Origin: Deltaproteobacteria bacterium
Lineage (GTDB): Bacteria; Desulfobacterota; JADFXK01
Length of the DNA stretch: 45,331 bases
NCBI GenBank assembly: GCA_015233625.1
Contig: JADFXK010000003.1
Location: 1-45,331 of the forward strand
Reading direction: 5' to 3'
This document shows, one piece after another, positions 1 to 45,331 of the stretch. Both the position numbers and the translations under genes were made by a program. Position 1 is the first letter of the stretch; each line of letters opens with the position of its first letter. The notes beneath the pieces were generated by a model that ran no database searches, was not told where the DNA came from, and worked only from the letters and a program-made list of their open reading frames with translations.

Positions 1-1
1 T

Positions 2-2209
2 GGGGTGACCAAAGACACCGTGCTAAAGGCCCTGGTGGATATCCGGGGAACGCAAAGGGTCACAGATCCCAATCCGGAAGACAAATACCAGGCTTTGGAA
101 CGGTTCAGCCGGGATTTGACCGCCTTAGCCGAGCAGGGAAAGCTCGACCCGGTGATTGGCCGGGACGATGAAATCAGACGGATAATTCAGGTCCTGTCTC
201 GCCGGACCAAGAATAACCCGGTGCTTATTGGGGAGCCGGGGGTAGGGAAGACGGCCATTGTTGAGGGTCTGGCTCAGCGGATCGTCAACGGCGACGTGCC
301 TGAAGGCTTGAAAAACAAACGAGTCGTGGCCCTGGATATCGGCGCTCTGGTGGCTGGAGCCAAATATCGGGGTGAATTTGAAGATCGGTTGAAGGCGGTG
401 TTGAATGAGGTGATCAAATCCGCCGGCCAGATTATTCTGTTTATTGATGAGATGCACACCTTAGTCGGCGCGGGGAAGGCCGAAGGGGCGGTAGACGCCT
501 CCAATATGCTCAAGCCGGCCCTGGCTCGAGGGGAACTCCGGTGTGTTGGCGCCACCACCCTGGATGAATACCGCAAGTACGTAGAAAAGGATGCGGCCCT
601 GGAACGCCGTTTCCAACCTGTATATACCAGCGAACCTACAGTTGAGGATACTATCGCCATCCTCCGGGGGCTGAAGGAGAAGTACGAAGTCCATCATCAT
701 ATCCGGATTAAAGACTCGGCGATTGTGGCCGCGGCCACGCTATCCCACCGGTATATCACAGACAGGTTTTTGCCAGACAAGGCCATTGACTTGATTGATG
801 AGTCCGCCTCCAAAATCAGGATTGAAATAGATAGCATGCCTCAGGAAATAGACGAGGTGGAACGCAAAATCATCCAGATGCAAATCGAAGTGGAGGCCCT
901 TAAAAAGGAGCAAGACAAGGCCTCGGTGGAGCGTCGGGATCGGATTGAACATGACCTGGCCGAACTAAAGGACCAATCCCATCTGCTCAAAGCCAGGTGG
1001 TCCGCAGAAAAGGAATCCATCGCCCACATCGCCACCATTAAAGAACAGATTGAACAGGCCAAAATTGCGGCTCAAAATGCTGAAAGAACAGGAGATTTAG
1101 CCAAGGCGGCGGAGCTTAAATACGGTCGGCTTATGGCTTTAGAGAAAGAATTACGTGAGCAGACGGACAAAATCAGCAGTGACCAGCCGCAGGAGCGGAT
1201 GCTCAAGGAAGAAGTGGATGCCGAAGACGTGGCCGAAATTGTGGCCAAGTGGACCGGTATCCCGGTATCGAGGATGATGGAAGGGGAGCGGGAAAAGTTG
1301 CTCCGGATGGAAGACCGTCTTCACGACCGGGTGATTGGCCAGGATGAGGCGGTGATCGCCGTGTCCAATGCCGTCCGCCGGGCCCGCTCCGGCCTGCAGG
1401 ATGAAGCCAGACCGATTGGCTCCTTTATCTTCTTGGGTCCGACAGGAGTGGGCAAAACCGAACTGGCCCGAGCCCTGGCTGAATTTATGTTTGATGATGA
1501 ACAAGCCATGATTCGGATCGACATGTCGGAATACATGGAGAAACATACCGTGGCCAGGCTGATTGGGGCTCCTCCGGGCTACGTGGGTTATGAAGAAGGG
1601 GGTTATCTGACCGAATCGGTGCGCCGTCGTCCTTATTCGGTGGTCTTGTTTGACGAGATCGAAAAGGCCCACCCCGAGGTATTCAATGTGCTGCTCCAGA
1701 TCTTAGACGATGGCCGGTTGACCGACGGCCACGGCCGGACAGTGGATTTCAAGAATACCATTATCGCCATGACTTCCAACATTGGAAGCCAGTATATCCA
1801 GGAACTCACCCGGCCGGAAGACCATGTCCGCGTCGAAACCCTGGTCATGGAGGGTTTAAGGCACCAGTTTAAGCCGGAATTTCTCAATCGAATAGATGAC
1901 ATCATCATTTTCCAGGCCCTGACGGTGGAGGACATTAAGAAGATCGTCACCATTCAGATGTCCAGGTTGACTAAGCGTTTGGCCGAGCGGAAGATTACCT
2001 TGATCTTGTCCGATGAGGCCAGGGAGTTCTTGGCTCGGGAAGGCTTTGACCCGGTTTATGGAGCCCGGCCCCTGAAACGGGCCATCCAAAAACACATTCA
2101 AGATAAACTGGCCGTGGATATCCTTCAAGGGACCATCAAAGACGGGGATAGTGTCCTGGTCCGGCCGACGGTCGACGGGCCTGGGCTGACTATGGTCAGG
2201 CAGGAGTAA
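2..2209 (+). CDS. clpB: ClpB AAA+ disaggregase, 5'-truncated by the window edge
   Basis: Two AAA+ modules with Walker A GEPGVGKT and GPTGVGKT. A long coiled-coil middle domain lies between them. The N-domain is absent because the ORF runs off the 5' edge. TAA stop at 2207-2209. Confidence 0.95.
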
Positions 2210-2272
2210 CAGATTGCGATAACAACATTCTATTCGTGACTAGCCGACATCCCATGATTTGGTTCAAACTCC

Positions 2273-2318
2273 GACCCCACCAGGGGACTCTACTCGACCT
2301 CAGGTGGGGTCTGGTTTT
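2273..2318. terminator. Hairpin between convergent clpB and the Rpn-like gene, possibly a bidirectional terminator
   Basis: GACCCCACC (2273-2281) pairs with GGTGGGGTC (2303-2311) and is followed by TGGTTTTGT. It sits between two convergent stop codons. Confidence 0.5.
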
Positions 2319-2328
2319 GTAGCCAGGC

Positions 2329-3246
2329 TCAATTCTTTATCTCCCCGCCCATCTTTCGAATAAATTCATCGAGCGAGCCGGCCGTCACCGCGGTTTTGAA
2401 CAGATTAACCAAGATATCCAGATCGCCTATTTCCTCAACCGCAAGTATAATCGAGGACGGCACAGGGCTGAAACGCAGATTAAGGGTCTCAATCAACATC
2501 AGGCGCGATCTCAGCAGCTCTCCCTCCAGCTTTCCCTCCAGCTTTCCCTCGAGCTTTCCCTCTAGTTTTCCCTCAAGCAGGCCTGCCTGTCTGCCCTCGT
2601 TGTATTCAATTTCCCTGATAACCTCGTAGGCTGCAGATTCAAGCATGATATCCCTCCTTCTGTAAATAATCTCTCTGGTCATGTCCTTAGACACCAGGCC
2701 GGCCAGAATGGCCATAATAGTCAGTAAATCAGCTTTGTCTTTTCTTGACAAGGAACTCTGGCCGATTGATTTATCCGCCTGATCCAGGAATTCTTCTCCG
2801 TGGCGCATCAGCGGTAGCAACGGCATCAGACAAAGTATTCCTTCGTGGAAAATCTCCCTGGCATCGAATTCGTAGACAGGAATCAGTCGAAATCGGAACA
2901 GGACGTCCTTATCTTCATATTGATCCGTGACGGTGGCGGACGGCCGAAAAAGCAAGACACACGCCGTAGTCTCCTGATGATATTTTAGCATATATCGACA
3001 TCGATATTCAAGTAGTCTGAGCGGAACATCATTGTCCCAACGGCTCTGGACCTCCAGGATGATTATCTCCTGTTTCCCAGTCTCATCCGTGACTCTGATA
3101 GCGGCATCGGTGTGCCTGGCGCTGACTGTCTCCGTGGCCACTTCCTCCAAAAGATCACTTTCAGCGACAGGGATCCCCACCAACCGCCGGAGAATTGCTT
3201 CCCGGCATTTTTCTATTAGTATCTTTGAACTCTTGTCATAGTACAT
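2329..3246 (-). CDS. Rpn/YhgA-like PD-(D/E)XK nuclease (putative transposase-like) with a DUF4351-like C-terminus
   Basis: Core ...DAAIRV...IIILEVQSRWDNDVPLRLLEYRCRYMLKY... matches the D...E.Q nuclease core of the Rpn family as I remember it. The C-terminal tail after an EG-rich repeat resembles DUF4351. The ATG at 3246 is preceded by GGAG; the longer ORF reaches 3285. Confidence 0.65.
   Translation of the reverse strand: MYYDKSSKILIEKCREAILRRLVGIPVAESDLLEEVATETVSARHTDAAIRVTDETGKQEIIILEVQSRWDNDVPLRLLEYRCRYMLKYHQETTACVLLFRPSATVTDQYEDKDVLFRFRLIPVYEFDAREIFHEGILCLMPLLPLMRHGEEFLDQADKSIGQSSLSRKDKADLLTIMAILAGLVSKDMTREIIYRRRDIMLESAAYEVIREIEYNEGRQAGLLEGKLEGKLEGKLEGKLEGELLRSRLMLIETLNLRFSPVPSSIILAVEEIGDLDILVNLFKTAVTAGSLDEFIRKMGGEIKN
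2521..2580. repeat. Tandem repeat of 5 x 12 bp inside the Rpn-like CDS, encoding (EGKL)n
   Basis: Units are tccctccagctt, tccctccagctt, tccctcgagctt, tccctctagttt and tccctcaagcag. On the coding strand they read LEGKLEGKLEGKLEGKLEGE. Confidence 0.9.
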
Positions 3247-3539
3247 AAGTTTCTCCAGGCATCTGGACGGAAGGCAACTATCCAATGGTACGGGATGAAG
3301 TCCATTTCATAAGATTTAGAAGATCATATGGGCTGTCAGAGTGTCAAGCAAATAGACCCTGCGGGGTCGGCCGGCTTTGAAATATCTTGCCAAATCGGCT
3401 GGATTAGGATAAACTACCTAATACTTAGGATAGCTTTTCCGGATGTTGAGGCCCTTTCCCGGCCCTCGGCGCCGTTCCGGGAGAGTTTCGCCAAGACCGG
3501 GAAGGTAAATTTACTGACAACCTTAATTTCGGGACGGCT

Positions 3540-4355
3540 ATGTCAAAATCTATTCGCTTTTTGTTTGTCTGCCTTATTCTAACTCTGCTGTTGTCCGCCT
3601 GCGCGGAAAAACAGGCCCGTCACGAGGCCCAAACAGCTTCCATCAGTACGCGTCACGGTGCCGTCTGGCAAACAGCTTCCATCAGTACTTTGATGGCTGG
3701 AGCTTATGATGGAGAAGTAACTATCCGGGACCTGAAAGAGCACGGTGACCTGGGTTTGGGTATCTTTAACGCCGCGGATGGGGAAATGATCCTGCTCGAC
3801 GGCCAGGTTTATCAGATAAAATCGGACGGGGTGGTCTATCCGGCCGGGGATGACCTCAAAACTCCCTTTGCCGTGACTACTTTTTTTTCCCCCTGCCCAC
3901 CACGCGAACTGAATCAGGAGATGAATATCAAACAATTAGAGCAGTATCTGGACGAGCTGCTGCCCACGAAAAATCTTATCTACGCCTTCAAAATTGAAGG
4001 TACCTTTAAGTATCTCAAGACTAGAAGTATTCCCCGGCAAAGCCGGCCCTACCCCAAATTGACCGAAGTGGTGAAGCACCAATCTGTTTTTGAGTTCCAT
4101 GATGTGACCGGAACCATCGTCGCCTTCCGTTTCCCGGATTACATGGACGGCGTCAACGTACCCAAGTACCATTTTCATTTTCTGACGGCTGATAAGAAGG
4201 CCGGCGGGCACGTGCTCGATGGCCTGACCAGGCAGGCGACGGTCCGGCTCCATAAGGCCAATGACTTTTTCATGAGCTTGCCTGACGGAGGTGACTTTTA
4301 CCGGGTAGATCCAAACCAAATCAAAAAAAATGACCTGAACCAAGTGGAAAGATAG
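3540..4355 (+). CDS. alsD: Alpha-acetolactate decarboxylase family protein with a lipoprotein signal peptide
   Basis: The core (TLMAGAYDGEVTI, GLGIFNAADGEMILLDGQVYQ, HFHFLTADKKAGGHVLD) is typical of the AlsD/BudA family. The N-terminus MSKSIRFLFVCLILTLLLSAC carries a lipobox. TAG stop. Confidence 0.8.
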   Translation: MSKSIRFLFVCLILTLLLSACAEKQARHEAQTASISTRHGAVWQTASISTLMAGAYDGEVTIRDLKEHGDLGLGIFNAADGEMILLDGQVYQIKSDGVVYPAGDDLKTPFAVTTFFSPCPPRELNQEMNIKQLEQYLDELLPTKNLIYAFKIEGTFKYLKTRSIPRQSRPYPKLTEVVKHQSVFEFHDVTGTIVAFRFPDYMDGVNVPKYHFHFLTADKKAGGHVLDGLTRQATVRLHKANDFFMSLPDGGDFYRVDPNQIKKNDLNQVER

Positions 4356-4423
4356 CCTAGTTCATTGGAATCTCCAGGGCGGTTAACCCGATGTTTTCGC
4401 AGACCGAAAAGGAGAAATGTCTG

Positions 4424-5671
4424 ATGCAAAAATTTAATCCCTATGAATTCGCACTGGCTCAATTTGACAAAGTGGCCGCCACCCTTGACATGGATCCCGG
4501 TATTCTAAAGAAAATTCGGGTGGTCAATCGTGAGTTGGTTGTGAATTTTCCCGTCTTTATGGATGACGGGACGGTAGAGATGTTTACCGGCTTCCGGGTC
4601 CAGCACGACATAAGCCGCGGGCCGGCTAAGGGTGGTATTCGGTATCACCCCACTGTTGATTTGGATACTATCCGGGCCTTGGCCATGTTTATGACCTGGA
4701 AAACGGCGGTGGTCCAGATCCCCTTCGGCGGCGCCAAGGGTGGTGTCCAGTGCAACCCCAAGCAGATGTCTGTAGGCGAAATAGAGAGAATGACCAGACG
4801 ATTCATCAGCGAAATATCATTCATTATCGGGCCGGAATCAGACATCCCGGCCCCGGACGTCTACACCAATGCCCAGGTCATGGCCTGGATCATGGATACC
4901 TACAGCATGATGAAGGGATACTCCGTGCCTGGGGTGGTCACCGGCAAACCCATTTCCATCGGCGGCACCCTCGGCCGGCGAGAAGCCACCGGAAATGGCT
5001 GCTTCTACTGCACCGCGTTTGCGGCCGATCGGCTAGGCCTGGACCTGTCCAAAGCGACCGTGGTTATCCAGGGATTCGGCAATGTGGGTTCGGTGTCCGC
5101 CATGAGGCTGAGCGAAGCCGGGGCCAAGGTCATCGCCGCGAGTGACTCCCAGGGAGGCATAGTCAACCTAAATGGCCTCAATGTGACGGCCTTGATTAAA
5201 CATAAAGAGAAAACCGGGACCGTGGTCGGCTTCCCGGATGGTGATCCGGTGGGCTCTGAGGACGTCTTAACCGTTCCCTGTGATGTCCTGATTCCGGCGG
5301 CTATGGAAAACGTCATCACCATGGACAACGTTGACCGGATCTCCACCAAAATTATCATCGAAGGGGCCAATGGGCCGACCATCCCCGACGCGGATGAGGC
5401 GCTGTATCAGAGAGATGTCCTGGTCGTCCCGGATATCTTGGCTAATGCCGGCGGTGTTGTGGTCTCCTATTTCGAGTGGGTCCAGAACATTCAAAAACTC
5501 ACCTGGAGGGAAAGCGAGATCAACAACCGGATGAAGGAGATTATTGATGCCTCCTTTACCTCGGTTGTTGACGTTCACCGGCAGAAGAAAGTGTCCTTGC
5601 GGGATGCCGCCATGACCTTGGCCATCGGCCGTGTCGCCCAGGCCACCGCAGATCGTGGTATCTATCCCTGA
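4424..5671 (+). CDS. gdhA: Glutamate dehydrogenase (Glu/Leu/Phe/Val dehydrogenase family)
   Basis: KGGIRYHP and FGGAKGG catalytic-region motifs and a GFGNVG dinucleotide fold. GGAG lies 9 nt upstream of the ATG at 4424; the ORF is open from 4391. Confidence 0.9.
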   Translation: MQKFNPYEFALAQFDKVAATLDMDPGILKKIRVVNRELVVNFPVFMDDGTVEMFTGFRVQHDISRGPAKGGIRYHPTVDLDTIRALAMFMTWKTAVVQIPFGGAKGGVQCNPKQMSVGEIERMTRRFISEISFIIGPESDIPAPDVYTNAQVMAWIMDTYSMMKGYSVPGVVTGKPISIGGTLGRREATGNGCFYCTAFAADRLGLDLSKATVVIQGFGNVGSVSAMRLSEAGAKVIAASDSQGGIVNLNGLNVTALIKHKEKTGTVVGFPDGDPVGSEDVLTVPCDVLIPAAMENVITMDNVDRISTKIIIEGANGPTIPDADEALYQRDVLVVPDILANAGGVVVSYFEWVQNIQKLTWRESEINNRMKEIIDASFTSVVDVHRQKKVSLRDAAMTLAIGRVAQATADRGIYP

Positions 5672-6048
5672 TTCATCTCCATACCGACTCCGATCCGGAG
5701 ACCAAAATCAGGTTCACCGGCTTGCCTAATTGAGCCCCCAAGCACGCCGTGACGCCTGGAGGATCAGGAAGATGAGAATAACTTCCAGCCTCCGGCTTCC
5801 GGCGGCATCGTTTTTCAGCCGATGTGACGGGTGACCTCAGCAGTCACCTGAGAATATTCTCGCCGACCGGACTTGACTGGCCAGGGGATCATACTTAACT
5901 TAAACGAAAATTATCTGAGCCATGAAGACCGGCCGCTGGTCACCCCTACCACCTCTCCCGGCCTTAGACCCAGGCCTATACTGTGAACGGTCATAATTAC
6001 CTCTGATAAAGGTGGCATAGTCGATTGTTTCCGGTTGAAGACAACCGG

Positions 6049-6090
6049 CAACGAGTAACGAGCGACCAGTGACAAGCAACCAGTAACAGG
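6049..6090 (+). repeat. Imperfect heptanucleotide tandem array of 6 units (family A)
   Basis: Units are CAACGAG TAACGAG CGACCAG TGACAAG CAACCAG TAACAGG. A CCGGTTG/CAACCGG hairpin at 6031-6048 precedes the array. Confidence 0.8.
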
Positions 6091-6179
6091 TACTCCCGGA
6101 ACCGTCAATTTTAGCCGTGTCAAATAGAGACAGATGACTGACCACCCAACCCCGCATTCCTGACAGCCGATCATGACCT

Positions 6180-7187
6180 ATGGCCCATACTCCCGTAAAC
6201 AAATTTAAAGATGGTGATGATGTCCAGCAGTACTTTTTGCTGAGGGACATGTCCCGGCGGACCGCCCGTTCCGGGAAACCTTATCTCGATCTGATCCTGG
6301 CCGACCGGACGGGGACCATCAAAGGAAAAGTCTGGTCAGAGGCGCTGGATAAGCTCGATGACCAGGTCGGGCCGGGCGTCTTTGTCGGGGTTCGAGGGAG
6401 AGTCGAAACTTTTAATCAGGAAATGACCATCACCGTGACCACCCTGGTCAGTACCGCGGCCATTGAGGCCCGGCGGGGAGCGGTCAAGGATTTTGATCCT
6501 GATCTCCTGATCCCCCGGACTCCCGGTGATGTAAGTGTGATGTGGCAGGACCTGCTCGATGTGGTTGAAAACGAGCTTCAAGATCAGCATGTCCGGAACC
6601 TGGTCCGGGAGGTCTTGACCCGTTATGGGGAAGAGTTTAAAACTTCACCGGCCGCCCGAATGTACCATCACGGCTACCTGGGCGGGTTGTTGGAGCATAC
6701 TCATAAGATTACGCAACTGGCCTTGGCTGTAAAAGATCTGTATCCCCAGTTGGATGGAGACGTATTACTGGCCGGGGCCATTTTGCACGATGTGGGCAAG
6801 ATTAAAGAAATGTCCGGGTTCCTCAACCCTGCCACGACTACGGCCGGGCATTTCCTGGGCCACATCATCCTGGGGCGGGACATGGTCCGGGAAGTCGTAG
6901 CCGCACTGGGGCTGGCCGACTCGGACAATGAAAAGATAATCCAGATTGAGCACATTATTCTGTCTCACCATGGGCAAATGGAGTTTGGTTCTCCCGTGTT
7001 GCCCCTGACTCGTGAGGCGCTGGTTGTTCATGCCTTGGACGATCTAGATGCCAAGATGAAGATGATCAACGATCAAATCGATTCAGACAGGACCGAAGCC
7101 CCCTTTACCTCGTGGCACAAGGTCCTGAAGCGCTCGATTTTTAAAGGAATATGCCGCCCGGAGGCTGATGATTTGACCAACGATTGA
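6180..7187 (+). CDS. YhaM-like 3'-5' exoribonuclease (OB-fold plus HD domain)
   Basis: N-terminal OB-like segment (YFLLRDMSRRTARSGKPYLDLILADRTG). HD domain motifs LLEHTHKI, AILHDVGK and ILSHHG. Confidence 0.7.
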   Translation: MAHTPVNKFKDGDDVQQYFLLRDMSRRTARSGKPYLDLILADRTGTIKGKVWSEALDKLDDQVGPGVFVGVRGRVETFNQEMTITVTTLVSTAAIEARRGAVKDFDPDLLIPRTPGDVSVMWQDLLDVVENELQDQHVRNLVREVLTRYGEEFKTSPAARMYHHGYLGGLLEHTHKITQLALAVKDLYPQLDGDVLLAGAILHDVGKIKEMSGFLNPATTTAGHFLGHIILGRDMVREVVAALGLADSDNEKIIQIEHIILSHHGQMEFGSPVLPLTREALVVHALDDLDAKMKMINDQIDSDRTEAPFTSWHKVLKRSIFKGICRPEADDLTND

Positions 7188-7275
7188 AAGAACCCTGAGG
7201 CGGCTTGGGCCGACCGGGAGAGTCTGTTTACGGGTTACAAACTGCTCAGAAAAATCTATAGCTAAGGAGAAGTGC

Positions 7276-7578
7276 ATGCGAAACAAAAGATTTAGTTTTC
7301 CTGGTTCCGTTGGTTTTAGTTTCCCGGTATTCTTGATGGTCTTTTTGGGACTGGTTGTCTCAGCCGTTTTTTGGTCTTTGCCCATGGGACCGGCAAATGC
7401 CGAGGCTGCGTCCGCTTTACCCGGTTCTTTTTCTGAGTTGGTCAAGAAATGTAAGCCGGCCGTAGTCAACATCAGCACCAGCCACACCGTCAAACGGGCC
7501 GAACGGATGCAGGGGCTCCCCGGCGGGAATCAAGGAAAACAATTCAGGGACTTCTTCGGGGAGGAATTCTTTGATTAG
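7276..7578 (+). CDS. htrA: N-terminal fragment of an HtrA/DegP/DegQ-family serine protease (signal peptide and first strands), ending at an in-frame TAG
   Basis: Signal-like N-terminus, then SFSELVKKCKPAVVNIST and FFGEEFFD. The TAG at 7576-7578 is in the same frame as the ORF at 7591-8745. Confidence 0.6.
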   Translation: MRNKRFSFPGSVGFSFPVFLMVFLGLVVSAVFWSLPMGPANAEAASALPGSFSELVKKCKPAVVNISTSHTVKRAERMQGLPGGNQGKQFRDFFGEEFFD

Positions 7579-7590
7579 TTTTTCGGAAAA

Positions 7591-8745
7591 ATGCCCAAGA
7601 GCTGGAAAGAACGCAGCCTGGGTTCGGGTTTCATCATCAGCCCTGATGGATACATCGTCACTAATCACCACGTGATAAAGGACGCTGACGTAATCAAGAT
7701 TCGGCTATCCGATCAAAAGATCTATGACGCCAAGATCGTCGGCAAAGACCCCAAGACAGACCTGGCCCTGATCAAAATCAATCCGACCGAAAAATTGCAC
7801 GTCCTGGAGTTTGGTGATTCCGGCATACTTGAGGAAGGCGATTGGGTCCTGGCCATTGGCAACCCCTTCGGACTGGCTCAGACCGTCACGGCCGGTATTG
7901 TCAGCGCCAAAGAACGATCTATCGGCATTGGACCCTATGACCAGTTCATCCAGACGGATGCCTCAATTAATCCCGGAAACAGCGGCGGGCCGCTGATCAA
8001 CCTGGCCGGTGAGGTGGTCGGAATTAACACGGCCATCGTGGCCGGTGGCCAGGGTATCGGTTTTGCCACCCCGTCCTCATTGGCCAAGAATATCATTGCC
8101 CAATTGAGGGAAAAAGGCAAGGTCGTGCGCGGCTGGTTGGGTGTGTACGTCCAGGCGGTCACTCCCGAGTTGGCCGAGAAGTTCAAACTTAAGGACGCCA
8201 AGGGCGCCTTGGTGGCCAGCGTCGGCAAAGATAGTCCGGCGGACAAGGCCGGGTTTAAACAAGGGGACGTGATTACCAGCTTTGACGGAAAAGCCGTTGA
8301 TGAAATGAATCAATTACCCATCGCCGTGGCCTCGACTCCGATAGGTAAGAAGGCCAAAGTGGAGATCATCAGAGATAGCAAACCGGCCACCCTGGAAGTG
8401 GTCGTAGGTGAGCTTAAAGATGACGCCGGTGAAGAATCCGCCGAACCATCCGCCGACACGGATTACGGCCTGACCCTCCAGGACCTGACCGAAGATTTAG
8501 CCAAATCCATGCACCTCAAAGATACCAAAGGGGTGCTGGTGGCCGATGTGGAACAGGACGGCCCCGCCTTCGAAGCCGGGTTTAAACGGGGTGACGTGAT
8601 TAAGGAAGTCAATCGGACCCAGATCAACAATATCGAAGAATTTCGTAGCGCCTTGAAAAAAAGCAAAGACAATGTGGCGCTGGTCTTGGTCAAAAGAGGT
8701 TCCGGGACAATTTTCTTAACCATGAAAATGGAGTCCGGCAAGTAA
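7591..8745 (+). CDS. htrA: HtrA/DegP/DegQ-family serine protease: remainder of the protease domain plus two PDZ domains
   Basis: SLGSGFIISPDGYIVTNHHV (catalytic His), DLALIK (Asp) and GNSGGPL (Ser). Two PDZ-like segments follow (GALVASVGKDSPADKAGFKQGDVI and GVLVADVEQDGPAFEAGFKRGDVI). It continues 7276-7578 in frame. Confidence 0.85.
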   Translation: MPKSWKERSLGSGFIISPDGYIVTNHHVIKDADVIKIRLSDQKIYDAKIVGKDPKTDLALIKINPTEKLHVLEFGDSGILEEGDWVLAIGNPFGLAQTVTAGIVSAKERSIGIGPYDQFIQTDASINPGNSGGPLINLAGEVVGINTAIVAGGQGIGFATPSSLAKNIIAQLREKGKVVRGWLGVYVQAVTPELAEKFKLKDAKGALVASVGKDSPADKAGFKQGDVITSFDGKAVDEMNQLPIAVASTPIGKKAKVEIIRDSKPATLEVVVGELKDDAGEESAEPSADTDYGLTLQDLTEDLAKSMHLKDTKGVLVADVEQDGPAFEAGFKRGDVIKEVNRTQINNIEEFRSALKKSKDNVALVLVKRGSGTIFLTMKMESGK

Positions 8746-8869
8746 TGGCCGAAATAGCGTAAATTGTATTTGCCCGGCCAGGGAGGCGGCGCTGGTAGTT
8801 CAACAAGTGACTGCTTCTCTTGGTCGGGCATATATTTTGCTATAAGAACCTTCAGCTATTTTGATCAGA

Positions 8870-8899
8870 CGGCTCTCAACAAAAGGAGCCGCTTTTTTT
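8870..8899 (+). terminator. Rho-independent terminator after the htrA-type gene
   Basis: CGGCTC (8870-8875) pairs with GAGCCG (8886-8891) across a 10-nt loop, followed by a T7 run at 8893-8899. Confidence 0.65.
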
Positions 8900-9070
8900 G
8901 TTTACTTGGTCGAGCTAAATAAGGTAACATATTAATTTATTGTCTTGAACGGAATGGCTGCCGGCGGTGGGAGGTGCGCTTCGCCCGGTAAGATTTCGGA
9001 CATTCGGATCAGGCACAATGTCGGGCAGAGCCGTGCGAGCGTCTAACAACGCGTTAAAGGAAATCAAAGT

Positions 9071-9754
9071 ATGAAGCCTTACGTCCCGCGGCAACTCTCC
9101 CTGCTGAACATTGATTGGGCTAATCACGTGTCGTTGATCGGTGAAGCCAACGCGGCCTTGGCCAGGTATGACGGTCTTCTATCAAGTATCGTCAACCCCG
9201 GCATCCTCCTATCTCCTTTAACGACTCAGGAAGCTGTGCTTTCTTCACGCATTGAGGGGACCCAGGCTACACTCGAAGAAGTCCTTGAATATGAAGCAGA
9301 TCCTACAGAAAAAATCGATCCCGGCAAACAGGCGGACATACAGGAGATTATCAATTATCGTCACGCCATGCGATATGCTGTTGAGCAGTTGAATCACAGA
9401 CCGCTCTGTTTAAACCTTCTACGTGAACTGCACGGGATTTTGTTGGACAGTGTTCGGGGCCGCAACAAGGCCCCGGGTGAGTTCCGTCGCATTCAGAATT
9501 ATATCGGGCCACCGGGTTGTTCCATCGAAGAAGCCACGTTTGTCCCACCGGCTGTTGATCAACTGGCCGCCGGCCTCGACGACTGGGAAAAATACGTCCA
9601 TTTTGACGAAAAAGATCGTCTGGTCCAACTTGCGGTAGTCAAAGCACAATTTGAACTGATTCATCCGTTCCTGGACGGCAACGGTAGGGTGGGGCGGATG
9701 CTCATTCCAATCTTTCTTTTTGAAAAGAAACTTCTTTCCAGTCCGATGTTCTAG
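9071..9754 (+). CDS. Fic-family protein, N-terminal part (Fic_N plus Fic core), ending at an in-frame TAG
   Basis: Canonical Fic motif HPFLDGNGRVGR. The ORF stops at TAG 9752-9754 and the next ORF starts at 9755 in the same frame. Confidence 0.8.
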   Translation: MKPYVPRQLSLLNIDWANHVSLIGEANAALARYDGLLSSIVNPGILLSPLTTQEAVLSSRIEGTQATLEEVLEYEADPTEKIDPGKQADIQEIINYRHAMRYAVEQLNHRPLCLNLLRELHGILLDSVRGRNKAPGEFRRIQNYIGPPGCSIEEATFVPPAVDQLAAGLDDWEKYVHFDEKDRLVQLAVVKAQFELIHPFLDGNGRVGRMLIPIFLFEKKLLSSPMF

Positions 9755-10189
9755 TTGAGCGCCTACCTTGAAGCCCATCGGGAAGTGTATTATGAACGGC
9801 TGCGTTCCATCTCCCATGATGACGACTGGAACGGCTGGATTCGGTTTTTCTTGAGCGCTCTAATTGAACAGGCACATGACAATACGGCCAAAGCGAAGGC
9901 CATTCTGGCGTTGTATGAACGGATGAAACGGGAGGTTCCGGAGATTACCCGTTCGCCATATGCTATCCAGGCGATAGATGCACTATTTGGCCTACCCGTC
10001 TTTACCAACTCCCACTTCATCGCCCGCTCAAATATCCCCAGCGCCACCGCCAAAAGGATCCTATCTGCACTTAAAGACAAGGGAATCATTCATGTTTTGT
10101 CTGGCGGGAGTGGACGGCGGGGGGCGACGATGGTTTTCCCCCAGCTTCTCGTGATAACTGAAGCGGATCCGTTTGAAGATCACTTATGA
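9755..10189 (+). CDS. Fic-family protein, C-terminal part (helical region and winged-helix), in-frame continuation
   Basis: LSAYLEAHREVYYERLRSI... is the conserved segment that directly follows the Fic core in full-length (~370 aa) homologues. 227 + 144 aa matches that size. Confidence 0.7.
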   Translation: MSAYLEAHREVYYERLRSISHDDDWNGWIRFFLSALIEQAHDNTAKAKAILALYERMKREVPEITRSPYAIQAIDALFGLPVFTNSHFIARSNIPSATAKRILSALKDKGIIHVLSGGSGRRGATMVFPQLLVITEADPFEDHL

Positions 10190-10213
10190 GCCACAACGAG
10201 CGTTGTGGCTCAT
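10186..10213 (+). terminator. Perfect 13-bp inverted repeat overlapping the Fic stop codon
   Basis: ATGAGCCACAACG-AG-CGTTGTGGCTCAT. There is no clear T-tract. A third partial copy, ATGAGCCACAA, sits at 10255-10265. Confidence 0.4.
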
Positions 10214-10412
10214 AAAATGGGAAAAGTGATCTACAAACTAGTTTATGGTGCATAGATGAGCCACAAAGATGCTCAGATGGACAGATAGTCTGGCCAGTAT
10301 TCTTTGGCCGCAAATGGGGTGGTGGGTCAACTCCCTGCATCCAACCCCGTCATCCTTCGGCCTGTCTTTCGGGCTGGTTCCACCCAAACCCACTTTGTCA
10401 CGGATCTGCACT

Positions 10413-11357
10413 ATGCCTAAAGAAGTAACTCACTGGTTGATTGCCCGACGATTGGCCCAGAAGTTGGATGGAACCGGCTACACCCCGGCATTGCTGCAGA
10501 ACCCCAACTGTCTCATGCTGGGGGCTGTTTTTCATGATGCCTTGTTTTACCTTCCGCCTTATGCTGCCATAGCCGATCATTGGCACGGTATTGACGGTGA
10601 AGATACTTTCGAGATGGTCCGGCGCCTCTCAGTCGCAGTTGATGAACCATCTTCTGACGGACCGTTCCGGGCATTTCTGGTCGGGGTGATTTCCCATATT
10701 TTCGCCGACATCACTTATCATCCCATGATCTTCCACCTGACGGGCCAATATCACGACGCTGACCGGCGAATGCGGTCTCGGGCCGTCCAGGCCCACCGGT
10801 TGTTCGAAACCAGGCTTGATCTCCTATATTGCGGGGGGCTCAAGCAGGTCAAGTCTTTTTCCCTGGGTGCCTATATCAGCGGCGCCGAGCTACCGTTTAA
10901 ATCTCTGATCCGCAAAGTCTGCCGCAAGCTGGCACCGGATGGGTTGGCCTACGCCATGTACTCAGCTTATCAGGTCTTTCGGCTGGCGCAGTTCATCGCT
11001 CAGCGCCAATACCTGGCCTCATGCCTCCATCAAGTGAAGGCCGGGCTACCTGACCTGGCCAGGGAGATCGCCTCGTTGATGTACGCCCCCCAACTGGCCG
11101 CCCCGGCCAATCAGCTTCCAGGCGAACTGGCCTATCGTCATCCAGTAACCGGGCAAGATGCCGTCGGCCACTTAGACGCCCTGCTGGACCTGGCCGCTAC
11201 CAGAGCTGCTGCTTTTTGTTGCCAGATTGAATCAGCCATCGTTTCGGGCCAACCGCTCGATCTCCCGGAGCCGGGACCGTCCATGTTGACGGGCCTGCTC
11301 GGGCGAAAGGTCAGCGAGATGAAATATTTCTCCCACGGCGAATACGCTGTCTTCTAA
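10413..11357 (+). CDS. Hypothetical protein, possibly zinc-dependent phospholipase C-like
   Basis: N-terminal MPKEVTHWLIARR and later ISHIFADITYHP resemble the His-rich pattern of PF00882-type proteins; this is from memory and unverified. Start chosen at the internal ATG; the ORF is open from 10269. Confidence 0.45.
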   Translation: MPKEVTHWLIARRLAQKLDGTGYTPALLQNPNCLMLGAVFHDALFYLPPYAAIADHWHGIDGEDTFEMVRRLSVAVDEPSSDGPFRAFLVGVISHIFADITYHPMIFHLTGQYHDADRRMRSRAVQAHRLFETRLDLLYCGGLKQVKSFSLGAYISGAELPFKSLIRKVCRKLAPDGLAYAMYSAYQVFRLAQFIAQRQYLASCLHQVKAGLPDLAREIASLMYAPQLAAPANQLPGELAYRHPVTGQDAVGHLDALLDLAATRAAAFCCQIESAIVSGQPLDLPEPGPSMLTGLLGRKVSEMKYFSHGEYAVF

Positions 11358-11505
11358 CCCGTGGTAGCCTGATTCGGTCTCATCTGGAGGATATCTCCAT
11401 TCAAGGGAGGCATCGTACCCGCCAATTGCAAATCGATATAGGTGGAATGCCTCCAGACCAGGCCGGGTTCAGTCTGTTACAATACCTGACATGGCCCAGG
11501 TCGAG

Positions 11506-11772
11506 TTATATCCCCTTCATCATTTGGTAGGCCCTCTCATACTCGCTCAGCATCTTTCGCCACTTCTGCAATTCCGCATGGTCATCGCGCCACTTCCGGA
11601 ACTCTCGTTTTTGTTTAGCCGGCCCATCCGGGGCTGGAGTCAACAAGAAGGCTTCCGTAGTCATCCCGTGTTTCTTCTCTCGGTCATCGAGCGCCTTGGT
11701 CAACTGCTTGACAACCCGGCGGCACAGGGATATCTCTCGGCCAATAGATATCTCATACTCGTCCGTATGCAT
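11506..11772 (-). CDS. Small (88 aa) charged, helical hypothetical protein
   Basis: Clean ORF with plausible helical/coiled-coil composition (EFRKWRDDHAELQKWRKMLSEYERAY). It is co-oriented with the two TIR genes. No family recognised. Confidence 0.45.
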   Translation of the reverse strand: MHTDEYEISIGREISLCRRVVKQLTKALDDREKKHGMTTEAFLLTPAPDGPAKQKREFRKWRDDHAELQKWRKMLSEYERAYQMMKGI

Positions 11773-12187
11773 GGCAATACTCTACTCCAAATGGGTGGGT
11801 GTTGAAGCTTCGCAATACGGATAGATTACCTTGCTACGTTTTGAATCGCAATTGAATTCTTAACATCGATCTTCGTTAACGCGTTATGACGCGGATTGAT
11901 CACGAGTCCGGCTGTGGGCGAGGCATTCCTTCCACCTATGGTTGGGGATTGATTAGAGAGTAAGCTGATCTGACTTGCCATACCTCTGTCAAGGGTTTTT
12001 GGCTTACGTGCTGGTCACTGGCGAATTGCCACGCTGCAATTGTGCTTACAGATAGCCCACAAAGCTTTCATCGTGCGATGGTGTGCCCGTTGGGACAATT
12101 TCCTATTACGCAAGTATGAAAAAAGCGGACCGTTATCATATATTGACCCTATTGCTGGTTTTGGTGTCGGAACTTAAATCAGGCATT

Positions 12188-12916
12188 TTATAGATCTATT
12201 AATGTGGCATGGACTTCAGAACTGATGCAGCGCTTGCCGGACTCTGACTTATGGGTATAGAATAACCTGGGCATCTGCCCTTGTGCGCCTAACAAATGAG
12301 ATAGAATAGAACATGCCAGCGTAGAATGGCGGGGTGGCACAATTCCAGCCCCCGCTTGCTTTATGTATGGCAGGGCTGCCTCTGCCATAGATTCTGCGAT
12401 CTTAGCCAGAGACGATGGATCATCAAGATCTGGACACGCAAAACCCACAAATTCACTATGGTCGAGAACGAGAATTCCTCTGACTTCGAATTCATTGTGC
12501 CCTGCCATATTGTAAACGCGCGGTATGTTTTTGCCGTCACCAAGATGATCCACAAGTCTATGTAATGCCAACCAATCCTTGGCTTTCTCTTTCATCTCTA
12601 AGCAATGAATCATATTGAGATAGGGTGGGATCACTATATCTTCAAGTACTATCGGGATGATATGGCGTTTGGCGGCAATAGCCATATCTATCTCGTCTTT
12701 GACCCAATCTGATTCAAGCGCTGCGGTTGTCAAAAGCACTAAGAAATAATCATAATCACTCAGCGCTTTTGAAAGTTCCTTTGGAAAGCGAGAACCTAAC
12801 TGAAGGCTGTGGTCATCTTTCCATACTTCATAGCCTGCACCCGTCAAACTGGTATACAGAAATTCCGCCACATCACTGGCGTCCTTGTGAGGATAAGATA
12901 TAAATACTCGGTTCAT
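12188..12916 (-). CDS. TIR-domain protein with an unassigned C-terminal module (paralogue 1)
   Basis: MNRVFISYPHKD..., YFLVLLT and SDWVKDEIDMA (Glu at the TIR catalytic position). AGGAGG lies 5 nt before the ATG. The C-terminal ~120 aa is conserved with paralogue 2. Confidence 0.8.
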   Translation of the reverse strand: MNRVFISYPHKDASDVAEFLYTSLTGAGYEVWKDDHSLQLGSRFPKELSKALSDYDYFLVLLTTAALESDWVKDEIDMAIAAKRHIIPIVLEDIVIPPYLNMIHCLEMKEKAKDWLALHRLVDHLGDGKNIPRVYNMAGHNEFEVRGILVLDHSEFVGFACPDLDDPSSLAKIAESMAEAALPYIKQAGAGIVPPRHSTLACSILSHLLGAQGQMPRLFYTHKSESGKRCISSEVHATLIDL

Positions 12917-12985
12917 AATAGCCTCCTAAAAGATGCCATGTGACAGTGGGTACTAAAGGATAATGAACAAATCTTCAGTATTTTA

Positions 12986-13011
12986 GTGCCAGAATCATAA
13001 CTGACTGTCAA
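12986..13011 (-). promoter_or_regulatory. Conserved TTGACA...CTGGCAC block upstream of TIR gene 1 (candidate promoter/operator)
   Basis: TTGACAgtcagttatgattCTGGCAC on the minus strand. The same 26-nt spacing occurs upstream of paralogue 2, while the intervening 5'UTR has diverged. Confidence 0.35.
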
Positions 13012-13489
13012 CAAGAAAACAGATTACTATGTATCTAAAACCATAACTTTAGAATGATTTTTATTTAATTTATGTATCGGCAAACAACCTGGTTGGGATA
13101 TGCCTCAGGCATCATTTATCAACCCATAAATATCATCCCTTAAAGAAACAAGGTCCATCTGCAACCGTGGCCATCAAAAAATGTGGGCATGGGCGGTGAA
13201 ATGCACCGCTATGATATGATTGGTAAGGTCATAAAGGTCGCTGATGGTTTCAAAGCCCCAGATCGAGTCCAGGGACGGTTAGATGATTTGGAGTACTGGA
13301 ATTATGTATGGGTAAGTTGCCGTTTGCCAACAGCATACCCGCTCAACGCCAACTTCAGCGGTGCACAACCACGCGGCAATTGAGCCTGCAAATAGCGCCA
13401 CAGAATTTTCACCGTGGGGTTAGTGCCCGCCGGGAGCATTTGCTATAAAATAAGGATGAAAAAGGAGATTTTTTTTTCATATATGGATC

Positions 13490-14248
13490 TTACTTTGGGT
13501 TTTGGCTCCGATACTCAAATCCGGCATCGCGCATATCTTGTAATGCGACATATACTTCAGAATTGATGCAGAAATTGTCTGGTCCTGGCTTGTGAGTGTA
13601 GAATAACCTGGGCATCTGACCTCGTGTGCCGAGCAAATGAGCTAGAATGGAACATGCTAATGCTGAATGTCCAGGTGGTACGATTCCAGCCCCTGCCCGC
13701 TCTATGTATGGTAGGGCTTTCTCTGCCATTGATTCTGCGATGTTAGCCATAGAAGATGGATCTTTTAGATCTGCAAGCACAAATTCACTATGGCCGAGAA
13801 TAAGAATTCCTTTGACTTCGAAATCCTTACGCCCCGACATGTTATAAACGCGCGGTATGTTTTTGCCGTCACCAAGATCATTCACAAGTTTATGTAATGC
13901 CTCCCAATCGTTAGTTCTTTCCTTCATCATTAAGCAGTGTCTCTTCTTGAGGTAGAGAGGGATCTCGATATCTTCGAGCACTATCGGGATTATGTTAAGC
14001 TCGGCTACAATAGCCATATCTATTTCATCTCTAACCCAATTTGATTCAAGCGCGGCAGTTGTCAAAAGCACTAAGAAATAATTGTGATCACCGAGTGCTT
14101 TTGAGAGTTCTGTTGGAAAGCTGGAACCTAAAGTAAGGCTGTGGTCATCTTTGAATACAGCGTAGCCGGCACCCATCAACCGGGTATACAGAAACTCCGC
14201 CACATCACTGGCATCCTTGTGGGAATACGACAGAAATACTCTGTTCAT
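13490..14248 (-). CDS. TIR-domain protein with an unassigned C-terminal module (paralogue 2)
   Basis: MNRVFLSYSHKD... and SNWVRDEIDMA. GGAGG precedes the ATG at 14248, which is homologous to the start of paralogue 1; the ORF is open to 14287. It has a 13-aa longer C-terminal tail. Confidence 0.8.
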   Translation of the reverse strand: MNRVFLSYSHKDASDVAEFLYTRLMGAGYAVFKDDHSLTLGSSFPTELSKALGDHNYFLVLLTTAALESNWVRDEIDMAIVAELNIIPIVLEDIEIPLYLKKRHCLMMKERTNDWEALHKLVNDLGDGKNIPRVYNMSGRKDFEVKGILILGHSEFVLADLKDPSSMANIAESMAEKALPYIERAGAGIVPPGHSALACSILAHLLGTRGQMPRLFYTHKPGPDNFCINSEVYVALQDMRDAGFEYRSQNPK

Positions 14249-14317
14249 AATGGCCTCCAAAAATCTGTCAAGTAACGGCAAATACACAAAGAGAAAGTCT
14301 CACTCTCAACTATATGT

Positions 14318-14343
14318 GTGCCAGAACAATGACTGATTGTCAA
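14318..14343 (-). promoter_or_regulatory. Conserved TTGACA...CTGGCAC block upstream of TIR gene 2
   Basis: TTGACAatcagtcattgttCTGGCAC on the minus strand, the counterpart of 12986-13011. Confidence 0.35.
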
Positions 14344-14755
14344 CAAGAAATTGGAATACTATGTAGCTAAAGCTATAACTATGGTATAATTTTTATTTAA
14401 TTTATGTATTGCCTAACATCATACCGGAACAGACATCACCGTGTCATCATTACTCCATAAGCAACACCCCACAAAGATCAATACCCCCATTAACCCGGGA
14501 CCATCAAAAAAGGTTGCCCTGTTAAGTGGCCATGTTAAGGTTGACATTGAATGTTGCTTGCGTTAAACTGAAAACATTGTGGAAATTAGTCGCGCTGAAA
14601 TTACCGAATGATTACCCAGCCGAACAACTAACTAGACGAACTCAGCAACCAAACACGGTCGAGTCTCCCGGTTGGTTGGAGGATATTCAATGGAAGATAT
14701 CCCGCCAGCTACCGGAGAATGGTGTCAACCCTATCATAATGGAACCTAATCACGC

Positions 14756-15598
14756 ATGATCCCCTTAGAAGAATTTACGGACGTGGCTACCGCCGCGTGC
14801 CGCCGGGCCGGGTTCTTCCTGGCCGAGAATTTTGGCCGGGTCACGGCTGAGATGATTCGCCGAAAAAAGCATATGGACTATGTCACGGAAATGGATTTAA
14901 CCGCCGAACGGATGATCATCGACACCATTACCGCCTCGTTTCCAACTCATAAAATAATGGCCGAAGAAACCCGTCGCGACACCGGAGAGGGATACCGCTG
15001 GATCATTGACCCCCTCGACGGCACGACCAATTACATTCATGGCTTCCCCAGGTATGCCGTGTCCATCGCTTTGGAAAAAGACGGCGAATTAATGGTCGGG
15101 ACGGTTTATGATCCGGAGCGGGACGAGTTGTTCGCTGCGGAAAAGGGCAGGGGCGCCACTCTTAACGGACGGCCCATCAGGGTCTCAGAAATAACCGACC
15201 CCACGCTGGCCCTGGTCGGCACCGGAATTCCCTTTCGGAACATCGAATTCCTGGATTCCTATCTCGATAGTTTGAGGGAAATAACCTTGGGTGTCAGTGG
15301 GGTCCGGAGACCGGGCGCGGCCGCGCTGGATCTGGCCGACGTGGCTTGTGGCCGGACGGATGGCTTCTGGGAGATCTGTTTGTGTCCCTGGGATGTAGCC
15401 GCGGGGTCATTGCTAATTACTGAGGGAGGCGGGAAGTGTTCCAGTATTAATGGTCAGAGCAACGGAGTTGAATCCGGCCACGTGGCTGCCGGGAACCCTA
15501 GTGTTTACGCCTTTATTCAGCCTATCGTCGACAAAACTTTGACTCCGGCCCTGGCCCGGCGTAGTCCTGACCTTCCGAAATCGAAATTTTGCCGTTGA
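14756..15598 (+). CDS. suhB: Inositol monophosphatase family protein
   Basis: Motifs MAEE and WIIDPLDGTTNYIHG, with a later WD(V)AAG region typical of the IMPase/SuhB family. Confidence 0.85.
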   Translation: MIPLEEFTDVATAACRRAGFFLAENFGRVTAEMIRRKKHMDYVTEMDLTAERMIIDTITASFPTHKIMAEETRRDTGEGYRWIIDPLDGTTNYIHGFPRYAVSIALEKDGELMVGTVYDPERDELFAAEKGRGATLNGRPIRVSEITDPTLALVGTGIPFRNIEFLDSYLDSLREITLGVSGVRRPGAAALDLADVACGRTDGFWEICLCPWDVAAGSLLITEGGGKCSSINGQSNGVESGHVAAGNPSVYAFIQPIVDKTLTPALARRSPDLPKSKFCR

Positions 15599-15710
15599 TC
15601 TGAATTAGGTTTAAGAACATAGGCGCACAGGCCACCAGGAAAAGTCGGGGCGACCTATGCGGTTGGCTGTCTTAGACTTCTTAGGCTGGTCCGGTGTAAC
15701 CCCGGCTTGT

Positions 15711-15869
15711 TTACCAGGCATTAGGCATGGGCATGTCGTCGTCCGGATTGGGGAACATGGGATCATGTAACGGCTGAGTGCGATCGTAGTTAATGTTATT
15801 GTCGGTAGTTTGGCAACCGGCGGCAAAAAGGAACGCCAGGATTAGCAAAATCCACAGAAATTTTTTCAT
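15711..15869 (-). CDS. Small (52 aa) lipoprotein, absent from the supplied ORF track
   Basis: Hand translation gives MKKFLWILLILAFLFAAGCQTTDNNINYDRTQPLHDPMFPNPDDDMPMPNAW. It has a lipobox (FAAGC) and a strong SD (GGGAGGA) 5 nt upstream. Confidence 0.5.
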   Translation of the reverse strand: MKKFLWILLILAFLFAAGCQTTDNNINYDRTQPLHDPMFPNPDDDMPMPNAW

Positions 15870-16100
15870 GACATCCTCCCAATTGACCATGTTATCGCTT
15901 CACTCCCGATGAGTCCGCAGCGTCGAAACAACACGCGCGACCCCCTCGGCCCGGCGCCGGTAGAACAATACCATTAGAGCTCCGGCCGGGGTGAGCTATA
16001 TATATAGTAACAGTGGTGCCCGCATAAGTCAAGATCAACCGCCGGAACTTGCTCAAAATGTCGGCCCGTGCTATCTTCTCCGCTCCATATTGAGGTCTAA

Positions 16101-17921
16101 ATGGCCAGGATAAATCCAGAAAATATCTATTTGCTGCCCATCCTCCACGGTCGGATGGAATTTGCCGTGGAAGTGGCCAGGGTGTTCAAATCTTACCGGC
16201 CGCAGGCTGTGGCTGTGGAATTTCCGCCCACTATCCAGGCCCAGGTGATGGCCGGAGTGGCCCGGATGCCCCATCTATCAGTTATCCTCTATCCTGACGA
16301 GGGAGGCCACGTGTTTCTATTTTTGGAGCCCACCGATGGTCAGGTGGAGGCCCTGCGACTGGCCCTGGAACACCAGGTCCCCGTGACCTTTATGGATCGT
16401 GACACCCCCGGATATCCCCGGTACCAGGAAGCGCTACCCGATTCCTACGCCATAACCCGCATCGGCCACGAGGCCTACTGCCGGGCCTATGTGGAGCATG
16501 CCGGCTCAGGTCCGCGTGATCAGGCCGATCAACTCCGGGAAGCGGCCATGGCCTACCACCTCCAGGCCTTGTCTCAAAAGTATGACCGGGTCCTGGGCGT
16601 GCTCGGCTTGTACCATTATCCGGAAGTGACCCGGCTGCTCCAGCAACCTCAGGCCCAGCCATTGGGCCGACGCAAGCGGGAAGGGGTTACCTTAGCCAAT
16701 CTGAATGCCGAATCCAGCCGGGAAATCATGTCCGAGATTCCTTTTTTGGCCGCCGGCTACGAGGCCATGAGACGGGACATCGGGATATCCCCAGATGAGG
16801 CCGATCCGGACCGGCTGGTCCTGCAAGGAGAGTTGCTGAACCAGGCCCGGGAGCGCTATGCCCATAATTATAAGGAAAGAATCACCATCCCTCAACTGGC
16901 CGCTTTGAGACAGTTCGCCCGGAACTATGCCATCATCCAGGGCCAATTGACCCCGGACTTCTACCAGCACGTCATTGCCGCCAGAGGAGGGGCCGACGAT
17001 AATTTTTCGTATGAAGTGTGTGACCTGGGTTCCACCTATCCTTATCAAGACAAAGATTCCGCCCTGCCGGAAGTGACTCTCAGAGGCGAGGATTTATATC
17101 TTAATCAGAAGAAAATTCGGTTTCATCGCCGCATCAAGACCCTGCGGCGGCGGCTGGTTCCGGTGCCGGTCAAGCAGCGGCCGCGGGAAAAGACGCCGGG
17201 CGAATGGAAGAAAAATTTCAATCCCGATGCTATCTGCTCTTATCCGCCGGAGGACCTGGTTATCGAGGGGTATGGCGGATTCCTTAAGAAGAAGTCGCTG
17301 AAGATCCTGTCTGAAAAGAACTTTCGGGTGAGTCCTTTCAGCACCTCTTTGCACGACGGGATTGACGTCCGGGAGACGATTCGGAACTGGGCTCAAGGGA
17401 ACATCTACGTCAGGGAATATCTGCCGATTAAGGGTCGGGTGGGTTCGGTGGTGGTCATCTTTGACGAAGATTCAACCGAGTCGGGTCAGGAAAAATACCC
17501 CTGGTGCCTGACCTGGTTGGGGGAAAACAGCCAGGAATCGGATATGGCCTTTTATGCCACTCCGGCTGGCGAGCAAATGGTTGGTCCGGGCCTCTCGCTC
17601 TGCCATTACGGCGGTTTCATGCTGACCTACCCGCCCCTGCGGGTCTATGATATCTGGAGAGACCCTTTTTTCAATCCGGCCCGGTCCAAGCCGGAGAGGC
17701 TCTTGCTGGCCGCCATTGACTATTCTGAGGAAAATCATGTTCTCTACGTGGCCGCCAAACCGCCCCGTTCCTGGTGCCACAATGTGGCCAACCGGGTGGG
17801 AAAAAAAATCATCTACCTGCCCATCGGGCAACTCTCCCCGGTGATCCTAAAAAAGATCCGGACCTTTCATGTCCTGGCCGGCCATCATGTCCGAGGCTAC
17901 GCCAAGAATTATATTTGGTGA
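16101..17921 (+). CDS. Conserved hypothetical protein (606 aa), N-terminus TraB/DUF5682-like
   Basis: Long clean ORF with an SD. The N-terminal pattern (YLLPILHG...YRPQAVAVEFP...ALEHQVPVTFMDRD) resembles TraB/ChaN/DUF5682-type proteins from memory only. Confidence 0.55.
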   Translation: MARINPENIYLLPILHGRMEFAVEVARVFKSYRPQAVAVEFPPTIQAQVMAGVARMPHLSVILYPDEGGHVFLFLEPTDGQVEALRLALEHQVPVTFMDRDTPGYPRYQEALPDSYAITRIGHEAYCRAYVEHAGSGPRDQADQLREAAMAYHLQALSQKYDRVLGVLGLYHYPEVTRLLQQPQAQPLGRRKREGVTLANLNAESSREIMSEIPFLAAGYEAMRRDIGISPDEADPDRLVLQGELLNQARERYAHNYKERITIPQLAALRQFARNYAIIQGQLTPDFYQHVIAARGGADDNFSYEVCDLGSTYPYQDKDSALPEVTLRGEDLYLNQKKIRFHRRIKTLRRRLVPVPVKQRPREKTPGEWKKNFNPDAICSYPPEDLVIEGYGGFLKKKSLKILSEKNFRVSPFSTSLHDGIDVRETIRNWAQGNIYVREYLPIKGRVGSVVVIFDEDSTESGQEKYPWCLTWLGENSQESDMAFYATPAGEQMVGPGLSLCHYGGFMLTYPPLRVYDIWRDPFFNPARSKPERLLLAAIDYSEENHVLYVAAKPPRSWCHNVANRVGKKIIYLPIGQLSPVILKKIRTFHVLAGHHVRGYAKNYIW

Positions 17922-17929
17922 ATCTGGTT

Positions 17930-18838
17930 TTACGGCTGACCTAAAGTTGCCCGAAAGCCAATGTAGTCTTCCGGGTCGGTCGGGTTGTAGTTGAAGCGAA
18001 AGGAGCACCGCAGACTGCGGGAAGAGTTAATCCAGCAACTACCCCGCAAAACCCGGTTCGAGCCCGAATCAGGACCACGGGTATTTCCACTGGTCGCTCC
18101 AGTCTTCCCATACCAACCACTATCGTACCAGTCCCACACCCACCCCCAAACGTTCCCACCCAGATCATAAAGGCCATAGCCATTGGCGACGTAGTTCCCC
18201 ACGGGGGTAGTACCCCCTTTGTTACAGTCGTCATAATTAGTCTTCCCGCAGTCAATATGGTCTTTGTAGTTTCCGCCTTTGCCGGGCCAGGGGTAATGAT
18301 GCCCGTCAAGACCGCCCCGGGCGGCCTTCTCCCACTCCGCTTCCGTCGGCAGCCGATATCCGTTGGATGTCCACTTGACCATATCTTTGGTCAAATCCAT
18401 CTTTCCCTTCCGATAAACCGTTGCATTAGGTACGTCCATATAATAAGCCGGCGTCCGACCTTCCTTCTCCGACCTGGCGTTAAGCCATTTAACCACATCA
18501 TACCAGCTCACCGTTTGAACCGGATGATCATTAGCTATGGACTCTCCGGTATTATCGAAGTCATACCTGTGCGCCTCGGCCCAATCATAAACATCCTTCC
18601 ACTGCTTTCCGGTGACCAGGTACTTCTCTATATAGAAGGCGCTGATGTAGATTTTATGCGCCGGCAACTCATCATTAAGCCCCTCCTTATACGGGTCGCC
18701 CATATTGAACTCACCGGCCGGGATTAAGACCATATTACCGGTCGGAGGACTAGCGGCAGCCCAGGCCGCCATTACCAGCCACAGTCCCGCAACCAGACAG
18801 GTTATCATGGCCAGACTATTGGTCATCATCGATTTCAT
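17930..18838 (-). CDS. Secreted formylglycine-generating-enzyme (SUMF1/FGE-sulfatase) domain protein
   Basis: Signal/TM N-terminus. FGE-domain motifs GYRLPTEAEWEKAARGG, GNVWGWVWDW and RVLRGSCW. Confidence 0.85.
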   Translation of the reverse strand: MKSMMTNSLAMITCLVAGLWLVMAAWAAASPPTGNMVLIPAGEFNMGDPYKEGLNDELPAHKIYISAFYIEKYLVTGKQWKDVYDWAEAHRYDFDNTGESIANDHPVQTVSWYDVVKWLNARSEKEGRTPAYYMDVPNATVYRKGKMDLTKDMVKWTSNGYRLPTEAEWEKAARGGLDGHHYPWPGKGGNYKDHIDCGKTNYDDCNKGGTTPVGNYVANGYGLYDLGGNVWGWVWDWYDSGWYGKTGATSGNTRGPDSGSNRVLRGSCWINSSRSLRCSFRFNYNPTDPEDYIGFRATLGQP

Positions 18839-19150
18839 CAGAACGCTCCAGAAGAGGTAAAAGCTTAATGGTGCTTCAGTCGACTGAATGATAAACCGTC
18901 AGGCGGTTTTATTCAAATTAATTCGTAAACCCTGGGGATTTTACCTGGCGTTATCTGCCCATCCCCCTATCTCATGGGAAATTATCCCCACAAATTAGGG
19001 GCTATCCCTATTTACAAAGGACTCAAGAGCAGTTAGGATAGGAGCTTCTTCTGAAGATTGGGGAAATGACTCACCGGGTGCATTTTTTCAGGCTCGGCCG
19101 ACAAGTAAACCGAAGGGGTAGGGTGCGGTCAGCACGGAAAGGAGAATAGC

Positions 19151-19723
19151 ATGTTTCAGATCACGTGGATCACTTCATTTGAGGAGGGCCTGGTCAAGGC
19201 CGCCGCCGACGATAAGTTGGCGTTTGTGGATTTTTTCAACCCCAATTGAATCGGCTGCCAACAAATGGACGCGGTCGCGTACCCAGAATCGGCGGTCATC
19301 GGGTTCATCAATAATAACCTTATTCCCATAAGAATTCCGTCCGACCACCCCACCCTCGGCCCCAAATACCACATCAAATGGACTCCTTCCCTGCTTATAA
19401 CGGACTCTGGAGGCATGGAGCATTCCCGCACCTTGGGATTCTTTTCGCCTCAAGAGTTGATTCCGTCTCTGCTGTTGGGGATGGGCAAGGCTTATTTCAA
19501 TCAGCCGGACCGACCCCGGGCAACCGCCTGCTTCGAACGGATTATCGCGGAATTTCCTACAAGTTTCCCGGTCCCTGAGGCCATCTATCTGATCGGAGTG
19601 TCCCGCTATATTCAGACCCACGACGTGGCCAATCTGATCGGCATCTATGACCGGCTGACGGCGGAACACCCCAACAGTCAGTGGGCTATGCGGGCTGATC
19701 CCTACCGGCTGTTGAAAAAATGA
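19151..19723 (+). CDS. Thioredoxin-fold protein, candidate selenoprotein (in-frame TGA at 19247-19249 in a U-I-G-C motif)
   Basis: An ATG at 19151 with GGAG 6 nt upstream opens a frame reading MFQITWITSFEEGLVKAAADDKLAFVDFFNPN-TGA-IGCQQMDAV..., continuous with the tracked ORF at 19265-19723. The TGA sits where the first Cys of a thioredoxin CxxC would be. A cis-Pro-like WTPS lies downstream. A hairpin with a GGUC loop lies 22-34 nt after the TGA. Confidence 0.6.
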
Positions 19724-19735
19724 GATGACAGGGTA

Positions 19736-19783
19736 GCGGGTTATTCGTGGCTGGTTCTTGCTAGCCTGCAACGAATAACCCGC
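19736..19783 (+). terminator. Perfect 13-bp-stem hairpin just after the thioredoxin-fold gene
   Basis: GCGGGTTATTCGT (19736-19748) pairs with ACGAATAACCCGC (19771-19783) across a 22-nt loop that has its own GGCT/AGCC sub-stem. There is no T-tract. Confidence 0.4.
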
Positions 19784-20067
19784 AGCCCAACGGATTGTAG
19801 AGTAAAGTGGGTGACCACCTCCCGCAGTTCCGATCAGGCCAACCCGGACGTAAAATTTTGGAGCCTGGCCATCCGGTTCTTCCATCCTTTTAAGAATACG
19901 ACCAGGCTAGGTCTCCTTGGGACCAGTCTTTCCTAAAAGCCTTCCCTGGCTTCGAGATACCCGGCCAACACTTCACCAGTTCGGTCTTCCAACTTCCATT
20001 CCGCAGCCCAGGTTATAGATAATCGACAATTTTTCTCCGGCGTTCCGGCTGAGGCCATCATCAGATC

Positions 20068-20240
20068 TCAGCCGCAGTTGCCGTCGTTTAACTGCCCACA
20101 ATCGAGTAGTTGGCCAAGTAACGACTCAAGGTCTTTCCCATCGTAAAACTGGTTGATGTGATAGAGCGGATGCCGGCCCGAAAGGGCATCGAGGACCATG
20201 GTCAGAAGGACAAATTCTTTATCTGCAACGCGAGAGAACA
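20068..20240 (-). pseudogene. Remnant of an IS-transposase N-terminus (DUF4277-like, IS1634/IS4-type)
   Basis: The minus-strand translation ...EFVLLTMVLDALSGRHPLYHINQFYDGKDLESLLGQLLDCGQLNDGNCG* resembles the conserved ...NGLGFVSRPLY..FF..K..E.LLG N-terminus of these transposases (from memory). Only ~55 codons are present. Confidence 0.35.
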
Positions 20241-20368
20241 CGTTTTAGGCCGCGTGTAACAACCGCCCTTTCGACGCAGCCAACTGGCGGAAACAATATG
20301 CTAGGTGATCGCGTATCTTTGAGCTAATGGTGCGACCAAGACAACCCATAAAATAAGGAGAACAACTG

Positions 20369-20848
20369 ATGAGAGCATTTAGACTGGTAGTCTTCTTTTT
20401 GGCTGTTTCTTTGACGGTAGGTCACTTTATCCCGGTCGAGTGTTCGGCCCTTGAATATTGCTGGAACCTTACTTACCCTGGAACGACCGCTCCTCCCGAC
20501 ACAATAAGGGTCGGGGTGCTCGATATTGGCGGCGGTCATTATCTTCTGTCCGGCTCGGGAAAGGAGCATCGTGATTTTCCGCCCTATGCATATACAACCT
20601 ATGCGGTGATTGGCGGGGCTGAGCTGATCGATAAACTTCTCAACGTGACCATCGTTATGTCCAGTCGGTCGGACCAGGCCGTTCTGCCGGGAGGGACTAG
20701 TGCAATGTTCACCCAACGCATCCACATGCGGTTGGATCCTACTACCTTAAGCGGAGACTACGCCAGGATACTGGATCATTCCAACGGGTCTGTACAGCTA
20801 AAAGGCAGTTTCCTGAATGGGACAGTCACCTCGGTATCCTGTAACTAA
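20369..20848 (+). CDS. Secreted hypothetical protein (159 aa)
   Basis: SD AAGGAG upstream. Signal-peptide-like MRAFRLVVFFLAVSLTVG. No family recognised. Confidence 0.5.
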   Translation: MRAFRLVVFFLAVSLTVGHFIPVECSALEYCWNLTYPGTTAPPDTIRVGVLDIGGGHYLLSGSGKEHRDFPPYAYTTYAVIGGAELIDKLLNVTIVMSSRSDQAVLPGGTSAMFTQRIHMRLDPTTLSGDYARILDHSNGSVQLKGSFLNGTVTSVSCN

Positions 20849-20914
20849 GCCTAAGGTGTGAGGCGCTCCCTATTCTTAACCTGAGTTTGACGAGTCTGGT
20901 TAATTGGCCGACAT

Positions 20915-20950
20915 AAATGTATCCGTAGATTTCGCAGATGAACGCAGATA
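20915..20950 (+). repeat. Solo half-copy of the CGCAGAT-type repeat (family B)
   Basis: aaatgtATCCGTAGATTTCGCAGATGAACGCAGATA shares the aaatgtatccg lead-in and the unit structure with 29551-29586. Confidence 0.7.
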
Positions 20951-21110
20951 AAGGAGAGCTACAGATCAGAAGTCAAACAATAACAAATGCCCGGAAAAGG
21001 TCAATCGGGAAGAATCTGATTTTGGCGCTCGAAAAACTAGGTCTTTTGTTACGAGAAACCTTAATGGCAGGTCAGGGGGGGAAGGTCACTTGCTAATGCG
21101 CAGCCGCGGA

Positions 21111-24100
21111 TTAGCTACCTGGTCCCAATTCAGTCAGTCTTTCCCTGGCATATTTGGCCCAGCGACCGGGATAGTGATCAATGATGCGCTGGAAGTAAAC
21201 CTTAGCCCCCGGTTTATCTCCTCTTTGCGCGGCGCACAGGCCGAGGTGATAGATGGCTTCCGGGGTCCAGGGCCCGGCCGGGTCTTGCCGCATTAATTGT
21301 TCGAAGATGGCCGCGGCCGCGGCCCAATCGGCCGCTTTGAACAGGCTGGCCGCCTGGAAGTACCTGGCGTTGGCCCCCTCCGGACGACCATGGTAACTAT
21401 CGGCCAGTTGCTGGAACATGCGTCCCGCTTCTCCATACTTTCCCTGGTCAAACAAGCCCATGGCCAGGTTATAGTCGGCCCTGGTCCCATCCCCCTCATC
21501 AAGCCGCCGTTGGGCTTCACCCGCCCAGGTAGATCGGCTAAAATCCTTGATAATCAACCGATAAGCCGCCTTGGCCCGGTCTTTGTCCTTCAGCCGATCA
21601 TAACAGGCAGCCAGATGATAGAGAATTTCGGGATACAGGTTGCTCTCAGGATAACCGGCTAAAAATTTAGAGAATATTTCCGCGGCCTGGGTCCAGTTTT
21701 GGCGGTTGTAATAGCACAAGCCATAATGAAAAGCCGTCTGGTCGATAATGGGCGAGTAGGGAAACATGTCCATGCCTTTTTTGAATATCTCGGCGGCCGC
21801 GGCATAGTCCGGGATCTTATATTTGGCCTGGCCCTCATTATAGACGATGGTGGCATCTAAGTGATGGATTCTGATAATAATGATCGTCAGACCGAGGGTC
21901 AGCACCAGCCCCGTGACCACCAACACCCGGCGGCCGTGTCGCCCAAACCAGCCGGTCATCCCTGGGAACAATCGAGGGACCAGCCCCTCCAAAGTCGGGA
22001 GATGCAGTCCGGCCAGGCGCCTGGTCACCGGAAGCGTATAAGCCACCAGCCACATCAGGCCCAAGATGGTCAATACGGCACCCAGTTTATTCGGCCAGGT
22101 CGAGCCATAATAAAGCGTGACGTGCTCGGCCGTGGGGTAAATGATCATGAGCGACGGCGAGGCCGGATAGACCCGGTCCGCCCCGATGACCTGCCAGTTA
22201 GGGTGATAGGATATCTTGATCAATAAAGGATGCCCCACCTGGTTCGTGGTGATATCCACCCGCTCCCTGGTCACCCGTTCGGTGACTTTAACCGGCTCAG
22301 CCAGGGGGATACGAGGCAGGTCGGCGATGTTATTGTCGCTTCGGATGGTCGGGAACCGGATGTCATCACCTGGGTCCTGCCGCGGCTGGAACACCACCGG
22401 GACCTCCAAATCTCCCATCCGGAACCACTGGAAGGCCGTCTTTTTCCAGTCCTGGGTGATCATCAAGACCGGCTGAAATTTCACCGGGGTGACATAGTGG
22501 CCATCGTTTCCTTTCACCTTATAGATTTCATAGTCGCCGAATTTCTTCTCAAATTCCAGGTCTGGATGGACCCGGGCCGCCGCCTTGGTTTCTTTTTCCG
22601 CAACAATATACCGGCTGACGTTAAACAGTCGCAGGTGTTTTATGCCTTTATCCAAATTGAATCGGGAATAATTATAATCGGGCAGAGGGGCAGAGGTGAC
22701 TTTGGACACCTCGGATTGGATGTAAAAGGCAAAAGGTGACGAAATGGTCGACTGCATATACAGCCCCTCCAGGGTCGACCGCCCCGAAAACAAGGGTAAT
22801 GATTCAAAGGCCCGGGTGGTCCCGGCCTTATTATGGATGTCAGAGTGTTCGTAGACCACCCTGGGGTCGGCCTCGGTCCCTTTCAGGTATTCGTTGACCG
22901 CCTTGAAGGCCGGCCAGGCGGGCGTTTTCTCGAACCCCTGGTAATTCCACTTGATCCAGCCAGGAATGAAGTTGTCCATCCGGCCTAATCCCAAGACCAC
23001 GACGAGAAAGACGACCAGGGGTAAGATCCAGGTGGCCTTAAGCCTGGAAATCAGGGCAGCCAGGCCCAGGGCGCCGATCAGGCATATCGCCGTCTGCCCA
23101 AAGGGAATGAAGCGAATATCGACCACATTGATGCGGTAGGCGATGAAGTAAAACACCGTGGCTGCAATTAGAATGAATACAAGAAATATAAGGCGGTCAA
23201 GATCAGCCCGAAGACTTGTCCGGTCTGCTCCTGGCCAGAGATTGCGGAGCGCGGTTAATCCGGCGCCCAGCGCCCCGAGAATAGCCGCCGGCCACAGGAT
23301 GGGCGGGACCACTTGCCGGAACGTGTCAATGATCCACACATAATTATACCTGGTGGTGTAGGGGATGAAGACCTGCAGCGGGACTATCCAAAAACCCATC
23401 AGGAAAAAGGCCAGGGTGCCGACCTTTAGCAGGTAGGCCAGCCGATGCCACCAGAGGTGAGTGGTAAACAGAAAAAAGGAAGAAACGATAACTGCAAAAA
23501 CCAGGGTGTACCCGTGACTGAATCCGGTCAGGGCCAGGATGACCCCGCAGGTCCCCACGCCGCGCCGGGTATCGATGGACCCGTACAGATATCCAAAATA
23601 AAGGATCATCAGAGACAACCCGATGCCGTAAGCAAATTCGCCGGCCAAGGTGCTGGGGATGTTGCCACCCCACATGGAATTGTCCTGCATGAACAGAAAA
23701 GGCAAGGTCAAGATGGCCGCGAAAATGGGGCCGGGAAAGGGAGCGCCCATTTTCCGGAGTCCCGCGTAGGCGCAAATCGGTAATGACATGATTCCGGCGA
23801 TACTGATCAACTTAAATGATATAGTCAAAGGAATAACATAGGCCAAAACAGCCATCAAGACGAAGGGCAGGGGGAAATAGAATTGAAAGAAAGGGTAGCC
23901 GGCGTAATTGCCGGGACACCAGCCGGTGATTCGGCCCAGAGGCAGAAGTTTATCCTTTAGAAATTTGGCTGTGTAGAAGTGGGAACCGGTGTCGCCGCCG
24001 GTGGTGATGGTCCTGGAGAAAAGATAGTGCGGCTCAAAAAAACTGAGCAGGAAGACCCAGATCAAAACCAAAATCAAGGCATCGATCAGCAGTTCCCGGT

Positions 24101-24167
24101 TTTGGGCTAACCAGTCCGGTCCCGCGTGGCCAAATTTTTCAGATATTGCTTTGTCCATAGGTGGCAT
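21111..24167 (-). CDS. Large polytopic membrane protein (GT-C/YfhO-like fold suspected) with a C-terminal TPR domain
   Basis: 1018 aa. The N-terminal ~400 aa contains many hydrophobic helices, followed by a soluble middle region, two more TM segments and a TPR-like tail (repeats of A..Y..G.CY....W..A...F). Confidence 0.75.
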   Translation of the reverse strand: MPPMDKAISEKFGHAGPDWLAQNRELLIDALILVLIWVFLLSFFEPHYLFSRTITTGGDTGSHFYTAKFLKDKLLPLGRITGWCPGNYAGYPFFQFYFPLPFVLMAVLAYVIPLTISFKLISIAGIMSLPICAYAGLRKMGAPFPGPIFAAILTLPFLFMQDNSMWGGNIPSTLAGEFAYGIGLSLMILYFGYLYGSIDTRRGVGTCGVILALTGFSHGYTLVFAVIVSSFFLFTTHLWWHRLAYLLKVGTLAFFLMGFWIVPLQVFIPYTTRYNYVWIIDTFRQVVPPILWPAAILGALGAGLTALRNLWPGADRTSLRADLDRLIFLVFILIAATVFYFIAYRINVVDIRFIPFGQTAICLIGALGLAALISRLKATWILPLVVFLVVVLGLGRMDNFIPGWIKWNYQGFEKTPAWPAFKAVNEYLKGTEADPRVVYEHSDIHNKAGTTRAFESLPLFSGRSTLEGLYMQSTISSPFAFYIQSEVSKVTSAPLPDYNYSRFNLDKGIKHLRLFNVSRYIVAEKETKAAARVHPDLEFEKKFGDYEIYKVKGNDGHYVTPVKFQPVLMITQDWKKTAFQWFRMGDLEVPVVFQPRQDPGDDIRFPTIRSDNNIADLPRIPLAEPVKVTERVTRERVDITTNQVGHPLLIKISYHPNWQVIGADRVYPASPSLMIIYPTAEHVTLYYGSTWPNKLGAVLTILGLMWLVAYTLPVTRRLAGLHLPTLEGLVPRLFPGMTGWFGRHGRRVLVVTGLVLTLGLTIIIIRIHHLDATIVYNEGQAKYKIPDYAAAAEIFKKGMDMFPYSPIIDQTAFHYGLCYYNRQNWTQAAEIFSKFLAGYPESNLYPEILYHLAACYDRLKDKDRAKAAYRLIIKDFSRSTWAGEAQRRLDEGDGTRADYNLAMGLFDQGKYGEAGRMFQQLADSYHGRPEGANARYFQAASLFKAADWAAAAAIFEQLMRQDPAGPWTPEAIYHLGLCAAQRGDKPGAKVYFQRIIDHYPGRWAKYARERLTELGPGS

Positions 24168-24215
24168 AGATAGAAAGGATAACCGTGAGGGGAAAAGAGG
24201 TATTAGTTTATGAGA

Positions 24216-25490
24216 TCATTGGGTGATTAAAGGGACGGTGAGGCTCCCGTTGCGCAGGATGTGAATCTTGGCCTCCGGCCCCTTCAAGCTGATAGCCCGG
24301 TCCACTGCGGCCTGGACCGAAGGCATGGGCACAATGGACATCCTTCGCAGCCATGCCGGCTGCAAGTTGGTCACGGCGAAAATGAGGCCCTGCTCAAGAA
24401 ACTGCATGTTCCGAATAAACCGATGAAATCCCAATTGGTATGGCCTGGCGGACAATTCTTCTAGGGAATGAATCTGGGCGGCATCATTAATCATATCCTG
24501 AAAGCCCTGATCCCCCACCCCCTTGGGGCACGGCATAACCAGAATCACGATACCGTCTCGTTTAACCGCCATCTTACCGTGTTCTATCGGTTTTTGAGAC
24601 TGGTAAAGCGTTTTGTGGAGAGGATCCCGGGCTACCGAGATGACAATATCTGCCGGATGTCCCACCGGGACTACGTAAATATCCCGGGCCACGGTCACGG
24701 CTTGGTCAAAAGTGCTGGCCACGTCACCGCAAAAGGCCGCCGCGACTCTGTCTTTTCCGTCTGAGACGGTCATCAAGCCCAGCATCTCATCCTTGGGCGG
24801 AATTAAGGTGACCGCCTCCTGGATATCGGCATACACCGGATTTCCAGTCAACTTTGTCGGGGCCGCGTCAAGCGACATGGCCAACTCATGGTTTAAGCGG
24901 ATCGTCTCGAACGAGGCCAGGCCCGGCACGATGCCCTTGAAGCCGCCCGTAAACCCGGCAAAATAATGAGGTTCCACCGAACCGATAATCAATACCCGCC
25001 GGGCGTTTAAGAATCTCCGGTTGATGGACACCGGTGTCCCGGCCGAGGTTTGACCAATCTTGCCCATGGTTGTGTCATCCCGGCTCTGGTGGGCCTGGAC
25101 GCGATTCCGCAGGACCGGATAAAGGGGCCCCAGGAGCTTCTGATATTCTTCTTCAGTCGGGGGACCATGGGTTCCGGTGGCCACCAGCAGATCAAATCCA
25201 GCCAGGGGAAAGGCCCGACGCAGGGCAGTTAAAACTTCGGCGGTCGGGGTGGGGCGGGTGGCATCATTAATGACCACCAAGGCCGGTTCCGGGCCGGCGA
25301 AGAGGGAAGACAGAAGCGGTTCTGCCTGCCTGATAGCCTGGTTCAGGTGGTCCCTTTGCCCGGAAGAGCCGACCTCTTGGGGGCTGACATCCACCCCCAG
25401 ATGGCGTTCCTCTATCATCAGGGATCGGTAACCGGGGTCATAGGGAATTTCAAGGGATAGCATGGTCATGGCCGGGTCTTCCGGTAACAT
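24216..25490 (-). CDS. larA: LarA-family (nickel-pincer-dependent lactate racemase-like, DUF2088) protein
   Basis: VVINDATRPTP, LVATGTHGP and GSVEPHYFAGFTGGFKGIVPG are characteristic of the LarA family. Confidence 0.8.
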   Translation of the reverse strand: MLPEDPAMTMLSLEIPYDPGYRSLMIEERHLGVDVSPQEVGSSGQRDHLNQAIRQAEPLLSSLFAGPEPALVVINDATRPTPTAEVLTALRRAFPLAGFDLLVATGTHGPPTEEEYQKLLGPLYPVLRNRVQAHQSRDDTTMGKIGQTSAGTPVSINRRFLNARRVLIIGSVEPHYFAGFTGGFKGIVPGLASFETIRLNHELAMSLDAAPTKLTGNPVYADIQEAVTLIPPKDEMLGLMTVSDGKDRVAAAFCGDVASTFDQAVTVARDIYVVPVGHPADIVISVARDPLHKTLYQSQKPIEHGKMAVKRDGIVILVMPCPKGVGDQGFQDMINDAAQIHSLEELSARPYQLGFHRFIRNMQFLEQGLIFAVTNLQPAWLRRMSIVPMPSVQAAVDRAISLKGPEAKIHILRNGSLTVPLITQ

Positions 25491-25636
25491 TTCCGGGCGT
25501 TGAGTTTATTCCCGATACTCATATTATTCCCTGGATCGAACCCCGCCACCCGTACTCCGCACCTTTAAGCGATTCGCTCGATAACCCACCCTAAAGTCAA
25601 TAATATTAATCAGCAACCCGCAACCACAAAGGCGCC

Positions 25637-26602
25637 TCACAGGCCTTCTTTTTCCAGTTCTTGAATGATCTGTTTCTGCTTTTTGGTCAGGTTGGCCGGG
25701 ACCTGGACAATTATCTTGACGTGCTCATCACCGGTGCCGCGTTTGTTGAAAAAGGGGAGTCCGTATCCTTTTAGTCGCAACTTACTGTGGCTCTGAGTTC
25801 CAGGTGGGACTTTAACGCTTAAGGTTTTGCCGTCGAGGGTAGGCACTTCGACACAAGTCCCCAGCACCGCCTGGGTGAAGGGAATAGTCTTTTCCACGAC
25901 CAGGTCATCTCCATCTCGGATAAAAACGGGATGATCAAGGATTTTCATTTGAATATACAGATCGCCCGTTTCGCCACCGCCTTGCCCCGGTTCGCCTTTT
26001 CCAGGCAACCGGAGTTTCTTCCCGGTCGTAATGCCTTTGGGGATCTTAATACTTATTCTCTGGGGTCGTCCACCCACCTGAATAGACACAATTTTTTCGG
26101 AGCCCGTAGTCACGTCTTCCAGGGTTACCGGAAGCTCGTAGGTGATGTCTTGCCCCTTGGCTGATTTGGTCCCGAAACCGGAACGGCCGCGGTCAAAACC
26201 AGGTTGCTGTTGCGAAAACCCGTCAAATGAATTGAACCCAAAGGAACTCTTCCGTGAGGAGCCGCCGCCCTCAAAGATTCGGCCGAAAACATCATTGGAA
26301 TTAAACCCGAATTCTTTGAAAATATCTCCGATGTCAAAGCCCTTAAAGATATCTTCCTGGCTGTAACGCTGATGAAATTCGGTAGAACCATAGGCATCGT
26401 ACTGTTGGCGTTTCTTCTTATTACTTAGCACCGCGTAAGCTTCATTCAACTCCTTGAATTTTTCTTCCGCGGCCCGGTTCCCTTTATTTCGGTCAGGGTG
26501 ATGTTTTAGGGCCTGCTTACGATAGGCCTTCTTTATCTCTTCTTCCGTGGCGGTCTTAGACACACCCAGAGTTTTATAATAATCTTTATCTGACATGAGC
26601 AA
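25637..26602 (-). CDS. cbpA: J-domain co-chaperone of the CbpA type (no zinc finger)
   Basis: J domain DYYKTLGV...HPDRN, a G/F-rich linker and DnaJ C-terminal domains. There is no CxxCxGxG repeat. Confidence 0.85.
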   Translation of the reverse strand: MLMSDKDYYKTLGVSKTATEEEIKKAYRKQALKHHPDRNKGNRAAEEKFKELNEAYAVLSNKKKRQQYDAYGSTEFHQRYSQEDIFKGFDIGDIFKEFGFNSNDVFGRIFEGGGSSRKSSFGFNSFDGFSQQQPGFDRGRSGFGTKSAKGQDITYELPVTLEDVTTGSEKIVSIQVGGRPQRISIKIPKGITTGKKLRLPGKGEPGQGGGETGDLYIQMKILDHPVFIRDGDDLVVEKTIPFTQAVLGTCVEVPTLDGKTLSVKVPPGTQSHSKLRLKGYGLPFFNKRGTGDEHVKIIVQVPANLTKKQKQIIQELEKEGL

Positions 26603-26741
26603 CTTTCACTGGCGTAATGTTACAATAATGTTAATCTGTTATGGAAAGACCAGGGGCCGGCTCTCGACCATTATCCACTTGAATATATTTTACTAAACTC
26701 TAATCACTTAATGGCCGGGTGTCAAGGCATGTTCTCCCGGC

Positions 26742-26790
26742 TGGTGGCTGGCTCCTCGTTGCTCGTTGATCGTTGGTTGTGGCTCGCTCA
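26742..26790 (-). repeat. Heptanucleotide array of 7 units in reverse orientation (family A)
   Basis: ctggtgg ctggctc CTCGTTG CTCGTTG atcgttg gttgtgg ctcgctc. CTCGTTG is the reverse complement of CAACGAG. Confidence 0.75.
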
Positions 26791-26813
26791 AACAGCCGGT
26801 ATCTGGCCACCAG

Positions 26814-27215
26814 TTAGTCATCGCTCGGTTTTTTTCTAATGAGCTGAAGCACCTTGCCATCTTGTTCCGGCCGCTTTTCCTCGGCTTCTTCAGCCGCACC
26901 GTCCTGACCGGTCTTTAAAGGGGATTTCTCCGCTGGGGCAACCATTCCTTTGGTCGGTGTTGGAGGTGGAATCCGCTCTATCCTGATGGGCGTGCCCCCC
27001 ATAGTGAAATCCGCGCCGGTTATTTGGTCGTTGTCGATGATCCAAACGACCTCCTGCATAGGCACGACCAACAGGAGAAATCTGACTTGCCACCAGCCGG
27101 GCTTGCGGTCGAGCGATATCTCCTCAACCCGAGCAAAGGTCGCCGGCTTGTTGTCAATATGGATCAAACAAACATCACCTTCAGTGATAGATTCTTTTTT
27201 TCGCACATCCGCCAT
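26814..27215 (-). CDS. Hypothetical protein (133 aa)
   Basis: Clean ORF upstream of, and co-oriented with, the cbpA-like gene. No family recognised. It is bracketed by oppositely oriented heptamer arrays. Confidence 0.45.
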   Translation of the reverse strand: MADVRKKESITEGDVCLIHIDNKPATFARVEEISLDRKPGWWQVRFLLLVVPMQEVVWIIDNDQITGADFTMGGTPIRIERIPPPTPTKGMVAPAEKSPLKTGQDGAAEEAEEKRPEQDGKVLQLIRKKPSDD

Positions 27216-27306
27216 TGGTTCACCCTCAAGTCCAGCGTTGGGCCAGCCGTCCCGGCTGTTGCCGACTAGTCTCTACAGACAAAAAAAAATGATCAACGAG
27301 CATAAA

Positions 27307-27348
27307 ACACAAGCAACCAGTAGCACGCAACCGGCAACCAGAAACCGT
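27307..27348 (+). repeat. Heptanucleotide array of 6 units (family A)
   Basis: acacaag CAACCAG tagcacg CAACCGG CAACCAG aaaccgt. Confidence 0.75.
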
Positions 27349-27478
27349 GACGATACTACCCAATCGTCGGTCACTTGACAAGCTAAATACAACCCCGAAG
27401 CCGAAAAAGAGCGGGCTGCCTCCGCCCGGCATCTATGGTTGAGCAAAAGGTCGGTCAAAAAAATGAAATGATCGCGGG

Positions 27479-27507
27479 TTGACTCTCTAACCTGTGACAG
27501 GTATACA
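27479..27507 (+). promoter_or_regulatory. Candidate sigma70-type promoter for the PP-loop gene
   Basis: TTGACT, a 17-nt spacer, then TATACA, ~40 nt upstream of the TTG start at 27549. Confidence 0.3.
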
Positions 27508-27548
27508 TCAAATGTTAATCGTCAGACACATCATAAAAGGAGAAAGAT

Positions 27549-28529
27549 TTGAAACCAGTAAGGGCCTATGGGCTTGTTTCCGGAGGTCTCGACAGCATCC
27601 TGGCGGCCCTGGTGCTGCGGTCACAAGGGATTGAGGTGACCGCGTTGACCTTCGTCACCCCGTTTTTCGGTCCGGAAAACGCCATCAGAATGTGCGCCCA
27701 GGTCGACATCCCGCTCAAGCAGATCGACATCACCGAACCCCACTTGGTCATGCTTAAAAATCCCGCCCATGGTTACGGGGGAAACATGAACCCGTGTATC
27801 GATTGTCATGCTCTGATGTTGAAAACAGCCGGCGAAATGATGATGGCCGATGGATTTGACTTCCTCTTTACCGGGGAGGTCCTGGGACAACGGCCCATGT
27901 CTCAAACTCGCGGGTCATTGATTGTGGTGGCCCGGACCTCGGAATTTGAAGGTTATGTGTTGCGACCGTTAAGCGCCAGGCTGCTTAAGGAAACCATCCC
28001 TGAAATAAACGGGCTGGTCGACCGCGAGCGATTATTGTCTTTGTCGGGGAGATCGCGCAAACCCCAGATGAAACTGGCTGCGGAATTCGGATTGATTGAT
28101 TACCCGAATCCGGCCGGGGGATGCCTGTTAACTGACCCAATTTTTTCCAGGCGGCTAAAGGATTTGTTCAAACATTCGCCACATCCTCCGGTCCGGGATA
28201 TCGAATTACTGAAATGGGGGCGGCATTTTCGTCTTCCAGGCGGGGGCAAAGCCATCGTTGGCCGAGACAAAGCCAATAACGAGCGGATCAGTGCCCTGGT
28301 TCAGCCCGGCGATGTGACCTTTCAGACCATTGGATGTCCCGGACCGCTGGTCTTGCTGACCCAGGGCAGCGGTGAAGAAGATGAGCGATTGGCCGCCACG
28401 CTGTGCTTCTCCTACGGAGACGCAGCCGAAGGGGAATCCGGGCGGGTCAAGATATCGGGAGATTCTTCCACCAGGGAATTGACGGTGGTCAAGGTGGCTA
28501 AAGATGAACTCAAGGGATACATGATTTGA
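27549..28529 (+). CDS. PP-loop ATP pyrophosphatase family protein (MnmA/ThiI-like tRNA thiolation enzyme)
   Basis: SGGLDS PP-loop at residues 11-16 and NPCIDCH, similar to MnmA-type enzymes. TTG start preceded by AAGGAG. Confidence 0.65.
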   Translation: MKPVRAYGLVSGGLDSILAALVLRSQGIEVTALTFVTPFFGPENAIRMCAQVDIPLKQIDITEPHLVMLKNPAHGYGGNMNPCIDCHALMLKTAGEMMMADGFDFLFTGEVLGQRPMSQTRGSLIVVARTSEFEGYVLRPLSARLLKETIPEINGLVDRERLLSLSGRSRKPQMKLAAEFGLIDYPNPAGGCLLTDPIFSRRLKDLFKHSPHPPVRDIELLKWGRHFRLPGGGKAIVGRDKANNERISALVQPGDVTFQTIGCPGPLVLLTQGSGEEDERLAATLCFSYGDAAEGESGRVKISGDSSTRELTVVKVAKDELKGYMI

Positions 28530-29517
28530 CGCTCCGAGACGGGAGACGGTCTCGAACCTGCGTCCAGAACCAATTCTTTTCCAGGGCTCGTTCAAAGGAC
28601 AGGATCCCGACGGCTCGCTGCGGGGCCAACCTGCGGCGTTCTTTGATCACATAAGGCAGCAGTTTAAGAAAAGCCAGCTTCCCCCGGAGAAAGGATCCGG
28701 CCCGACCCTGCCACGCCCAATAGATAAAGGCCAGACTCCTGATAACGAAAAGGTACGGCAAATATTTAATCATCAGGCGGCCCGGCATGTTTTTAAAATA
28801 GGCCAGTTCCACGTTGCGGTGGTTGTAAAAGGTGACAAAATCACTGCCGGGGCCCAGGGTTCCGCTGACTTTATGATAAACCACTGCTTGGGGGACGAAG
28901 AGGCAGGTTAGCCCGGCCCGTAAGGCCCTGAGATTAAAATCAGTATCTTCATGGTAGGCAAAGAAAATTTCGTCAAAATAACCAATCCGGTCAAAGACGG
29001 ACCGGCGATACAGGGCCGCCCCGGCGCAGGCCCCAAAAATAATGGTTTGGGATGAAAAGTCAGGCCCGTCGAATTGACCTTCACCTCTTTTTTTGGGCGA
29101 CCCGGCCACGGTGAAGATGTCCCCGGCACTGTCGATAATCCGACGCTGGTCAAATCGGAGGATCTTGGAGGCGCAATAATCAACCTCGGGGTGCTGGTCA
29201 AGGGCTTTGACCAATTCGGTCAACCAATCAGGATGCAGTTCCGTGTCGTTGTTTAAGAGGGCCAGATAATCACCATCCGCCGCACGCAGGCCCAGATTGC
29301 AGCCCCTGGCAAAACCGACATTCGCCTGCAATTCCAGCAACCGGACCTGGGGAAAATGTTCTTTAACATAGGGCACGGACCCGTCTATTGAGCCGTTATC
29401 CACTAAAATAACTTGAAATTCCTGATAGGACTGCCCGAAGACCGAATCCAGGCAGGTTTTCAAATGGCGGTGGCCATTCCAATTCAGGATAATAATGCTG
29501 ACCAATGGTGATCTCAT
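28510..29517 (-). CDS. Family 2 glycosyltransferase
   Basis: VSIIILNWNG, VDNGSIDGS and LNNDT (DxD-like), the typical GT2/rhamnosyltransferase-like pattern. It overlaps the convergent PP-loop gene by 20 bp. Confidence 0.85.
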   Translation of the reverse strand: MRSPLVSIIILNWNGHRHLKTCLDSVFGQSYQEFQVILVDNGSIDGSVPYVKEHFPQVRLLELQANVGFARGCNLGLRAADGDYLALLNNDTELHPDWLTELVKALDQHPEVDYCASKILRFDQRRIIDSAGDIFTVAGSPKKRGEGQFDGPDFSSQTIIFGACAGAALYRRSVFDRIGYFDEIFFAYHEDTDFNLRALRAGLTCLFVPQAVVYHKVSGTLGPGSDFVTFYNHRNVELAYFKNMPGRLMIKYLPYLFVIRSLAFIYWAWQGRAGSFLRGKLAFLKLLPYVIKERRRLAPQRAVGILSFERALEKNWFWTQVRDRLPSRSVKSCIP

Positions 29518-29550
29518 CGGGATATCGGTCCTGGCTGACTTGGGAAACGA

Positions 29551-29655
29551 AAATGTATCCGCAGATGGCGCAGATGGACGCAGAGGGATGAGATCCGCAG
29601 GCGTATGAGATCATTTGTCTCTTTTCATCTGCGTAAATCTGGGCAATCTGCGGAT
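29551..29655. repeat. Family B element: imperfect ~30-bp inverted arms built from CGCAGAT-type units
   Basis: Left arm ATCCGCAGATGGCGCAGATGGACGCAGAGG (29557-29586). The reverse complement of the right arm (29626-29655) is ATCCGCAGATTGCCCAGATTTACGCAGATG, about 25/30 identical. Confidence 0.75.
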
Positions 29656-29840
29656 TAAATTATGGCCCTTGACGCTAATCACTTAACGCACTCATCCAAC
29701 TCAGGTTTCAAAAAGGGCAGAATGACAAACTGAAAACCATTTGCTCAGAATGACAGAGTGAGAATGGACGGCCAAAGCCGGCATTGTCACGACTCCGGCG
29801 TTAAAAGTCAACAGGTTTTATTTGCCGTAAGGAGTAAAAA

Positions 29841-30860
29841 ATGCACTCACCATTTTTGCCGCGGCTGGCTGCTATAATTGTTATGCTGGTCTTGGCCGGT
29901 CCTTTCACCGGCTGGGCTGAATCAGAGCAGGGTCCGTTACAGGTCAAAAATCAGTTTCCACCTCATGTGATGTTCCTGACTCCATTGCCCGAATCCCCCA
30001 AATTATTGCCCCAGGGCAAGTTTCAGCTCTCCGCCGGGGTAGATTATTCCAGCGTCTTTGTGAATGAAACCTCCCGGAACTGGGCGGCGTTGATTGATAT
30101 GGAAATGCTAGCCCTCCGGCTGTCAGCCACATATGGTCTGTGTGACCGAGTGAATCTATCGCTGCACGGGGTGTGGCTCAGTATGAACAGCGGGTTCCTG
30201 GACGGCTTTTTGGATGAATACCATAATGCGTTTGGTTTTCCCAATTATGGCCGGGAGAGGCGGCCAAAGAATGAATTCGCCTATTATTTGAGAAAGGATG
30301 GCCAGGATTGGTTCCGACCCCAATCCGGCGGAGTCTATTTTGCCGACAGCACGGCCGAGGCCAAATTTTCCCTGTTAGAAGAAAAACAGACCGGATTCTT
30401 CACCGGGAGTCTGGCCTACACGGTCAAACTTCCCACCGGTGATTATGAACGCGGGTATGGGAGTGGACGAGCCGATCATGGCCTTTTTCTCTTGACCCAA
30501 TCCCGGGTGTCATCTTTCGTCATTCATTTTAGTCCGGGGGTCATTCTTTTGACCGATCCCGTAACGCTGGGGCCGGTCGTGCCGGTCCGGAATCTGTATT
30601 CGGCCGTGGCGGGGGTCGAATATCTGCTGAACGATTCGTGGAATTTGTTGGCCCAGTTGAACTATTACCGATCCCCTTTCAGCGACACGGGCATCAAGCA
30701 ATTGGACGATGACAGCCTGGAACTGGCCCTCGGGTTCACCTGCCGGTTGACTCGGCAAACGGGGCTGGAGTTCGCCTTCTGTGAGGACCTGTCTAAATCA
30801 GCGCCTGATTTCAATGTCCACCTACGGGTGAATTTTACGTCGGAATTAATCGAATTTTAG
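29841..30860 (+). CDS. Putative outer-membrane beta-barrel protein (DUF3187-like)
   Basis: Signal peptide, N-terminal GPLQVKNQFP motif, alternating amphipathic strands and a C-terminal ...SELIEF ending in Phe. SD AAGGAG. Confidence 0.5.
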   Translation: MHSPFLPRLAAIIVMLVLAGPFTGWAESEQGPLQVKNQFPPHVMFLTPLPESPKLLPQGKFQLSAGVDYSSVFVNETSRNWAALIDMEMLALRLSATYGLCDRVNLSLHGVWLSMNSGFLDGFLDEYHNAFGFPNYGRERRPKNEFAYYLRKDGQDWFRPQSGGVYFADSTAEAKFSLLEEKQTGFFTGSLAYTVKLPTGDYERGYGSGRADHGLFLLTQSRVSSFVIHFSPGVILLTDPVTLGPVVPVRNLYSAVAGVEYLLNDSWNLLAQLNYYRSPFSDTGIKQLDDDSLELALGFTCRLTRQTGLEFAFCEDLSKSAPDFNVHLRVNFTSELIEF

Positions 30861-31079
30861 ACTCAACATGGCGATATATATTGATATATTTTATAATGAG
30901 GGTGTTTCTTGAAGCATCTTGAGAAAACGTGTGGTTACGGTCGGGGTTAATCTGGGCTCAATTGACAAAAATAGATTTTTGAAGAAAATTGGCGAAAATG
31001 GGCGAAAACGCCAGATCTTCAATGTCAACAAAATTGTCAGTAACTCCTCGCCTGCCTCTAATTGATCGTAATGCAAGAG

Positions 31080-31460
31080 TATATTTTTGGGTCCAAAGGA
31101 ACCGATTTTTAATGAGCTTATTTTCCATCCCCAATATTTATTGCTTTAAATCAGTAAGTTAAATTCAGGGATGAACTAGCCTCGGCCAAGTATCAAAACC
31201 TGTTAAGACCGTCTTTGACATTTCCGTGGCGGTCATACTATAACGGCACCCATGTTGAGGCTGACAAGAAATTCTGAAATTTTCACCATAATGGCAATAA
31301 ACCACTTGTTTTCTTCAGGCCCCGGTAAACACTGCTAATTATATACCTATCAAGTCATAGTATTATGTGATTATCTACATTTATAAATAATATTCTTTGA
31401 TTATATTAGGTTAGGATAATAATGGACGTGCACCAGGTACAACTACTGATATTCTTATCG
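31080..31460. other. Candidate oriC / DNA-unwinding region upstream of dnaA
   Basis: This is the most AT-rich part of a 1.2-kb non-coding gap 5' of dnaA. It has one near-consensus DnaA box, TTATCTACA, at 31370-31378. Gene orientation is predominantly minus to the left and plus to the right. Confidence 0.35.
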
Positions 31461-32099
31461 GCTTGGGCATGTTGTCTTGTCTATCATTTCTTCAACAAAT
31501 GATAACGCGGCCAAAGGAGCGTCACGGGATGCTTTCGACTATCTTCTCAACATTTTGCTTAAATCCGGATGAATCCCGGCCTTCGCTGCGTTCTCTCTAC
31601 GTTTACTCCGCGTCTTCAGGTGTTATATTGTTCGAACATTCTTTTTCCGTTCTTCGTGCCGGACCGGCGAGTTCGCCGTCACCCCAGAGGCCAGAACACT
31701 AAACACCCGGCCATAGCCCTGGCAGCCGTCACCCGGCCGCGGGGCCGCACCGCCGAAGGGGGCCATCAGCTCCCTGCCGCAACAGGCGATTGGTCATATT
31801 GCGCCGCTACTTCTTGTAAAAAAATCTATATTATCATGAATAGAAAGGGCTTGTCTCCGGTCCTGACGGTTCGGATCGGTGGTCGTCCTGAGCTTTTTGT
31901 TTGTCTCTTCAAATGGTCTGACCGGCTGAGAGCAAGAGGATTTTTGTTGCTTATTTCGGCGTCGCCTCTTGATTCCGTCTCTTCTCCCAGATCTGGGTCG
32001 AGGCCGTTCTTATTTCGTTAGTATTTATAATATTTGTCATTATCTCCCGATCTCGAGCGAATTTTGACACTTTCCTTCAGCGATTCGAGGAATGGAAGT

Positions 32100-33431
32100 A
32101 TGGACTCCGCAAATCTGTGGCAAAAGGTGAAAGAAAATATTGAGGCTGATCTCTCTCCTCAAAGTTTTTCCCTTTGGATTAAACCAATTGAAGTAATCAA
32201 CTCCTCTGCATCGGACATCACCTTTGCCTGCCCCAATAAGTTTTTCGTCAAGTGGGTCCAGGAAAACTACCTCCGGCTAATTCAGGAGAGAATGCGCGCT
32301 TTGCATTCCTGGGAACCCAAAATCAATTTCAAGGTGGTGACCCCCCGGGAGGACAAAAAACTTGATCCTTCGCAAACTCAATTGATTCTTCCAGAATTTC
32401 CCTTAAACGCGCCCCGTCAAAAGCGGCTTAACCCAAATTTCACTTTTGATCAATTTGTCACCGGTGACGGCAACAGCTTTGCCTATTCCGCGGCCATGGC
32501 CATGGCCCTGGGCCAAAACGTACATAATAATTTTTTATACATGAAGTCGAACACCGGCCTGGGCAAGAGTCACCTGTCCCATGCGGTGGGGAATCTGGTC
32601 TCAGATAAGAAATCGTCGTGTCGGGTGATTTACATCACGGCCGAAGATTTTACCAATGAAATGATTATCTCCATCAAACGGAGTTCCATCGACGCCTTCA
32701 AAGAAAAATATCGGAAGAATTGCGACATCTTGGTCATGGAGGACATCCATTTTTTGAGTGGGAAAGAAAAAACTCAAATGGAACTAGGCTACACCCTGGA
32801 CGCCCTGATTGAAAATGAAAAAAAGGTAATCTTTACTGGATCGCTAAAACCAAATGATATTCCGGACCTTCGGGGAAAACTCCGGTCACGCATTTGCTCC
32901 TCCCTGGTCACTTCCATTGAGCCTCCGGACCTGACCACCCGGCGCCGGATCCTGGACAAAAAAACCGCCCACACCGGCGTGCGGGTGCCCGATGATGTCC
33001 TCGACTTCCTGGCCACCAAAATTACTCAGGATATCCGTCAATTGGAAAGCAGCCTGAAGAGCCTCATTGCCAGGTCGTCCTTGCTGGATCGTCCCATTAC
33101 CCTCGACATGGCCGTGGAGATCACCGAAGGGCTGACCGATCAACGCCGGGATGTCACGTTGGAGATTATTCAACAGCTCGTTTTGGATTATTACCAGATC
33201 AACCTGGATGATCTACTGTCTAAGTCCCGGAAAAAGAACATTGCCTTACCTCGAAGTGTTTGCTTTTATCTGTGCCGTAAATTGACCAACCAGTCACTGG
33301 AACACATCGGCCGGGCTTTTCAACGCAACCATACCACCGTGCTCTACGCCATTAACAAAATCCAGGAACAAAAAAAGAAGAACCAACAACTGGCCAGAGA
33401 AATCGATTTTCTGGAGAAGAAACTTGATTAG
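32100..33431 (+). CDS. dnaA: Chromosomal replication initiator DnaA
   Basis: Domain I (LWQKVKENIEADLSPQSFSLWIKPI), Walker A GLGKSHL, Walker B ILVMEDIH and domain IV RNHTTVLYAINKI. The ATG at 32100 has GAGGAA upstream; the ORF is open from 32034. Confidence 0.93.
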   Translation: MDSANLWQKVKENIEADLSPQSFSLWIKPIEVINSSASDITFACPNKFFVKWVQENYLRLIQERMRALHSWEPKINFKVVTPREDKKLDPSQTQLILPEFPLNAPRQKRLNPNFTFDQFVTGDGNSFAYSAAMAMALGQNVHNNFLYMKSNTGLGKSHLSHAVGNLVSDKKSSCRVIYITAEDFTNEMIISIKRSSIDAFKEKYRKNCDILVMEDIHFLSGKEKTQMELGYTLDALIENEKKVIFTGSLKPNDIPDLRGKLRSRICSSLVTSIEPPDLTTRRRILDKKTAHTGVRVPDDVLDFLATKITQDIRQLESSLKSLIARSSLLDRPITLDMAVEITEGLTDQRRDVTLEIIQQLVLDYYQINLDDLLSKSRKKNIALPRSVCFYLCRKLTNQSLEHIGRAFQRNHTTVLYAINKIQEQKKKNQQLAREIDFLEKKLD

Positions 33432-33486
33432 CCGATCCTAACTGCTGACTGGGGTGAATGACCATGTTCCCACATATCGTATTAAT

Positions 33487-34188
33487 ATGTCATATATAAA
33501 GCAAAACTTAGAGCTGGTCCGGGCCGAAATGGCCGCGGCCGCAGTCCGAGCCGGACGGGATGTTGGGGAGATCTCTCTCATTGCGGTGACCAAAACCTTC
33601 GGTCCCGAGGCGGTCCGGGAAGCTTGGGCCGCGGGGCAGCAGGTCTTCGGCGAAAACTATATTCAAGAGGCCAGGGACAAGATCGCCGCCGTCGGACCCG
33701 GACCGATCTGGCATTTCATTGGTCACCTTCAGACCAACAAGGCCAAGTACGCGGTTAAGTTATTCGACTTGATCCAGACCATCGACACTCCGAGTTTGGC
33801 CCAGGAACTGGATAAGCGGGCCGGTGCCGGGGGCCGAAGCTTAGACATCCTGATCGAAATCAATATCGCTCTGGAGGCGACCAAAGCGGGCGTGACCGCC
33901 CCCCAGGTCCCCCGGTTGATCGAGGCCGTCATGGCTTGTCCCCACCTGAACCTCCAGGGGCTAATGACTATGCCTCCATTTTTTGATGATCCGGAAGAAG
34001 CCCGGCCCTACTTCGCGGCCCTGCGTCGGATGAGGGATGAGTTCATTCGAAGCGGCGCGGCCGACAGCCGGAATTTGCAGCACCTGTCCATGGGTATGTC
34101 GGGCGATTATCAGGTGGCCATCGAAGAAGGGGCGACAATTGTCCGGGTCGGGACGGCCATCTTTGGGCAGCGGTCATCCACCTCGTGA
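33487..34188 (+). CDS. yggS: YggS-family pyridoxal-phosphate homeostasis protein
   Basis: LIAVTKT (PLP lysine), HFIGHLQTNK and LSMGMSGDY motifs. Start placed at the ATG 33487; an alternative GTG lies at 33454. Confidence 0.88.
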   Translation: MSYIKQNLELVRAEMAAAAVRAGRDVGEISLIAVTKTFGPEAVREAWAAGQQVFGENYIQEARDKIAAVGPGPIWHFIGHLQTNKAKYAVKLFDLIQTIDTPSLAQELDKRAGAGGRSLDILIEINIALEATKAGVTAPQVPRLIEAVMACPHLNLQGLMTMPPFFDDPEEARPYFAALRRMRDEFIRSGAADSRNLQHLSMGMSGDYQVAIEEGATIVRVGTAIFGQRSSTS

Positions 34189-34297
34189 AACCCTTCCTCA
34201 AGTCTTCTGCCAGACCAATACGTGCCGTAACCGGTTGTCATTCAAGGACAGACTTGCCTTCCCACCCTCCCGGCTTCATCTCTCCCCAAAAAGAACA

Positions 34298-34325
34298 TTG
34301 CCAACGTCGTCTTTCCTGATATAAT
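34298..34325 (+). promoter_or_regulatory. Candidate sigma70-type promoter
   Basis: TTGCCA (34298-34303), a 16-nt spacer, then a perfect TATAAT (34320-34325), ~110 nt upstream of the ORF at 34437. Confidence 0.4.
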
Positions 34326-34436
34326 CGTCTCGGGAGACTTTCCTTCGCTGTTACGCCTTACGCTGACAACAATGGCAGGGTCACTTGTAACCCTACTTCT
34401 CATAAGCGTCCAGTCTAGCAAAAGGACAGATGCGCT

Positions 34437-35039
34437 ATGGCTCACATCATACCATTTAAGGGTAAATCCGACCCGCTGGATAATGTCATATGTTCCAAAC
34501 CCATCCGTTTGAGGTGGGGCGAGTGGAAAGGGGGGCGGATAATGCAATGCACTAATTATGAGGCGGAAAAGTTCGAACAGCACCGCCGGGAAGTGTACCA
34601 GGCCGGGCATGGGAGCCATGTATCCTTTGTCCCGACTCATTTTCCGCTATCCATCGGCGAATCGCAAACCCTCTTGGGCTTGTACCAGGTTCGGGATCGG
34701 GAAGAGGACCTGGACCAGGTCTATTACCTGGCCGGGTTAATGGAGTGCCTGCTGAACTATCACCAGCCGGTTCTCCGGACGGATTTAATCCGGAAATTCT
34801 ATGATGAGATCAACATCCTCAAGTCCCGGCTGGGGGTCCACTGGCGTGGCAATTCAGACCATTTTCTCTTGCCACTGGCGTCCATGCACTACGACGCTTC
34901 CGTGTTCATCGTCGAAGTGGAACGTGCGACAAGCATGAAGGAGTTGCTGGCGGTGATCAAAGAGGGAACGGCCGAGCAATTGACTTTGCTCAAGAATGAA
35001 TACGTCTTTTACCTGCCCAAAGATCAATCTTTGGCTTGA
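34437..35039 (+). CDS. Hypothetical protein (200 aa)
   Basis: Clean ORF with normal composition between yggS and fumC. No family recognised. Confidence 0.5.
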   Translation: MAHIIPFKGKSDPLDNVICSKPIRLRWGEWKGGRIMQCTNYEAEKFEQHRREVYQAGHGSHVSFVPTHFPLSIGESQTLLGLYQVRDREEDLDQVYYLAGLMECLLNYHQPVLRTDLIRKFYDEINILKSRLGVHWRGNSDHFLLPLASMHYDASVFIVEVERATSMKELLAVIKEGTAEQLTLLKNEYVFYLPKDQSLA

Positions 35040-35068
35040 GTTGATCCTGACAGTCGACCGGAGCGGAA

Positions 35069-36472
35069 ATGACCCAGAACGATAACCCTTTCAAACGGAT
35101 CGAAACGGACAGCCTGGGGCCGATTGAAGTGCCGGCGGACAGGTATTGGGGCGCCCAGACGGAGCGGTCCCTGGTCCATTTTAAAATCGGCCACGACTTT
35201 ATCCCGGAAGAGGTCATCCTGGCCTTTGGTCTTCTGAAAAAAGCCGCAGCCCTGGCTAACCGCCAATTAGGTCTGCTGCCCGCAGACAAAGCGGGATTCA
35301 TCATTCAAGCGGCAGATGAGGTCATCACCGGCCGGCTGACTCATCATTTTCCGGTTCATGTCTGGCAGTCGGGAAGTGGCACCCAAACGAACATGAACGT
35401 GAACGAGGTCATCGCCAACCGGGCCATCGAACTGGCCGGAGGCGTTATGGGCCGCAAAGAACCCATCCATCCCAACGATCACGTCAACATGTCCCAATCC
35501 ACCAACGACATCTTTCCCTCAGCCATGCACCTCGCGGCCATTCAGAAGATTACCGTCGAACTGGGCCCGGCGTTGACCAGGATGCGCGCCGCGTTACACG
35601 ATAAGGCCCAAGAATTCAAGGATATCATTAAGATCGGCCGAACTCACCTCCAAGACGCCGTGCCCCTCACCCTGGGCCAGGAGTTTTCTGGATACGTGGC
35701 CATGTTGGATGCGGGTCTGGCCGGCGTTCAGGCGACATTGCCGGGCCTCTACCGGTTGGCCTTGGGTGGGACCGCCGTCGGCACCGGGTTGAATGCCCAT
35801 CCCCGGTTTGCCGAGCTAGCCATAAGGTATCTCAGTGAATTAACCGGATGGCCGATTGTGGCCGCGCCAAATAAATTCGCGGCCTTGGCCTCCCATGAAG
35901 CCATAGTTGCGGCCAGTGGAGTGCTGCGAACATTGGCTGGTTCTCTCATGAAAATAGCTAATGACATGCGCTGGATGGGTTCAGGACCTCGGTGCGGGTT
36001 AGGCGAGTTGCTGCTTCCGGCCAATGAACCAGGCTCATCTATCATGCCGGGCAAAGTCAACCCTACCCAGTGTGAAGTCATGACCATGGTGGCGGTGCAG
36101 GTGATGGGATACGATACGGCCATCGCCCTGGCCGGGTCGCAAGGAAATTTTGAATTAAACGTGTTTAAGCCGCTGATGATCTTCAACCTTATTCAATCGC
36201 TCAGACTGCTCTCGGATGCCTCCAACTCTTTCACTGAGCATCTGATTTTGGGGATAAAGCCAAACATACAGCGCCTCAACCTATTCGTCGAGCAATCTCT
36301 CATGTTGGTCACCGCCTTGACCCCGGCCATCGGTTACGATCACGCGGCCCAGGTGGCTCAGGTCGCCCTGGAACGAGGAATCACCTTAAAGGAAGCCTGT
36401 TTGTCTTTAGGCTTTCTGGCGGGCGAAGAATTTGATGCTCTTATGCAATTAGAGAAGATGGTCCATCCATAG
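35069..36472 (+). CDS. fumC: Class II fumarate hydratase
   Basis: Lyase-1 signature [15 protein letters not shown]. The N-terminus ([20 protein letters not shown]) is typical of FumC. Confidence 0.95.
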
Positions 36473-36479
36473 GTCAAGA

Positions 36480-37244
36480 TTAAAACCAGCCCATCAATTT
36501 GTAGTAGGCCAGGGCCAGATATTCGTGAATCGCCCTGGTGGAGCTACGCAGCACGCCGGGACTGGGCAGGAACCCGGCCGGAGTCAGGGGCTCCTGGATG
36601 AGATAATCCGTTTGCATGGGCACGACGTCCACCCCCAAGGTCCGGAACAGTTGATACGCCCGGGGCATGTGGCTGGCTGAAGTGACCAGAATGAGATGTT
36701 TGAACCCTTTTTCCCGTAAAAATGCCTTAATCTGGTCAATATGCTCGTTGGTCGTGCGAGACTGGTTTTCCTCCAATATAGCCGCGGCCGGGATGCCAAT
36801 CTTAACCAGCAAGGTTTTCATTTCCAAGGCTTCCTGCCGGTTGATCCGGAAAGGATCTCCTGACCCGCCCATGACCAGAATCCGAGGCGCCGCGGCCAAC
36901 CTAAAAAGATAAGCCGCCAACAAAATACGGCCGCCGCTTTGGGATAATTCCGGGATCGGGCTGAGATGGTACTGGGGTCTGGTGCCCCCACCCAGAAGCA
37001 CGATGACGTCACCTTTGACCGTCTGGGCCGGCGGGCTGGTGATCATGGTTTCCAGAGGATAAAGCAAACCGTTGGCCACGGGTTCCGTACTTAAGGCATA
37101 GAGCAGGACCAGGCATAAGGCTCCTAACCGGACGCCGCCGTTTTTTCGTCGGGTCGTGATCAGGATCAGACTTATGGCCAACAGCCAGGTGATGAGGGCC
37201 AGTGGTTGCATGGCGCCATAGACAAACTTTATCAGCTTAAACAT
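36480..37244 (-). CDS. YdcF/ElyC-family (DUF218) protein
   Basis: N-terminal TM helices, then a DUF218-like core (VIVLLGGG..., ILVMGG..., LILVTSASHMPRA). Confidence 0.75.
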   Translation of the reverse strand: MFKLIKFVYGAMQPLALITWLLAISLILITTRRKNGGVRLGALCLVLLYALSTEPVANGLLYPLETMITSPPAQTVKGDVIVLLGGGTRPQYHLSPIPELSQSGGRILLAAYLFRLAAAPRILVMGGSGDPFRINRQEALEMKTLLVKIGIPAAAILEENQSRTTNEHIDQIKAFLREKGFKHLILVTSASHMPRAYQLFRTLGVDVVPMQTDYLIQEPLTPAGFLPSPGVLRSSTRAIHEYLALAYYKLMGWF

Positions 37245-38936
37245 TTTGAGACCATCTTTGTTTGTTCACCCGGCCAACGTCGTCCGGCGAGGATATTGTT
37301 GAACGCGACACCACATTTCAGCTCAACCCATGATTCGTTATGGATCAAATTTGTCCGGGCCTGTCCCCAGGTCTTGTTGGTGGCGGCTGTGGCCATTTAC
37401 CCATTGCCGAACCTGAATCCGCCCCCTGTCCCCAGTCAACCTGGATCGCTCCTTCTGCTGGCCGCGTCGGTCCTGCTCGGCCTGATATGGCTTGGAGATG
37501 ATCGCCCGAGGCCGGCCCGACTCCGGACTCCGCTGGGTCTGATGACCACTTTATTTCTTTTGATCACCTTGTGTTATCATATTGTGACCATCTGCCAGGT
37601 CTGGTCCGGTCCCGGTGGTATGGGGCAGGTGCGACCTATTGTCATCTCCTGGCTGTTGCTCGTCACCGGGGCCGGGCTGTATTATTTCTCGGTGTTGATC
37701 ATCGATTCCCCGGCCACGATGAAATGGGTCGTGGCGGCCATGGCCGCGGGTCTATTTTTTTACTGTATCTATGTGGCCGGATTCACCTGGTCCATTTTGG
37801 GCAGTCCCCAGGTCCGGACGGTTTTGGATATCAAAGAGGCTTTTAACGTGCCGGCCGGCAGATTTCATCGGATTCTTTTGGAATCGGCGGGTAACGTGAA
37901 TACCATTGATGCCATCGTGGCCATGATCACGGCCGGCGTTTTGGGTTATTTGACCTTCAATGGACCAAAACCTGTTGTTGCCGCCATATTATTTCTGTTG
38001 GGGGGGGGGACCTGCCTGGTTCTGGGATCCCGGGCGGCTATTTTTTCCTTGCTATTAGTCATCCTGATCATTACAGGATTGGTTCTGACGGCCGGGTCCC
38101 GCGCCATCAAAAAAAAATATCTGGTTATTCTCCTGACTGTCACTCTTCTGGCCGGTTTTTTGCTCCTTCCAACCAAGTACAATATCTTTAAGGCCATCGA
38201 CAAATACAAGGGCCCGGCGGAGTCGGTCCGGCAGAATGACCGTCTTTTTCTCTGGCGACTCTACCTGAAGCTCTACTTAGAAAACCCTTTAGGTTACGGT
38301 TTTGGAAGGAATTATTACAAATCCGGGTGGTTGAACAAATATGATTTATCCGGATATGAACACCGTACTGCGCCCTTGCTCTCACCCCATAATACCTTCT
38401 TAAGCCTTTTGTTGGACGGGGGCATCCTGTCGGTCGCCGCATTCATGGCCGTGTTTGGACTCACCTGGAAAAATGCCTATCGGGTGTTCCGAAGGACACC
38501 CCACCGGCTCGACCGCAGCCTGGCCGCGGCAATCCTGGCCGGCACATCTTCCGGGCTGGTGTCACTCTGTTTTGGCAGCCACCACATCTACCCCAGCTTC
38601 TCCGGTTACATGTGGCTGATGGCCGGATTGTCGGACATCCTGGCCAGGTGGGATAGACAGACTGCTCTCGTCAGCTTCGATCCAGGCGGGGCGAGGCGGC
38701 TTAACCCGCCTGATCACGATGGCCGAGATGAGCATGAACAGGCCCAGGTAACCAAAGACGATTCGAAACCCATTCTGGCTCACGTCCAGGATGAACCCGC
38801 CCAACCAGGGCCCCAGCGGACCAGCCAGAAGACCGTAAGCCGTAAAGGCCAGGCCAAAAATCGCCCCAAAATGCCTCATGCCAAAACACTCCACCGCCAA
38901 CGGGGCCGAGACGGCAAACAAAGCCCCAAAGGCTAA
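37206..38936 (+). CDS. O-antigen ligase/polymerase family (Wzy_C) membrane protein; start and functional C-terminus uncertain
   Basis: Multiple TM helices and a Wzy_C-like loop (YGFGRNYY...SPHNTFLSLLLDGGILS). The TTG start at 37206 overlaps the divergent ydcF-like gene. The last ~90 codons are low-complexity and antisense to the MFS gene. Confidence 0.65.
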   Translation: MHGAIDKLYQLKHFETIFVCSPGQRRPARILLNATPHFSSTHDSLWIKFVRACPQVLLVAAVAIYPLPNLNPPPVPSQPGSLLLLAASVLLGLIWLGDDRPRPARLRTPLGLMTTLFLLITLCYHIVTICQVWSGPGGMGQVRPIVISWLLLVTGAGLYYFSVLIIDSPATMKWVVAAMAAGLFFYCIYVAGFTWSILGSPQVRTVLDIKEAFNVPAGRFHRILLESAGNVNTIDAIVAMITAGVLGYLTFNGPKPVVAAILFLLGGGTCLVLGSRAAIFSLLLVILIITGLVLTAGSRAIKKKYLVILLTVTLLAGFLLLPTKYNIFKAIDKYKGPAESVRQNDRLFLWRLYLKLYLENPLGYGFGRNYYKSGWLNKYDLSGYEHRTAPLLSPHNTFLSLLLDGGILSVAAFMAVFGLTWKNAYRVFRRTPHRLDRSLAAAILAGTSSGLVSLCFGSHHIYPSFSGYMWLMAGLSDILARWDRQTALVSFDPGGARRLNPPDHDGRDEHEQAQVTKDDSKPILAHVQDEPAQPGPQRTSQKTVSRKGQAKNRPKMPHAKTLHRQRGRDGKQSPKG

Positions 38937-39902
38937 CCCAACCGCCCCGGCCAGGAACACCCAAACGATCAGACCCGTCACGTACGGCAGGACCAGGTAA
39001 GCCACCCCGGCCAGAAGAAAAGACAGGCACATGGTCAGGCTTCTCCCGATCACATCCGACAGGAATCCGGCGATCAACCGACTAACGGCGCTGGTTAAGT
39101 TAAATGAGATAAGAATCAATACTGCTGTCTGAGGCGTTAAACCCCGGGATAGGCCGAAGGCTGTGGATAGAGTCACCATGGCGATGCCGGCGGCCCCGGC
39201 CAGACCGAAGACCAGCCACAACCACCAGAAATTGGCCGTTTGGACGCTCTCGCTCAGGGTCATGGACACTCCCGGCTCCAGCGTGACTCCGGGCCTGGTT
39301 GCCGGCACCACTGCCGGACTTTGTTGCGGAGACCGGAGGAAGCGGGCCGCGATCACCCCTGAAATCAGAGCGACCAGACCCAATATCAAGGTCATGTTCC
39401 GATACCCCAGGCTACCCAATAACCAGACGAACACCGGCGACATAATGGCGGCCGACAGGGCAAAAACCATATTCACCAGTCCCGAGACCAGACCCCGACG
39501 ATGGGGGAACCATCTCTGGACCACAGTTAAGGCCGGGATGTACACGAACGACGATGACGCCCCAGTGAGGAAGGCCCACAGATAGACCTGCTTAATCCCC
39601 GTGGCGCGGCTGACCATAATGGCACTGATACCGCATAGAATCGCCCCCAGCGCGGCCATCCCCGGCGCCCCGATTCGTTCCTGCCAGCGACCGGTCAAAA
39701 ACATAAACAGCCCTACCGCGGCCAGGACATAAAATAGGGTCAAACCCACTGCGGCCTGGCCGACGCCGAATGCCGCCTGCCAGTGCGATCCCATGACCCC
39801 CGGGAAGCCGAAGATAAAGGCGCCCGGCCAAAATATGGCCACACACGCGGCAGCCAACGCGGGCCATTTGGGGTGGTCTCCAGTCATTATTGTCCTTTCC
39901 AT
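38562..39902 (-). CDS. MFS transporter (oxalate/formate antiporter-like)
   Basis: About 12 predicted TM helices with MFS-like loop motifs. It starts 3 nt after the stop of the upstream co-oriented histidine kinase. Confidence 0.8.
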   Translation of the reverse strand: MERTIMTGDHPKWPALAAACVAIFWPGAFIFGFPGVMGSHWQAAFGVGQAAVGLTLFYVLAAVGLFMFLTGRWQERIGAPGMAALGAILCGISAIMVSRATGIKQVYLWAFLTGASSSFVYIPALTVVQRWFPHRRGLVSGLVNMVFALSAAIMSPVFVWLLGSLGYRNMTLILGLVALISGVIAARFLRSPQQSPAVVPATRPGVTLEPGVSMTLSESVQTANFWWLWLVFGLAGAAGIAMVTLSTAFGLSRGLTPQTAVLILISFNLTSAVSRLIAGFLSDVIGRSLTMCLSFLLAGVAYLVLPYVTGLIVWVFLAGAVGLAFGALFAVSAPLAVECFGMRHFGAIFGLAFTAYGLLAGPLGPWLGGFILDVSQNGFRIVFGYLGLFMLISAIVIRRVKPPRPAWIEADESSLSIPPGQDVRQSGHQPHVTGEAGVDVVAAKTE

Positions 39903-39905
39903 AGA

Positions 39906-42260
39906 CTAGTCCAGGGTAGGCAAGTAGATGACGAACTTGACCCCGGCTCCGGGTGAGTTCTCCACATCTACCCGGCCTTTATGGCGGGTGATGACTTTGT
40001 GGACTATCGACAGACCTAGCCCGGTACCATAGTCTTTGGTCGTGAAAAACGGATTGAAAATGTTGTGAATTTGTTCCGGGGCAATCCCGCCGCCGGTATC
40101 GGCTATCTCGCAAACGGCAAAATTCCGATCACCTTCTCTGACCTGATCCAGCTTTATCCTTAGCTCTCCGCCGTCCTTCATGGCCTGGCAGGCATTAATC
40201 AAGATGTTGTATATCGCATACCTGATCTGCCCATAATCGCAAAGGGATTGGGAAACGTCCTGTTTCTGATACAGGAGCGTGACGCCGCTGTTCTCCAAAT
40301 CTTTTTTCGCCAGCTTTAGGGCATCGTCTAAGATCAGGCCTAAATCACAGGCACTAAACTGGATATCGCTATCCAGCGAAAAATCGAGAATACTCTTAAG
40401 AGTCTTTTCCAGTCGCTCCACCTCATCGACCATCATGTCCAGGTGGATTTTGAAAGGAGAATCTTGGCCGATATGTTGATGAATCCGCCGGGTAAACCCA
40501 CCCAAGGCCGTCAAGGGGTTCCTGATTTCATGGGCCATGCCGGCAGCCATTTCGCCCAGCGCCGTCATTTTCTCTGATTCCAGCAGCCTGGTTCGGGTCT
40601 TGCGCAGCTCCAGGTTGGCTTCTCTAATAAACCGGTACAGCCTGGCGTTTTCTAAGGCCAGCCCGGCCTGGTCGGCCAGCATGCTCAGGGTCTTGAAGCT
40701 TTCATCCAACCCTTCCCGGTCAGTGCAGTCCAATCTCTCGGCGATAATGACACCCAAGACTTTGTCACTGGTCATCAAAGGCACCGCGGCCAACGCGCCA
40801 CTTTTAAAAACGGCTTTGACATTTTCGGGGACCCTGGAACTCCGGGTGACATGCTTGATGAGAACTCCTTTTCGGGACAAGACCATCTCGGTCAAGATGT
40901 TTTGAGCCTCGGTCAAAGGCACGATCAATTCCTTGACTTGTTGATCAAACTGAGGTGAATTTGGTGGCTTGGTGCTAAATAACCGGATGCCGGTCAACAC
41001 CTTTTCTCCATCCTGAGCCATGACCGGCTCCTTCGGGCGGGTCATTCCCCGGACGCCCTTCAGACGTTGCCCCGCTTCCTCCAAAAACAAGACCATGGCC
41101 CGGTCAAATCTTGGTTCTTCCAACTGGGTTAATGACATGAGCAGAACGTCTAAGATCGGCTCTTCGTCGAGCCGGGTCATGTAGGCTTGTCCGGTTTGAT
41201 AGAGGCTGGACAGGTGCCTGACCATGATTTCGTTCTTGCGGGCCAGGTCCTCAATCAGGCGGTGGTTAATGGCGTTTTCCATGGCGGGTGAGACGAAATT
41301 GGCCAACATAGCCAGGATGTTGGCATCATATTTGGTAAAACAAAGAAGCGACGGTTCGGTCGAATCGGCGCTCTTTGCCGCCAAGATGACGCCGGCATAA
41401 TCGCTCTTGAATGACAAAAGGGCATAGAGCATGGGGGTGAGGAAAACTTCGTTATCCGAAGGCACGGTCTCCAGCTCTTTGGTAATGGGTGATGACGACT
41501 GATTGGCGCAGATCATATCAGGAGCCGGAATGGCCGTGGCCGGGTCGAATACTTTAAACGCGGGGGGGACAGTACCGGATTTGGACCGCACCACCAGGTC
41601 TTGCGAATGTTTGTGCCTGATGTCCAACTGACACCCAGTCGCCCCAATCACCCGGCTGATAATGGTGACGATCTTTTTGGCCAGGTCCTTTGGTTCCAGG
41701 GTAGACGACATGACCTTAGCTATTTCGGAAATAATGGATAATTCGGTGATGCTGTTCTCAGCCTCTCTTTTTAGCCGAGAGGCCCACACCGTTCCCGCCG
41801 TGGCCCGGCAAATAGGAATTAGCAACTGGAATATATCGTTGTCGAATTCGGTAAAGCTATTGCTGAGAAGGCAGAGTACCCCATAGAGGAAACTATCGTC
41901 GGCTACCGGAACGGCGGCCAGGGTGTTATATCCTTCAAAAAGCTGGTGGCCGGCCAGATGCCGCTTGCCATTTAGTTGGATGGAGATGGGTTTACGGGTA
42001 GTGGCTACCCGATCGAGGATGTCCAGGCGCTGGTCACCAGAGACGCCGGTCAGGGCCTGGAGTCCGATGTTACTGGAGGCTTTCAACACCAGTCTTTTGC
42101 TGACCGGATCCAGGGTGAATAATAAGACCGAATCTATGTTCAGCTTTTTGGCCAACAACTGAACAATTCGCTCCAGCCTGCGGTCGAGTTTGATCGTAGA
42201 ACTGGTTATGTCTATGATCTTTTTTAACAGGTCAAATTTATCATGGGCAAATTCACTCAC
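39906..42260 (-). CDS. Multi-GAF sensor histidine kinase
   Basis: H-box MAHEIRNPLTALGGF, N-box NILINACQAM, and G-boxes DTGGGI and GTGLGLSIV. The N-terminal ~550 aa is made of GAF-like modules. No TM segments are obvious. Confidence 0.9.
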   Translation of the reverse strand: MSEFAHDKFDLLKKIIDITSSTIKLDRRLERIVQLLAKKLNIDSVLLFTLDPVSKRLVLKASSNIGLQALTGVSGDQRLDILDRVATTRKPISIQLNGKRHLAGHQLFEGYNTLAAVPVADDSFLYGVLCLLSNSFTEFDNDIFQLLIPICRATAGTVWASRLKREAENSITELSIISEIAKVMSSTLEPKDLAKKIVTIISRVIGATGCQLDIRHKHSQDLVVRSKSGTVPPAFKVFDPATAIPAPDMICANQSSSPITKELETVPSDNEVFLTPMLYALLSFKSDYAGVILAAKSADSTEPSLLCFTKYDANILAMLANFVSPAMENAINHRLIEDLARKNEIMVRHLSSLYQTGQAYMTRLDEEPILDVLLMSLTQLEEPRFDRAMVLFLEEAGQRLKGVRGMTRPKEPVMAQDGEKVLTGIRLFSTKPPNSPQFDQQVKELIVPLTEAQNILTEMVLSRKGVLIKHVTRSSRVPENVKAVFKSGALAAVPLMTSDKVLGVIIAERLDCTDREGLDESFKTLSMLADQAGLALENARLYRFIREANLELRKTRTRLLESEKMTALGEMAAGMAHEIRNPLTALGGFTRRIHQHIGQDSPFKIHLDMMVDEVERLEKTLKSILDFSLDSDIQFSACDLGLILDDALKLAKKDLENSGVTLLYQKQDVSQSLCDYGQIRYAIYNILINACQAMKDGGELRIKLDQVREGDRNFAVCEIADTGGGIAPEQIHNIFNPFFTTKDYGTGLGLSIVHKVITRHKGRVDVENSPGAGVKFVIYLPTLD

Positions 42261-42509
42261 GGCTTTTTATCTCTCCAGCCGGATTTCGGGTCAGACATGG
42301 CCCGGCCATAACCGGCGCTATATGCGTGCCTGGGTGAGGTTCCAAGATCATCAATCTCACTAAAACGGCCATGACTTCGGCCAAGCATTAGCCGCGGTCT
42401 GAGCCTTTTTTTTTCAACTTGACATTCTACTATAAAAATAACAGGGGAACAAGGTTTCTTCTTATCTGCCCAGATAAGTAACCAGGATTGCTACATCGGT
42501 CATAGTCCG

Positions 42510-42565
42510 CAACCAACTGGAGGCAACCAGTAACCAGCAACCAGCACCGGGTACCCCGCAACGAT
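42510..42565 (+). repeat. Heptanucleotide array of ~8 units (family A)
   Basis: caaccaa ctggagg CAACCAG TAACCAG CAACCAG caccggg taccccg caacgat. Confidence 0.8.
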
Positions 42566-42688
42566 AAATAATATCTAATAAATTCACGGTAATAATGGCA
42601 TGACTCGATCAAACTGAACCAGTGCCCTTGAAATTGTGTTCAAGATGAATTAGATTAGCCGCCATCATTTAGGAAAAAAGGAGAGGTC

Positions 42689-43498
42689 ATGAGCAGAAAA
42701 ATAGGGTTTATCGGCGCGGGCAACATGGGTGGCGCATTGATTAAAGGGCTGGTCACCAGTCGCAAGGTTACCCCGGACCAGATTACGGCTGCGGATGCTT
42801 CCGAATCCCGGCTGAAGAGTCTGTCTCAGGAGTTTGGGATTGTGACGACAAAGGATAACCTGGCCCTGGTTCAAACCAGCGAGGTGATCGTTCTAGCGGT
42901 GAAACCCGGGGTGGTCAAACCGGTTTTGCTTGACATCAGGGCTGAAATTCCCAAAGGCAAATTGGTCATCTCGGTGGCCGCCGTCATCACCATTAATTTT
43001 ATTTCGAGCTTACTGGACAAGGACGTCAGGATCATTCGAGCCATGCCCAATATCCCGGCCCTGATTCAAGCTGGGGCAGTCGGGTTGTCCATCGGGCCTC
43101 AGGTTCCTCCAGAAGATGTGGACCTGGCCAAGATGTTGTTTAGTTCGGTCGGGTTAGCGGTGGTGGTCGGCGAATCGATGATGGACGCCGTAACCGGTCT
43201 CAGCGGGAGTGGGCCGGGTTACGTTTTTCTCATTATCGAGGCCCTGACGGATGCGGGGGTCAAGATGGGCTTAACCCGGGCCGATGCTCAGGTTTTGGCC
43301 TGTCAGACTGTGTATGGGGCGGCGAAACTGATGCTGGAAACGGGAGAGCATCCGGCTAAGCTGAAGGACATGGTCACCTCCCCGGGAGGTACCACTATGG
43401 CTGGGTTGCATGAACTGGAGAAGAGTGGTATCCGGGGCACCATCATTAGTGCGGTTGAGGCGGCGACTCGCCGTTCCAGGGAATTAAGCCAGGGGTAG
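42689..43498 (+). CDS. proC: Pyrroline-5-carboxylate reductase
   Basis: GFIGAGNMGGALIKG Rossmann motif and C-terminal SPGGTTMAGL. SD AAGGAGAGG. Confidence 0.92.
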   Translation: MSRKIGFIGAGNMGGALIKGLVTSRKVTPDQITAADASESRLKSLSQEFGIVTTKDNLALVQTSEVIVLAVKPGVVKPVLLDIRAEIPKGKLVISVAAVITINFISSLLDKDVRIIRAMPNIPALIQAGAVGLSIGPQVPPEDVDLAKMLFSSVGLAVVVGESMMDAVTGLSGSGPGYVFLIIEALTDAGVKMGLTRADAQVLACQTVYGAAKLMLETGEHPAKLKDMVTSPGGTTMAGLHELEKSGIRGTIISAVEAATRRSRELSQG

Positions 43499-43562
43499 GT
43501 AACCAAGACTCGATCCCAAGAACGGATTAGTTGTATCAGAATAATCATTGGCGAGGCATTTG

Positions 43563-44618
43563 TTACTCAGGTGTGTGGGTGGGGGTAGGGTCATGGGCAA
43601 AGATGCCTCTATCTATGAAAATGTCCAAGAGGTCGGGGTCGAATTGGGTGCCCCGGCCTCTAACCATTTCTTCCAGGGCTTTTTCCACGGATAAGGCGCC
43701 GCGATAAGGACGGGTGCTGGTCATGGCATCGAAGGCGTCGGTAATCACTACAATGCGAGCATCTAAAGGGATTTCCAGGCCCTTGAGGCCATCGGGATAA
43801 CCTTTACCGTCAAATCGCTCATGATGGTGGCGAATGATCGGCAAGGCCGGAGCCAGGGCCCGAACAGACTTGATCATGCGATACCCGATCTTGGGGTGTT
43901 CCTTAAGATGTTCATATTCTTCGGCTGTAAGCGGCCCCGGTTTGTTCAGTACCTGGTCTTGGACTCCAATTTTGCCGGTGTCGTGAAGAAGACTTCCATA
44001 TTCTAAATATTCCAGTTGCTCTTCTGAAAACCCCACCTCTTGGGCTAGTTCCAAGGCCCAGAAGCTGACCCGGTGGCAATGGCCCCTGGTGTAGGGGTCC
44101 TTGGCTTCAATACCTTCTGACAAGGCCCGGACAGTCTCCAAGTTTGTTTCCTTGAGTCGATCCAAAACCTGCTGCAATTCCCTGGTCCGTTCCGCCACCA
44201 GCCGTTCTAAATTCTTCTGATAGTGTTTTATTTCCAGGCGCATGCGGCGTCGTTCCAAGGCCCGGTCAAGGCTAATCCCAAGTATATTCAGGTCAATCGG
44301 TTTTGACAAAAAATCGTAGGCTCCAGACTTCATGGCATCCACGGCCACCTCAATTTCGCCGTATCCGGTGAGCAAAACCACGGCCAGATCCGGGTATAGT
44401 TGCAGCGCCGACTTGAGTAACTGGATGCCGTCCATGATCGGCATACGGATATCGCTCAGGACAAGATCCACCTGATGTTGCAACAGAATATTAAGAGCCT
44501 CCTGGCCATTAACGGCCGACAGACAGGTGAATCCCTTTTTGTTTATCCATTTTATTATAAGATTCCGGACATTCGGATCATCATCGACTACAAGCAGAGT
44601 TTCCATTACTTGCCTCAC
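43563..44618 (-). CDS. Response regulator with an HD-GYP output domain (c-di-GMP phosphodiesterase type)
   Basis: REC domain (LVVDDDPN, LSDIRMP, K in FLSKP). HD-GYP motifs LHDTGKI and HHERFDGKGYP. Confidence 0.9.
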   Translation of the reverse strand: MRQVMETLLVVDDDPNVRNLIIKWINKKGFTCLSAVNGQEALNILLQHQVDLVLSDIRMPIMDGIQLLKSALQLYPDLAVVLLTGYGEIEVAVDAMKSGAYDFLSKPIDLNILGISLDRALERRRMRLEIKHYQKNLERLVAERTRELQQVLDRLKETNLETVRALSEGIEAKDPYTRGHCHRVSFWALELAQEVGFSEEQLEYLEYGSLLHDTGKIGVQDQVLNKPGPLTAEEYEHLKEHPKIGYRMIKSVRALAPALPIIRHHHERFDGKGYPDGLKGLEIPLDARIVVITDAFDAMTSTRPYRGALSVEKALEEMVRGRGTQFDPDLLDIFIDRGIFAHDPTPTHTPE

Positions 44619-44683
44619 CGTTATTCATGATAGCCCTGTTTAGCGGCGCCCTCGTTTTGAAACGGCGTCATTCAGATAAATAT

Positions 44684-45331
44684 TTAATCTTTCCAACGGT
44701 CTATGAGGTAACGTTTATTTTCTTCGAAGACATCACATTCGCTTTCGATGTATTCTTCCGCCTGTTGAATGGACATGCGTTCTGTTTTCTTGGCGTATGA
44801 TAAGGTCTTGCCGTAATAAATCGGGATTAAAGAGTCCGTGATTCTTTCGTTAGTCCATATTTTGTCTTTGTAGGAGATGGCCATGTCAAAAAGTATGCGA
44901 GCCCACAGTTCGCACGGAAAATCAAAATGGTCCAGAGGGATATCGGCGACTTCCTTAAGCTTATTGAAAGTGGCTTCCGCCAAAACAACTTGCCAGGTAT
45001 CCATATATCGTTCAAAACCAAGCCGAAAAGACTGGTACAGCCTCCCCTTGTCGATTGATACGGGTGGCGGGGCCTCCACTTCACCCAGTCCGAATCCAAA
45101 TATGGCCGTGGGCCGACTCCATTTCACTTTTCTCCAATAGTCGGAGAATTTGATCATCAAATTGAAAATTGTCCCGACCGACTGGCGGAACATAGGCACC
45201 AGGTCGGCGGCCGGGTCTTTGGGCTTGTGAATCTTGGGGCGCCCCATAAAGGACTGACATATAGGAATATTATTATTAATAGCCAATGTCGTCATCCAGA
45301 TATCGGCGCCGAACTGGGCCACGGCTTCGTC
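44684..45331 (-). CDS. C-terminal part of a glycosyltransferase-like protein, truncated by the window edge
   Basis: The ORF is open to the 3' window edge. The ...FGADIWMTTLAINNN..C...GRPKIHKPKDP... pattern recalls GT-A enzymes of compatible-solute/cell-wall type, from memory only. Confidence 0.4.
   Translation of the reverse strand, partial: DEAVAQFGADIWMTTLAINNNIPICQSFMGRPKIHKPKDPAADLVPMFRQSVGTIFNLMIKFSDYWRKVKWSRPTAIFGFGLGEVEAPPPVSIDKGRLYQSFRLGFERYMDTWQVVLAEATFNKLKEVADIPLDHFDFPCELWARILFDMAISYKDKIWTNERITDSLIPIYYGKTLSYAKKTERMSIQQAEEYIESECDVFEENKRYLIDRWKD

What the first reader, a model, noticed from the sequence alone, without database searches (positions are those of the whole stretch)
12188..14248. 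Two tandem, diverged TIR-domain proteins fused to an unassigned ~120-aa C-terminal module: candidate stand-alone NADase/defence module
Both ORFs (242 and 252 aa; about three quarters of aligned residues identical by eye) start with a bacterial TIR signature: MNRVF(I/L)SY.HKD, YFLVLLT, and S(D/N)WV(K/R)DEIDMA with Glu at the position of the catalytic NADase glutamate. Residues ~125-235 form a second module whose motifs are nearly invariant between the paralogues: GDGKNIPRVYNM, GIL(V/I)L(D/G)HSEF, DPSS.A.IAESMAE.ALPYI, and AGAGIVPP.HS.LACSIL.HLLG..GQMPRLFYTHK. The alternating strand/helix pattern suggests a small Rossmann- or CARF-like ligand-binding domain, but I cannot assign it to any family. 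No ThsA/SIR2-SLOG, CD-NTase, SAVED, STING, Argonaute, Cas or STAND partner is nearby, so it fits none of Thoeris, CBASS, SPARTA or type III CRISPR accessories. The genes sit in a visibly lower-GC stretch (~45% in the CDS and ~33% upstream, versus ~55-60% in the flanks). Next to them are a Fic gene, a PLC-like gene and a small co-oriented coiled-coil ORF (11506-11772). This context is typical of defence islands.
Basis: partly seen in the sequence, partly recalled or inferred. Interest (0 to 1): 0.8.

Follow-up and report, generated by a model that had tools for sequence, protein, structure and literature searches.

The report
Orphan tandem TIR–Csx15 CRISPR effector genes
The two tandem genes each fuse an NAD-destroying TIR enzyme to a Csx15 sensor domain that recognises the cyclic-tetra-adenylate alarm signal of type III CRISPR systems, so they are a rare, apparently undescribed CRISPR accessory effector stranded away from any cas genes, and one copy is decaying.

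Summary
Two tandem minus-strand genes (12188-12916, 242 aa; 13490-14248, 252 aa) are 73% identical. Each has an N-terminal TIR domain whose invariant Glu75 aligns with the SARM1/AbTIR catalytic glutamate.

The "unassigned" C-terminal module is a divergent Csx15 domain. Csx15 belongs to the CARF superfamily and binds cA4. The evidence is a PDB hit to Csx15 (9tet) and to the Csx15 domain of CbCash, and an hhalign probability of 99.7% (E 5e-26) against stand-alone proteins that pass NCBIfam CAS_Csx15.

The fusion is rare: 38 hits among 1.84 billion representatives. In 10 of 15 homologous loci it lies inside or beside type III CRISPR-Cas operons, usually straight after cas6, and the four Cas10 proteins I checked all carry GGDD.

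Most likely mechanism: cA4 makes Csx15 dimers stack, the TIR domains come together, and NAD+ is depleted. This parallels Cat1, TIR-SAVED and Cash.

In this window the genes are orphans. No cas gene or array lies within 45 kb, and they sit in a strain-variable, low-GC slot. Copy B looks intact. Copy A lost its conserved Arg tail to nonsense mutations and deviates at 8 of 68 conserved columns. The PLC-like and 88-aa genes are conserved backbone, and the Fic gene is a pseudogene.

Verdict: a new variant of a known kind, of moderate interest.

The parts
13490..14248 (-). Copy B: full-length TIR-Csx15 gene (252 aa), apparently intact
   Evidence: ORF. TIR_2 E 1e-20. Matches the family residue at 66 of 68 conserved columns. 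AF2 model pLDDT 90.2, pTM 0.86.
13880..14248 (-). Copy B TIR domain (residues ~1-123) with S7, D34, S69, W71, E75
   Evidence: Pfam. Foldseek hits to SPARTA TIR-APAZ, SARM1 and AbTir at TMt up to 0.78. E75 aligns with the SARM1/AbTIR Glu.
13493..13879 (-). Copy B Csx15-like sensor domain (residues ~124-252). Motif I is NMSGR, followed by PPGH, LQDMR and YR.
   Evidence: NCBIfam CAS_Csx15 E 0.003, below cut-off. Domain profile vs PDB: Csx15 9tet E 3e-4, CbCash E 0.0034. hhalign 99.7% vs stand-alone Csx15. Domain model pLDDT 91.
12188..12916 (-). Copy A: TIR-Csx15 paralogue (242 aa) with an intact-looking TIR domain and a degenerating, C-terminally truncated Csx15 domain
   Evidence: PDB 9tet Csx15 E 2.5e-5. 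Deviates at 8 of 68 conserved columns, 7 of them in the Csx15 domain.
12149..12187 (-). Decayed remnant of copy A's C-terminal tail. After the TAA stop it reads N A * F K F R H Q N Q Q *, which aligns with copy B's D A G F E Y R S Q N P K *.
   Evidence: Sequence and DNA alignment of the two copies. The TAA replaces the family-invariant Arg of the LQDxR motif, and a TGA replaces the Gly three codons later.
12020..14521 (-). Tandem duplication of a ~1.33-kb unit: ~270 nt upstream region, the gene, and ~170 nt downstream
   Evidence: the repeat finder D1-D3, spacing 1330-1341. Alignment 85% mean identity. dS 0.57, dN/dS 0.26.
12917..13191 (-). Upstream region of copy A (34% GC in the first 200 nt), with GGAGG 7 nt before the ATG. 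It is duplicated at 14249-14521 for copy B.
   Evidence: No convincing conserved sigma-70 promoter was called.
9071..10189 (+). Context only: SoFic-like Fic gene interrupted by an in-frame TAG (9752-9754). Absent from close relatives.
   Evidence: Pfam Fic_N/Fic. PADLOC SoFic 7.6e-76. Stop codon seen. Synteny gap.
10269..11772 (.). Context only: the PLC-like gene (10269-11357, +) and the 88-aa gene (11506-11772, -) are lineage backbone, not part of the module.
   Evidence: Syntenic at 88% identity in L025/L026; in L026 the 716 nt beyond the 88-aa gene (locus 1-716) do not match the window, while L025 ends 269 nt past it. The 88-aa family has 80 homologues.

Best explanation
Each gene encodes a two-domain type III CRISPR ancillary effector: an N-terminal TIR NADase fused to a C-terminal Csx15 domain. 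Csx15 is the CARF-superfamily sensor of cyclic tetra-adenylate (cA4).

Inferred mechanism: when a type III Cas10 complex detects foreign RNA, it makes cA4. cA4 is bound at Csx15 dimer faces and drives head-to-tail stacking or filament formation. This has been shown for stand-alone Csx15 and for the Schlafen-Csx15 effector Cash. Stacking brings TIR domains from neighbouring dimers together to form composite NADase sites, as in Cat1 and TIR-SAVED. NAD+ is depleted and the infected cell arrests.

In this window the genes are orphans. They are a tandemly duplicated ~1.33-kb unit in a low-GC, strain-variable slot of an uncultured 'Deltaproteobacteria' MAG chromosome, with no cas genes within 45 kb. 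Copy B looks functional and could only act in trans with a type III system elsewhere in the genome. Copy A keeps a conserved TIR domain but has a degenerating sensor domain, including loss of the Arg-bearing C-terminal tail through nonsense mutation.

Shown here: the domain identities, conservation of the catalytic residues, the family's linkage to type III loci, the orphan status, and the decay of copy A. Inferred: cA4 as the ligand, filament activation, NADase output, and action in trans.
For: TIR domain: Pfam TIR_2 E 3e-22 and 1e-20. The fold matches SARM1, AbTir and SPARTA TIR. E75 aligns with the SARM1/AbTIR Glu. S7, D34, S69 and E75 are invariant or nearly so, and by position they correspond to the Cat1 NADase residues S7, D33, S68 and E74 (PMC12162218; coordinates).

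Csx15 domain: phmmer hit to PDB 9tet 'CRISPR-associated Csx15', E 2.5e-5. The domain profile hits 9tet (E 3e-4, full domain), CbCash 9ylu (E 0.0034) and 9teu. The same profile retrieves stand-alone 107-127-aa proteins, and 8 of 9 pass the NCBIfam CAS_Csx15 cut-off. hhalign against these gives 99.7%, E 5e-26 over 111 columns. Foldseek top hits for the domain model are all CARF/SAVED cOA sensors, including Cap5 8fmf, which the Csx15 authors also report.

Context: the gene follows cas6 directly at the end of Cas10-RAMP-Csx19-RAMP-Cas6 operons in L003, L007, L008 (plus a second contig) and L009. Cas6 is adjacent in L012 and L020. The gene ends a III-A operon in L018. It lies beside Cas10/RAMP genes in L004, L005 and L010, with CRISPR arrays in L005 and L010. 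All four Cas10 proteins checked have GGDD. Other cOA effectors are neighbours: Cas_NE0113 CARF and TM-SAVED.

Literature: Csx15 binds cA4 and oligomerises (PMC13148439). Cash is cA4-activated through its Csx15 domain (PMC13462974). In Cat1, the TIR site forms between stacked dimers.

Window specifics: dN/dS is 0.26. Copy B matches 66 of 68 conserved columns and copy A 60 of 68.
Against: No cas gene, CRISPR array or any homologue of 28 cas/accessory proteins lies in the 45-kb window, so a cA4 source is unproven for this genome. The NCBIfam CAS_Csx15 score (16-18 bits) is below the 35-bit cut-off. The His that stand-alone Csx15 needs for cA4-induced oligomerisation and ring-nuclease activity (Pf H82 / Cli H90) is Leu in the fused family. 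The motif I His is Arg in copy B and the Ser is Ala in copy A. Foldseek support for the domain fold is weak (best E 0.02, TM 0.4-0.5), and the library lacks Csx15 structures. Three of 15 loci (the window, L001/L002, L013) have no cas or cOA-sensor (CARF/SAVED) genes nearby, and L014 and L015 have only such sensor genes. No multimer model or biochemistry was possible.
Confidence: 0.65

Rival explanations
1. The window's two genes are relics. They are orphaned effector genes no longer connected to any signalling system and are drifting towards pseudogenes, so they have no current function.
For: Copy A has two in-frame stops in its former tail and departs at 8 of 68 conserved columns. The adjacent Fic gene is a pseudogene. 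There is no cas gene in 45 kb. The slot is strain-variable.
Against: dN/dS between the copies is 0.26 (0.18 in the TIR domain) at dS 0.57, so selection acted over most of their divergence. Copy B is intact at 66 of 68 conserved columns and has the full tail. Both copies keep their ATG and GGAGG. Orphan Csx15 genes are common, and at least one (PfCsx15) is biochemically active.
Confidence: 0.2
2. One reading: a stand-alone, CRISPR-independent TIR NADase defence module. The C-terminal domain would sense some other ligand or a phage cue directly, perhaps together with neighbouring genes.
For: No cas, CD-NTase or ThsA gene lies in the window. L001/L002 and L013 are also cas-free, next to PD-(D/E)XK, PLD, Schlafen/SMC-like genes. 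The Csx15 His82/90 equivalent is lost, so the ligand mode may differ.
Against: Ten of 15 loci are physically inside or beside type III operons, often with overlapping or near-abutting cas6 stop and TIR start. The domain is homologous to a proven cA4 sensor. The proposed partners (88-aa ORF, PLC) are backbone genes; in L026 unrelated sequence lies beyond the 88-aa gene where the window has the TIR genes. No conserved downstream partner exists.
Confidence: 0.1
3. The protein is mainly a regulator: a cA4 sponge or ring nuclease like stand-alone Csx15, or a self-limiting effector like TSR1. The TIR domain would serve as a scaffold or a minor activity.
For: Stand-alone Csx15 proteins sponge or slowly cleave cA4. 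The motif I His, catalytic in CliCsx15, is kept in most family members. TSR1 shows that TIR effectors can carry their own ring nuclease.
Against: The second residue required for ring-nuclease activity (Cli H90) is Leu in the family, and Gln in the non-degrading effector Cash. The TIR active-site residues are invariant or nearly so among close homologues. Copy B has Arg at the motif I His.
Confidence: 0.07
4. A Thoeris-like ThsB: the TIR domain makes a gcADPR-type signal for a separate effector.
For: Pfam ThsB_TIR is marginally above cut-off (22.5 vs 21.2 bits). PADLOC ThsB models and NCBIfam ThcB4 hit the TIR region.
Against: NCBIfam ThcB4 scores 69 bits against a 220-bit cut-off. All hits cover only the generic TIR core. 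No ThsA/SIR2-SLOG or Macro partner is present in the window or in 15 homologous loci.
Confidence: 0.03

Closest known systems
Cat1 (CRISPR-associated TIR 1; TIR-CARF, PDB 9MUD/9MUE; Science 2025, PMC12162218)
   Same: Same order and size: an N-terminal TIR and a C-terminal cOA sensor, 263 aa versus 242-252 aa. Both are type III accessories. Cat1's active-site residues S7, D33, S68 and E74 have counterparts S7, D34, S69 and E75. The expected logic is also the same: cA4 glues sensor dimers together and stacked TIRs form the NADase site.
   Different: The sensor is not the Cat1 CARF. The C-terminal profile finds Csx15 and Cash but not Cat1 at E<=1. Only the TIR half aligns. This looks like an independent fusion of TIR to a different CARF-superfamily branch.
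Cash (CRISPR-associated Schlafen; Schlafen-Csx15, PDB 9YLU; Nat Commun 2026, PMC13462974)
   Same: It has a C-terminal Csx15 sensor domain with the shared PG...LA...G...P...LQDIRD motifs. It is cA4-activated and forms filaments. Like the present family, it lacks the His82/90 of stand-alone Csx15.
   Different: The effector domain is a Schlafen tRNase, not a TIR NADase. Homology is restricted to the Csx15 half (E 0.0034).
Stand-alone Csx15 (NCBIfam NF040560; PfCsx15/CliCsx15, PDB 9TET/9TEU; PMC13148439)
   Same: Homologous fold and motifs: N-x-S-G-H motif I, PG-x-S/A-LA, and C-terminal Arg residues. hhalign 99.7%. It binds cA4 and is linked to type III loci but is often orphan.
   Different: Stand-alone Csx15 is ~110-145 aa with no effector domain and acts as a ring nuclease or sponge that damps signalling. 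The domain here is fused to TIR, scores below the NCBIfam cut-off, and has Leu for His82/90.
TIR-SAVED / TSR1 (cA3-activated TIR effectors of CBASS and type III CRISPR; PDB 7QQK; bioRxiv 2026.09.16.751991)
   Same: A TIR NADase activated by cyclic-oligoadenylate-driven assembly of a CARF/SAVED-superfamily sensor.
   Different: The sensor is a ~300-aa pseudo-dimeric SAVED domain and the ligand is cA3. The proteins are larger (~430 aa or more). PADLOC SAVED_TIR models match only the TIR core here.

Membership tests
TIR domain NADases (Pfam PF13676 TIR_2) | Profile match above the curated cut-off | tested here: met
   79.7 and 74.9 bits against a 28-bit cut-off.
TIR domain NADases (Pfam PF13676 TIR_2) | Catalytic glutamate in the W-x-x-x-E motif, aligned with SARM1 E642 and the AbTIR Glu | tested here: met
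   E75 aligns in the phmmer alignments. It is invariant in 20 close homologues. It is Gln in 2 distant members.
TIR domain NADases (Pfam PF13676 TIR_2) | Flavodoxin-like TIR fold | tested here: met
   AF2 pLDDT 90. Foldseek matches SARM1, AbTir, SPARTA TIR and the Hydra TRR-2 TIR domain (TMt up to 0.78); best E 3.6e-6 (SPARTA TIR-APAZ).
TIR domain NADases (Pfam PF13676 TIR_2) | NAD+ cleavage activity | not testable with these tools
   Needs a biochemical assay.
Csx15 (NCBIfam NF040560, CARF superfamily) | Score above the NCBIfam equivalog cut-off (35 bits) | tested here: not met
   Copy B scores 16-18 bits (E 0.003-0.01). Copy A has no hit.
Csx15 (NCBIfam NF040560, CARF superfamily) | Sequence homology to experimentally characterised Csx15 domains | tested here: met
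   9tet E 2.5e-5. Profile: 9tet 3e-4, CbCash 0.0034, 9teu 0.076. hhalign 99.7%, E 5e-26 against proteins that pass NF040560.
Csx15 (NCBIfam NF040560, CARF superfamily) | Motif I Ser-Gly-His after beta1 (Pf S9/H11, Cli H13) | tested here: inconclusive
   The family consensus is NMSGH. Copy A has AGH and copy B has SGR. Arg, Tyr or Gln occur at the His position in other members.
Csx15 (NCBIfam NF040560, CARF superfamily) | Central His (Pf H82 / Cli H90) needed for oligomerisation and ring-nuclease activity | tested here: not met
   It aligns with Leu in the fused family. It is Gln in CbCash.
Csx15 (NCBIfam NF040560, CARF superfamily) | C-terminal Arg residues that contact the ligand phosphates (Pf R116, R120, R123) | tested here: inconclusive
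   Equivalents of R116 and R123 are present in copy B (R240, R247) and in the family. The R120 equivalent is Phe. Copy A has lost all of them by truncation.
Csx15 (NCBIfam NF040560, CARF superfamily) | cA4 binding and cA4-induced oligomerisation | not testable with these tools
   Needs DLS, SEC or cryo-EM with cA4. No multimer predictor was available.
Type III CRISPR-Cas ancillary (cOA-activated) effectors | Recurrent genomic linkage to type III cas operons with a cyclase-competent Cas10 | tested here: met
   For the family: 10 of 15 loci are linked, GGDD is present in 4 of 4 Cas10, and arrays are present.
Type III CRISPR-Cas ancillary (cOA-activated) effectors | Linkage to a type III locus in this particular genome | tested here: not met
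   There is none in the 45-kb window. The rest of the genome was not available.
Cat1 (TIR-CARF) | C-terminal sensor homologous to the Cat1 CARF domain | tested here: not met
   Cat1 is absent from the C-terminal profile hits at E<=1. Alignments to Cat1 cover TIR residues 2-95 only.
Thoeris ThsB | ThsB-specific model above cut-off and a ThsA partner nearby | tested here: not met
   ThcB4 scores 69 bits against 220. Pfam ThsB_TIR is marginal. No ThsA-like gene is present in any locus.
TIR-SAVED (CBASS / type III) | SAVED domain C-terminal to the TIR | tested here: not met
   PADLOC SAVED_TIR matches residues 3-83 only. No Pfam SAVED hit.

The most novel reading that the evidence does not exclude
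The tandem pair has subfunctionalised into a hetero-oligomeric, trans-acting cA4 sensor. Copy B keeps the Arg-bearing 'top' face of the Csx15 stack. Copy A has lost that face but keeps the motif I His 'bottom' face and an intact TIR, so it could only join the stack at one end. A would therefore cap or tune B filaments, acting as a built-in limiter or threshold-setter of NAD+ depletion in place of a ring nuclease. The pair would serve a type III system encoded elsewhere. More broadly, TIR-Csx15 would be a third, independent marriage of TIR to a CARF-superfamily sensor.
Probability: 0.1. Interest if true: 0.6.

Novelty: new variant of a known kind. Interest (0 to 1): 0.45.

Why it matters
cOA-activated TIR NADases (Cat1, TIR-SAVED, TSR1) and the first Csx15-fused effector (Cash) were characterised only in 2022-2026. 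None of the papers I could search describes a TIR-Csx15 fusion. If it is confirmed, three things follow. TIR would have been recruited independently to a third branch of the CARF/SAVED superfamily. A compact (~250 aa) system would become available to ask how a minimal Csx15 dimer stack positions TIR domains. The known effector repertoire of III-D-like and III-A systems would grow. The orphan, duplicated, partly decayed state in this window also illustrates how ancillary effectors detach from cas operons and turn over in variable chromosomal slots. The practical lesson is that TIR-plus-unknown-domain proteins outside CRISPR loci should be screened against Csx15-type sensors before being called new stand-alone systems.

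Tried and rejected
1. Conserved downstream partner. The small genes that follow TIR-Csx15 in 8 loci are unrelated to each other and to the window, apart from duplicate contigs. Rejected.
2. The 88-aa ORF as a partner. It belongs to a widespread ~87-aa family and is syntenic backbone in relatives; in L026 the sequence beyond it is unrelated to the TIR genes. Rejected.
3. CRISPR array, cas remnants or structured RNA in the window. TRF, the repeat finder, Rfam and tblastn with 28 cas/accessory proteins all came back negative.
4. Promoter and terminator scan. The counts are no better than shuffles, and no site is conserved between the copies. I make no promoter claim.
5. Foldseek on the full-length model returns only TIR hits. 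The domain-only model gives weak CARF/SAVED hits because the library predates the Csx15 structures.
6. Viral origin. IMG/VR holds only TIR-only matches.
7. Residue-level mapping of the adenine-stacking Phe (Pf F106, CbCash F275). The HMM alignments are offset by 2-4 residues in that loop, so I make no claim beyond noting that copy A replaces the near-invariant Phe229 with Arg.
8. Makarova et al. 2020 (CARF classification, PMC7498327) is not held. I could not check whether a TIR-Csx15 architecture is listed there.
9. The broad alignment A5 was too divergent for a locus scan.
10. tRNA genes or mobile-element boundaries. No tRNA genes and no flanking direct repeats beyond the duplication itself.
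Full report
OBSERVATION

The two ORFs are real and lie where stated on the minus strand. Copy A is 12188-12916 (242 aa). Copy B is 13490-14248 (252 aa from the ATG). They share 73% identity over the full length, E 1e-130. Each matches Pfam TIR_2 far above the cut-off (79.7 and 74.9 bits against 28; residues 4-121). Residues ~124 to the end have no Pfam hit even at E 10.

GC is 45% in both CDS and 34-35% in the 200 nt upstream of each.

The duplication is a ~1.33-kb unit made of ~270 nt of upstream sequence, the gene, and ~170 nt downstream. It spans about 12020-14521. Both copies keep a GGAGG 7 nt before the ATG. That supports the ATG start for copy B rather than the upstream GTG.

WHAT THE C-TERMINAL MODULE IS

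A plain phmmer search of PDB sequences with copy A hits 9tet_A, 'CRISPR-associated Csx15'. The match covers residues 133-228 at E 7e-5, or E 2.5e-5 with the domain alone. NCBIfam CAS_Csx15 (NF040560) matches copy B weakly, at 16-18 bits against a 35-bit cut-off.

A profile of the domain built from 20 homologues (A4) hits three PDB entries: 9tet over essentially the whole domain (E 3e-4), the Csx15 domain of the Schlafen-Csx15 effector CbCash 9ylu (E 0.0034, including the LQDIRD motif), and a second Csx15, 9teu.

An exhaustive HMMER search of 1.84 billion representatives with that profile returns only 38 proteins at E<=1e-3:
- about 22 are ~245-270 aa with the domain at the C-terminus;
- about 10 are stand-alone proteins of 107-127 aa;
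- two are repetitive false positives.

Eight of the nine stand-alone proteins I tested pass the curated NCBIfam CAS_Csx15 cut-off. Profile-profile comparison of the fused domain with those proteins gives 99.7% probability, E 5e-26 over 111 columns.

I conclude that the module is a divergent Csx15 domain. 'Cannot be assigned' no longer holds.

WHAT IS KNOWN ABOUT CSX15 (from papers)

Stand-alone Csx15 is a dimeric CARF-superfamily protein. It binds cA4 in a site shared between head-to-tail stacked dimers and oligomerises on binding. Some members sponge cA4 and others cleave it slowly. The key residues are the motif I Ser/His (Pf S9/H11, Cli H13), a central His (Pf H82, Cli H90) and C-terminal arginines (Pf R116, R120, R123) (PMC13148439). 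Cash, a Schlafen-Csx15 fusion, is activated by cA4 bound at the Csx15 dimer and forms filaments. Its authors call it the first mechanistically characterised Csx15-fused effector (PMC13462974).

Mapping these residues through the alignments gives the following:
- The fused family keeps N-x-S-G-H as its consensus. Copy A has AGH and copy B has SGR. Arg, Tyr or Gln occur at the His position in other members.
- It keeps the equivalents of R116 and R123 (R240 and R247 in copy B).
- It has Leu at the H82/H90 position, where Cash has Gln.

Because H90 is needed for ring-nuclease activity in CliCsx15, I infer that the fused domain is a sensor rather than a degrader.

THE TIR DOMAIN

The full-length AF2 model is confident (pLDDT 90.2, pTM 0.86). 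Its N-terminal half matches SPARTA TIR-APAZ, SARM1, AbTir, Cat1 and TIR-SAVED. E75 in W-V-x-D-E-I aligns with the SARM1 'WVhkEI' glutamate and with AbTIR, and it is invariant in 20 close homologues.

The Cat1 paper lists S7, H8, N9, N10, D33, S68 and E74 as lining the NADase pocket. The family-conserved S7, D34, S69 and E75 sit at matching positions. This is inferred from alignment coordinates 2-92 versus 2-95, not from a residue-level superposition. A catalytically competent NADase is therefore likely. Two distant members (P0144, P0152) have Gln instead of the Glu.

GENOMIC CONTEXT OF THE FAMILY

The full-length protein is rare. There are 20 homologues at 43-73% identity among 5.8 billion clustered proteins, three loci in 185,579 species genomes (Acidobacteria, Chloroflexi and an unclassified MAG), nine in JGI metagenomes, and none on IMG/VR viral contigs beyond TIR-only matches. 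The informative contexts are:
- L003, L007, L008 (plus a second contig) and L009: Cas10-RAMP-x-RAMP-Csx19-RAMP-Cas6, then TIR-Csx15 on the same strand, abutting or overlapping cas6. This is III-D-like by the Csx19 marker.
- L020 and L012: Cas6 is adjacent.
- L018: a type III-A operon (Cas6, HD-Cas10/Csm1, Csm2, RAMPs), then TIR-Csx15.
- L004: TIR-Csx15 lies upstream of a Cas10 operon.
- L005/L011: the gene follows a 909-aa RAMP fusion, with a CRISPR array 7.5 kb downstream.
- L010: RAMPs, an AAA_15/21 ATPase, a Schlafen-AlbA_2 protein, TIR-Csx15, a Cas_NE0113 CARF protein and a 13-repeat array.
- L014 and L015: other cOA-type sensors (TM-SAVED, Cas_NE0113) but no cas genes on short contigs.
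- L001/L002 and L013: no cas genes.

That makes 10 of 15 independent loci physically linked to type III cas genes, and 2 more linked to cOA effectors. All four Cas10 proteins I inspected carry GGDD, so these systems can signal. The small genes downstream of TIR-Csx15 are not a conserved family.

THE WINDOW ITSELF

The window is chromosomal. It carries ClpB, GDH, HtrA, DnaA and fumarase, among others. It comes from an uncultured 'Deltaproteobacteria bacterium' lineage: the best DnaA match is 97% identical to a MAG and the next best is only 47%. It contains no cas gene, no CRISPR array, no Rfam family, and no tblastn match to 28 cas/accessory proteins taken from the homologous loci.

Two relatives at 88-92% nucleotide identity (L025, L026) share the synteny ClpB ... 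HtrA - PLC-like - 88-aa gene. They lack the Fic segment. Beyond the 88-aa gene L026 continues into unrelated sequence, whereas the L025 contig ends 269 nt past that gene. So about 11.8-14.7 kb is a strain-variable slot. The PLC-like gene and the 88-aa gene are backbone, not partners of the TIR genes; the 88-aa gene belongs to a widespread ~87-aa family with 80 homologues. The SoFic-like Fic gene is split by an in-frame TAG at 9752-9754.

THE TWO COPIES ARE NOT EQUIVALENT

Copy A ends 13 codons early. A TAA replaces the family-invariant Arg of LQDxR, and a TGA replaces the Gly three codons later. The remnant still aligns with copy B's tail. Among 68 columns conserved in at least 85% of the 18 other homologues, copy A departs at 8. 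Seven of these are in the Csx15 domain: G152D, G196R in the PPGH motif, A206S, N213G, F229R, Q240I and the lost Arg. Copy B departs at 2.

dN/dS between the copies is 0.26 overall (0.18 in TIR, 0.37 in Csx15) at dS 0.57. Both copies were therefore constrained for most of their history, with relaxation concentrated in copy A's sensor.

MECHANISM

Best-supported model (confidence ~0.65):
1. A type III complex elsewhere in the genome makes cA4.
2. Csx15 dimers of the effector bind cA4 and stack.
3. TIR domains from adjacent dimers form composite sites.
4. NAD+ is cleaved and the cell arrests.

The domain identities, the catalytic residues and the cas linkage are shown here. The ligand, the assembly and the output are inferred from Csx15, Cash, Cat1 and TIR-SAVED.

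The main weaknesses are:
- the absence of a cA4 source in the window;
- the sub-threshold NCBIfam score;
- the loss of His82/90;
- the Arg at motif I in copy B.

COMPARISON AND NOVELTY

The protein works like Cat1 (TIR-CARF, cA4), TIR-SAVED/TSR1 (cA3) and Cash (Schlafen-Csx15, cA4). It is not a member of the Cat1 family, because its sensor does not match the Cat1 CARF domain. It is not a member of TIR-SAVED or ThsB either. Its sensor belongs to the Csx15 branch but falls outside the curated equivalog model.

Searches of the held literature for Csx15, alone and together with TIR, found no description of a TIR-Csx15 fusion.

I therefore rate it a new variant of a known kind and give it moderate interest (0.45). 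It is a predictable recombination of known modules rather than a new principle.

Noticed in passing
window 9071-10189 (+): A SoFic-like Fic gene (PADLOC SoFic E 7.6e-76) is interrupted by an in-frame TAG at 9752-9754, where family members would continue. The whole segment (~8830-10160) is missing from two ~90%-identical relatives, so it is a strain-specific, pseudogenised defence gene.
   Followed up: partly
window 11506-11772 (-): The 88-aa coiled-coil ORF is a real gene of a widespread ~87-aa family (80 homologues, no Pfam domain, mostly Desulfobacterota-type MAGs, at least two copies in a related MAG). It is syntenic with the PLC-like gene in relatives; in L026 the sequence beyond it is unrelated to the TIR genes. 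Function unknown.
   Followed up: partly
window ~11800-14750, compared with L026:1-716: The slot between the 88-aa gene and the inositol monophosphatase gene is strain-variable. The relative L026 carries an unrelated partial ORF there (minus strand, running off the contig end) instead of the TIR-Csx15 pair. The relative L025 contig ends about 270 nt past the 88-aa gene, close to the duplication boundary.
   Followed up: partly
L004:3572-4327, L015:965-1666, L014:3914-4588: Directly upstream of TIR-Csx15, three loci encode ~225-250-aa proteins with an N-terminal hydrophobic segment. The L004 and L015 proteins are homologous (E 1e-10), and the L004 protein carries a 'TGGT' motif reminiscent of CARF. 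The L014 protein is a SAVED protein with an N-terminal hydrophobic segment (32 bits). These loci seem to combine membrane and NADase cOA effectors.
   Followed up: partly
L010:8449-9429 and L013:1877-3034: Schlafen/AlbA_2-domain proteins and AAA_15/21 or SMC-like ATPases recur next to TIR-Csx15 (L010, L005, L013). This is notable because Schlafen-Csx15 (Cash) is the other known Csx15-fused effector.
   Followed up: no
L009:10444-10893: A second, unrelated TIR-domain gene (TIR_2 E 8e-23, cut by the contig end) immediately follows TIR-Csx15 at the end of a type III operon.
   Followed up: no
P0144, P0152 (distant family members): Two TIR-Csx15-like proteins have Gln in place of the catalytic Glu and lack the FISY strand motif. 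This suggests catalytically dead TIR variants within the family.
   Followed up: no
L010:4370-6793: An 807-aa RAMP protein in a type III locus carries a C-terminal cold-shock (CSD) domain (E 1e-11), an unusual fusion.
   Followed up: no
window 16101-17921 (+): A 606-aa ORF has only a weak, sub-threshold match to DUF5682 (21 bits against 26). It is otherwise unannotated.
   Followed up: no
window 32034-33431 (+): dnaA lies in the window, so the region is near the chromosomal replication origin. The closest DnaA (97%) is from a 'Deltaproteobacteria bacterium' MAG and the next best is only 47%, which indicates a poorly sampled lineage.
   Followed up: partly

Follow-up and report, generated by a model that had tools for sequence, protein, structure and literature searches.

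A TGA-interrupted frame at 19151-19723

In the 45,331-nt stretch of DNA analysed here (hereafter the window), the forward-strand frame at 19151-19723 was found, on reading the sequence, to be open save for one internal TGA at 19247-19249. Its translation consists of MFQITWITSFEEGLVKAAADDKLAFVDFFNPN before this TGA and IGCQQMDAVAYPES... after it, and the residues on its two sides read ...LAFVDFFNPN-TGA-IGCQQMDAVAY.... The predicted gene and its immediate flanks contain the following features:

19011-19039, forward strand: sigma-70-like promoter match TTTACA-17-TAGGAT (9/12 matches; weak evidence)
19141-19144, forward strand: Shine-Dalgarno motif GGAG, 6 nt before ATG 19151, read from the sequence
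19151-19723, forward strand: full predicted selenoprotein CDS, 190 codons including one Sec codon, with the terminal TGA stop at 19721-19723
19247-19249, forward strand: putative Sec codon TGA (U33), in a conserved TGA column that holds Cys in full-length homologues
19247-19258, forward strand: putative U-I-G-C redox motif at the position of the thioredoxin CxxC, by alignment to 2kuc and thioredoxin
19731-19788, forward strand: imperfect inverted repeat of 24 nt directly after the stop codon, terminator-stem-like, without a T-run

An earlier reading of this DNA by eye (the sequence-only reading) had proposed a start at ATG 19151 with GGAG 6 nt upstream and an in-frame TGA at 19247-19249 within a U-x-x-C motif. 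Both were found, the former as GGAG at 19141-19144 and the latter as FFNPN-U-IGC-QQMDAV read in frame. It had also stated that the tracked ORF starting at 19265 lacks a ribosome-binding site, and inspection of the sequence ahead of ATG 19265, which encodes M39 and begins the mechanically called ORF, likewise revealed no Shine-Dalgarno-like motif. Sigma-70-like sites in the region were no more numerous than in shuffled sequence. When the window was scanned for TGA-interrupted frames that might represent other selenoprotein genes, coding context together with a redox motif was present at 19247 only.

Conservation of the TGA column among relatives

To find relatives, the 190-residue protein with U replaced by C was used as the query of a protein search, and the best 120 homologues were taken. 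All of them are 151-154 aa long, cover 79-80% of the query and start at the equivalent of M39, a residue that is invariant among homologues. These annotations, the invariance of M39 and the separate upstream ORF of 32-33 aa called by some pipelines all speak for an alternative in which the TGA is a true stop, the gene encodes a 152-residue 'tetratricopeptide repeat protein' from M39 (19265), and the upstream 32 codons are a leader or non-coding. A uniform start at M39 is, however, also what gene callers yield for a family in which every member has an in-frame stop.

We examined 40 loci from a species-representative genome collection, translated through the stop. The TGA was present at the identical column in 39 of the 40 loci. 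To these we added L041, a G. metallireducens-type locus, and six loci from other phyla or groups that were reached via truncated homologues (Candidatus Brocadia, another Planctomycetia MAG, Nitrospirota, Dissulfuribacterales, Tectomicrobia and Desulfobacterales), giving 46 Sec-type loci. The TGA column is kept in all 46 loci inspected, from Geobacter and Syntrophus to Brocadia, Nitrospirota and Tectomicrobia, and the seven added loci all read FFNP[GR]-TGA-IGC[QK]QM. The consensus before the TGA is M-x-I-x-W-I-T-S-F-x-x-G-L...K-L-x-F-x-D-F-F-N-P-[NG] and that after it is I-G-C-[KQ]-[QR]-M-D-A-V, with the I, G and C that follow U33 invariant in 40/40 sequences. The nearest relatives of the window protein are encoded by nDJH MAGs (85-89% identity). 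Across the 32 codons upstream of the TGA, residues are conserved and third positions are free to vary (entropy up to 1.95 bits), the mark of protein-level selection on this segment.

The remaining locus of the 40, L037 from a Syntrophaceae MAG, reads ...IMNPPCPSCQQMDKV... and has Cys in place of Sec. When the Cys form served as the query, full-length proteins of 189-197 aa with CPSC (as in L037 and P0135-P0145) or CIGC (as in P0148 and P0193) were retrieved. Cluster representatives at 50% identity were also searched exhaustively; among the best 150, 49 start at the M39 equivalent and 29 are full length; 12 of these 29 fit a strict CxxC-x-x-[MIL] pattern, and several others are visibly C-x-x-C with a different next residue. 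The sequence-only reading had asked whether homologues, searched with U replaced by C, align Cys or Sec at this column; the column holds either Sec (TGA in the 46 loci) or Cys (CPSC or CIGC in the full-length homologues). It had also named homologues starting at M39 and lacking the CxxC segment as grounds for giving up its proposal, a pattern that turned out to describe annotated starts only, the Cys homologues being full length.

Judged by these alignments, the homologues do not biologically begin at M39, and their upstream DNA is conserved in frame through a conserved TGA. This argues against a true stop, as do several properties of the shorter product. No ribosome-binding site lies ahead of 19265, and the 152-aa product would begin within the helix that first follows the thioredoxin active site, without strand 1, helix 1 and the redox motif. 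Moreover, the upstream part is kept as protein, in frame, across phyla, the Cys homologues are continuous full-length proteins, and the nucleotide conservation of M39 and its neighbours is explained by their part in the hairpin described below. We thus consider termination at this TGA extremely unlikely. A pseudogene or a sequencing error, in which a Cys codon in the window contig was mutated or misread to TGA, would need one base change from TGC or TGT; the same TGA nevertheless recurs across many assemblies and phyla, in 46 independent loci whose frames are intact on both sides, and the probability of this explanation is close to nil.

A candidate SECIS hairpin downstream of the TGA

Three RNA structures can be drawn at the site:

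19267-19283, forward strand: candidate SECIS hairpin GGACGC[GGUC]GCGU(A)CC, apical loop 19273-19276, beginning 17 nt after the UGA
19253-19258 with 19292-19297, forward strand: possible lower SECIS stem GGCUGC/GCGGUC, enclosing the hairpin, in the minimum free energy (MFE) structure of a 71-nt segment
19252-19258 (the I-G-C codons) with 19271-19277, forward strand: alternative helix CGGCUGC/GCGGUCG, mutually exclusive with the hairpin

The hairpin at 19267-19283 is the MFE structure of the local segment (-6.6 kcal/mol), in agreement with the fold drawn in the sequence-only reading. With the U of UGA taken as nt 1, its loop bases G19274 and U19275 fall at nt 28 and 29, matching the earlier estimate of about 27-29 nt. 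Taken alone, the energy of the hairpin is unremarkable (z = -0.88; 37/200 shuffles fold equally well), and with z = -1.09 in the 71-nt context the window sequence by itself cannot decide the hairpin.

Comparison among relatives was more informative. Synonymous variability was analysed in 40 Sec-type sequences at 46 four-fold degenerate codons whose amino acid is conserved. The three lowest synonymous entropies of the 46 belong to codons +8, +9 and +10 after the TGA (0.54, 0.67 and 0.00 bits, respectively), while four-fold codons generally show 1.5-1.9 bits. Together these codons spell GCG-GUC-GCG, which makes up the hairpin core, and the chance that three named codons occupy ranks 1-3 of 46 is 1 in 15,180. 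Furthermore, the loop G and U are invariant in the two subfamilies (33/33 and 11/11 sequences), and a foldable hairpin of -5.5 to -13.1 kcal/mol lies at the same columns in all family members. In L037, the sole Cys-form locus whose DNA was examined, the hairpin is absent (-1.0 kcal/mol).

In the window's subfamily, 90% of the positions pair in a fixed register, with no two-sided change. Column-shuffle covariation gave no signal there because the hairpin is almost invariant, which makes the synonymous-site entropy the more informative measure. An Asp-to-Asn change (GAC to AAC) occurs in this subfamily only together with a Tyr-to-Phe change (UAC to UUC), in a shifted register; the pair of changes turns the bulged stem into a perfect 6-bp hairpin, GAACGC[GGUC]GCGUUC (-8.0 kcal/mol), and possibly arose only once in evolution. 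At the same columns, the second subfamily (G. uraniireducens-like sequences, Brocadia, Nitrospirota and others) has GGAU[G/A]C [A/G]GU[U/C][A/U]C GUAUCC, a 6-bp stem with a hexaloop that RNAalifold recovers unaided. In this hairpin 98.5% of cells are paired, compared with 21-62% when the partners are slid, and one A-U pair is replaced by G-C, as a compensatory change, in two sequences. Together, the synonymous constraint, the shared position, the invariant G and U and the one compensatory pair support the window hairpin beyond its own sequence, as far as alignments can. Strict two-sided covariation is sparse: the window's subfamily shows no such change in its fixed register, and the other subfamily shows one pair. 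The sequence-only reading had made covariation decisive for the hairpin; the compensatory pair of the second subfamily and the synonymous constraint bear it out, but two-sided change in the window's own subfamily does not.

We compared the hairpins with the bacterial SECIS model of Zhang and Gladyshev (2005), as restated in PMC13188914, which asks for 3-9 nt in the apical loop, 4-16 bp in the upper stem, a G in the first or second loop position usually followed by G or U, a spacing of 16-37 nt and an MFE of -7.5 kcal/mol or lower. The window hairpin has the 4-nt loop GGUC on a stem of 4 bp, a bulged A and 2 bp, and that of the second subfamily a 6-nt loop on a 6-bp stem, both within the loop and stem limits. 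The rule on the loop G is satisfied by G-G-U-C in the window and by A-G-U-U-A-C in the other subfamily. UGA and loop are separated by 23 nt (19250-19272), so the earlier placement of the hairpin within the 16-37 nt range holds. Against the energy threshold of -7.5 kcal/mol, the 17-nt hairpin has -6.6 kcal/mol; together with the non-conserved lower stem it has -15.2 kcal/mol, and the MFE of the 71-nt segment, which includes this stem, is -22.3 kcal/mol (z = -1.09). The lower stem is paired in 82% of cells over 33 sequences without covariation, and we do not claim it as a conserved part of the SECIS. No Rfam family matched anywhere in the window at the gathering score, and a search of 19150-19400 at E <= 10 gave no SECIS-type match, only a chance match to the DUF2815 sRNA on the opposite strand.

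The loop of the candidate hairpin recalls that of E. coli fdhF. The E. coli sequence TGACACGGCCCATCGGTTGCAGGTCTGCACC... sits in fdhF in 5419/5426 genomes and contains GGUUGCA[GGUC]UGCACC, so that the GGUC loop that the sequence-only reading had named for the fdhF SECIS was located downstream of the fdhF UGA. Both structures are small intragenic hairpins just past a Sec-UGA with a GGUC tetraloop, a short stem and a single bulge. In the fdhF SECIS, the loop G and U are the bases contacted by SelB according to published structural work, and these correspond to the two invariant loop bases in the window's family. The two hairpins differ in that their stem sequences are unrelated, the window has its bulge on the 3' side as an A where fdhF has a U on the 5' side, and the loop G and U are nt 28-29 in the window and 23-24 in fdhF. 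Half of the window's family differs further in having the hexaloop [A/G]GU[U/C][A/U]C in a shifted register.

Given the mixed alignment of 33 sequences, RNAalifold returned the alternative helix (columns 12-18 with 31-37) and not the hairpin. In the window's subfamily this helix is 97% paired, as well conserved as the hairpin, and column-shuffle covariation gave no signal for it; in the second subfamily it is 87% paired and mostly unstable. As a SECIS it was rejected: it violates the rules for loop size, loop G and spacing, has little stability or pairing support in the second subfamily, and leaves the invariant G19279 and the coupled Asp/Asn-Tyr/Phe change unaccounted for. The helix would account for the lowered synonymous variability at codons +2 and +3, and in the window's subfamily it is possibly a switch that the ribosome melts, exposing the SECIS only as the UGA nears the A site.

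Probable decoding of the TGA as selenocysteine

Recoding of the UGA at 19247 as selenocysteine is strongly supported, as is the small hairpin at 19267-19283, located 17 nt downstream and carrying G and U in its apical loop. By the established bacterial mechanism, SelB.GTP.Sec-tRNA(Sec) would bind this hairpin when the ribosome reaches the UGA.

The genes for this machinery were sought in the 45 kb window, where no selA, selB or selD and no tRNA of any kind, including tRNA-Sec, was found; Sec decoding in the source organism is thus deduced from relatives only. Hosts of the family in Geobacter and Syntrophus are documented Sec users, with SelA and SelB sequences listed in supplement 3 of PMC1794560. 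The missing machinery in the window would also suit decoding of the TGA as Trp, Cys or Gly instead of Sec, through near-cognate or suppressor reading or a variant code, as would two database homologues, P0147 and P0341, in which the Sec column holds Trp (TGG, ...GWIGCQQM...). This explanation conflicts with the use of TGA as an ordinary stop in the source organism, where it terminates the gene at 19151-19723 itself and several of its neighbours, indicating a standard code. The position is, in addition, that of the nucleophile of a CxxC-type redox centre and is Cys in homologues, which is a signature of Sec, and the SECIS-type hairpin is conserved and, among the forms examined, follows only the TGA. 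Since the named hosts are also known to use Sec (PMC1794560), insertion of an amino acid other than Sec appears very unlikely, and Sec is the residue assumed at position 33 in what follows.

Membership in a published selenoprotein family

In supplement 4 of Zhang et al. 2006 (Genome Biol 7:R94, PMC1794560), three sequences are given under '#Thiol:disulfide interchange protein', from G. metallireducens, G. uraniumreducens and S. aciditrophicus, which share DFFNP[GN]UIGCK.MDAV (PMC1794560). The G. metallireducens member reads ...DFFNPGUIGCKQMDAVAY... in that supplement (PMC1794560), and Table 3 of the paper assigns the family to exactly those three genomes and not to G. sulfurreducens. Two reviews, PMC9312934 (2022) and PMC13188914 (2026), place the family among those 'predicted with high confidence', give PF13098 and UxxC for it and WP_011366075.1 as its example, and credit it to Kryukov and Gladyshev 2004. 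The G. metallireducens genome paper makes no mention of selenoproteins.

The window protein aligns with the G. metallireducens member over 190/190 residues without gaps (64% identity, 81% positives, E = 1e-98), and its U33 column is the U column of the three published sequences. It resembles the published family in its length of 190 aa, its FFNPxUIGCxxMDAV segment, its Sec column and its C-terminal helical domain, as well as in its host groups, namely Geobacter, Syntrophus and relatives. It differs from the G. metallireducens member in having N rather than G before U and QQ rather than KQ after C, and from the family in nothing that is different in kind. The statement of the sequence-only reading that Sec/Cys thioredoxin-like oxidoreductases are a known deltaproteobacterial class is consistent with these data, the family of the window protein being a published one (PMC1794560).

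The comparative evidence, comprising the TGA, the N-terminal extension and the synonymous sites, is far beyond chance as measured on aligned sequences. Together, our data indicate with high confidence (a probability of about 0.93) that 19151-19723 encodes a 190-residue selenoprotein in which the TGA is read as Sec, an unannotated new member of the published 'thiol:disulfide interchange protein' family. Because the family was already in the literature of 2004-2006, the call made from the sequence is correct but is no discovery.

Predicted fold and function

The predicted product would consist of a thioredoxin fold with a U33-I-G-C36 active site followed by a TPR-like helical tail, encoded as follows:

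19151-19465, forward strand: predicted thioredoxin-fold domain, about residues 1-105 (sub-threshold Pfam matches, 2kuc, AlphaFold2 model of a Cys homologue)
19376-19387, forward strand: predicted cis-Pro motif KWTP, residues 76-79, P79 aligning with the thioredoxin cis-Pro
19460-19720, forward strand: predicted all-helical TPR-like C-terminal domain, about residues 104-190 (TPR_6 E = 1.2e-5; helices at 102-189 in the model)

Pfam gave sub-threshold matches to Thioredox_DsbH, Thioredoxin_2 and Thioredoxin_7 over residues 4-104, and over residues 104-181 TPR_6 (E = 1.2e-5) along with weaker YfiO/YbgF-like matches. PF13098 (Thioredoxin_2) scores 24.1 bits on the window protein against a cut-off of 27 bits, and many homologues have precomputed PF13098 matches. 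Among solved structures, the putative disulphide isomerase 2kuc is closest in sequence (E = 3.5e-9); its WCGPC aligns with N-U-I-G-C such that U takes the place of the first Cys, as it does in the alignment with a thioredoxin. KWTP aligns with the cis-Pro segments IPT of the thioredoxin chimera 1m7t and YPT of 2kuc. The AlphaFold2 model of the Cys homologue P0139, built from a 38-sequence alignment (pLDDT 93.8, pTM 0.90), shows an unambiguous thioredoxin fold and then five to six helices. The cis-Pro region and thioredoxin fold that the sequence-only reading had expected downstream of the TGA were thus recovered, the former as KWTP and the latter from 2kuc and the AlphaFold2 model. In a Foldseek search with this model, E. 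coli YbbN/CnoX ranked first (E = 1.7e-8), followed by DsbD-gamma, Thioredox_DsbH proteins and thioredoxins.

The published family name presumably derives from the likeness to DsbD-gamma-type thioredoxin folds. The window protein shares its fold with DsbD gamma, DsbH and Thioredoxin_7 proteins (2fwe, 1uc7, 2ju5 and 2kuc), with the redox motif and cis-Pro co-located; the modelled Cys form P0139 matches them at 26-29% identity and a TM of about 0.7 on the target. It differs from them in lacking a signal peptide and a membrane domain, in carrying Sec for the first Cys and in being extended by a TPR-like domain, and DsbD and the window protein are not orthologues. The sequence shows neither a signal peptide nor a hydrophobic N-terminal stretch, so the protein is probably cytoplasmic.

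A second comparison concerns Sec-containing thioredoxin (PF00085, UxxC), exemplified by G. sulfurreducens GSU3446, which also has a UxxC motif in a thioredoxin fold and occurs in the same organism groups. It is a different family: the match of the window protein to the classical thioredoxin Pfam family reaches only E = 0.01, Sec-containing thioredoxin has no TPR tail, and G. sulfurreducens possesses the thioredoxin while not being assigned the window's family (PMC1794560).

Based on the fold and motif, the protein may act as a thiol-disulfide oxidoreductase whose redox cycle would run through a U33-C36 selenenylsulfide. Its TPR-like tail is probably a module that binds or recruits a partner or substrate protein. 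The chaperedoxin YbbN/CnoX (3qou, 3qdn) has the same two-domain plan, in which an N-terminal thioredoxin fold is followed by TPR-type helices. The two proteins differ in size (190 versus 284 aa) and superpose poorly over the whole chain (TM 0.43, 13% identity). E. coli CnoX, which carries SxxC, does not act as an oxidoreductase. It is conceivable, although in our view unlikely, that the family represents a selenium-dependent minimal CnoX/YbbN-like 'chaperedoxin' that combines a cytoplasmic UxxC centre of thioredoxin fold with a TPR module for client binding, with Sec dominant and probably ancestral in at least four phyla. If so, it would shield specific partner proteins of anaerobes from oxidative or metal stress, or repair them, and such dominance and probable ancestry of Sec would be unusual among selenoprotein families.

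Annotation of the family and gene neighbourhood

The best 120 homologues are stored in databases as truncated 'tetratricopeptide repeat' or 'hypothetical' proteins of 151-154 aa without the active site, among them a RefSeq WP_ entry of Geobacter sp. SVR, and across the family as a whole truncation to about 152 aa is near-universal. NCBIfam, whose selenoprotein models compared here include NF041383, NF041199 and NF045694, holds no family-specific model, and its best thioredoxin-type matches score 10-22 bits against cut-offs of 275-805. The locus thus exposes a systematic annotation error, and pipelines have no NCBIfam model by which they could correct the truncated entries. The range of the family is extended from the three deltaproteobacterial genomes of 2006 to anammox Planctomycetota, Nitrospirota, Tectomicrobia and others. 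These findings leave existing knowledge of selenocysteine biology unchanged; the points that they add are modest, and include two variants of the SECIS hairpin at one position and a confident two-domain fold of thioredoxin and TPR-like parts. The case also confirms that a bacterial selenoprotein gene and its SECIS can be spotted correctly by reading raw sequence without tools.

When the neighbours in the window were compared with the loci of other genomes, no conserved operon partner was found. The window gene is flanked by a FGE-sulfatase-like gene on the opposite strand and by a gene for a PTPS-related/TPR membrane protein. Neighbours elsewhere are varied and many are redox-related, including cytochrome P460, AhpC, CMD, OsmC, DsrE, pirin, rubrerythrin and glutaredoxin with ferredoxin-thioredoxin reductase. 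In G. metallireducens-type contigs, the gene is followed by oxidative pentose-phosphate genes.

Possible RNA-structure and repeat elements around the selenoprotein gene

Besides the SECIS hairpin (window 19267-19283, forward strand), two further candidate elements were found at the selenoprotein gene:

Window 19252-19258 with 19271-19277: helix competing with the SECIS hairpin, 97% paired in the window's subfamily
Window 19731-19788: imperfect inverted repeat of 24 nt, 83% complementary, with a 10-nt spacer, immediately 3' of the selenoprotein stop codon

For the window's subfamily RNAalifold favours the competing helix, which is weak in the second subfamily of the selenoprotein family. The inverted repeat, from which a T-run is absent, may be a terminator-like structure or some kind of repeat.

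Tryptophan at the selenocysteine column

Two database homologues, P0147 and P0341, carry the sequence WIGCQQM, in which Trp falls exactly at the Sec column, a replacement for which a change of one base (TGA to TGG) is sufficient. Both sequences may represent genuine Trp variants, but inactive copies or errors of assembly are equally conceivable sources.

Gene neighbourhoods of the homologues

At the loci of selenoprotein-family homologues in other genomes (L041-L050), redox or antioxidant genes are frequent neighbours, with cytochrome P460 found beside family members in three lineages. Other neighbours at these loci include DUF4079, AhpC-TSA, CMD, OsmC, DsrE, pirin and rubrerythrin, as well as a glutaredoxin with an FeThRed_B subunit, and no single partner gene is conserved across L041-L050. 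In the G. metallireducens-type contigs, rpiB-gnd-zwf-pgl directly follows the selenoprotein-family gene. In a Desulfobacterales MAG (locus L050), the AhpC-TSA gene lies upstream of the family member:

L050 2070-2578: AhpC-TSA gene, called as two short overlapping ORFs (107 and 84 aa)

A frameshift could account for this split call, or the gene could be a further interrupted one with a redox role.

Other genes in the window

On either side of the selenoprotein gene lie the following two genes:

Window 16101-17921, +: 606-aa ORF, approximately 1.2 kb upstream, with an FGE-sulfatase gene in between
Window 21111-24167, -: 1018-aa protein in which a PTPS-related membrane domain is combined with a long TPR/YfiO-like region at the C-terminus, encoded downstream on the opposite strand

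The 1018-aa protein and the tail of the selenoprotein share one Pfam repeat type, TPR_6. The 606-aa ORF is one of five sizeable ORFs in the window for which no Pfam match was found at E <= 1e-5, the other four being:

Window 2329-3285, -
Window 20369-20848, +
Window 31569-32021, +
Window 34437-35039, +

Elsewhere in the window, the following genes were annotated:

Window 32034-33431, +: DnaA-family protein carrying an N-terminal domain, an ATPase domain and a C-terminal HTH domain
Window 12188-12916 and 13490-14287, -: two adjacent TIR_2-domain proteins
Window 9071-9754 and 10269-11357, +: Fic/DOC protein and zinc-phospholipase-C-like protein, adjoining the TIR_2 pair

The chromosomal origin region may lie near the DnaA-family gene, and the TIR_2 pair together with the Fic/DOC and zinc-phospholipase-C-like genes could constitute a defence or toxin island.
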